From Serratia sp. NPDC078593 (GTDB lineage: Bacteria > Pseudomonadota > Gammaproteobacteria > Enterobacterales > Enterobacteriaceae): DNA of 40,000 nt. Positions 1 to 40,000 of the stretch are shown here, piece by piece. Below the pieces are notes generated by a model. That model saw only the letters and a list, made by a program, of their open reading frames with translations. It ran no database searches and had not been told where the DNA came from. Position 1 is the stretch's first letter, and each line of letters starts with the position of its first letter. The stretch is taken from contig NZ_JBNNGK010000005.1 of the NCBI RefSeq assembly GCF_050268245.1, forward strand, positions 258,579 to 298,578. The letters run 5' to 3'. Made by a program: the position numbers and the translations under genes.

Positions 1-3000
1 ATACAGGCACAAAAAATATTGCCAATAAAGTCCCGCTTATCATACCGCCAAAGACCCCGGTTCCAATGGCATGCTGGGTTCTGTCACTGGCTCCACTGGC
101 AAGCATTAGAGGCACCACTCCCAGCGTAAAGGCCAGCGAAGTCATCATAATTGGCCGTAAGCGTTGTCTCGCTGCCTGCAAGGTCGCGGTGACCATATCC
201 ATACCCTGTGAGCGTAATTGTCGGGCGAATTCGACGATCAATATGGCATTTTTGGTCGAAAGCCCAATGATGGTTATCATTCCTACCCTAAAAAAATGTC
301 ATTCGACATACCGGCAACCATTACCGCACACACCGACCCTATCAGCCCCAACGGAACGACTAACATGACCGCAAAGGGGATTGACCAGCTTTCATAGAGT
401 GCTGCCAGCACCATAAACACCACCAAGATAGATAACAAAATAAGCGCTGGAAGTTGAGAAGCGGATTCTCTTTCCTGTAGTGAACTGCCCGCCCACTCGG
501 CGATGAATCCTTGGGGTAATACGCTCACAAGGCGATCCATTTCCGCCATAGCGCTGCCGCTCGACAGCCCCGGCGCGGCGCTGCCCGTCACCCTTATTGC
601 GGGATAGCCTTGATAGCGATTTAATTGTTGTGGGGCCTGAACCCAAGACGGTGTTACGAAAGCAGAAAGAGGTACCATTCCACCCGTTTTGTTTTTGACT
701 GACACTTTCAGTAAGTCAGTCAGTTGCATTCTGTAAGCGGTGTCAGCCTGGACGATAACCTGCCGAACGCGGCCGTTGTCCGTGTAGTCATTGACATAAT
801 AAGAACCCGAAGCGGTAGAGAGCGTCTGATTAATTTCATCAAATGACACGCCGAAGGCTTCGGCTTTTTCCCTGTCTACATCCAGCGACACACTTACCCC
901 CTCTGGAAGTCCGTCAATGTAGACATCCGCTAACACTGAACTTTTGCTAGCAAGTGCGATGAGCTTTTCGGTTGCCGCTTTCAACGCAGGGTAACCTTTC
1001 CCTGCCCGGTCTTCGATATACAGCGTAAAGCCTGATGACGTTCCCATATCAGAGATCGCAGGGGGTAACAGGCTCAGCGTAGTGGCGTCAGAGACCGCCT
1101 CCAAAGCAGTTTGCACAAAATTTGCCTCACTCTGAGCCGTCGCGCCGTTTCGGTGTTGCCAATCCTTTAATGTAGTAAACGCCATTGCCGTGTTGGGTCC
1201 CGATCCGGAAAAACCAAACCCAAGGATCGTAACGTTGCTCTCAACAGCTTTACGCGTCGCGATGACATCCTCTACGTGCTGCACGACTTTGCGTGTCCGC
1301 TCCATCGTGGCATCCGAAGGCAACTGAATGGAGGACATAAAGTAGCCTTGGTCTTCATCCGGCAAAAATGATGAAGGCAGATTTTTCAGAGCAATCAGCA
1401 GTAAACCGCAAAGAGCAATGTACAGCAGTAGCATCCTTCCAGAACGCTTCAGCACATATCGCAGCCCTGATTCATAACGGATTGAGAAGGCATTGAAATG
1501 ACGGTTGAACCAACGTGGAAAACCTTTTTTGTGCCCCTCTTTATGACTCTGTGGCTTTAGTAAAGAAGCACAGAGTGCCGGGGTCAGCGTCAGTGCCAAA
1601 AATGCCGAAAATAGGATCGACACGGCCATAGAGAGTGTAAACTGCCGATAAATAACACCCACCGATCCACTGGCGAACCCCATAGGGATAAATACGGCAG
1701 TCAACACCAGAGTAATACCGATAATGGCTGGGGTAATTTCTTTCATTGCCTCACGCGTAGCCTGCTGGGGTAATAATTTGTTCTCTTCCATCAGGTGTTC
1801 GACATTTTCCACCACTACGATCGCATCATCGACAATGATGCCGATAGCTAACACCATGCCAAACATGGTCAGTACGTTGATAGAAAAACCGCATAGCAGC
1901 ATGACGGTGAAGGTGCCCAGTAACGCCACGGGTGCCACAATAGCGGGGATCAGCGTACAGCGGATTTTGTGCAGGAATAGCAGCATCACCAAGAAGACCA
2001 AAACCATCGCTTCAATAAAAGTATGGATGACTTTCTCAATCGACAATTTGACAAAGGGGGCCGTATCAAAGGGTACCGAGAACGCCATTCCTTGCGGCAA
2101 GTTGGCAGAAAGCTCGGCAAGCCGTGCATGAATGCCTGCTGCCGTACTGATTGCATTAGCCCCTGGTGCGAGCTGGATCGCCGCCGCCGTCGCGGGCAAA
2201 CCATTTTCACGTATCGCAAAGGCATAACTTTGCAGACCGGACTCGATCCGGGCGATATCCGCCAGCTTTAATCGAGCACCGCTGCTATCCGCTCTAATTG
2301 TAATATTGCGGAACTCCTCTATCGACGCGAGCTGTCCTTTCACCATCAGTGGATAAGTCACCTGCTGACCAGATGCCGCAGGCTCATCGCCAATACGCCC
2401 TGGTGAAACCCGCACATTTTGCTGGCTGAGTGCAGCGATCACCTCATTAACTGACAGCTTAAAAGTGTACATTTTGAGCGGATCTAGCCAGATGCGCATG
2501 GCTTTTTCCGCACCGAACAACTGGACTTTACCTACGCCAGGAACACGACGTAGTTCATCGCTAACATTGCGGGAAAAATAATCGCTCAAATCAGCTTCTT
2601 GATACGTCCTGGAAGGCGATTTCAATCCTACCATCATCAGAAAGCCTGAGTTTGCCGCTTCTACGCTCACGCCATTCTGCCGCACCGCTTGTGGAAGCCG
2701 CGGTTCAACCACTTTGATTTGGTTTTGAATATCCATCTGGGCAAGTTTGATGTCGGTTCCTGGCTTAAATGTCACCGTAATAGATGCCGAGCCCGACGTA
2801 TCGCTGGTTGACTCAAAATACAGCAAGTCATCAACACCTGAAATTTCACGTTCAAGTAAAGAGACAACCGATGTGTTCATCGTTTCCGGCGTGGCGCCGG
2901 GATAACTCACCGATATCGACACGGTAGGCGGTGCCACCGCGGGATATTGAGCCACCGGGAGTTTAGGAATTGCCAGAACGCCAGTGAGAATAATAAATAA

Positions 3001-3048
3001 TGCGATAACCCAGGCGAAGACGGGTCTCTCGATAAAAAACTGAGACAT
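1..3048 (-). pseudogene. HAE1-family RND multidrug efflux permease (AcrB/AcrD-like), split by a frameshift in an A7/T7 homopolymer (290-296); 3' end runs off the window
   Basis: The 921-aa ORF 283..3048 (MSQFFIERPVFAWV..., VDDAIVVVENVEH, ALYESWSIPF) is colinear with AcrB and stops at ...SNDIFLG*. Reading on from 289 in the adjacent frame gives [25 protein letters not shown]...[19 protein letters not shown]...LAIFFVPV, which is TM10-TM12 of the same protein. Confidence 0.85.
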
Positions 3049-3125
3049 TAGAGTTAATCCGTATTGTTTTCTGAATGGTTAAAAAACAGACAGCATGGCT
3101 TCCGCCAGTGACAGGCAGGGAGCCA

Positions 3126-4025
3126 TCACTCTTCATCCTCTGTTTCAGTGCTTACCCGTTTGCCTATATCCTTAAGCTGCGAATATTTCTCCAGCAGCTG
3201 TGGGCCATCATCAAGGCTGGTAGCAAACATCCACATATAGGTCATCACAGCGTAAATATGCCCAGCACTGATCGTGGTCGACTGCGTCATCCAGATAATA
3301 GTCAGGCTAAACAACATGGCGACCAGCACACCAATCGACAGATACCCGATAGCTTCACGATCAGAGAGGCGTATACGTAATTTAGCGAGAGTAGAATAAT
3401 GTCGCTTTAAAGATAACGTTGTAGCCTTAGTAACAAAATCAACCTCCTTTTCAAGACGATTATTGAGCTTGTTATATAGCGTTTCGTTTTTCCGGGCAAA
3501 GCCGGGCAAGAAACAAGCCAAGAAAGCCAGAATGGCCAGGCAGGCAATACCCGCCCAGAATTCGAGAACCAGTAACATCACCGCCGCACCGATCAACGAA
3601 ACTAGCGAAGTGATGAGCATAGGTAAGTGCAATTCAAAGAAATCAACGAACTCTCTCGATAACACCACGCGTGCTGCAACGGTTGAATGATTAAGATTAT
3701 TTTTACGTTGCGACATGGTCACAGAGACAGCCAAGGCAGCATAAATTTTGGCAAAAGTTCGGGTATCCACACTTCTGCGCACCGCCCCCAGGCACCAGAT
3801 AAAGAGGATCATCACCCCATAAAGCACGGCGTTTAATGTCTGGCCGGACAGTATGGCGTTAATGGAGACGCCGGCAAGAATCGGGTACAACAAATAGGTG
3901 ACGTTTTCAGCAACCACCAGCAAAAAAGTAAAGAACAGTTTTTTGCGGTAGCGACTGGCCAGTAGTTTCAAGGTGCCAGAGGCTCTTCCGCTTGTGGAAG
4001 GCACCGGTATTCTTTCAGTGTTCAT
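3126..4025 (-). CDS. Polytopic membrane protein resembling an ABC-exporter transmembrane domain with no ATPase domain (ABC_membrane_3-like)
   Basis: The ORF has about 6 hydrophobic spans and a long cytoplasmic helix region (ETLYNKLNNRLEKEVDFV...), as in type-1 ABC exporter TMDs, but no Walker motifs. I take the start at ATG 4025 (MNTERIP...) rather than 4064 so that both operator repeats stay intergenic. It lies 77 bp upstream of the RND gene. Confidence 0.55.
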   Translation of the reverse strand: MNTERIPVPSTSGRASGTLKLLASRYRKKLFFTFLLVVAENVTYLLYPILAGVSINAILSGQTLNAVLYGVMILFIWCLGAVRRSVDTRTFAKIYAALAVSVTMSQRKNNLNHSTVAARVVLSREFVDFFELHLPMLITSLVSLIGAAVMLLVLEFWAGIACLAILAFLACFLPGFARKNETLYNKLNNRLEKEVDFVTKATTLSLKRHYSTLAKLRIRLSDREAIGYLSIGVLVAMLFSLTIIWMTQSTTISAGHIYAVMTYMWMFATSLDDGPQLLEKYSQLKDIGKRVSTETEDEE

Positions 4026-4047
4026 CAGTGACACTTCTGTTAAAATA

Positions 4048-4094
4048 GAGCAATCGCTCAACAATCAACACATGCTATTTGAGCAATCGCTCAA
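4048..4094. promoter_or_regulatory. Duplicated 14-bp operator-like repeat GAGCAATCGCTCAA in the divergent TetR/efflux promoter region
   Basis: Identical copies lie at 4048-4061 and 4081-4094. The second copy extends to the imperfect palindrome TTGAGC-AATC-GCTCAA. They sit between the divergent starts at 4025 (-) and 4113 (+). Confidence 0.45.
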
Positions 4095-4112
4095 AGTCAA
4101 TGGAGGTGAAGG

Positions 4113-4694
4113 ATGAAAACCAAGTCTGAGTTAATGAGAGATAAAATTCTTAAGGCTGTTGTTGAATTGTTTATCGAGAAAGGTATTGAAAAGGTCACAA
4201 CGCGCGATCTGACAGAATATTTAGGCCTATCTCGCAGCCATATTTATCACTATTTTAAAGACTGGCGGTCCTTGAGTCTCACGGCAGTAACAAACTTTAT
4301 GAACGACGAGCTGGAAGAGTTTCGCACCATTATTGCGCCTTTATCCGCCAGCCAGAAACTACAGGAATTTATTGATGGCATGATTTCCGACGCCCCTGAC
4401 CCAACCCGAAAGCTATATGGTTCTTTATGGCTACTTTCAACTTATGACGACGCCTACGCGAGTCTACTGCAGACTTTTCTGGATGAGTGGCATCAGGTGC
4501 TGACGAACATTATCCAGTCTGGTATGGACGAGCATACGTTTCGCATTGTTGATGCGCAACGCGTAGCGCGGCAGCTGGACGCCATGCTATTCGGTTACGG
4601 GGAACACCTGTTAACCTTACCCTCTGAAAGTTTAGTGAAGCAGACGAAAGAGGATATCGACGATTTTATCCAACAAAATATTATGGCGGGTTGA
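4113..4694 (+). CDS. TetR/AcrR-family transcriptional regulator
   Basis: The N-terminal HTH KILKAVVELFIEKGIEKVTTRDLTEYLGLSRSHIYHYF is typical of TetR_N. GGAGG lies upstream of the ATG, and the gene is divergent from the efflux genes. Confidence 0.9.
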   Translation: MKTKSELMRDKILKAVVELFIEKGIEKVTTRDLTEYLGLSRSHIYHYFKDWRSLSLTAVTNFMNDELEEFRTIIAPLSASQKLQEFIDGMISDAPDPTRKLYGSLWLLSTYDDAYASLLQTFLDEWHQVLTNIIQSGMDEHTFRIVDAQRVARQLDAMLFGYGEHLLTLPSESLVKQTKEDIDDFIQQNIMAG

Positions 4695-5021
4695 AGCCCC
4701 CAGAAGGCAGCCCCTGAACAGCAAAAATTGATCGTTTTCGGCTGAAAATGGTCTGTCGGGTTGTGTATGTACAACGAGTTTACCAACAATATGCACCACG
4801 ATACGCCGGATGCCTATGCCATAATCCGTTCAATTCTTTCGGTGGCGTGCCGTACGAGAGGCTGTATGACGATATAAAAACGTTAATGCTTCACCATTCC
4901 CTTTTGGTACAAATACGACAACGTGGGAAATTAATGAGTAGCGTCAAATCATGTGACGGGTTGAGAGTCCACCGGGTTGCAAAAAGGACGCCGCCCTTCT
5001 TGCAACGATTAGACTTTTTTA

Positions 5022-5213
5022 TTATTTATTCGCCAGCTCGGCCGGTTTAGGCTGTGCCGTCGCAGTGTTAGCCGCACGGTCGTGTTTCTTCTTACCTACA
5101 TTTGAAATCAGGTTAAACACTTCGCCGAGACCATAAATTGCGCCAAGCAATACGGCAACCATCACCGGCACCATAATAAGCACCATGGCTATGCTTTCTA
5201 CTATTTCAATCAC
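5022..5213 (-). CDS. Small (63 aa) single/double-pass membrane protein, function unknown
   Basis: GTG start preceded by GGAG (gcGGAGtgaacaGTG). The hydrophobic N-terminal 35 aa are followed by a Lys-rich hydrophilic tail. No family recognised. Confidence 0.4.
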
Positions 5214-5408
5214 TGTTCACTCCGCATTTAGCGCTGAAAAATCCCCTCCCGTAGAGACAATCATCTCTGAGATTTTTCTTGATAGATTAAGCCTGGCTTA
5301 TCTGTGACTAAAGTGGTCACAAATAAGCGTGGAACAATGTAACTGACACAGTCACATTAGATCAATGCAAAAAAATGCTTTTTAATAGCAGCGTATTCAG
5401 TGCGTGAA

Positions 5409-5882
5409 TTAATGGTGATGATCAGGCAGATTAGCAAACTCACACGGCACAAAGGGATAACCCGCACAGGTTTCAACTTGGCTGACAATATCCGCCATTG
5501 ACGTTTGTGCCAGAGTGGCCTCCATCTGTTGGCTAATGCACGCAAATTCATGCTTCAATACGGGGATAATGGCATGGCCGATATAGCAGGCGTCGTTAGG
5601 TTTCGAGCGATGCAACGGAAAGTACGGCTGTTCCTCCACCGCGTGATAGATATCAAGTAGGCTAATATCACCGGCTGATTTTGCTAATAATGCCCCGCCA
5701 CCTTGCCCCATTTGCGAATGGGTTAGACCCGCGTCTGCCAGTGCACCAAGAATGCGTCGCACGACTGTCGGGTTGGTATTCACACTTCGCGCAATATCTT
5801 CCGAGCGCACCGCCTGCCCACGGAACAACGTAATATGGGTCAGTATGTGAATCGCAACGGCAAAACGGGTTGAGCTAGACAC
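5409..5882 (-). CDS. Rrf2/BadM-family transcriptional regulator
   Basis: The N-terminus STRFAVAIHILTHITLFRGQAVRSEDIARSVNTNPTVVRRILGALADAGL is the Rrf2 winged-helix signature. GTG start. Confidence 0.85.
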   Translation of the reverse strand: MSSSTRFAVAIHILTHITLFRGQAVRSEDIARSVNTNPTVVRRILGALADAGLTHSQMGQGGGALLAKSAGDISLLDIYHAVEEQPYFPLHRSKPNDACYIGHAIIPVLKHEFACISQQMEATLAQTSMADIVSQVETCAGYPFVPCEFANLPDHHH

Positions 5883-6170
5883 GTCGGCACCTGCTAAAAG
5901 GGGTTTTTGTTAGCGCTTGAGAATGACACTTTTGTGACGGAACAGACACATAGTGAATAGGGGCGCGATGAAAGTCAATCAACAGGCCACATAGCGTAAG
6001 CTTTTCGTGCGACTGCTATCTTTATACCCCGTTGCACCAGACGAAACAGAAAATTAAGACTATTACCCTATGTTATTTCTGTGCGGCGAAATACATTCAT
6101 CACAACTTTTATCAAGTCCGTCGCAACGATGCATTATTGATTAATGCCTCAATACTACCAGGAAAAAAAT

Positions 6171-6383
6171 ATGAACATTAAACGTACCGCTGGCATGGCT
6201 GTGTTAATTATTGCAACGTTATCGGTGACGGCCTGTGGCCATATGTCTCACCGCGAACGTAATACCGCTGTAGGTGCCGGTATCGGTGCGCTGGGTGGCG
6301 CAGTATTAACCGATGGCAGCACGTTGGGCACATTAGGCGGCGCTGCATTGGGCGGCGTTATTGGTCACCAAACAGGCCGCTAA
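6171..6383 (+). CDS. osmB: Osmotically inducible lipoprotein OsmB
   Basis: Lipobox LSVTAC, then RERNTAVGAGIGALGGAVLTDGSTLGTLGGAALGGVIGHQTGR, nearly identical to E. coli OsmB. AGGA lies upstream of ATG 6171. Confidence 0.9.
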   Translation: MNIKRTAGMAVLIIATLSVTACGHMSHRERNTAVGAGIGALGGAVLTDGSTLGTLGGAALGGVIGHQTGR

Positions 6384-6421
6384 CCCTTCGGCCTGTTATG
6401 TCCGCTCCGGTAATTTCAAGA

Positions 6422-6457
6422 TCATGTATAGCCGCGAAAAACCGGGGCTATACATGA
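6422..6457. terminator. Bidirectional hairpin between convergent osmB and yagU-like genes
   Basis: Perfect 12-bp inverted repeat TCATGTATAGCC / GGCTATACATGA with a 12-nt loop. It starts 2 nt past the yagU-like stop, and attatttt follows on the plus strand. Confidence 0.55.
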
Positions 6458-6458
6458 A

Positions 6459-7010
6459 TTATTTTGCCCATACGCCCTTTATGGGTTTTGAAAATATCGC
6501 CAGCACCGCGATAAGACTGATTTCAATGGATACAGACCAACAAATATGGCCGATAAGTTCACTCCAAAACTCATACCCATTTAAGTTCCACAACCATCCA
6601 TTCCCCTCGCTAAGGTAGGCAGGATGCCGGAACCCCAAGGCGGGAATTAACAGGCCATGCATGACCAGCGTAATAACAATACCGTATGCCGCACCGTACC
6701 AAAGCCTGATTTTAGGTGTCAGCGCAGAGATAAACACGTATAAGAACGCAAAGGCGAAGCTGAACAGCCAGTGATAAAGCATCACTGCACCGGGGATGGT
6801 TATGCCTTGGTAAACGTAATCCAGCGAGTGGGAATTAACCCCTAGCCATCCGAGCCAGGCGTCAATATTCAGCGCAGGGGGCGACATTTCCCCCGCCACC
6901 CGCGGTGGCATATTGGCTTCCGTCCCCGACTTAACTAACGAGCTAATGAATCCGCCAACTATCGTTGACCACATCAGTATGCGAACGTTGGTTTTATTCC
7001 CTATTTTCAT
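6459..7010 (-). CDS. YagU/DUF1440-family inner membrane protein
   Basis: 183 aa with about 4 TM spans. Segments (KSGTEANMPPR, PKIRLWYG, ELIGHICWSVSIEI) parallel E. coli YagU. Confidence 0.7.
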   Translation of the reverse strand: MKIGNKTNVRILMWSTIVGGFISSLVKSGTEANMPPRVAGEMSPPALNIDAWLGWLGVNSHSLDYVYQGITIPGAVMLYHWLFSFAFAFLYVFISALTPKIRLWYGAAYGIVITLVMHGLLIPALGFRHPAYLSEGNGWLWNLNGYEFWSELIGHICWSVSIEISLIAVLAIFSKPIKGVWAK

Positions 7011-7128
7011 AAATATCCCTTCAATTAAAACGGTTAGTCGAATTTTATGGCTATCATTTTTTGCACATGCGGGCTAAAAGATAAACACCGCCATGCGCTA
7101 GCATGCATGCCCCCGCTTGCTTATCACG

Positions 7129-8847
7129 TTAACCTTTAATGCGTGATATGACATTCAGCGGCTGCGCATCCGGCAAAATATTCATATGTTCAAGCACTTG
7201 TGCCATGATTTTTCCAAATACCGGCCCCGCCACCGAGCCGCCAAAGTGTTTACCCGCTTTCGGGTTATTGATCATTACCACCAGCGCGACTTGTGGATCG
7301 CTGGCTGGCGCAACACCGGCGGTGTAATTGACGTAACCACCGTCATATTTACCGCTGTCGCCCAGTTTTTCGGCAGTACCGGTTTTAATCGCTAAACGGT
7401 AACCCGGCACGGCGGCGCTCACCCCGCTTCCCCCTGGTAAGGCATCACTTTCCATCATGTGCACGACGGATTTCACCACCGCTTCTGGCATAACGCGTTG
7501 CCCAACCACCGGCGGCGTCACTTTGGTGATCGATAACGGGCGGTAAATACCCAACGCGCCGATCGCAGCATATTCACGCGCCATTTGTAGCGGTGTCACC
7601 CGCAGGCCATATCCAAACGAGAAAGTCGCACGTTCGATGTCAGCCCAACGTTGCCGATGCTGCGGCAGATAACCGCTACTTTCATTGCCAATACCCAGTT
7701 CGGTCGGTTTACCCAGGCCAAAGCGTTGATAGACTTCAGGCAACACCGTTGCAGGCATCGCCAAGGCGATATGCGATACCGCAATGTCACTGGATTTTTG
7801 TAGCACGCCGGTAATGCTCAACTTCGACCAGTGCCCCACATCTCGGATCAGATGACCATTCACGCGGTATGGCGTGGTATCCAGAACGGTATCTGGCTGA
7901 ATAAGATGACGATTCAATCCCACCATCACCACGATTGGTTTAACGGTAGAACCCGGCTCAAAACTGTCGCTGCTGCACACGTTGCGGATATTTTTCGACG
8001 GCGTATTGCTGTAGTTGTTGGGGTTAAATGTGGGATAGCTCGCCATACCCAGCACCTCACCCGTGTCGATTTTCACTAATACCGCGCAGCCGGAATCGGC
8101 CTGATTAGCCACCACGCCATCACGGATATGGGCAAACAGGACATACTGGATAAACTTGTCGATACTCAGCGTGATATTGGGCGGCTGTACCGGTTCGATA
8201 TTCTTTAGAACATTGATCACCGCACCGTTAGCGTCTTTTTGATAAACCCGTACGCCGTTCTTGCCTTGTAACAGAGGATTGAATCCCCGCTCGATACCTT
8301 CTAAACCCTGATTATCTTGACCAACGATGCCAATCAGCCCCGCGGCATCCTGCCCCATTGGGTAAAAGCGGCTAAAATCTTGCTCGCTACTGACACCCGT
8401 CAGATGCAGTTTTTTGATGTAATCGGCTTTATCGTCCTCCACTTTACGGGCCAGATAGACGAACCGTTTGCGCGCATTGTGCTGGATCAAGAGCTGGATA
8501 TCAGCCAACGGCATTTCCAGCACATTTGCCAAGCGTTGCCAACGCTCATCGCCGGTATGAGTATGGCTGGCAATAATATGTTTCGGGTCAAGTATGATGT
8601 CTTTCGAGGAAACGCTGACCGCCAAGGCTTGATTATTGCGATCGGTAATCATTCCGCGATTACTTCGGAGCACCTGCGTGCGAACCGAACGCTGATCCGC
8701 CTGATTGGCTAATTGCTGATGCTCCATCAGTTGTAGATAACCCACTCTCAGCATCAGCAGCAGCAAACACGCAATGATCCCGGCGCAGATCCAACCAAAT
8801 CGCAGCGAAGAATAGTTTTTACCGCTTTTTTTAGATGATGGTGCCAC
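7129..8847 (-). CDS. Class B penicillin-binding protein, PBP3 (FtsI)-like paralogue
   Basis: Colinear with E. coli FtsI (RFVYLARKV, YIKKL, FEPGSTVKP, KTGTAEK, GVAPAS). GTG start. Not located in a dcw cluster. Confidence 0.9.
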   Translation of the reverse strand: MAPSSKKSGKNYSSLRFGWICAGIIACLLLLMLRVGYLQLMEHQQLANQADQRSVRTQVLRSNRGMITDRNNQALAVSVSSKDIILDPKHIIASHTHTGDERWQRLANVLEMPLADIQLLIQHNARKRFVYLARKVEDDKADYIKKLHLTGVSSEQDFSRFYPMGQDAAGLIGIVGQDNQGLEGIERGFNPLLQGKNGVRVYQKDANGAVINVLKNIEPVQPPNITLSIDKFIQYVLFAHIRDGVVANQADSGCAVLVKIDTGEVLGMASYPTFNPNNYSNTPSKNIRNVCSSDSFEPGSTVKPIVVMVGLNRHLIQPDTVLDTTPYRVNGHLIRDVGHWSKLSITGVLQKSSDIAVSHIALAMPATVLPEVYQRFGLGKPTELGIGNESSGYLPQHRQRWADIERATFSFGYGLRVTPLQMAREYAAIGALGIYRPLSITKVTPPVVGQRVMPEAVVKSVVHMMESDALPGGSGVSAAVPGYRLAIKTGTAEKLGDSGKYDGGYVNYTAGVAPASDPQVALVVMINNPKAGKHFGGSVAGPVFGKIMAQVLEHMNILPDAQPLNVISRIKG

Positions 8848-8948
8848 TATTAACCTTTCGTTTTTATTGTGATTATTGGTCGATAAAGTCTACCCGTACA
8901 AAGTCTGGCGTATCATTGCAGTTTGTAAGAAAGTACCACCAAACACGT

Positions 8949-10874
8949 TTACGGTTGCACATCGGCACTCTCACTCAATGAAACTTTCACTTTTTCCGGT
9001 TCACCTGCCGGAGGCGCATTGGCCGGATCAAAAATGTAATCGAGGATCGCGCGCGCCGTTGGCCCAGCCACCACGCCATTCCCCCCGCCGTTTTCCAAAA
9101 TCAACGACATCGCCACTCTCGGGTGCTGATAAGGGGCAAATAAGGTGTAGAAAATATGGTCCCGCAAACGTACAGGGATTTTTTTGGCGTTATAAACTTG
9201 ATTTTCTTTCAAGCCAAATACCTGAGAGGTGCCGGATTTAGCCGCGATTTGATAAGGCGCCGTGTGGAATAATTTATAACCGGTGCCGTTGGGTCGGTTG
9301 GCCATGCCATACATACCGTCACGCACAATATCCCAATACGGCGATTGGGGATCGCCAACTTGCGGAGTCTGTATCGGTGGCTGATAGCGACTGATCCGCT
9401 TGCCGCGCTGCATGGAGTACAACAGGTGCGGGTTTTTTACGTGGCCGTTATTAAGTAGCGTCGTTAGCGCTTTCACCATCTGAATGGGGGTCGCGATCCA
9501 GTAGCCCTGACCAATCCCGACAGAAATGGTATCGCCTTGATACCAGACCTGCTTGTGAACGCGCTTTTTCCAATCGCGGCTTGGCAGAACACCGTTGTAC
9601 TCTTCATGCAGATCAATACCGGTCGGTTGACCATAACCGAACTGGCTGAGCCATGAATGTATACGGTCAATACCCAGATCGAATGCCACCTGGTAGAAGA
9701 AAGTATCGGCAGACTCTTCTATCGCTTTGGTGACATTAAGCATACCGTGACCGCTCTTCAACCAATCACGATAGCGGCGATGAGTGCCGGGTAGCGTCCA
9801 ACTCGGTGCGCCAAAGAACGTGGTGTCGGGTGTGATCACCCCGGCGAACAGTGCCGATAACGCCATATACGGTTTCACCGTCGAGGCGGGCGGATATAAC
9901 CCTTGCGTCGCGCGATTGATCAAAGGAAGATTAGGATTCGCCAGCAGCGCGTTATAGGCTTTGTAGCTGATACCTTTAACGAATGGATTCGGATCATAGC
10001 TTGGGCTGGACACCATCGCCAGTATGCTGCCATCACGTGGGTCTTCCACCACCACCGCGGCGCGTTGCCCCTTCAGTAGTGATTCGATGTATTGTTGTAA
10101 ATGCAGATCTAACGTCAGGTAGATGTTTTTACCGGCGCGAGGCGGCTGCTCTTTTAGCAGCCGTATAATACGACCGTGATTATCCACTTCGACTTCTTGA
10201 TACCCCGTACTACCGTGCAACGCCGACTCATAGTAACGCTCAATACCTTGCTTACCAATATTGCGATCGGCCGCGTAGTTTTCTCGCTCACCCGCGTCAT
10301 TCAGTCGCTTTAGGTCGCTATCATTGATTTTGGAAACATAACCGACGACGTGCGCTAACTGCGCCCCATAGGGATATTGCCGCTGCTGATAGCCCTCGAC
10401 GCTGACACCGTTAAAATGGAATTGGTTGACAGAGAAACGTGCCACTTCGGCTTCACTCAATTCCTCTTTTAACGTAACCGGCTTATAGCGGCTGGTGTGA
10501 CGCATTTCATCACGGAAAGCGGTGATATCGTCGGGGGTCAAGTCGACAATCGGCGTTAATGCGCTAAGCAACCCGCTCATGTCAGCAATTTTGCTTGGCG
10601 TGACCTTAATCCGGTAGAGCGTGATATTGCGCACCAACGGTATACCGTTGCGATCGAAAATTAGCCCCCGGCTCGGTGCAATCGGTAACATTTTGATGTC
10701 GTTCTGATTAGAGCGCGTTTGGTAAAAATCGTGCTGCTTAATCTGCAAGCGATACAAGTTATAAATCAGAATACTAAAGCACACCACCACCAGCAGTAAC
10801 GCGACGCTCGCGCGGCGGATAAACAGCATTTCCTCGGCGGGATGGTCACGAAATTTTTCTTTTAATAATGCCAT
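8949..10874 (-). CDS. Class B penicillin-binding protein, PBP2 (MrdA)-like paralogue
   Basis: Colinear with E. coli MrdA (YQTRSNQNDIKMLPIAPSRGLIFDRNGIPL, PPASTVKPY, ESADTFFYQ, KSGTSQV). Start taken at MALLKEKFRD (ATG 10874). No rodA downstream. Confidence 0.9.
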   Translation of the reverse strand: MALLKEKFRDHPAEEMLFIRRASVALLLVVVCFSILIYNLYRLQIKQHDFYQTRSNQNDIKMLPIAPSRGLIFDRNGIPLVRNITLYRIKVTPSKIADMSGLLSALTPIVDLTPDDITAFRDEMRHTSRYKPVTLKEELSEAEVARFSVNQFHFNGVSVEGYQQRQYPYGAQLAHVVGYVSKINDSDLKRLNDAGERENYAADRNIGKQGIERYYESALHGSTGYQEVEVDNHGRIIRLLKEQPPRAGKNIYLTLDLHLQQYIESLLKGQRAAVVVEDPRDGSILAMVSSPSYDPNPFVKGISYKAYNALLANPNLPLINRATQGLYPPASTVKPYMALSALFAGVITPDTTFFGAPSWTLPGTHRRYRDWLKSGHGMLNVTKAIEESADTFFYQVAFDLGIDRIHSWLSQFGYGQPTGIDLHEEYNGVLPSRDWKKRVHKQVWYQGDTISVGIGQGYWIATPIQMVKALTTLLNNGHVKNPHLLYSMQRGKRISRYQPPIQTPQVGDPQSPYWDIVRDGMYGMANRPNGTGYKLFHTAPYQIAAKSGTSQVFGLKENQVYNAKKIPVRLRDHIFYTLFAPYQHPRVAMSLILENGGGNGVVAGPTARAILDYIFDPANAPPAGEPEKVKVSLSESADVQP

Positions 10875-11196
10875 GGGTGGAGAGTTACCTGTCTGACTGC
10901 ACCTTCCCCAAATAAAAAACAAGGGATTGGAAAGTGGTCAAGGATAACGCGATTGCGGCATGCGCCCCATGAAAAGGTTGCTAATGATGTGGCAGAAATG
11001 TTTCAGCATGTTTAAAAATGTCGATACCTTACAGGATAAGAGCTAACCAACTAAAATATCAGTAAATAAATATTTTACTCAAGTACTGGTATCTACAATT
11101 TATCTTAAAAGAAAAAATGCACGTTGTATTTGGCAATGAGCATATTAGATTCTATAGTTTATTGTTCATCAGTTGAATAAGAATCGCGAGATAAGC

Positions 11197-12750
11197 ATGA
11201 AAGAAAAATTAACTCTGCAACATGTCAACGCTGATACAAAATCACAGAAATCAATATATGATGTCATTATCGTTGGCGCTGGGCCTGCAGGGTTATCTGT
11301 TGCTTCCGAGCTTGCTAAAAAATATCGCGTACTGTTAGTGGATGCGCGAATCGAACCAGAACGCGGTCAAGCTCGAATGCAAAAATCAACGGAGGAAGAA
11401 ATTACAACAAAGAATACTCCAGGTAAGATCAGGAAGTCATGGTTTTGTCCTCATGACTGTCTCTATGACAACCCAGATATTGTTCACTGCCGTAAAGCAA
11501 ATGGAGTCATGCGTTTTTTAGCCAAAACTTATAGTGGGCCAAATGCCAATGAACCCGAGAAATATGATTTAAACTGGCAAAGCAAGCAGTTTGCCAAAGT
11601 ACCCTTGGCAGATCGTTATCCTTACCTTGACGAATATAAGCTTATTGCCCACTGGGAACAAAAAATTATCGACCAGAAGAATGGCTCACATATTAAAAAT
11701 GGGCATATCTATCAAGATCATCGTGTTATTGATGATGGCGTAGAAGTGCGATTTTTGATTAAAGATCCCTCAGGCTACAGCAGTAAATTATACAAAAGTA
11801 GGTTACTACTGGATGCCAGTGGTCATGATTCTGATATTCTAAAAGCTTATAACGAAAAACAAAAACATGTTTACTGGTGGACGGTGTTTGGCGCTATCTG
11901 CCAACATCCTGAAGGAGATATCGTTCGCGAACCAACAGCTGGACATCCGCTGGTAGTTGGCGATTACATGCTCTGGCAAACATTTGCCGATAGTAATGCC
12001 GATCCTTCTACGCCAGTACATCGTGGTCGTCCTATTTTTGAGTATGAAATTTTTGATGAACGAACCAGTTTTCCTTTAGTGCTTTATTTACGCCCCTATA
12101 AAATCTCATTGGAACGCGCAAAAGCAGAGTTCCTCAATATATTAAAGCATGAACCTGCTGCTCAAGCATTCAAGAATGTTCAGATTAAGGAACTCAAATT
12201 TGGTTGTTATCCTTCTGGTGATCTTTTCCGTAGCCGGGCTCAGAATCATGTTGATTTTATCGGCGATGCTGGGTTATGGACAACACCATGCGGCTGGGGA
12301 GCAAGCTTTGTGCTTAAAAACTATGCGTCTTATGCCCAGCAACTCAGTCGGCTTCTTGATGAAAATCGTCTTGATAAAGCATCACTACGCAGTTTAGCCA
12401 AGAAACATTCCAAACACGCGGAGTTTTTCATGAATACTGTTGTAACGCGCTTCCTTTCTTACGGTACGGTGGAACAGCTTGATGGATTCATTGGCCTGTT
12501 TCGTAAAATAGATCCCATCATTTGCGAGCGTATTTTTACCTTACGAGCCGAACCGCATGACCTACTCACCTTTGCACGGGTTCTTTCGCGAGACCTCAGT
12601 ATATTGTCGCTTTTTAAAGCGATGCCTAGACGTGAACGGTTCCATCTTATGACAAATCTAATACAAGCCGTAGCACAGTTTTTAAAAGAAGGAATGATGG
12701 CACGATTGGGGCGTAAACCTGAACGAGGTTTTGGTGTCTTTAAACCCTGA
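11197..12750 (+). CDS. FAD/NAD(P)-binding flavoprotein, lycopene-cyclase / geranylgeranyl-reductase-like family
   Basis: Rossmann motif YDVIIVGAGPAGLSVA, LLLDASGHDS, and C-terminal FIGDAGLWTTPCGWG (GDAxG-type). The alternative TTG start at 11173 is possible. AT-rich codon usage. Confidence 0.65.
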   Translation: MKEKLTLQHVNADTKSQKSIYDVIIVGAGPAGLSVASELAKKYRVLLVDARIEPERGQARMQKSTEEEITTKNTPGKIRKSWFCPHDCLYDNPDIVHCRKANGVMRFLAKTYSGPNANEPEKYDLNWQSKQFAKVPLADRYPYLDEYKLIAHWEQKIIDQKNGSHIKNGHIYQDHRVIDDGVEVRFLIKDPSGYSSKLYKSRLLLDASGHDSDILKAYNEKQKHVYWWTVFGAICQHPEGDIVREPTAGHPLVVGDYMLWQTFADSNADPSTPVHRGRPIFEYEIFDERTSFPLVLYLRPYKISLERAKAEFLNILKHEPAAQAFKNVQIKELKFGCYPSGDLFRSRAQNHVDFIGDAGLWTTPCGWGASFVLKNYASYAQQLSRLLDENRLDKASLRSLAKKHSKHAEFFMNTVVTRFLSYGTVEQLDGFIGLFRKIDPIICERIFTLRAEPHDLLTFARVLSRDLSILSLFKAMPRRERFHLMTNLIQAVAQFLKEGMMARLGRKPERGFGVFKP

Positions 12751-12860
12751 GCCTCTTCGCTCCGAATTATAATACTTCGAATATGTCAAACCAAATACGT
12801 AACCAAGCCTTTGACAGGCTAGTTTGCGACTTTATAGCCTGAAGATTATGAGGTATTCCT

Positions 12861-13919
12861 ATGACGCTAATTGATAATCTGAAAACCTCTCATATTGATA
12901 TGTACCGTTATCAACAAGATATATTACCAAGAGTATCGCGAACCTTTGCTCTAACTATTCCTCAATTGCCTACCCCCTTACGTACAGTAGTAACCAATGC
13001 TTACCTGTTATGCCGAATTGCTGATACGATCGAGGATGAACCAGGATTATCTATCGAACAAAAAATTATTTATGAGGAAAATTTTATCGATGTAGTAACC
13101 GGAAAAGCTGATGCAACAGAATTTATCAACAAACTAAAAAACCAATTAACATCGGCTACTTCGCAAAGTGAAAAGGAACTGTTGTCACGACTTCCATTAA
13201 TATTGGAGGTTACGCAACATCTCAATCCCACTCAACACGCTGCTATTATTGAATGCCTGACAATCATGTCTAAAGGCATGCATGAATTCCAGTCCGTGGT
13301 TGGTTTAACTGGGCTAAAGACCCTGCAGGATTTAGATCAGTATTGCTACTGTGTCGCTGGCGTGGTTGGTGAAATGCTCACCAAATTGTTTATTGACTAT
13401 GATCCTTTACTCTCATGCCATTGCAAAAAGCTTATGTCTCTTGCCATATCATTTGGCCAAGGGCTACAAATGACAAATATTCTAAAAGATCAGTGGGAAG
13501 ACCGCGCTCATGGTGTTTGTTGGCTACCACGTGAAATATTCATTCGTTATGGCATTAAACTTGAAGAACTCCATTCGGGTACGCAAAAGAATAATTATAC
13601 ATTAGCAATGTCCGAACTCATCGGGATTGCCCATGCACACTTGAGGCGTGCTATTGATTATGCGCTGATTGTGTCATCCAGACATGTCGGCATACGGCTT
13701 TTTTGCCTATGGAGTATAGGATTAGCCGTACTAACACTGCGCAATCTGCAAAGCCGTCTCCATTTCACCTCTGGTTCTGAGGTAAAAGTGTCACATTTTG
13801 CTGTTACTGGTACCATCGCCCTGACTAAACTTATCAGTAGATATGAACCTGCCGTACGTGGTCTTTTTTCTCTTGTAACATACCAGTTACCATTAACACC
13901 GTTAACTCGACATCAGTAA
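12861..13919 (+). CDS. Squalene synthase-type farnesyl-diphosphate farnesyltransferase (SQS_PSY family)
   Basis: RVSRTFALTIPQLP...AYLLCRIADTIEDE (first DxxED), YCYCVAGVVGEMLTKLF, and GQGLQMTNILKDQWEDRAHGVCWLPREIF (second DxxED). These resemble single-enzyme eukaryote-like SQS. GAGG RBS. Confidence 0.8.
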   Translation: MTLIDNLKTSHIDMYRYQQDILPRVSRTFALTIPQLPTPLRTVVTNAYLLCRIADTIEDEPGLSIEQKIIYEENFIDVVTGKADATEFINKLKNQLTSATSQSEKELLSRLPLILEVTQHLNPTQHAAIIECLTIMSKGMHEFQSVVGLTGLKTLQDLDQYCYCVAGVVGEMLTKLFIDYDPLLSCHCKKLMSLAISFGQGLQMTNILKDQWEDRAHGVCWLPREIFIRYGIKLEELHSGTQKNNYTLAMSELIGIAHAHLRRAIDYALIVSSRHVGIRLFCLWSIGLAVLTLRNLQSRLHFTSGSEVKVSHFAVTGTIALTKLISRYEPAVRGLFSLVTYQLPLTPLTRHQ

Positions 13920-13963
13920 ACTTATAAAATAAAACCCTATTATATCTTCAACAAGGCAATAAA

Positions 13964-14494
13964 ATGATTGAAGTAATACTCGTTGATGAAAATGATATAC
14001 CACAAGGCACGATGGAGAAATTGGCTGCACATCAGCAAGCTCGACTACACCGTGCTATTTCTGTCTATATTTTTAATACCCAAGGAGAATTACTTCTGCA
14101 ACGGCGTGCTTTAAATAAATATCACGCAGCTGGTTTATGGGGTAATACCTGCTGCAGCCATCCCTATCCTGGAGAAGAGAGTCACAAGGCTGCCTCCCGT
14201 AGGTTACAAGAAGAAATGGGCATGTCATGTCCACTCCAAAAAATTCTAACTTTACGCTATTGCGTAGATGTCGGTGGTGGATTAAGCGAACATGAATTGA
14301 CGCATATATTCATTGGTTTTAGTAACGCTAATCCGATACCTAATGTTGAAGAAGTCGATGCTTTCATCCATATGCCGCTGGATGGTCTTTTATCATCGAT
14401 TAAGACCGAACCCGGTTACTATGCACCTTGGTTTAAATTGTGCTTACCCGATGTTTTAGCTGCGTTATCAAAAAATAAACCAGGCTTTATTTGA
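13964..14494 (+). CDS. idi: Isopentenyl-diphosphate delta-isomerase, type 1 (Nudix fold)
   Basis: LHRAISVYIFNTQGELLLQRRALNKYHAAGLWGNTCCSHPYPGEE and SEHELTHIF align with the E. coli Idi catalytic Cys and Glu regions. Confidence 0.9.
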   Translation: MIEVILVDENDIPQGTMEKLAAHQQARLHRAISVYIFNTQGELLLQRRALNKYHAAGLWGNTCCSHPYPGEESHKAASRRLQEEMGMSCPLQKILTLRYCVDVGGGLSEHELTHIFIGFSNANPIPNVEEVDAFIHMPLDGLLSSIKTEPGYYAPWFKLCLPDVLAALSKNKPGFI

Positions 14495-14524
14495 AAGAAC
14501 GAGCCATAAAAAAACAAGCACCAT

Positions 14525-14547
14525 GCTCGCAATTTTAAATTGCGAGC
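14525..14547. terminator. Bidirectional terminator between convergent idi and DUF1311 genes
   Basis: Perfect palindrome GCTCGCAATTT-T-AAATTGCGAGC. tactatttta follows on the plus strand and a T7 run follows nearby on the minus strand. Confidence 0.6.
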
Positions 14548-14573
14548 TACTATTTTATATATACTCAATGATA

Positions 14574-14981
14574 CTAATCTGCCGACGGAACCGGGCAAGC
14601 AAGATCGCCCTCTTCGCATTTTAGATACCCTTTGAGATCGTCAATGCGGCGCTGGGTGGCATCGGTCAGGCATGAACTAAGCAGAAAGGAATAAATCGAG
14701 CCGCCCTCGGTGCCAGACGCAGAAAGTTTACACTCCGCATCACGGTAACCAATCCAGGCACGTTGCGCGTTGATCAACAACTTACCCGTTGATGCATCTG
14801 TTTTCAGCCGCGCTTGTACTTGTTTATATACGCGGTTTAATTCCGCATCCGCGTGTTTATACGCCTCGCTGGCGCACTGGTTCATTTCCATCTGATTGTT
14901 TTTAGCGCCACAATCTTCTTGCGCTAATGCCGCAGACGTTGTTGCTAATAACAGCGCGCCGCCCAGCAGTGCTAATTTCAT
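14574..14981 (-). CDS. Secreted DUF1311 (LprI-like, lysozyme-inhibitor-type) protein
   Basis: Signal peptide MKLALLGGALLLATTSAALA. The mature part CGAKNNQMEMNQCASEAYKHADAELNRVYKQV...AQRAWIGYRDAEC is the DUF1311 pattern. Confidence 0.75.
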   Translation of the reverse strand: MKLALLGGALLLATTSAALAQEDCGAKNNQMEMNQCASEAYKHADAELNRVYKQVQARLKTDASTGKLLINAQRAWIGYRDAECKLSASGTEGGSIYSFLLSSCLTDATQRRIDDLKGYLKCEEGDLACPVPSAD

Positions 14982-15086
14982 TTTATCGCCCCGTATCAGG
15001 ATGTGAATCACTTACTCGCTATTATGGCAGCGCCGTGTCGAACCGGCCAGATTCAGCCACCAGCTTTGCTGTATGACGTCATCAAC

Positions 15087-15941
15087 TTACCCCATAGCCT
15101 GCGAAACCAGGGCAAAACCGCGAGGCTGCGCGGCCTGCGGGGTAAACTGCGTACCACGTATCATGGCGACCGGCGCATCCACCTGAAGCAAGCCTGCGGT
15201 AATTAACCCTTCGCTCAGCCCGCTACGCGCGTCGACGTCAATACGTACAAACTGACCGCTCAACGGCAACAGCAGGTGATTAATCAGGCACTGCGCGCTT
15301 TCAACCGTATCGGCCACCACCGGCCCGATGGTATAACCATGTCCAAAACGGCGTACGCTGGCAAACCCCAGCGGCCGATCATCACGCATCAGCAGTTGCG
15401 TGTTTTCTCCCTCATTCAACAATGCTTGCAGCAACGCCGGGCGATGCACACCATTCGCCGCGCTGTCTAACGCCAGCAGCATTTCCCTATCCGCTTGATC
15501 AGCCATTCGCAGATGGCAACCCGGAGCTAACGGCAACGGCGCGATCGCCGGTAGCGCTCGGCTTTGATGCTGATAAACCGTGCCAATTTTGTTAAACCCT
15601 AACCCAGAATAGAGCGCACGCCCTTCTGCCGTGGCATTTAAGCGAACATGGTAGCCCTTCAACGACGACAGCAGCGTGGTCATTAAACGTTTGCCTATTC
15701 CCTGCCCCTGGCTAGCACGATCAACGATGACCAGCCCAATCGTGGCACGTGTCGCGCCCCAACGCCAACACAATGTGCTGCCGATCACCTTCCCTGCCTT
15801 CATTGCTACTACGCCTTCCCCTAAGCGCCAAGCTTGTCGCCAATCATCCAAACGATGAGGCCAACCAACCTGCTGCGATAACGCAAAAGCGCCGGGCAAA
15901 TCGCTTTCGGCCATCGGCCGTAAGGTGATTTCCTGCAACAT
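15087..15941 (-). CDS. GNAT-family N-acetyltransferase with C-terminal YitH-like domain
   Basis: The acetyl-CoA motif VIVDRASQGQGIGKRLM. Start at MLQEITL (ATG 15941) preceded by GGAGAG. Confidence 0.8.
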   Translation of the reverse strand: MLQEITLRPMAESDLPGAFALSQQVGWPHRLDDWRQAWRLGEGVVAMKAGKVIGSTLCWRWGATRATIGLVIVDRASQGQGIGKRLMTTLLSSLKGYHVRLNATAEGRALYSGLGFNKIGTVYQHQSRALPAIAPLPLAPGCHLRMADQADREMLLALDSAANGVHRPALLQALLNEGENTQLLMRDDRPLGFASVRRFGHGYTIGPVVADTVESAQCLINHLLLPLSGQFVRIDVDARSGLSEGLITAGLLQVDAPVAMIRGTQFTPQAAQPRGFALVSQAMG

Positions 15942-16095
15942 CAGTCTCTCTCCTGGCAGAACGTTGTCTGATACCACAATATTTATCACTCGCTCACACC
16001 ACGGGTGACGCGGTTACGCTAGCATAAGGGCTTAATCAATCGTCAGTCGAGCACCATCAGCGTTTCACCCATTAATTAAAGGTATCGGAGGCCAT

Positions 16096-16521
16096 ATGCG
16101 TCAACGGATTATTGTATGCCCAATCATTCAAAATGAAGGGGCCTACTTGCTGTGTAAGATGGCGTCCGATCGCGGCGTTTTTCCCGGGCAATGGGCGCTA
16201 TCTGGCGGCGGAATGGAACCCGGAGAAACGATGGAAGCAGCCTTGAAACGTGAACTGACCGAAGAATTGGGCGGCAATCTGGAGATTATCGACATCAAGC
16301 CATGGACGTTTCGTGATGACATCCGGGTGAAGACCTATGCCGATAAAACTACCGAAGAAATTTACATGATTTACCTCATCTTTGACTGTATCAGTGCTAA
16401 CCGTGACGTGACGTTCAATGAGGAGTTCCAGGAAATCGCCTGGGTAACGCCGGAGGAAATGAAAAACATGGATTTGAATGAGGCAACCCGCATCACGTTT
16501 AGCCAAAAGGGGATTTTGTAA
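16096..16521 (+). CDS. nudI: Nudix hydrolase NudI (nucleoside triphosphatase)
   Basis: [59 protein letters not shown] is near-identical to E. coli NudI and includes the Nudix box. GGAGG RBS. Confidence 0.85.
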
Positions 16522-16852
16522 GGCGTTGCTTGTCTCCCCCAGCCTTAGACGACGGGGAGAGTAATGATATTTGACATTCCTGCTAGCCGAACTGATGAGT
16601 TCAATATCGATATAACCGCATCCGCTCGGTAATACTGCCGCAGCTTCACATACATGGAGAGTTGGTGGCTGCTTTGAGCGAGGAGCAGAAGTTCGCTTAC
16701 AGGGTAACCTAATCCACATGCCAGAGGATCTCTAAAAGAGAATTGTTCGGTTTACCGGGTTACTCACAGTAGTCCCTCACTTTTTGGGACTTCCGGGTTT
16801 TGGTCTCTTCCCAATAATCAGAAATCAGGGAAGAGATCACGTTGGACTTTTG

Positions 16853-17764
16853 TTAGAGGGCTATGTCCCGATATTTTTTTGCGAGATACTCTGCATTGCT
16901 TATCCACTGCCGAGTAATTGTATGTCTGTTTGGCAGGCCGAGAACGGACAGAGATTGATTCCCATTAATTGAATCACCGATTACGTGCGATGAGACGCTG
17001 TCACGAAACGCGACAAGTGCTTGAAAGAAACCGTTCCCTGCTGGTAGGCATTGATACATTTTCAGTCGTAGGGGTGTATCCAGAAAAACGTTATCACTAT
17101 TGTCAAAAGATGACTTAACCAAATGATAGTCATATACCAGTTCGTGGAACGGATCAAAATCAGTGCTATTCACATAGCCACTACTGAAATCCCATTTCTC
17201 TAGCCAGTCTAAATGAGCTACAGGCAGTTTCTGTTCTAAAAGCTGTTTTAGATGGGCAAACTGTTCCCCCATAGCGTTTGGATCTAACTGAATTACTGAC
17301 GTAAATTGTACTTCAGGGAAATAACGCTGCCGTGCAAAGAGCGGCAAAAAATTAATATTCTCTAGCTGGCTCCAGTAACGAATATGAACTTTAAATGAGG
17401 TGCCATCTTTACGAGTATGTGTCAGATAGCCATCAGGCATTGCATTCTGAATTGAAGTATGTGGACTCGCAGTCGTCAGTAAAAAATAGTGCCGTATCGG
17501 GTGAGGATAAGTATCAGTTTTTTTCAGCTCAACTCCTAAGTTTTCCAAGGTAAAAGGGCGTGAATACCATTTGCATTGTGCCACCACTGGTAGTGTGTTT
17601 ATAGGCCAACTTATAATATCAACTCCGCCCTGCGCCTGGCCTGGTGAACCAAAACAAGCGAAACTCACGTTGCTACCTACACTTTTACTTACGATTTCTG
17701 TCATCCACCAACAACAAAAATCTTCAAAGTCTGTTGCAGAGCGAAAATTCAGGTTACGCATCAC
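16853..17764 (-). CDS. Mrr-like PD-(D/E)xK restriction-endonuclease-fold protein with unknown C-terminal domain (303 aa)
   Basis: N-terminal FEDFCCWW...FGSPGQAQGGVDIIS...VVAQCKWYSRP...HYFLLTTAS...IRYWSQLENI fits the Mrr_cat pattern (E14, D49, Q63-x-K65). Residues ~150-303 are unrecognised. Very AT-rich. Confidence 0.65.
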   Translation of the reverse strand: MMRNLNFRSATDFEDFCCWWMTEIVSKSVGSNVSFACFGSPGQAQGGVDIISWPINTLPVVAQCKWYSRPFTLENLGVELKKTDTYPHPIRHYFLLTTASPHTSIQNAMPDGYLTHTRKDGTSFKVHIRYWSQLENINFLPLFARQRYFPEVQFTSVIQLDPNAMGEQFAHLKQLLEQKLPVAHLDWLEKWDFSSGYVNSTDFDPFHELVYDYHLVKSSFDNSDNVFLDTPLRLKMYQCLPAGNGFFQALVAFRDSVSSHVIGDSINGNQSLSVLGLPNRHTITRQWISNAEYLAKKYRDIAL

Positions 17765-17883
17765 AGTTCTCTAAAATCATCCCAAGAAGTGATTATCTCC
17801 TATTCCAGCCATGTACGCAATTTCCGATTATAATCATCGTGATAGTTCTCAGTTGCCCACAAAATCAATGGTAGAGTATTAAA

Positions 17884-18564
17884 TTAAATGAACTTATCGT
17901 TCATGAATCCACCGCATATTAAATTTTGCATGTGGATGTAAAATTCCCACCTTGCAAGATTTCTCTTTTTTTTGTGCGTATTAAGTGAAGGCTGCAGCCA
18001 ATAAATCAACTGTGACTCAATACTATCTAAAATATCAAGTGCTACATGTTCAGGCTGTATCCAATCAAGAGAAATATATTCGTTATCAATATAAAACCAA
18101 GCGGTGCATCTGTAGATATGTTTTGACTTACTTTGGTACTCAGGTGCATGTAACTTCAATGCTGCGCTATGACCACCATTGAAGCGCGATGTATTTTTTG
18201 TCTTTCCAACATAGACCAGTTCTTCATCATCTCCATCACCACAAGATATCAGGTAGATGGGTAGTGATGGTAAGGGGGCTTCACCCAATTCAGTTAAGAT
18301 TTCTTCCTGCTCCCATCTGTCAAGCCATCCGCCTTCAAGTCCCCTAATGAGTTCACTAGCACTATCTAAGTAGGACTGGGTATTTGCTCTGGCGTCTTTA
18401 AGGCTCAACCACTGCATACTCATTACCAAGTGAAGGGGTTCGCATTCCTCGATTGAAATCCAACAGGACCAATCTGGGGTGGGGACATCTATGTGTCCCG
18501 GGGTATAAAAACGCTCTGGTATAGGCTGACGCCGGTCAAGCCACCCTTTCAAAGGATTGAGCAT
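17884..18564 (-). CDS. GIY-YIG-like nuclease-domain protein with unknown N-terminal domain (226 aa)
   Basis: PIYLISCGDGDDEELVYVGKTKNTSRFNGGH ... LDSIESQLIYWLQPSLNTHKK reproduces the GIY / YxG / R / E / N landmarks (Y104, Y118, R127, E183, N195). Residues 1-100 are unrecognised. Very AT-rich. Confidence 0.6.
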   Translation of the reverse strand: MLNPLKGWLDRRQPIPERFYTPGHIDVPTPDWSCWISIEECEPLHLVMSMQWLSLKDARANTQSYLDSASELIRGLEGGWLDRWEQEEILTELGEAPLPSLPIYLISCGDGDDEELVYVGKTKNTSRFNGGHSAALKLHAPEYQSKSKHIYRCTAWFYIDNEYISLDWIQPEHVALDILDSIESQLIYWLQPSLNTHKKKRNLARWEFYIHMQNLICGGFMNDKFI

Positions 18565-18904
18565 GTATTCTATATCTCAACGTTTATTTAATGTTAAAAG
18601 AAACTAGGCAAGTTTGTATCTTGTAATCTAAATGTCATTTATTGGGTATGTCTACCAAATTAAATTGATACAGCTTAACAGGTGTAATGTCCGCTCCTGG
18701 CACACAACGGACTGCTCGGCCAAAATGCTTTGGCGCTGTATTTACATTCAGGATTATTGCTGTTCTGCTTTTACCCGGAGTAGGGTTTGCCGGGAGGTAT
18801 TACATTCCCCGGTGATCGCACTGATACTGCCCCCGGCATTAATGCGCCCTACCACTATTTTTTGATCCTTATAGATCCGGCAATACATCGCACCCGCCCG
18901 TAAA

Positions 18905-20968
18905 TCAGCGGGCGGCGATCCCCATTTTCTTCATCCGCGAAAGTAAGGTGGTGCGCTTTAATCCCAACTTTTGCGCTGCGCCACGCGGGCCGGCCACCAC
19001 GCCGTTGGTTTCTTTCAACACGCGCACAATACGGTGATATTCATCCTCTTGCGTCGGCTGCGATGGCGGCGCGGTCATCAAGGGCGTGGTGGGTTGTGAA
19101 TAATGCAGTTCTGGCAGTTGCAGATTAAGCACCGTACCGCGCGTCAGTAACACCGCACGTTCAATCACATTTTCCAACTCACGTACGTTGCCCGGCCACG
19201 GCATTTGGCTGAGCTGGCGCAGCGTTTCTGCCGGAATACTGTCGATGGTGCGCTTCATGCGGCGCGCAATTTTATAAGTGAGAAACTTCACCAACTGCGG
19301 AATATCTTCCGGTCGCTCGCGTAATGGCGGAATCACGATCGGGAACACATTCAGCCGATAATAGAGATCGCTACGAAACTCACGGTCAGCAACCATTTGT
19401 TGCAGATCGCGGTTCGTTGCCGCAATCAAACGTACGTCGACGGAGATCAGTTTATTGCCGCCTACCCGTTCAAATTCCCGCTCTTGCAGCACCCGAAGTA
19501 ATTTGGGTTGTAACTCGACCGGGATTTCCCCGACTTCATCCAAAAACAGTGACCCTTTATCAGCCAGTTCAAAACGCCCCATGCGCTGGGCCGTCGCCCC
19601 GGTGAACGCCCCTTTCTCATGACCGAAGAGGTCACTTTCCAGCAGCCCGGCAGGCATCACCGCACAATTCATCTTCACCATTCGCTGATCGCGTCGCTCA
19701 CTCAAGTTGTGAATAGCGCGAGCGATCAACTCCTTGCCCGTACCGGTTTCGCCAAGGATCAGCACGGAGCAATCGCTTTTCGCGACCATTTCCACCTGTT
19801 TCAGCACGCTAGACATCACCAGACTGCGGCCAACAATCTCGCTAAAATCAGGACTATTATCGTTAATTTGCTCGGTGAGATAGAGATTCTCATGCACCAG
19901 ACTCTCTTTCAGTCGGTTGATTTCCTGGTAAACCAAGGCATTATCCACCGCGATGGCGATACGCTCGGCAATCTGTTGCAAGACACGCAAATTTGCAGCA
20001 TTAAAATTATCAGGCTGACATTGCGCCAATTTCAGCACGCCCAGCGTTTTTTGGCCGAAAGTCAGGGGCAGCACGCATAGCGTTTGGATCTGTTCATGCC
20101 ATAAATCAAACAGTTGCCGTTCATACTCTGCCAGCGAATCGGAATGTTTTAGATTCAGCAGCAACATTTCGCCACTCTGCATCACTTTCTCCGACAGCGT
20201 TCCAGCTAGCGGAACATTATATTGCTGGCGTTCAGCAACGTTGTTCTTCAGGTAATGGGTGGCGTAGATCGTCACCCGATCGTCACGATCCCCCGGCAAG
20301 ACAATGCTGATGGCATCCGTTTTGAAAAAACGGTGGATCTCGGTTGAAATCTCGCCGATCAGGTCATCCAGATCCAGCTTGGACAAAACCGCGTTGGTCA
20401 CATCCACCAGTACGCGATAGTCATCTCGCTCGTGGCGTAGCTGGCGTTGCTGCTGCTCTGCGGTTTCACGCAGTTGGATCTGCTCTACCGCCAGCGAGGT
20501 CAACTCCATCAGACCAGTCAACTGGCTAAGCGCTGCGTCACTGAACGGTTTGTCATTATTGCGCAGCAGTTCACAGCCACCGAGCAGCTGCCCGCCGGTA
20601 TACAGCGGTGCAAGGCAGTAATGGCTCAATGGCGGATGCAAGGCCAGCGCCGTCATCTGCGGATATCTCTGCTGCAATTCGAGGGATGTCATGCGCAACG
20701 GTTGCGGTTGGGTGCGTAAATGGGCGATTGGCCCGTTCGCCAACAGCGTCTCGTCTTGATAAGTTAACGGCTGCCCATGCACATCCTGGCCGTGGTAACT
20801 GACCCGTGCGCTGTGCGGATGCAACAGCAGTAACGTAACCTCCTCCGCTAGCCGCCAGCGCTGTACGATGTCTTTCAACTGTACCAATAGATCGCTAAAG
20901 CTGTGCTGGCTGAGTAATAAACGGGTAATTTCTAACAGTTGCTGTTTTTCTCTACTTGCGTTCGACAT
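18905..20968 (-). CDS. fhlA: Formate hydrogenlyase transcriptional activator FhlA (sigma54-dependent, GAF-GAF-AAA+-HTH)
   Basis: 687 aa. AAA+ core VLILGETGTGKELIARAIH, GAFTGA, and ESDLFGHEKGAFTG; C-terminal HTH AAQKLGLKRTTLLSRMKKMGI. Length and order match E. coli FhlA, downstream of hypE. Confidence 0.95.
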   Translation of the reverse strand: MSNASREKQQLLEITRLLLSQHSFSDLLVQLKDIVQRWRLAEEVTLLLLHPHSARVSYHGQDVHGQPLTYQDETLLANGPIAHLRTQPQPLRMTSLELQQRYPQMTALALHPPLSHYCLAPLYTGGQLLGGCELLRNNDKPFSDAALSQLTGLMELTSLAVEQIQLRETAEQQQRQLRHERDDYRVLVDVTNAVLSKLDLDDLIGEISTEIHRFFKTDAISIVLPGDRDDRVTIYATHYLKNNVAERQQYNVPLAGTLSEKVMQSGEMLLLNLKHSDSLAEYERQLFDLWHEQIQTLCVLPLTFGQKTLGVLKLAQCQPDNFNAANLRVLQQIAERIAIAVDNALVYQEINRLKESLVHENLYLTEQINDNSPDFSEIVGRSLVMSSVLKQVEMVAKSDCSVLILGETGTGKELIARAIHNLSERRDQRMVKMNCAVMPAGLLESDLFGHEKGAFTGATAQRMGRFELADKGSLFLDEVGEIPVELQPKLLRVLQEREFERVGGNKLISVDVRLIAATNRDLQQMVADREFRSDLYYRLNVFPIVIPPLRERPEDIPQLVKFLTYKIARRMKRTIDSIPAETLRQLSQMPWPGNVRELENVIERAVLLTRGTVLNLQLPELHYSQPTTPLMTAPPSQPTQEDEYHRIVRVLKETNGVVAGPRGAAQKLGLKRTTLLSRMKKMGIAAR

Positions 20969-21178
20969 TGGCTATCACTCTGCCGGTTAAAGCATCGGGT
21001 TATCTCTCCTAGCTGCGTCACAGCGCCTTGCTTACTGGCAACCGATAGACGTGAGTGATGTCTATCGGTTGCCTCAGTGCAATTCGGCCGCGTTGGAGGA
21101 GAGGATGGCGTTTTATATTTTTATGTGAGCTGTATCGCAAAGTTTAACGCCGGTTGGCGGCTGCTTCCCCCGTTCGGA

Positions 21179-22195
21179 TCAACAAATTCGCGGTAAAGGC
21201 TCGGCATGGGGCAGATCAAGTAGCCGCGTGACACCAAACGCGCCGCGTAACCGCACCGGCTTCCCTGCTTGCGTGACCCGTCCAATCACCGCAGCATCGG
21301 TTCCCAATGGGTGAGCCCGCAATGCGGCCAATACCGCAGGCACCGCGGCCTGCGTCACGGCCAACACCAATTTGCCCTCATTGGCGAAGTTAATGGCATC
21401 TAACCCCAGCAGTTCGCAGACGCCACGCACTTCTGCCTTGACCGGTAAGCACTGTTCGTCGACGTCGATGCCTAAGCCGCTGGCGGCAGCGTATTCATGT
21501 AAAATGGCATTTACCCCGCCGCGCGTGGCATCACGTAACGCATGAACGCCGTCAATATTCCGCAACGGGGCAATTAACGGCGTTAACACCGCGCAATCGC
21601 TGGTAATGCCCATCGCCATACCGAGCTGTTCACGTAAATTAAGCAGCGTCGCCCCATGGTCGCCGAGGGTGCCGCTGACGATGATCGCGTCATCAGGCTG
21701 GATAGATTGGGCCGCCCATGACACGGTTTGTGGGATCACGCCAATGCCCGCGGTGTTAATAAACAGCTTATCTGCGGCACCGCGCTGCACGACTTTGGTA
21801 TCGCCGGTGACGATCTGTATGTTGGCCTGACGCGCCGTGGCCGCCATTGACGCTACCACGCGCTGTAATATCGGCAGCGGCAATCCTTCTTCCAGAATAA
21901 AGCCGCAGGATAAGTAACGCGGTGTGGCGCCGCTGACAGCCAAATCATTGGCGGTGCCGCACACCGCGAGCTTGCCAATGTCGCCACCGGGGAAAAACAG
22001 CGGGTCGATGACGTAGCTGTCGGTGGTAAAGGCCAGCCGATCGCCCTGCGGGATTAACGCCGCCAGCGGGATGCGCGCCTGATCTTCACGTTGCGCCAAC
22101 TGAGGGTTAGCGAAAGCGGGCAAAAAAAGCGATTCCAGCAGCTGCTGGGTTGCTCTACCGCCGCTGCCATGTGCCATGGTGATCACCTGATTCAT
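21179..22195 (-). CDS. hypE: Hydrogenase maturation protein HypE (carbamoyl dehydratase)
   Basis: MNQVITMAHGSGGRATQQLL... ends with the canonical ...PRIC. The ATG overlaps the hypD stop (ATGA). Confidence 0.95.
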   Translation of the reverse strand: MNQVITMAHGSGGRATQQLLESLFLPAFANPQLAQREDQARIPLAALIPQGDRLAFTTDSYVIDPLFFPGGDIGKLAVCGTANDLAVSGATPRYLSCGFILEEGLPLPILQRVVASMAATARQANIQIVTGDTKVVQRGAADKLFINTAGIGVIPQTVSWAAQSIQPDDAIIVSGTLGDHGATLLNLREQLGMAMGITSDCAVLTPLIAPLRNIDGVHALRDATRGGVNAILHEYAAASGLGIDVDEQCLPVKAEVRGVCELLGLDAINFANEGKLVLAVTQAAVPAVLAALRAHPLGTDAAVIGRVTQAGKPVRLRGAFGVTRLLDLPHAEPLPRIC

Positions 22196-23319
22196 GCGGC
22201 GGTTTCCTCTGTTTCTCGACGATATTGATACCACGCGGCGCAGGCCCCTTCGGAGGAGACCATCAGCGCGCCAAATGCATTCTGTGGGGTGCAGGTGGTG
22301 CCAAACAGCGGGCACTCCCGCGGCTTACAGCGGCCGGTTAGCACCGAGCCACAACAGGCGCGCGGATCGTCCGCCACTTGCTGTTGTCGTGGGTGAAAGC
22401 GCCGCTCGGCGTCAAAATCGGCATAGTCGGCGGTTAGCGTAATCGCGGAGTCGGCAATGGTGCCTAACCCGCGCCATTCGCTACCACCGCCAACCACAAA
22501 CACCTCCTCCATGGCCTGCTGCGCTAACGGGTTGCCATGATGCGGTACCACCCGGCGGTATTGGTTTTCTGTGCAGCGCCGATCGTCACAAAACTGTTCA
22601 ATCAACATCATTACGCCCTGCAAAATATCCAGCGGTTCAAAACCTGTCACGACCACCGGTTTTTGATGTATCTCGCTGATAAAACCATACGGTTCGGTAC
22701 CTATCACCATGCTGACGTGGCCCGGTGCCAAGAAGCCGTCAATGCGTACCTCCGGCTGTTGTAACAGGCTGCGCAGCGTGGGGATCAGGCTGATGTGTTG
22801 GCAGAACACGCTGAAATTCTCAATGCCTTCCAGCCGCGCCTGTTGTAGCGTAACCGCGGTCACCGGCATGGTGGTTTCAAAACCCAGCGCGAAGAACACC
22901 ACCTGCCGCTGCGGATTCATCCGCGCCAGATGTAACGCATCCAACGGGGAATACACCACCCGCACATCGGCACCCTGCTCACGCGCTTGCAGCAGTGAAC
23001 CCTGTTTGCCAGGCACCCGCAGCGCATCGCCAAACGTGCAAAATATCACGTTGGGTCTAGCGGCAATTTCATGGCAGGCATCGATTCGCCCCATCGGCAA
23101 CACGCACACCGGGCAGCCGGGCCCATGAATAAACTCCACCTGCGGTGGCAATAGTTTATCCAGCCCAAAACGAAAAATAGCGTGAGTGTGACCACCGCAT
23201 ACCTCCATCAGTTGCAACGGACGTGCTGCGCTGAACGGTAGCATGGCCGCCCGGCGTGCGATGTGTTGCAACAGCGTTTTCACCCGCTGCGGATCGCGAT
23301 ATTCATCAACGTATTTCAT
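22192..23319 (-). CDS. hypD: Hydrogenase maturation protein HypD
   Basis: [11 protein letters not shown]...MEVCGGHTHAIFRFGLD...FIHGPGCPVCVLPMGRID matches E. coli HypD. Confidence 0.95.
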   Translation of the reverse strand: MKYVDEYRDPQRVKTLLQHIARRAAMLPFSAARPLQLMEVCGGHTHAIFRFGLDKLLPPQVEFIHGPGCPVCVLPMGRIDACHEIAARPNVIFCTFGDALRVPGKQGSLLQAREQGADVRVVYSPLDALHLARMNPQRQVVFFALGFETTMPVTAVTLQQARLEGIENFSVFCQHISLIPTLRSLLQQPEVRIDGFLAPGHVSMVIGTEPYGFISEIHQKPVVVTGFEPLDILQGVMMLIEQFCDDRRCTENQYRRVVPHHGNPLAQQAMEEVFVVGGGSEWRGLGTIADSAITLTADYADFDAERRFHPRQQQVADDPRACCGSVLTGRCKPRECPLFGTTCTPQNAFGALMVSSEGACAAWYQYRRETEETAA

Positions 23320-23599
23320 GATGACCTTCTCCAGCCATAAACATGGCGACATCATTTTCTACTTCACCCATCGCTTGCAGTGTCGCTAGCATATCGGCCG
23401 CTTCCTGTTCATCTAACCGGCTCATGGCGAACCCGACATGGATCAAGACCCAACTTCCCATGAGCGCGTCACGCGGTTGGTCACATGGGCACACTAATGC
23501 AATATTGATTTCGCGCCGTGCACCACAGACCTCCGCCCACGCGTGCTGCGGTTGCTGAGCATCCAATGCGACAATCCGACCCGGAATGCCTATGCACAT
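23306..23599 (-). CDS. hypC: Hydrogenase maturation chaperone HypC
   Basis: Begins [10 protein letters not shown] (essential N-terminal Cys after Met). Overlaps the hypB stop and the hypD start. Confidence 0.9.
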
Positions 23600-24393
23600 C
23601 GCTGCGCCTCCAACCAACTCAACCAGTCCTCCATGCCGTCGCCGTGGGTGGCAGACAGCGTGATGACCTCTATATTGGGATTCACCCGCCGGGCATTGGC
23701 AATGCAGGCATCGACATCGAAGTCCAGATACGGCAGCAGATCGATTTTATTCAACAACATCAGCCGGGCAGCAGCGAACATATGTGGGTATTTCAAAGGT
23801 TTATCTTCCCCTTCGGTCACCGACAATACCGCAACTTTATGCCGCTCGCCGAGGTCAAACCCGGCCGGGCACACCAGATTGCCGACGTTTTCAATAAACA
23901 GCAGGCTGTGCGGTTGCAACGCCAGCCGGTGCGCGGCGTCATGCACCATTTGCGCATCCAGATGACAGCCTTTGCCGGTGTTAACCTGAATCGCCGCCAC
24001 ACCGGTGGCGCGGATACGCTCAGCATCACGGGTGGTTTGCTGGTCACCCTCAATGACGGCATAAGTTACACTGTCACGCAAACGCAACAGCGTTTGCGTC
24101 AGTAAGGTAGTTTTACCGGAGCCGGGGCTCGACACCAGATTCAACGCCACTATCTGTTGCGCACAGAACTGCTCGCGGTTATGCGCCGCCAAATGGTCAT
24201 TCTTCGCCAGTACATTGGTTTCAATTTCCAGCATCCTTCGCTGGCTAAGCCCCGGCGCGTGGGTACCAGCCACACCAAAGCCGTAATGCAGATCGCCGGT
24301 AACCGTGTGACGTGGGCGAAATGGGATGCGGGTGGAGGATACTTCCCCCTCAATGGTCAACTCGCCGTGAGCGCAACCGCAAGTGCTACACAT
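23590..24393 (-). CDS. hypB: Nickel-inserting GTPase HypB
   Basis: N-terminal MCSTCGC high-affinity Ni site; GSGKTTLL P-loop; CHLDA; ENVGNLVCP. Colinear with E. coli HypB. Confidence 0.95.
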
Positions 24394-24410
24394 AGTATTT
24401 CCCTCGTTAG

Positions 24411-24755
24411 CTATTCGATTTCCAAGCGTTTTATCTGAATGCCGTCATCGGCCTGTATCCGCAAGTTATGCCCTTCGCAATGCGGGCAAATGCGCACCTG
24501 CGGCAGCAATAGCGTCACCTCACACTGGCAATCATGGCACCAGCTTTGCGCCTGCTGTTGCTGTAAATGCAGCCTGCAACCTTCTGCCAAGGTGCCGCGG
24601 CACACCATGTCGAAACAAAACTGCAGCGCCTGTGCTTCAACGCAAGAATAAGCGCCCACCTCCAGCCACACGGCGGTAATGCGCCGCGCCTGCTGCTGTT
24701 GCGCATGTTGCTGCATAATTTCCAACGCGTAATGGCACAGTGTTATTTCGTGCAT
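24411..24755 (-). CDS. hypA: Nickel metallochaperone HypA
   Basis: MHEITLC (MHE nickel site) and zinc motifs CHDCQ...CPHCEG. GGAGA RBS upstream of ATG 24755. Confidence 0.9.
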
Positions 24756-24800
24756 GTTGTCTCCGATAACGACAATAAAACGCCCAACTGGAAACATCCT

Positions 24801-24816
24801 TGCAAATACGATGCCA
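24801..24816 (-). promoter_or_regulatory. sigma54 (-24/-12) promoter of the hyp operon
   Basis: The minus strand reads TGGCAT-CGTAT-TTGCA with exact GG-N10-GC spacing, about 45 bp upstream of the hypA ATG. Confidence 0.7.
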
Positions 24817-24825
24817 GCAATCTGG

Positions 24826-24864
24826 CGTCAAATGTGACGACTGACGATGACATCGACAGTCAGC
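24826..24864. promoter_or_regulatory. Probable FhlA upstream activating sequence (hyc side)
   Basis: CGTCAAATGTGACGACTGACGATGACATCGACAGTCAG. Its reverse complement contains ACTGTCGA...CGTCAG/CGTCAC, the same motif seen at 25502-25552 and 32921-32972. It lies about 90-120 bp upstream of the hyc sigma54 promoter. Confidence 0.45.
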
Positions 24865-24948
24865 GCGCTAATAACGCCCAACGCTTACGCCGTCATGACA
24901 TTTATTGTTAATTGAATTTAAAGGAATTAAGCGCAGCGGAAACAAGCT

Positions 24949-24963
24949 TGGCACGATTTATGC
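24949..24963 (+). promoter_or_regulatory. sigma54 (-24/-12) promoter of the hyc operon
   Basis: TGGCAC-GATTT-ATGC with exact GG-N10-GC spacing, about 45 bp upstream of the hycA start. Confidence 0.7.
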
Positions 24964-25008
24964 CCTATTGGCGTCACGTAGGTTATTTCGACATACCGGG
25001 TGACACAC

Positions 25009-25476
25009 ATGAGCACAATAAATGAACTGACAAGTCAGGCGGATTATATCGCCAGCAAAAATAACCGTTTAATGATGCAGTGGCAGAATTACCACAGCAC
25101 ATTGATTAAAGCGGTGACCACCACCAAACAGAAGATTAATCATGAGTTTATCTGCGGGCAAGAGCAGGACATTCGTTTCCTGTTATTTAATCATTTCATT
25201 ATTCGCATCCAGTTAAGTGAGGGTTTCTACAGCCGCGATATTTGCTACAGCATTAATTTGGCGGCGGCAAATGAAGAAGAAAACTTTGCCCCGTTTGCTC
25301 ACGCCACATTGGATGAAACCGGCCTGATTGATGGGCAAATAAATAATCGTGACCGGGCGGCCGTGCTGGAGCATTACCTGAATATCCTCGCCGTTATTTA
25401 TCAATGCCTGTTCGATTCCTTAAAGGGCGATCGCGCCATTTATGACGCATTGAAGAAAATTACTCTTCCCGCCTGA
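25009..25476 (+). CDS. hycA: Formate hydrogenlyase regulatory protein HycA
   Basis: ...QADYIASKNNRLMMQWQNY...DGQINNRDRAAVLEHYL parallels E. coli HycA (ADYIAQRHRRLQDQW...DGKVNIRDREQVLEHYL). The start is ambiguous between GTG 25000 and ATG 25009. Confidence 0.85.
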   Translation: MSTINELTSQADYIASKNNRLMMQWQNYHSTLIKAVTTTKQKINHEFICGQEQDIRFLLFNHFIIRIQLSEGFYSRDICYSINLAAANEEENFAPFAHATLDETGLIDGQINNRDRAAVLEHYLNILAVIYQCLFDSLKGDRAIYDALKKITLPA

Positions 25477-25501
25477 ATAACGCGATTTGATTAATGACAT
25501 T

Positions 25502-25552
25502 CACTGTCGAAACGTCACTTTTACTGTCGATTTCGTCAAAAGTGACGAAATC
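25502..25552. promoter_or_regulatory. Probable second FhlA UAS in the hycA-hycB spacer, including a perfect 10-bp-arm palindrome
   Basis: ACTGTCGAAACGTCAC and ACTGTCGATTTCGTCA are direct repeats. GATTTCGTCA-aaag-TGACGAAATC (25529-25552) is a perfect inverted repeat. Confidence 0.5.
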
Positions 25553-25565
25553 ACAAGGAGTCTGC

Positions 25566-26180
25566 ATGAACCGCTTTCTTATTGCGGATGCCAAATTATG
25601 CATTGGGTGTAACACCTGTATGGCCAGCTGTGCAGAGGAACATCGCCGCGTCGGTTTGCAGGCGTTACCGCGTTTGCAGGTAATGCGCAATGCGCGCGAT
25701 TCTGCACCGGTCATGTGCCACCAATGTGAAGACGCGCCCTGCGCGCAGGTTTGCCCGGTAAACGCGATTCGCCATCAGGATGACGCGATCGTGCTAAACG
25801 AAAGTTTATGCATCAGTTGCAAACTGTGCGGTATCGCCTGCCCGTTTGGCGCGATTGGTTTTAGCGGCAGCGCGCCGCTGGCGATCCCCAGCGATTGCCA
25901 AACGGCTCTAGCCCCGCCACCGCCGACCGCGGCACGTTCCGTTAGCGCGTTTATTGATTGGCAGCCGGGCGTGCGGGCGGTCGCGGTGAAGTGCGATCTG
26001 TGCGCATTCAGCCCAGACGGCCCCGCCTGTATTCGCACCTGCCCAACCCAGGCTATCCGCTTGGTTGCCGATGAGGATATACAGCACGCCAGCGAACAGA
26101 AACGCCGCCATGCGATGCAGGCATTAGCCGCCGATATTCCGTTTATCCGCACTCCCGCCGACCACAAGGAACCAAACTGA
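25566..26180 (+). CDS. hycB: Hydrogenase-3 Fe-S subunit HycB (4x[4Fe-4S] ferredoxin-like)
   Basis: MNRFLIADAKLCIGCNTCMASC..., CHQCEDAPCAQVCP, CISCKLCGIACP, CDLCAF. AAGGAG RBS. Confidence 0.95.
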   Translation: MNRFLIADAKLCIGCNTCMASCAEEHRRVGLQALPRLQVMRNARDSAPVMCHQCEDAPCAQVCPVNAIRHQDDAIVLNESLCISCKLCGIACPFGAIGFSGSAPLAIPSDCQTALAPPPPTAARSVSAFIDWQPGVRAVAVKCDLCAFSPDGPACIRTCPTQAIRLVADEDIQHASEQKRRHAMQALAADIPFIRTPADHKEPN

Positions 26181-28051
26181 TGATCATCGCGTTTCTGCCC
26201 GATCCTTTACTGTTGCTGACGCTATCACTGTGCGGGTCACTACTGCTGGCCGCGCTGTGTTGGTTGCTGGCGATCTGGCCACGCCTGTGCGCCCGCGTAT
26301 GTGCCTGTGGCAGCGTGCTGGTGTCACTGGCCGCCAGCGCGGCGGCGCTACCGTGGTTGTTCAGCCCCCCTCATCATGCCAACCTGCCGGGGTTGCTTTA
26401 CGCGGTAGAGATCAGTGGCCTGAATGCGTTGCTGCTACTCACTCTGTCACTCAGTAACCTGTTCGTTAGCCTGTACCTTTGCCCATGGCTAGCAACGCTC
26501 AAGACACGATCCCGCGCCCGTCAGGGCAGCCTGATCCTATTATTACCGGCGACACTGAACGCTGCCGTCATGGCGGATAACGCGCTGGCTATGGTGTTAT
26601 TACTCGAACTGGCCGCCTTGTGTAGTTACTTTCTGATAGCCGGGCGGCACGACGCGAAAAACCAGCAGGCAAGCCACAGCCACTATGTGCTGATGCGGCT
26701 CGGTACGCTGCTGTTGGTCGCCGCTTTCGCATTGATCTACAGCCAAATTCATAGCCTGCAATTTAGCGCAATGCGCACAACGGTGCTGCCCGCCGCCCTG
26801 CGCGACGGCGTATTTTTGCTGGCGCTGGCCGGTTTCGGCATTTATGCCGGCATCATGCCGTTACATGGCTGGGTTCCGCAGGCGCATAGCAGTGCGCCCG
26901 CGCCCGCTGCTTCACTGCTCTCTTGCGCATTGATGAAGGTTGGGCTGCTCGGCGTGATCAAAATCGGCATGGATGTGCTGGGAGCACCGCCACTGTGGTG
27001 GGGATTGCTGGTCTTGCTGCTGGCGGCCGTTACCGCGTTATTCGGCGGGCTGTACGCGTTGATGGAGCATGATCTGCGACGGCTGTTGGCTTACCACACG
27101 CTGGAGAATATCGGCATCATTTTGCTGGGTATCGGCGGCGCGATGGTTGGGCTGACATTGCAATTACCCACTTTGACCACCCTGGCCTTGGTGGGCGGCC
27201 TATTCCATTTGTTCAATCACAGCCTGTTCAAATCTGCGCTCATGCTTTCCGCCGGCGTTATCGAACAGCAAACCGGGCTGAAGGACATAGAAAAAATGGG
27301 CGGGCTAGCACGCCAAATGCCGTGGACTGCGATTGCGTTGCTGATCGGTCTGGTGTCGATGGCGGCGTTACCGCCGCTTAACGGTTTCGCCAGCGAGTGG
27401 TTGATCTATCAAGGTTTGTTCCAATTTAGCGCCGCACCAGCCTTTCTCGGTCGCCTGTTAGGCCCTCTTTTGGCGGTGGTATTGGCCATCACCGGCGCAT
27501 TGGCGGTGATGTGCGTCAGCAAAGTGTTTGGCGTAGCCTGCCTCGGTGCACCACGCAGTGAGGCCGCCGCTACCGCCCGTCCGGCCAGGTTGTCGCCCAC
27601 ACTCAGTCACGGCTTGCCGGCTTTGCTCTGCCTGTTATGCGGTATCGGCGCACCGTGGCTGATCCCTGTGTTCGCTAAGTTGGCGGCGTCGTTTACCCCC
27701 AATGCTCCACTGCCCACCCCGCTGGTTTCACCACCGCTGTTCGCCATTTTGTTATTGGCAATGCCGTTATTGCCGCTGTTGATTGCCTCCGTTTACCACG
27801 GCAAGCGTCTGGCAACTCGCTCGGCGGGCTCTGCTTGGGCCTGTGGTTATAACTACGAAGCGTCCATGGCGATCACCGCCAGCGGTTTTGCACAACCGCT
27901 GCGGGTGATGTTTGCCCCGCTGTTTGCACTGAGAAAGACATGGCAACCCGAGGTATTACAACGCGCCTTACACCGGGCCCCCATCACCACTTTTTGTCGC
28001 CGCATTGCCGCCATCGAGTTAGCCGTGCTGTTGATCGTGGCGCTAGCCTAA
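26180..28051 (+). CDS. hycC: Hydrogenase-3 membrane subunit HycC (NuoL/antiporter-like)
   Basis: 623-aa polytopic protein. The ATG overlaps the hycB stop. It is the only antiporter-like subunit present, so the cluster is Hyd-3 type and not Hyd-4. Confidence 0.9.
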   Translation: MIIAFLPDPLLLLTLSLCGSLLLAALCWLLAIWPRLCARVCACGSVLVSLAASAAALPWLFSPPHHANLPGLLYAVEISGLNALLLLTLSLSNLFVSLYLCPWLATLKTRSRARQGSLILLLPATLNAAVMADNALAMVLLLELAALCSYFLIAGRHDAKNQQASHSHYVLMRLGTLLLVAAFALIYSQIHSLQFSAMRTTVLPAALRDGVFLLALAGFGIYAGIMPLHGWVPQAHSSAPAPAASLLSCALMKVGLLGVIKIGMDVLGAPPLWWGLLVLLLAAVTALFGGLYALMEHDLRRLLAYHTLENIGIILLGIGGAMVGLTLQLPTLTTLALVGGLFHLFNHSLFKSALMLSAGVIEQQTGLKDIEKMGGLARQMPWTAIALLIGLVSMAALPPLNGFASEWLIYQGLFQFSAAPAFLGRLLGPLLAVVLAITGALAVMCVSKVFGVACLGAPRSEAAATARPARLSPTLSHGLPALLCLLCGIGAPWLIPVFAKLAASFTPNAPLPTPLVSPPLFAILLLAMPLLPLLIASVYHGKRLATRSAGSAWACGYNYEASMAITASGFAQPLRVMFAPLFALRKTWQPEVLQRALHRAPITTFCRRIAAIELAVLLIVALA

Positions 28052-28061
28052 GGAGACCCCA

Positions 28062-28997
28062 ATGACTATTGCCACTTTATTACTCGGCATTCTGCAAGCG
28101 TTGCTGCTGCTGGCTGTCGCACCACTGTTGGCTGGTGTCAGTCGCCAGTTACGCGCCCGCATCCACAGTCGACGAGGCCCCGGCGTATTACAGGAATACC
28201 GTGATATAGCCAAATTACTCAAACGTCAGTCGCTGGTGCCTGCGGGGGCAGGCTTGGCCTTCCGCGCCATGCCTTATCTGTTAACCGCCGTTCTGTTGGT
28301 GATTGCCTGCGCGTTGCCGATGTTGCTGCGTGCTTCTCCGCTACCGGCAATCGGTGATGTCATCACGCTCATTTATCTGTTTGCCGTGGTGCGTTTCGTG
28401 TTTGCTATCGCCGGGCTGGATACCGGCAGCCCTTTCACCGCAATCGGTGCCAGCCGCGAAGCGGTATTGGGCATCCTGGTGGAGCCCATCTTGCTGCTAG
28501 GCCTGTGGGTAGCGGCGCTGGTTGCCGGCACCACCCAACTTGGCGGCATCAGCCAATGCGTCGCCACATGGCCGATATCGGCCAGCGTCCCGCTGCTATT
28601 CGCCATGCTGGCCTGTGGTTTCGCCACCTTTATCGAAATGGGCAAACTGCCCTTTGACATGGCCGAGGCCGAGCAGGAGCTGCAAGAAGGCCCGCTAACC
28701 GAATACGCCGGTGCGGCACTCGGCATTGTTAAATGGGGCATCAGCCTGAAACAACTGGTGGTATTGCAACTGTTTATCGGGGTGTTTGTGCCCTGGGGGC
28801 AAGCCAGTAGTTTGACCTTCCCTGCGTTAGCGACAGCGTTGCTGCTAGCACTGTGCAAACTGCTGCTGGCCGTGGTGGCGATCGCCCTCATTGAAAACAG
28901 CGTAGCGCGTCTGCGTTTTCTCAACACCCCTCGCACCACGTGGGCGGGCTTCAGTCTGGCTTTTCTGGCGCTGGTGTCCTGGCTGGTCGTCGGCTAA
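28062..28997 (+). CDS. hycD: Hydrogenase-3 membrane subunit HycD (NuoH-like)
   Basis: 311-aa polytopic protein in the expected position. AGGAG RBS. Confidence 0.9.
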   Translation: MTIATLLLGILQALLLLAVAPLLAGVSRQLRARIHSRRGPGVLQEYRDIAKLLKRQSLVPAGAGLAFRAMPYLLTAVLLVIACALPMLLRASPLPAIGDVITLIYLFAVVRFVFAIAGLDTGSPFTAIGASREAVLGILVEPILLLGLWVAALVAGTTQLGGISQCVATWPISASVPLLFAMLACGFATFIEMGKLPFDMAEAEQELQEGPLTEYAGAALGIVKWGISLKQLVVLQLFIGVFVPWGQASSLTFPALATALLLALCKLLLAVVAIALIENSVARLRFLNTPRTTWAGFSLAFLALVSWLVVG

Positions 28998-29015
28998 ATC
29001 AACTAAAGGAACAAC

Positions 29016-30719
29016 ATGATGACTGAACATTTGGGCGGAGATTATCTGGCGGCGCTGCAACAGCAATTCCCCACGGCCGTGCTGTGCGCCGAATGGCAAA
29101 CCGCCGATCAACTGACGGTAACGGTGAAACTGAATGCGCTACCGGAGGTGGTGGAATGGCTGTATTACCAGCAAGGTGGCTGGCTTTCGGTGCTGTTTGG
29201 CAACGATGAACGCACACTGTGCGGCAACTATGCGTTGTATTACGTGCTGTCGATGGAGCAAGGGGTGAAATGCTGGGTCACGGTTCGAGCCGAAGTGGAT
29301 GCCCAAACGTTGGAGTTCCCTTCGGTTACGCCGCGTGTCCCGGCCGCGGTCTGGGGCGAGCGTGAGGTGCGTGATATGTATGGCCTGCGCCCGGTGGGGT
29401 TGCCGGATGAACGGCGGTTAGTGTTACCCGATGACTGGCCAGACGATCTCTACCCGCTGCGGAAAGACGCGATGGATTATCGGCAGCGCCCGGCACCCAC
29501 CACTGATGTTGAAACCTATCCATTCGTCAGTGAAGCGGGCGACAAGGCCAACGTGGTACCGATTGGCCCGTTGCACATTACCTCCGATGAACCCGGCCAT
29601 TTCCGCCTGTTCGTCGACGGTGAAGACATTATTGATGCCGACTATCGCCTGTTTTATGTCCACCGCGGTATGGAGAAGCTGGCAGAAACGCGCATGGGTT
29701 ACAACGAAGTCACCTTCCTGTCCGATCGGGTTTGCGGGATCTGCGGTTTTACCCATAGCGTGGCGTACACCAGCTCGGTAGAAAACGCCATGGGCATTCA
29801 GGTGCCGGCGCGGGCACAGATGATTCGTTCCATTCTGCTGGAAGTGGAACGGCTGCATAGCCACTTACTTAATCTCGGTTTAGCCTGCCATTTTGTCGGT
29901 TTCGACAGTGGTTTCATGCAGTTTTTCCGCGTACGCGAAAAATCGATGAAGATGGCCGAAGTCCTGACCGGCGCGCGCAAAACCTATGGCCTAAACCTGA
30001 TTGGCGGCATTCGACGCGACATGCTGAAAGACGACATGCTGCAAACCCTGCGGCTGGCGGCAGAGATGCGCAGCGAACTGAACGATCTGGTGGATATTCT
30101 GCTCAGCACGCCGAATACCGAGCAACGTAGCGTCGGTGTCGGCCGGCTGGATCCGCAGGTCGCCCGCGATTACAGCAACGTTGGTCCGATGCTGCGCGGC
30201 AGCGGCCATCGGCGCGATACCCGTATTGACCATCCGTTTGCCGGTTATGCCGCTCTGCCGGTGGCGTTGTGCGTCGAAACCGGCTGCGATGTCTATTCAC
30301 GTCTGAAAGTCCGCATCCACGAAGTATTCAATTCGCTCGCCATTATCGAATTCGGCCTGCAAAGCCTGCCGGCCGGCCCTCTGGCCGTCGAAGGCTTTAC
30401 TTACGTGCCGCATAAGTTCGCGCTGGGCTTTGCCGAAGCCCCGCGCGGCGACGATATCCACTGGAGCATGACCGGTGATAACCAAAAACTGTTCCGCTGG
30501 CGTTGCCGCGCGGCGACCTACGCCAACTGGCCGACGCTGCGTTATATGTTGCGCGGCAATACCGTTTCCGATGCCCCGCTGATCATCGGCAGCCTCGATC
30601 CCTGTTACTCCTGCACCGATCGCATGACCATCGTTGACGTACGCAAACGCAAATCGATCGTGGTGCCGTACAAAGAGATCGAGCGCTATGGCATCGAGCG
30701 GAAAAACGCCCCATTTTAA
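29016..30719 (+). CDS. hycE: [NiFe] hydrogenase-3 large subunit HycE
   Basis: Near-colinear with E. coli HycE. N-terminal metal site RVCGICGFTHS; C-terminal DPCYSCTDR followed by the cleavable extension MTIVDVRKRK.... Confidence 0.97.
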   Translation: MMTEHLGGDYLAALQQQFPTAVLCAEWQTADQLTVTVKLNALPEVVEWLYYQQGGWLSVLFGNDERTLCGNYALYYVLSMEQGVKCWVTVRAEVDAQTLEFPSVTPRVPAAVWGEREVRDMYGLRPVGLPDERRLVLPDDWPDDLYPLRKDAMDYRQRPAPTTDVETYPFVSEAGDKANVVPIGPLHITSDEPGHFRLFVDGEDIIDADYRLFYVHRGMEKLAETRMGYNEVTFLSDRVCGICGFTHSVAYTSSVENAMGIQVPARAQMIRSILLEVERLHSHLLNLGLACHFVGFDSGFMQFFRVREKSMKMAEVLTGARKTYGLNLIGGIRRDMLKDDMLQTLRLAAEMRSELNDLVDILLSTPNTEQRSVGVGRLDPQVARDYSNVGPMLRGSGHRRDTRIDHPFAGYAALPVALCVETGCDVYSRLKVRIHEVFNSLAIIEFGLQSLPAGPLAVEGFTYVPHKFALGFAEAPRGDDIHWSMTGDNQKLFRWRCRAATYANWPTLRYMLRGNTVSDAPLIIGSLDPCYSCTDRMTIVDVRKRKSIVVPYKEIERYGIERKNAPF

Positions 30720-30731
30720 GGGAACAACCTC

Positions 30732-31265
30732 ATGTTGAAATTGATTAAGAAAGTGCTTAGCACCGGTCAGGTTACCGAAGCCTACCCGGCACAACCGTTG
30801 GCGATCGATGCCAATTTTCGCGGTAAACCGGAGTATCAACCGCAGCAATGTATTGCCTGCGGTGCCTGCGCTAACGCCTGCCCGTCCAACGCGTTGACCA
30901 TGGAGACGGATCTGGAAAATGGCGTTATTCGCTGGCAGTTCTTTCTGGGGCGCTGCATTTTCTGCGCCCGTTGTGAAGAGGTGTGTCCGACGACGGCCAT
31001 CCGTCTGTCGAATCAATTCGAGCTGGCAGTGTGGCGCAAAGAAGATCTGTTCCAACGCGCCGACTTCGCCCTGAGTTATTGCCGTCGCTGCGCTCAGCCT
31101 TATGCCTCACAGAAGGAAGTTGATTACGCGCTGGCGCTGCTGGCGCTGGACGATGACCGTCGTGAGCAGTTTGAAACCTGTCCTGCCTGCAAACAACAAC
31201 AAAGTCTGACCCAGGCCGACCGCATTGACGTTGGCCGCCATTTGACCCGGGAGGTCACCCAATGA
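30732..31265 (+). CDS. hycF: Hydrogenase-3 Fe-S subunit HycF (NuoI-like)
   Basis: [12 protein letters not shown] and [12 protein letters not shown] cluster motifs; expected size and position. Confidence 0.93.
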
Positions 31266-32059
31266 ATCAAACGTTGATTGGCCCACGGGATGCCAACGGG
31301 CAGCCGGTGCCGATTACCCTCGACGACAGCATCGCCCAGTTGAAAAAGACCCTGCTAAACGACATTCGCCGTTCCGCCTATGTTTATCGCGTCGATTGCG
31401 GTGGCTGTAATGGCTGCGAAATCGAGATTTTCGCCGCTATTTCACCGCTGTTCGACGCCGAACGCTTTGGTATTAAGGTCGTCCCTTCGCCACGTCACGC
31501 CGATATTTTGCTGTTCACCGGTGCCGTGACGCGCGCGATGCGTATTCCCGCTATCCGCGCCTGGCTGGCGGCACCGGATCCCAAGATCTGCATTTCCTAC
31601 GGTGCCTGTGGCAATAGCGGTGGCATTTTCCACGATCTGTACTGCGTTTGGGGCGGCACCGATCGTATCGTGCCCGTTGATGTGTATATCCCCGGCTGCC
31701 CGCCCACGCCCGCCGCAACCCTGTATGGGTTTGCGGTGGCGCTGGGGCTGCTGGAACAAAAAATCCACGGCCAGCAGCACGATGAAACTCACGGTGAACC
31801 TGCCGCACTGTTGCATCCCAACCTGCCGCAACCACTGCGTGTCGCCATCGACCGTGAAGCGCGCCGAATGGCGGGATACCGCTATGGCCGACAAATTGCC
31901 GACCAATTTTTGCACCTGCTGGCCGCCAGCGATTCGCAAACGGTGGAACAGCGTATGGCCGCCTATTTATGCCAGCAAGATGATCCACGTCTGGCAGAAA
32001 TCTTCTCTCAATTAATGGACATTTATCAACGCGTACAGCGGGGAGCGTTACGTTTATGA
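31262..32059 (+). CDS. hycG: Hydrogenase-3 small subunit HycG (NuoB-like)
   Basis: [17 protein letters not shown]...[13 protein letters not shown]...YIPGCPPTP matches E. coli HycG. The ATG overlaps the hycF stop. Confidence 0.95.
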
Positions 32060-32472
32060 ACCATAAAAGCAGCCATGTAACGTTTTATTCCCTCAGCCGC
32101 AAGTTTGTGCAGGAGAAGAAAGCGCCGCCTAAGGCGCAGGAAGTGATCTATTACAGTCTGGCCATCGGCCACCATCTGGGGGTGATTGACTGCCTTGAAG
32201 CCAAACTCGACTGCCCACTGCCCGCCTTTCGCGATTGGATCGCGCATTTGCCTGACGGCAGCGCCGCCAGACGCAAGCTGGCTGGCGTGGAGCGATTTGG
32301 CGAAATCAGCATCGACAGCAGTCATACCCACTTGCTCGCCAACGCACTGAGCCACGCCGCCGAACGCATGAGCGGGCAACAACAGCGTTGGAGCCAACAA
32401 TTAATCGCCTTGTTGCAATCCATTGAAAACGAACCGGCGATCTATCTGATGGTCAGGAGGCATCATGACTAA
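32056..32472 (+). CDS. hycH: Formate hydrogenlyase maturation protein HycH
   Basis: 138 aa in the conserved position between hycG and hycI, with overlapping start and stop codons on both sides. Confidence 0.85.
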
Positions 32473-32935
32473 CGTCTTGCTGTGCGTGGGAAATTGCATG
32501 ATGGGTGACGACGGTGCGGGGCCGCTATTGGCGGAACGGTGTTTGGCCGCGCCCCCTGCCGGTTGGACGGTGATTGACGGCGGTGCCGCACCAGAAAATG
32601 ACATACACGCGATTCGGCAACTGCATCCACAACGGCTGGTGATCGTCGACGCCACCGATATGGGGCTTATGCCCGGGGAGATTCGGGTGATCGATCCGGC
32701 GGACATTGCTGAAATGTTCATTATGACTACGCACAACATGCCGCTCAGCTTTCTGATCGACCAACTACGCAGCGATATACCCGAGATTACCTTCATCGGC
32801 ATACAGCCCGAAGTGGTCGCCTTTTATTACCCGATTGGCCCGGCGGTGACGCAAGCGGTCAATAACCTACACCAGCGCCTGAGCCATTGGTCAACCCATG
32901 GCGGCTATCCGACATTCAGCGTGACGTCACCGTGA
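32465..32935 (+). CDS. hycI: HycE C-terminal processing endopeptidase HycI
   Basis: [23 protein letters not shown]...VIDGGAAPEN...VIVDATDMG is the hydrogenase maturation protease pattern. 156 aa, as in E. coli. Confidence 0.93.
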   Translation: MTNVLLCVGNCMMGDDGAGPLLAERCLAAPPAGWTVIDGGAAPENDIHAIRQLHPQRLVIVDATDMGLMPGEIRVIDPADIAEMFIMTTHNMPLSFLIDQLRSDIPEITFIGIQPEVVAFYYPIGPAVTQAVNNLHQRLSHWSTHGGYPTFSVTSP

Positions 32936-32972
32936 CACTGTCATCGACACTTTTGTCGAACCCATCGTCACT
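32921..32972. promoter_or_regulatory. Probable FhlA UAS upstream of hydN-fdhF, overlapping the hycI 3' end
   Basis: GTGACGTCACCGTGACACTGTCATCGACACTTTTGTCGAACCCATCGTCAC carries the same TGTCGA/CGTCAC/GTGAC units as the other two sites. Confidence 0.45.
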
Positions 32973-33010
32973 AAAAACGTAATCCTCTGTTTTTAAAAAC
33001 ATTACTGGGT

Positions 33011-33025
33011 TGGCACGCTTTATGT
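33011..33025 (+). promoter_or_regulatory. sigma54-type promoter of hydN-fdhF
   Basis: TGGCAC-GCTTT-ATGT is 13/15 identical to the hyc promoter, but the -12 element reads GT instead of GC. It lies about 45 bp upstream of the hydN ATG. Confidence 0.55.
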
Positions 33026-33069
33026 ATATAGGTTGCCCTAGCGCAATCGTCCCCAATCAGGAGTTCATG

Positions 33070-33612
33070 ATGAACCGGTTCATTATCGCCGATCCGAAAA
33101 AGTGTATCGGCTGCCGTACCTGCGAAATCGCCTGTGTCATGGCACACAGTGAAACACAAGACATATCGGCGTTGACCGCTGCGACCTTCGCCCCGCGGCT
33201 GCACGTTATTAAAGGCGTCAACGTCAGTACCGCGGTGTTATGCCGCCAGTGTGAAGACGCGCCCTGCGCCAATGTTTGCCCTAACGGGGCCATCAGCCGT
33301 CAAAACGGCATAGTGCTCGTGATGCAGGAACGCTGCATCGGCTGCAAAACCTGCGTGGTGGCCTGCCCCTACGGTGCGATGGAGGTACTCACCCGCCCAG
33401 TGATTCGCCAGAACGGCGCACAGTTGAGCGCAACCAGCGACAAAGCGGAAGCGCACAAATGCGATTTATGCATCGGGCGCGACGCTGGCCCCGCCTGTAT
33501 GGAAACCTGCCCAACCAACGCACTACACTGCGTCGATCGCAATCTGTTGCAGGAAATGAACGCCGAGAAACGCCGCCGGGCGGCGCTCGACAACGTGTCG
33601 TCACTGTTTTAG
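33070..33612 (+). CDS. hydN: Electron-transfer Fe-S protein HydN
   Basis: MNRFIIADPKKCIGCRTCEIACVMAH...VIKGVNVSTAVLCRQCEDAPCANVCPNGAISR is near-identical to E. coli HydN. AGGAG lies 6 nt upstream of ATG 33070; ATG 33067 is also possible. Confidence 0.93.
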   Translation: MNRFIIADPKKCIGCRTCEIACVMAHSETQDISALTAATFAPRLHVIKGVNVSTAVLCRQCEDAPCANVCPNGAISRQNGIVLVMQERCIGCKTCVVACPYGAMEVLTRPVIRQNGAQLSATSDKAEAHKCDLCIGRDAGPACMETCPTNALHCVDRNLLQEMNAEKRRRAALDNVSSLF

Positions 33613-33623
33613 GAATTGAAACG

Positions 33624-35780
33624 ATGAAAAAAATTACGACGGTCTGCCCCTACTGTGGCGCTGGCTGCAAAATGAAATTGGTGGTGGATAATGGCAAAAT
33701 TATCCGAGCCGAAGCCGCCGATGGGGTGACCAATCAAGGTGAACTGTGCCTGAAGGGTTATTACGGCTGGGACTTTCTGAACGATACCAAACTGCTGACG
33801 CCACGCCTAACCCAGCCGCTGATCCGCCGCGAAAAAGGCGGTAAGTTTGAAGCGGTCAGTTGGGATGAAGCCATTCGCTATACCGCGCAACGGCTGCAAG
33901 CCATTAAGCAGCAGCACGGCGCGCGCGCTATCATGCATACCGGTTCGTCACGCGGCACCGGCAATGAAACCAACTATGTGATGCAGAAATTTGCCCGCGC
34001 GGTGATCGGTAACAACAACGTTGACTGCTGCGCCCGGGTTTGCCACGGCCCGTCGGTAGCCGGTCTACAAGCGACGTTGGGCAACGGTGCGATGAGCAAT
34101 TCAATCGGCGACATCGAAAACTCAAAATGTTTGCTGATCATCGGCTACAACTGCGCCGATTCGCATCCGATCGTGGCGCGTCGGGTGTTAAAAGCCAAAG
34201 AAAAAGGCGCGCAGATCGTGGTCTGCGATCCACGCCGTATTGAGACAGCCCGCATTGCCGACCAACATCTGCAAATCAACAACGGCTGCAATATGGCGCT
34301 GGTTAACGCCTTTGGCTACGTATTGATCGAAGAAAATCTGTATGACCGCGATTATGTGGCGAAATACACCGAAGGCTTCGAGGCTTATCGCCAACAGGTG
34401 GCCGATTACGCGCCAGAAACGGTTGAACAACTAACCGGCGTCAGCGCGCAACAAATTCGTCAGGCAATGCGCACCTATGCCAGTGCCCCTTCCGCCACCA
34501 TTATGTGGGGTATGGGCGTCACCCAATTTGGTCAGGCGGTGGATGTGGTGAAGGGATTAGCCAGCCTGGCGTTGCTAACCGGCAATTTAGGCCGTGCCAA
34601 CGTCGGGGTTGGGCCGGTTCGCGGGCAAAACAATGTGCAAGGTGCCTGCGACATGGGCGTGCTACCGAACGAGTTCCCCGGTTATCAATCCGTCACCGAT
34701 GCCGCGGTTCGCGCCAAGTTTGCCGCAGCCTGGGGTATTGACGCCGCAAGCCTGGATCCTGATGTCGGTTATCGCATTACCGAAGTGCCGCATTTAGTGC
34801 ATGAAGGCAAAGTGAAAGCCTATTACATCATGGGGGAAGATCCGTTACAGACCGAGGCCGATCTTAGCCTGGTGCGCAGCGCTTTCGAAAAGTTAGAGTT
34901 CATCGTGGTGCAGGACATCTTCATGACCAAAACCGCCGAACAGGCGGATGTGATCCTACCTTCAACGTCATGGGGCGAACACGGCGGCGTATTTTCGTGC
35001 GCCGATCGTGGCTTCCAACGTTTCGAAAAAGCCATCGAGCCGCAGTACAACGTTAAACGCGACTGGGAAATTATCAGTCTGCTGGCGACCGCGTTGGGCT
35101 ACCCGATGCATTACGACAATAACCAGCAAATCTGGGACGAAATGCGCGCGCTGTGCCCGCTGTTCTACGGCGCCACCTACGAAAAAATGGGCGAGCTTGG
35201 CCACGTACAATGGCCTTGCCCTACGCTTGAGCACCCCGGCACCCCCTATCTGTACCAAGGGAATCAATTCACCACCCCGTCTGGCAAAGGGCAACTGTTT
35301 GCCGCCCGCTGGCGCGCCCCGGCAGAAGTGCCAGACGCCACCTACCCGTTGGTGCTGTGTACGGTTCGTGAAGTGGGCCACTACTCCTGCCGTTCCATGA
35401 CCGGCAACTGCGCTGCGCTGCAAACGCTGGCGGATGAACCCGGCTTCGTGCAGATCAATCCGCAAGACGCCCATGCCCTCGGCATTGGCGACCAGCAATT
35501 AGTCTGGGTCGCTTCACGCCGCGGTAAGGTGATCTCTCGTGCTAATTACAACGAACGCATCAATCTTGGTGCGGTGTACATGACCTATCAATGGTGGATC
35601 GGTGCCTGTAATGAACTCACGCAGGAGAACCTCGATCCGATATCCAAAACACCGGAAACCAAATACTGCGCGGTTAAGCTCGACGCGATTAGCGATCAAC
35701 ACTGGGCGGAAAACTACGCCAGTCAAAGTTATAGCGAGATGAAAGCCCGCCTGCGCAGCGCGGCTGAAGATGTGCTGTAA
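33624..35780 (+). CDS. fdhF: Formate dehydrogenase H (FdhF), cysteine-type (no selenocysteine codon)
   Basis: MKKITTVCPYCGAGCKMKLVVDNGKI... is colinear with E. coli FdhF. Residue 140 in NVDCCARVCHGPSVAG is TGC (34041-34043), where E. coli has in-frame TGA (Sec). Confidence 0.95.
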   Translation: MKKITTVCPYCGAGCKMKLVVDNGKIIRAEAADGVTNQGELCLKGYYGWDFLNDTKLLTPRLTQPLIRREKGGKFEAVSWDEAIRYTAQRLQAIKQQHGARAIMHTGSSRGTGNETNYVMQKFARAVIGNNNVDCCARVCHGPSVAGLQATLGNGAMSNSIGDIENSKCLLIIGYNCADSHPIVARRVLKAKEKGAQIVVCDPRRIETARIADQHLQINNGCNMALVNAFGYVLIEENLYDRDYVAKYTEGFEAYRQQVADYAPETVEQLTGVSAQQIRQAMRTYASAPSATIMWGMGVTQFGQAVDVVKGLASLALLTGNLGRANVGVGPVRGQNNVQGACDMGVLPNEFPGYQSVTDAAVRAKFAAAWGIDAASLDPDVGYRITEVPHLVHEGKVKAYYIMGEDPLQTEADLSLVRSAFEKLEFIVVQDIFMTKTAEQADVILPSTSWGEHGGVFSCADRGFQRFEKAIEPQYNVKRDWEIISLLATALGYPMHYDNNQQIWDEMRALCPLFYGATYEKMGELGHVQWPCPTLEHPGTPYLYQGNQFTTPSGKGQLFAARWRAPAEVPDATYPLVLCTVREVGHYSCRSMTGNCAALQTLADEPGFVQINPQDAHALGIGDQQLVWVASRRGKVISRANYNERINLGAVYMTYQWWIGACNELTQENLDPISKTPETKYCAVKLDAISDQHWAENYASQSYSEMKARLRSAAEDVL

Positions 35781-35794
35781 CCGTTAGCCAAACT

Positions 35795-35814
35795 GGGACG
35801 AATACCTTCGTCCC
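35795..35814 (+). terminator. Hairpin (terminator or attenuator) between fdhF and hypF
   Basis: GGGACGAA-tacc-TTCGTCCC is a perfect 8-bp stem followed by ttgcttaattt. Confidence 0.5.
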
Positions 35815-35836
35815 TTGCTTAATTTGGGGTAGGTAA

Positions 35837-38140
35837 ATGTCTCAGTCACCGTCAGGATTATTGCTACGCATCAGTGGCAAGGTTCAGGGCGTCGGGTTTC
35901 GGCCGTTTGTCTGGCAAGTGGCAACCCAGTTGGGCCTGCGCGGCGAAGTCTGGAACGACAGCGCCGGAGTTGAAATTCGCCTGGTGCAGCCGGTCGATAG
36001 CGCGCTGTTTCTACGGCAGCTACGCCAGCAAACCCCGGCGCTGGCGCGGATTGATGACATTGATATGCGGCAATTTAGCTGGTTGCAGCCGCCGCAGGAT
36101 TTTGCCATTTGTCGGAGCGTGCCAAGTTCAATGGCGACGCAAATCATTCCTGATGCCGCAACCTGCCCCGACTGTCTGCGGGAAATGAACGATCCGCACG
36201 ATCGTCGCTACCGCTATCCCTTTATCAACTGTACCCATTGTGGTCCGCGTTTTACCCTGATTAACGCCATGCCTTACGATCGGCCAGCGACCAGTATGGC
36301 GTCTTTTGCCCTGTGCCCAACCTGCGCGCAGGAATATCACTCACCGCAGGATCGGCGCTTCCACGCTCAACCGGTGGCCTGCGAACGGTGCGGGCCGCAG
36401 CTCTTTAGCTGCCAAGCCGACGGTCGCCCGCTCAACCATGGGGACATGGCACTGCAACAGGCAGCCACGCAGATCTGCGCCGGAGAAATCGTCGCTATTA
36501 AAGGGTTGGGCGGGTTTCATTTAGCCTGTGACGCGACCCATCAGCAGGCAGTTATGCGCCTGCGCGAACGTAAACGGCGGCCAACTAAACCGTTCGCGGT
36601 GATGTTGCCGGACAGTGATTGGCTTTCTAGCTGTACCCACAGCTCGGCGCTGGCGCAATTGAGCGACACGTTGCTCAGTGCTGCGGCACCGATCGTTTTA
36701 GTGCCCAAACGCGCCCACAGCACGCTGTGCGATGCCATCGCACCGCAGTTGAATGAAGTCGGCGTGATGCTGCCGTCCAATCCGCTGCACCATCTATTGA
36801 TGCAGCGCGTACAACGGCCGCTGGTGATGACGTCCGGTAATGCAAATGGTCATGCACCGGCGTTAACCGCGCAACAAGCGCTCGATGATTTAGCCCAGAT
36901 TGCCGATCTGTGGCTGATGCATAACCGCCCGATCGTGCAACGTGCCGATGATTCGCTGTTGCGTCAACAACCACAGGGCCTTGAAATGCTGCGCCGCTCA
37001 CGCGGTTATGTGCCAGATGCCCTGCCGCTGCCGCCGGGCTTCCCCGCTCAGCCCCCATTATTGGCGGTGGGCGGCGATCATAAAAATACCTTTTGTCTGG
37101 TGCGGGGTAAGGAAGCGATCCTCAGCCAACATTTCGGTGAGTTGGCGCAGCCCGATGTGCAACAACAATGGCAGCAGGCTATCGCACATTTTTTGACGCT
37201 TTATCACTGCCAGCCGCAGCGCATTGTCGCCGATGCCCATCCCGATTATGTCAGCCACCGCTGGGCGCAACGCCAATCGTTGCCGTTGACCACCGTATTG
37301 CATCATCACGCGCATCTCGCCGCCTGTCTGGCGGAACATCAATGGCCGCTTGACGGCGGCATGGTGATAGGTTTGGCGCTAGACGGGTTGGGGTACGGTG
37401 AAAACGGCCAACTGTGGGGCGGCGAATGCCTACTGGTGGATTATCGTCACTGCCGTTCGCTTGGCGGTTTACCTGCGGTGGCGTTGCCGGGGGGCGATTG
37501 CGCAGCGCGCGAGCCGTGGCGCAATTTACTGGCCCATTGCGCGCGATTCGTCGCGGGTTGGCAGCGGCTACCGGAAACACAAGTGCTGCTGCAACGACCG
37601 TGGCAACCGCTGCTGAAGGCGATCGACGCCGGTATTAATGCGCCGCTGGTCTCCTCATGCGGCCGTCTGTTTGATGCGGCCGCAACGGCATTAGGCTGCA
37701 CGCCGTGGCAGCTCAGTTGGGAGGGGGAAGCAGCCTGCCACCTCGAAGCCTTGGCGCATCAAGCCATTCATCGTCGCCATCCGTTGCACCTTCCCCTTAA
37801 AGATAATCGGCTCGATCTTGCGACCTTCTGGCCACAATTTCTCGGTTGGCGCACGCCCGCCGCCGAACGTGCCTGGGCATTCCACGATGCCTTGGCTCAG
37901 GGGTTCGCGACGCTGGTCAAGCGTATGGCGGCGCAATACGGCATTCATCAAGTGGCACTCAGCGGCGGCGTGTTGCATAACCGGCTGTTGCGCCAGCGCT
38001 TAGTTCATCATCTGGCGCCGCTCAACCTGATGCTGCCGCAGCACATCCCCGCCAACGACGGCGGGTTGGCCTTCGGCCAGGCGATGATTGCCTGCGCGCA
38101 GCAGTCTCCCCTTTCTTCTTCTCTTTCTGACAGGATCTAA
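35837..38140 (+). CDS. hypF: Carbamoyltransferase HypF
   Basis: Acylphosphatase domain [13 protein letters not shown]; two Zn-finger pairs CPDC...CTHCGPRFT and CPTC...CERCGPQL; YrdC-like and Kae1-like regions. 767 aa. Confidence 0.95.
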
Positions 38141-38141
38141 C

Positions 38142-39164
38142 ATGAATTACCGTGAGTTTTTTCAGACCAACACCCGCGCCTTTTGGCTGCTATGGGCGCT
38201 GATTGCCATTAATCTTCTAGCATGGGCGGCGGCATTTACCGCGTTTCGTCATCATTCAGCGTTAATGGCGGCCGCGCTGTTAGCTTACAGTTATGGATTG
38301 CGTCACGCGGTCGATGCCGACCACATTGCTGCTATCGACAACGTCACGCGTAAGCTGATGCAACAGGGGCAGCGGCCGGTTTCGGTCGGCGCTTTTTTCT
38401 CACTCGGCCATTCGAGCATCGTGATTCTGGCCTGCGCCGCCATTGCCGCCACCTCGTTGGCATTTGGCAACCGCATCGGTTGGCTACATGACTACGGCTC
38501 TACCATCGGCACCCTGGTTTCCTCACTGTTCTTATTGGCGATGGCCGTGCTCAATGGCCTGATTCTGCGTGACGTTTATCGTACGTTTCGGCGGGTCAAA
38601 ATGGGGGAAACGCTTACGGATCAGGCACTGACGCATCAGTCCGGCGGCTTGATGACGCGCCTGTTCCGCGTGACCTTCAATACGGTAAATAAAAGCTGGC
38701 ACATGTATTTAGTCGGATTTTTATTTGGTCTCGGGTTTGATACCGCCACCGAAGTCGGTCTGTTGGGGATTTCTGCCGCCGGTGCGGGTTCGGGTCTGTC
38801 GGTTTGGTCAATCATGTTGTTCCCGCTGTTGTTCGCCAGCGGTATGGCGCTAGTCGATTCATTGGATAATTTCGTCATGATCGGCGCTTACGGCTGGGCA
38901 TTCAATAAACCGGTGCGCAAGCTGTATTACAACATGACCATCACCGCAACCAGCGTGGCGATTGCCGTATTGATTGGGGGCTTGGAAGGGTTGGGGTTAT
39001 TGGCGGAAAAGCTGAACCTTCACGGCACACTCTGGGACGGCATTGCCCTATTGAATGACAATATGGGGAGCGTCGGTTATGCCGCTATCGCACTGTTCAT
39101 CCTGTTTTGGGCACTGTCTGCACTTAACTATCGCCGCAAAAATTACGATGCCTTAGCCAGCTAA
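38142..39164 (+). CDS. NiCoT-family (HoxN/HupN/NixA) high-affinity nickel/cobalt permease
   Basis: Signature RHAVDADHIAAIDN (HX4DH) in TM2 and LGFDTATEV in a later TM. ATG 38142 lies 1 nt after the hypF stop. Confidence 0.9.
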   Translation: MNYREFFQTNTRAFWLLWALIAINLLAWAAAFTAFRHHSALMAAALLAYSYGLRHAVDADHIAAIDNVTRKLMQQGQRPVSVGAFFSLGHSSIVILACAAIAATSLAFGNRIGWLHDYGSTIGTLVSSLFLLAMAVLNGLILRDVYRTFRRVKMGETLTDQALTHQSGGLMTRLFRVTFNTVNKSWHMYLVGFLFGLGFDTATEVGLLGISAAGAGSGLSVWSIMLFPLLFASGMALVDSLDNFVMIGAYGWAFNKPVRKLYYNMTITATSVAIAVLIGGLEGLGLLAEKLNLHGTLWDGIALLNDNMGSVGYAAIALFILFWALSALNYRRKNYDALAS

Positions 39165-39383
39165 GGCGTAGAAGTAAAACCTGCGCAAACCGTACGACAT
39201 GCCCATCGATCATAGCGCCCTCACGTTTCCTGCGTCGGGGGCTTAATGTCTTTTTCCGTAGCGCAGCGTAAATCAGACATCATTTGATACATAATCTGCA
39301 TACGTCACCGCATTTTCTCCACATTTGCTGTTCAGACTCTTGGCGATATTTTTTAACCACTTACAGTTTATTTTACGGTTGCC

Positions 39384-40000
39384 ATGTCATTGCTAAACTC
39401 CTTTGTTCGTCTGCCGCTTGTCGCCCTCGCCGTACTGAGTATGATGCTGGCCTTTTCTGCGGCACATGCCGCTGCCCCGTTATCGCTGCACTCTCGCGCC
39501 GTGTTGGTGGTCAACGCCAACAGCGGCAAAACGCTGTATCAAAAACAGGCTAACCGCAGGATGCCTATTGCGTCGTTGACCAAGTTAATGACCTCGATGG
39601 TGGTGCTGGATAATAAGCGACCGCTAGGCAATAAAGTCAAAGTGACCGCCGCTGACCGTGATTTGCTCAAGAAAACCCATTCGCGGCTGACCATTGGCTC
39701 CTCACTGAGCCGCCGCGATATGTTGCATATTGCGTTAATGTCTTCAGAAAATCGGGCAGCGGCGGCGTTAAGCCGTTACTACCCCGGAGGCCGAAAGGCA
39801 TTTGTGGCGAAGATGAACCAAAAAGCGCGCGCGATTGGCATGAAACACAGTCGTTTTTACGATCCCACCGGGCTGACGCCGCGCAATGTCTCCACCGCGC
39901 GCGATTTGCTAAAAATGGTCAACAAGGCTTACCGTTATCAAACCATCCGTAAGTTCAGCACCGATACACGGCAGATTGTGCGCCCCGGGCGCGGGCAATT
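39384..40000 (+). CDS. pbpG: D-alanyl-D-alanine endopeptidase PBP7 (PbpG), 5' part; continues beyond the window
   Basis: Manual translation (not in the ORF track because there is no stop in the window): signal peptide, then MPIASLTKLMTSMVVLD (SxxK) and ALMSSENRAAAALSRYYPGG (SxN), paralleling E. coli PbpG. Confidence 0.8.
   Translation, partial: MSLLNSFVRLPLVALAVLSMMLAFSAAHAAAPLSLHSRAVLVVNANSGKTLYQKQANRRMPIASLTKLMTSMVVLDNKRPLGNKVKVTAADRDLLKKTHSRLTIGSSLSRRDMLHIALMSSENRAAAALSRYYPGGRKAFVAKMNQKARAIGMKHSRFYDPTGLTPRNVSTARDLLKMVNKAYRYQTIRKFSTDTRQIVRPGRGQ

Follow-up and report, generated by a model that had tools for sequence, protein, structure and literature searches.

Single-gene defence systems built on the GIY-YIG fold have been described with PD-T4-3, PD-lambda-1 and Uzume (bioRxiv 10.1101/2024.10.26.620412), and CMoRE is a single-protein, modification-dependent GIY-YIG enzyme of type IV, in which an N-terminal GIY-YIG domain with the motif GIYxY-YIG is followed by a C-terminal sensing domain (PMC12923530). 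Among nucleases of the PD-(D/E)xK type, LmuA consists of an N-terminal effector domain that a linker joins to a helical C-terminal domain, the latter used for docking and tetramerisation (bioRxiv 10.1101/2025.04.02.646746). The 40,000-nt stretch of Serratia DNA analysed here (the window) carries two genes that recall both kinds of system. From the sequence alone they had been read as a pair of co-oriented minus-strand ORFs forming one candidate nuclease-based defence module, and both ORFs were confirmed, ORF-A at 17884..18564 and ORF-B at 16853..17764. Their products match no named defence system, save for a weak match of the ORF-B nuclease domain to LmuA that is accompanied by neither LmuB nor LmuC.

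Like PD-T4-3, PD-lambda-1, Uzume and CMoRE, ORF-A is one protein with a GIY-YIG and a non-catalytic domain that is found in mobile DNA without a methylase or partner, but unlike in CMoRE its GIY-YIG domain is C-terminal and I106 takes the place of the third tyrosine. The catalytic fold and residues are also common to Eco29kI, Hpy188I, I-TevI and Seg; ORF-A differs from the type II enzymes Eco29kI and Hpy188I in having no cognate methylase, and from GIY-YIG homing endonucleases in having no recurrent insertion site. I-TevI and Seg begin with the GIY-YIG domain and end with the DNA-binding domain, a domain order unlike that of ORF-A.

ORF-B resembles LmuA (Lamassu, Mrr and Cap4 subtypes) in its size of about 300 aa, its N-terminal PD-(D/E)xK domain and its helical C-terminus. 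The match is however limited to the effector domain, with modest E-values and an unmatched C-terminal domain, and unlike in Lamassu no LmuB (SMC-like) or LmuC adjoins ORF-B in the window or in eight contexts. With Mrr-type type IV enzymes it shares the E...D...(Q/E)xK motif and the lack of a methylase, a homology that is reached transitively. E. coli Mrr has its catalytic domain at the C-terminus, preceded by a winged-helix reader, whereas that of ORF-B is N-terminal and followed by an unrelated helical domain. The same type of nuclease domain stands at the N-terminal start of NACHT/STAND (Avs-like) and TPR-PIN proteins of 1000-1600 aa, which is a typical distribution for a defence effector; in contrast to these proteins ORF-B is short, two-domain and without NTPase or repeat sensor.

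The GIY-YIG protein ORF-A and its genomic company

ORF-A encodes, from an ATG start, a stand-alone GIY-YIG family protein of 226 aa. Invariant residues, profiles and the predicted fold order place the catalytic domain at about residues 97-200 (17965..18276, minus strand). Y104, Y118, G120, R127, H132, E183 and N195 are invariant across 42 relatives with identities down to 36%, and so is I106 within the motif PIYLIS. The window protein itself stays below the threshold of Pfam GIY-YIG (PF01541; residues 103-192, E=0.012, 16.3 bits against a cutoff of 22.6). At E<0.1, GIY_YIG_2 (PF20815) is matched by 29 of the 42 relatives and PF01541 by 21, with a best value of 7.8e-5, a precomputed PF20815 match exists for two relatives and one relative matches RE_Eco29kI (Pfam) weakly. 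The AF2 model (pLDDT 92, pTM 0.88) predicts the order beta-beta-alpha-beta-alpha in this domain. A Foldseek search of the viral models in BFVD returned mostly phage GIY-YIG or homing endonucleases as top matches, all of them weak (E 0.02-0.3), and the search against solved structures did not recover the GIY-YIG fold. With the invariant landmarks and the profile matches of the relatives, the assignment to the GIY-YIG nucleases made in the sequence-only reading holds.

The N-terminal part of about 96 residues (18277..18564, minus strand) belongs to no recognised family and is conserved family-wide, with L5, P14, R18, L55, Y65, I73, L81 and D82 retained. It has no match in Pfam, NCBIfam or PADLOC, and a profile match to a DUF1778 antitoxin chain was non-significant (E=0.41). 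The PADLOC models, which in version 2 include PD-T4, PD-lambda and Uzume, gave no match for ORF-A at E values up to 10; NCBIfam matched neither ORF-A nor ORF-B, and sequence-profile searches of the PDB with the alignments of both families gave nothing meaningful. The family comprises 99 homologous clusters from Proteobacteria, Desulfobacterota and Bacillota, its conservation extends over the whole protein length across these phyla, and dN/dS values of 0.07-0.28 show purifying selection. It corresponds to phrog_16890 of PHROGs (E=4e-69), and a tblastn search of 50,697 deposited phage genomes found no match to ORF-A.

Relatives of ORF-A lie in P2-like prophages between the tail-fibre-assembly and tail-sheath genes, a slot that we equate with the P2 Z/fun locus. 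P2 Z/fun is listed as a defence locus (PMC13586616). Other relatives adjoin GajA/GajB (Gabija), Old, a DndB-like gene, PDC-S06 or a type I methylase, and some stand beside Tn7-like genes. The pair of ORF-A and ORF-B in a Yersinia prophage occupies the moron region between Q and lysis. The association of both families with defence islands is a qualitative one from about 25 loci, and a cognate methylase was not seen as a regular neighbour of either family.

Upstream of ORF-A a promoter-like site, TAGACA-18-TAGATT (18625..18654, minus strand), agrees with the consensus at 9 of 12 positions. This putative promoter lies inside a block of about 140 bp that travels with ORF-A in the loci L001, L013 and L021.

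The Mrr/LmuA-like protein ORF-B

The relatives of ORF-B all begin with the ATG at 17761, the codon right after the GTG at 17764, giving a protein of 302 aa (16853..17761, minus strand) instead of 303 aa. The residues E14, D49, Q63 and K65 of the longer form are thus E13, D48, Q62 and K64 of the shorter one, and among 33 relatives with identities down to 23% the latter three are invariant and E13 nearly so. They belong to a nuclease domain of Mrr/LmuA type at about residues 4-154 (17300..17752, minus strand), for which invariant residues and profiles are the evidence and a core of the order alpha-beta-beta-beta-alpha-beta is predicted (H10-29, E34-38, E48-53, E60-65, H73-85, E92-97). The PADLOC model for LmuA (PDLC03852) matches ten of ten close family members, at best with E=3.3e-7 and over model positions 15-174 of 336; the match covers the N-terminal 170 aa or so of ORF-B and leaves the C-terminal domain outside. 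No Pfam family, Mrr_cat and Mrr_cat_2 included, matches any of the ten close relatives directly, and the ORF-B profile reaches remote relatives (E about 1e-10 to 1e-12) in which Mrr_cat or Mrr_cat_2 scores near or above the cutoff and is fused to NACHT or TPR-PIN. The AF2 model is of low confidence (pLDDT 66), and its top Foldseek matches, EcoT38I, Cap4 and MspJI, were non-significant (E 0.2-0.5). The catalytic residues, the LmuA model and the remote Mrr_cat and Mrr_cat_2 domains together bear out the earlier assignment as an Mrr-like PD-(D/E)xK protein.

The C-terminal domain (about residues 160-302; 16856..17284, minus strand) is all-helical in this low-confidence model. It keeps the motifs LxWLExWDFSxGY, CLPAG..FF.AL and LA..YR throughout the full-length family and has no sequence match in Pfam or the PDB. 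As had been supposed, each of the two proteins carries an additional domain of no recognised family, and the non-catalytic regions of neither match a known reader domain. The close relatives of ORF-B form nine clusters, all from Enterobacterales, Plesiomonas among them, and about 30 distant full-length relatives were found; IMG/VR contained no match. The gene is intact in 16 of 16 fetched loci (L011-L026) and its dN/dS of 0.27-0.56 also indicates purifying selection. Members of the family were seen next to FRG and GmrSD_N genes in an integrase-AlpA-primase island, adjoining an integrase and an SMEK_N gene, and near BrxR.

Over about 75 bp ahead of the ORF-B start, seven of seven aligned lineages agree almost completely, those without ORF-A included. 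This conserved block contains a -35-like TTGCGT and a -10-like GATAAT separated by 17 nt (17792..17820, minus strand), two hexamers that were read by eye, lie below the threshold of the promoter scan and may represent a promoter. Just past the stop codon an inverted repeat with 12-nt arms, 92% complementary, and a 15-nt loop (16801..16839, minus strand) forms a hairpin that also appears in the RNA fold and is followed by no U-run; it may serve as a terminator.

A mobile cassette and the junction between its genes

Both genes lie in an AT-rich islet, as described before, with a GC content of 0.36-0.46 between 16.8 and 18.6 kb and of 0.49-0.60 in the flanks, where a NUDIX gene (nudI) ends at 16521 and a gene for a sigma-54/GAF FhlA-like activator ends at 18905. 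The proposal that the islet was acquired is corroborated by blastn, which together with the GC content delimits a cassette of about 2.05 kb (16666..18712) with ORF-A and ORF-B as its only genes. Contiguous matches were obtained to prophage loci of Yersinia enterocolitica (L011-L013; 91.2%, window 16666-18712) and to L021 (94.5%, window 16671-18704), and the genomic context differs between the two; the cassette is found at 91-94% nucleotide identity in a Yersinia prophage and, elsewhere, adjoining an integrase. In E. coli a copy disrupted by an IS was found. The deposited phage genomes contained no match to the cassette DNA. In agreement with the earlier description no methyltransferase, NTPase, integrase or transposase gene is present in the islet, and the amino-methyltransferase motif (D/N/S)PP(Y/F/W) is absent from all ORFs of at least 150 aa in the 40-kb window. 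Within 5 kb of 80 metagenomic nudI relatives (76-84% aa identity) there was no true fhlA, ORF-A or ORF-B; two of these loci showed an upstream sigma-54-domain match to fhlA of only 29% identity. A protein identical to the NudI of the window was not on record.

The homology of the cassette begins at the outer edge of a conserved non-coding element of about 100 bp (16661..16770). More than 25 enterobacterial plasmids and about 25 E. coli chromosomes carry copies with 74-84% identity, in DNA without annotation. The element was rejected as an RNA, there being no Rfam match, a fold z-score of -1.6 and no covariation on either strand. In copy number it is not ERIC-like, as about 25 of 5,426 E. coli genomes have it, with a single copy. 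Around 16666 and 18712 no convincing target-site duplications or terminal inverted repeats were found. The idea of an integron gene cassette gained no support from the two 3' regions, where inspection revealed no attC-like repeats, neither a GTTRRRY/RYYYAAC pair nor a long imperfect palindrome.

Comparison of the genomic contexts divides the cassette at a defined junction at 17844. Here ends the homology to a Rouxiella silvae locus that has ORF-A alone (L001; 92% nucleotide identity, 18703-17844), 40 bp past the ORF-A stop, and the conserved block upstream of ORF-B begins just below. ORF-A stands alone at 90-91% amino acid identity in this locus and in an IMG/VR locus (L030), and hmmsearch with the family profile detected an ORF-B-family ORF within 5-6 kb of ORF-A in none of the 18 loci outside the cassette lineage (10 from genomes and 8 from viral contigs). 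Conversely, ORF-B is intact beside a frameshifted ORF-A in L021, beside a 3' stub of it in Edwardsiella plasmids, E. coli and Plesiomonas, and in Providencia, where apart from about 40 bp of the 3' coding end ORF-A is gone; ORF-A was lost or broken in at least three independent events. Thus the islet is on balance best described as a horizontally acquired cassette of two separable single-gene units arranged head to tail.

Proposed function and competing explanations

We consider it somewhat better than an even chance that ORF-A and ORF-B are two stacked and independent single-protein nuclease defence candidates. Unit A would encode a GIY-YIG nuclease that stands alone and has about 100 conserved N-terminal residues specific to its family, and in the product of unit B a PD-(D/E)xK nuclease domain of Mrr/LmuA type would precede a helical C-terminal domain; each unit has its own upstream region. 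Most likely each protein would be a self-contained sensor plus nuclease that by itself cleaves the DNA of invading phages or plasmids, which would correspond to the mode of action of known single-protein defence nucleases. A constitutively active nuclease without an immunity gene would need a mechanism of discrimination and, because no methyltransferase is present, the distinction between self and non-self would rest on the non-catalytic part of each protein. This part might recognise something that marks DNA as foreign, for example modified bases, in the style of type IV enzymes, or activation might depend on a trigger, which by analogy with LmuA could for ORF-B be oligomerisation via the C-terminal domain. 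Modification-dependent (type IV) restriction, which the sequence-only reading had named as an alternative for the pair, may thus apply to each gene separately. A more far-reaching version, in which the ORF-A family is a new and widespread single-protein immune nuclease with a new sensor and ORF-B a free-living LmuA-type effector without an SMC sensor, is tentative and would be rather doubtful at present.

The sequence-only reading had joined both proteins into one module, and they could indeed be components of one defence system in which, for example, one acts as sensor or nickase and the other carries out degradation, both being needed. The genes are co-oriented and separated by 119 bp (counted from the GTG at 17764) without a terminator-like site between them, the cassette has carried both into at least three contexts in addition to the disrupted E. 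coli copy, and ORF-A or a remnant of it is located upstream of every close ORF-B relative. Since these close relatives all descend from a copy downstream of ORF-A, a functional link may have existed in the past. Against a common system, however, stand the solitary ORF-A in all 18 loci outside the cassette lineage, even in its 90-91% identical copies, the persistence of an intact and conserved ORF-B in four lineages without ORF-A, its own conserved upstream block, and the lack of a GIY-YIG neighbour in both distant relatives of ORF-B whose context could be read. Because ORF-A occurs alone and ORF-B outlives it with an upstream block of its own, the co-occurrence across genomes that had been named as a test of the pair fails beyond one recently spread cassette, and we regard a two-component system as improbable; that the proteins cooperate when adjacent is likewise unlikely. 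A toxin-immunity pair with ORF-A as toxin and ORF-B as immunity protein was rejected, as ORF-A is common without ORF-B.

One or both genes might instead be selfish, spreading through DNA cleavage and subsequent copying or retention, without benefit for the host, like free-standing homing endonucleases or addiction elements. The ORF-A unit is compact (about 860 bp, 17844-18703), is inserted singly between unrelated genes and occurs in very different bacteria with 60-75% protein identity across classes. GIY-YIG is moreover the classic fold of homing endonucleases, in line with the BFVD matches, and the family is present in PHROGs. The insertion contexts are, however, wholly different, so that there is no recurrent target site, flanking repeats and target duplications were not found, the domain order is not that of I-TevI or Seg, deposited phage genomes gave no tblastn match and defence genes are frequent neighbours of ORF-A; we therefore judge selfish spread to be unlikely, if not quite as improbable as a two-component system. 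The idea of functionless remnants of a decaying restriction-modification system, or of some other system, also raised before, could draw on the absent methylase or other partner, on several cassette copies with a frameshifted, truncated or IS-disrupted ORF-A and on the fairly fast evolution of ORF-B, with dN/dS up to 0.56. It is nevertheless very unlikely because both ORFs in the window are full length with all catalytic residues intact and dN/dS is below 1; ORF-A is under the stronger constraint (0.07-0.28) and conserved across phyla from end to end, ORF-B is intact wherever it was fetched, and a cognate methylase is not a regular neighbour of either family.

The locus also illustrates that adjacent nuclease genes in an AT-rich islet need not form a system, as the comparison of contexts separates these two at a defined junction. 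If either protein protects alone, a compact one-gene nuclease system whose sensing part matches nothing known would be added to the catalogue of bacterial defence. Of the two, ORF-A would have the greater value, given a broad and strongly conserved family that occupies known hotspots of prophage defence. The interest of ORF-B would be that of a Lamassu-like effector without an SMC partner; if this is true, it would reveal how effectors of the Lamassu type can work, or arose, as autonomous units.

Two nuclease-like ORFs in a low-GC cassette

Both ORFs described in the sequence-only reading are present, and its labels nudI and fhlA for the flanking genes are reasonable, since these encode a NUDIX protein on one side and an FhlA-type sigma-54/GAF activator, then HypE, on the other. 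ORF-A (17884..18564, minus strand) encodes 226 aa and ORF-B (16853..17764, minus strand) 303 aa from a GTG, with 302 aa as the likelier product because all relatives begin at the next codon, ATG 17761. The GC content is 0.36–0.46 across the pair versus 0.49–0.60 on both sides. We found no methylase in the cassette, no amino-methyltransferase motif in the window and, as an empty-site comparator, no nudI-fhlA junction without the islet. A second lower-GC stretch (11173-14494, with 0.39–0.45 at 13.0–14.6 kb) next to the islet harbours a small isoprenoid/carotenoid-like cluster: genes for a flavoprotein, whose N-terminus gives weak lycopene-cyclase/Thi4-type matches, for a phytoene/squalene synthase and for another NUDIX protein, with LprI lysozyme-inhibitor and GNAT genes after them.

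The Pfam GIY-YIG match of ORF-A itself is sub-threshold (E = 0.012, residues 103-192), and comparison across its family is the firmer evidence for the predicted fold. This family comprises 99 homologous clusters from Enterobacterales, Burkholderia, Acinetobacter, Pseudomonas, Halodesulfovibrio and Bacillota; Y104, Y118, G120, R127, H132, E183 and N195 are invariant in an alignment of 42 sequences, and GIY_YIG_2 is matched by 29 and GIY-YIG by 21 of these 42 relatives. Together with the beta-beta-alpha-beta-alpha order of a confident AF2 model (pLDDT 92, pTM 0.88), this bears out the GIY-YIG fold proposed from sequence alone. Foldseek gave nothing relevant among solved structures, and its best-ranked matches among viral models were mostly GIY-YIG endonucleases, at weak E-values (0.02–0.3). 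The first ~100 residues are kept across the family and gave no family match, that to a DUF1778 antitoxin chain being non-significant. ORF-A falls in phrog_16890, a PHROG without assigned function, and had zero matches to PADLOC models.

ORF-B gave no direct Pfam match, and 10/10 of its close relatives matched the PADLOC model of LmuA, the nuclease effector of Lamassu, over the N-terminal ~170 residues (best E = 3.3e-7). An exhaustive HMM search returned about 30 full-length relatives (23–41% identity) and hundreds of proteins with only the N-terminal domain in common, some carrying NACHT or TPR-PIN, whose N-termini score on Pfam Mrr_cat/Mrr_cat_2. The catalytic residues named in the earlier reading hold in a 33-sequence alignment (D48, Q62 and K64 invariant, E13 nearly so), and we judge its assignment of an Mrr-like PD-(D/E)xK fold to be right. 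AF2 gave a low-confidence model (pLDDT 66) with an alpha-beta-beta-beta-alpha-beta core and then an all-helical C-terminal half; the best Foldseek matches of this model (EcoT38I, Cap4, MspJI) are all non-significant. In overall shape, a PD-(D/E)xK effector joined by a linker to a helical C-terminal domain in ~300 aa, ORF-B resembles LmuA (bioRxiv 10.1101/2025.04.02.646746), but the Lamassu partner genes LmuB and LmuC are absent from the window and every other context examined. ORF-B of the E. coli and Plesiomonas lineage is slightly extended at its C-terminus, and a co-oriented gene for 190–191 aa follows 35–38 bp downstream (L022:6953-7528 in E. coli, L025:6956-7528 in Plesiomonas). This gene, absent from the window and with zero Pfam or PHROG matches, may be a lineage-specific partner or neighbouring cargo.

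Separability of the two units

At the DNA level 16666-18712 is one cassette, found with 91% identity in a Yersinia enterocolitica prophage, in the moron region between the Q antiterminator and lysis genes, and with 94.5% beside an integrase in contig L021. What Rouxiella silvae shares with the cassette is only ORF-A with its upstream region (92% nt), the homology ending at 17844, 40 bp past the ORF-A stop, and an IMG/VR contig also carries ORF-A by itself (91% aa identity), with a umuDC-like operon on either side. A profile search of all ORFs at 10 genome and 8 viral-contig loci found no ORF-B-family member within 5–6 kb of ORF-A relatives. Conversely, ORF-B is intact where ORF-A is frameshifted (L021), where only the last ~40–120 nt of ORF-A are left (Edwardsiella plasmids, E. 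coli contigs, Plesiomonas) and in Providencia, with an IS upstream and only ~40 bp of the ORF-A 3' end. The two distant ORF-B relatives with readable context have no GIY-YIG neighbour. The ~75 bp upstream of the ORF-B start, with TTGCGT, 17 nt and a -10-like GATAAT, are almost invariant in all lineages, which suggests that ORF-B has its own promoter.

A cooperative two-gene system, as the sequence-only reading had it, runs counter to this separability and appears improbable; given the separate occurrence and the junction at 17844, the pair is better seen as two single-gene nuclease candidates, stacked one after the other, whose families are uncharacterised. Dead remnants are unlikely because the ORFs and catalytic residues are intact and dN/dS is below 1 (0.07–0.28 for ORF-A, 0.27–0.56 for ORF-B), values that indicate purifying selection on both, weaker on ORF-B. 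A selfish, homing-like ORF-A fits in part, its unit being compact and widely transferred, but the varied insertion sites and the kind of neighbours speak against it. The simplest reading is two autonomous units, 18712-17844 and 17843-16666, which would have joined once in an enterobacterial lineage and since then moved and decayed jointly. The pair occurs in 1/5,426 complete E. coli genomes (L038, NZ_CM194533.1 368862-381945), where IS1 and ISSen4 interrupt both genes. The surrounding island, bounded by an integrase, has further genes for a 583-aa caspase-family (Peptidase_C14) protein and several hypothetical proteins and gives the impression of a defence island in decay.

A conserved non-coding element of ~100 bp (16661-16770, core TGAGCGAGGAGCGGAAGTTCGCTTACAGGGTAACCTAATCCACATGCCAGAGGATCTCTAAAAGAGAA) makes up the cassette's outer end and recurs at 74–84% identity in unannotated DNA of more than 25 large plasmids of Klebsiella, Raoultella, Citrobacter, Pantoea and Cedecea and, with one copy each, in ~25/5,426 E. 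coli genomes. Its neighbours in E. coli and Pantoea are a 200-aa tyrosine recombinase on one side and a 366-aa hypothetical gene on the other; in a K. quasipneumoniae IncHI2 plasmid it precedes an IS110-family transposase by 100 bp, and in pB431_1 it comes 340 bp past an IS21-like element. Neither an Rfam match nor a conserved RNA fold was found, and the element might serve as a target for recombination or insertion, or be a piece of a mobile element.

Genomic company and proposed role

In a small, qualitative context survey the neighbours of both families were such as one would expect for defence or exclusion genes. ORF-A relatives stand beside GajA/GajB, Old, a DndB-like protein, PDC-S06, a type I methylase and Tn7-like genes, and in P2-like prophages between the tail-fibre-assembly and tail-sheath genes, which we take to be the Z/fun position. 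Z/fun is a named P2 defence locus (PMC13586616). Three P2-like prophage contigs (L031, L033, L034) share an identical arrangement there, with a convergent gene (6054-7589, minus strand) for a 511-aa phrog_13820 protein without assigned function. On two unrelated viral contigs, L030 (IMG/VR UViG_3300048927_000336, 3170-7572) and L036, ORF-A relatives directly adjoin umuD/umuC-like (Y-family polymerase) operons, and a small conserved ORF of 80–83 aa lies downstream of ORF-A in the former and upstream in the latter. ORF-B-family genes occur in an integrase-AlpA-primase island adjoining FRG and GmrSD_N genes, beside an integrase and a SMEK_N gene, near BrxR and in Tn7-like cargo of Paucibacter sp. 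R3-3 (L027). The relative in this cargo, P0140, is the most distant one with context (25% identity); a co-oriented gene 88 bp upstream (L027:4996-5913) encodes 305 aa that weakly match an OGG-like DNA glycosylase (E = 0.005), and repeated Metallophos and HAD_SAK_2 gene pairs are also present.

Single-protein GIY-YIG defence nucleases are known, namely CMoRE (PMC12923530) and PD-T4-3, PD-lambda-1 and Uzume (bioRxiv 10.1101/2024.10.26.620412). In ORF-A the domain order is not that of CMoRE, and the GIYxY motif of the latter is missing. Because of these precedents, the defence-type neighbours and the missing methylase we think that each gene probably encodes a self-contained sensor-nuclease against foreign DNA. 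The non-catalytic part of each protein would then discriminate self from foreign, one route being modification-dependent recognition, and ORF-B may alternatively undergo trigger-dependent oligomerisation through its C-terminal domain, as in LmuA.
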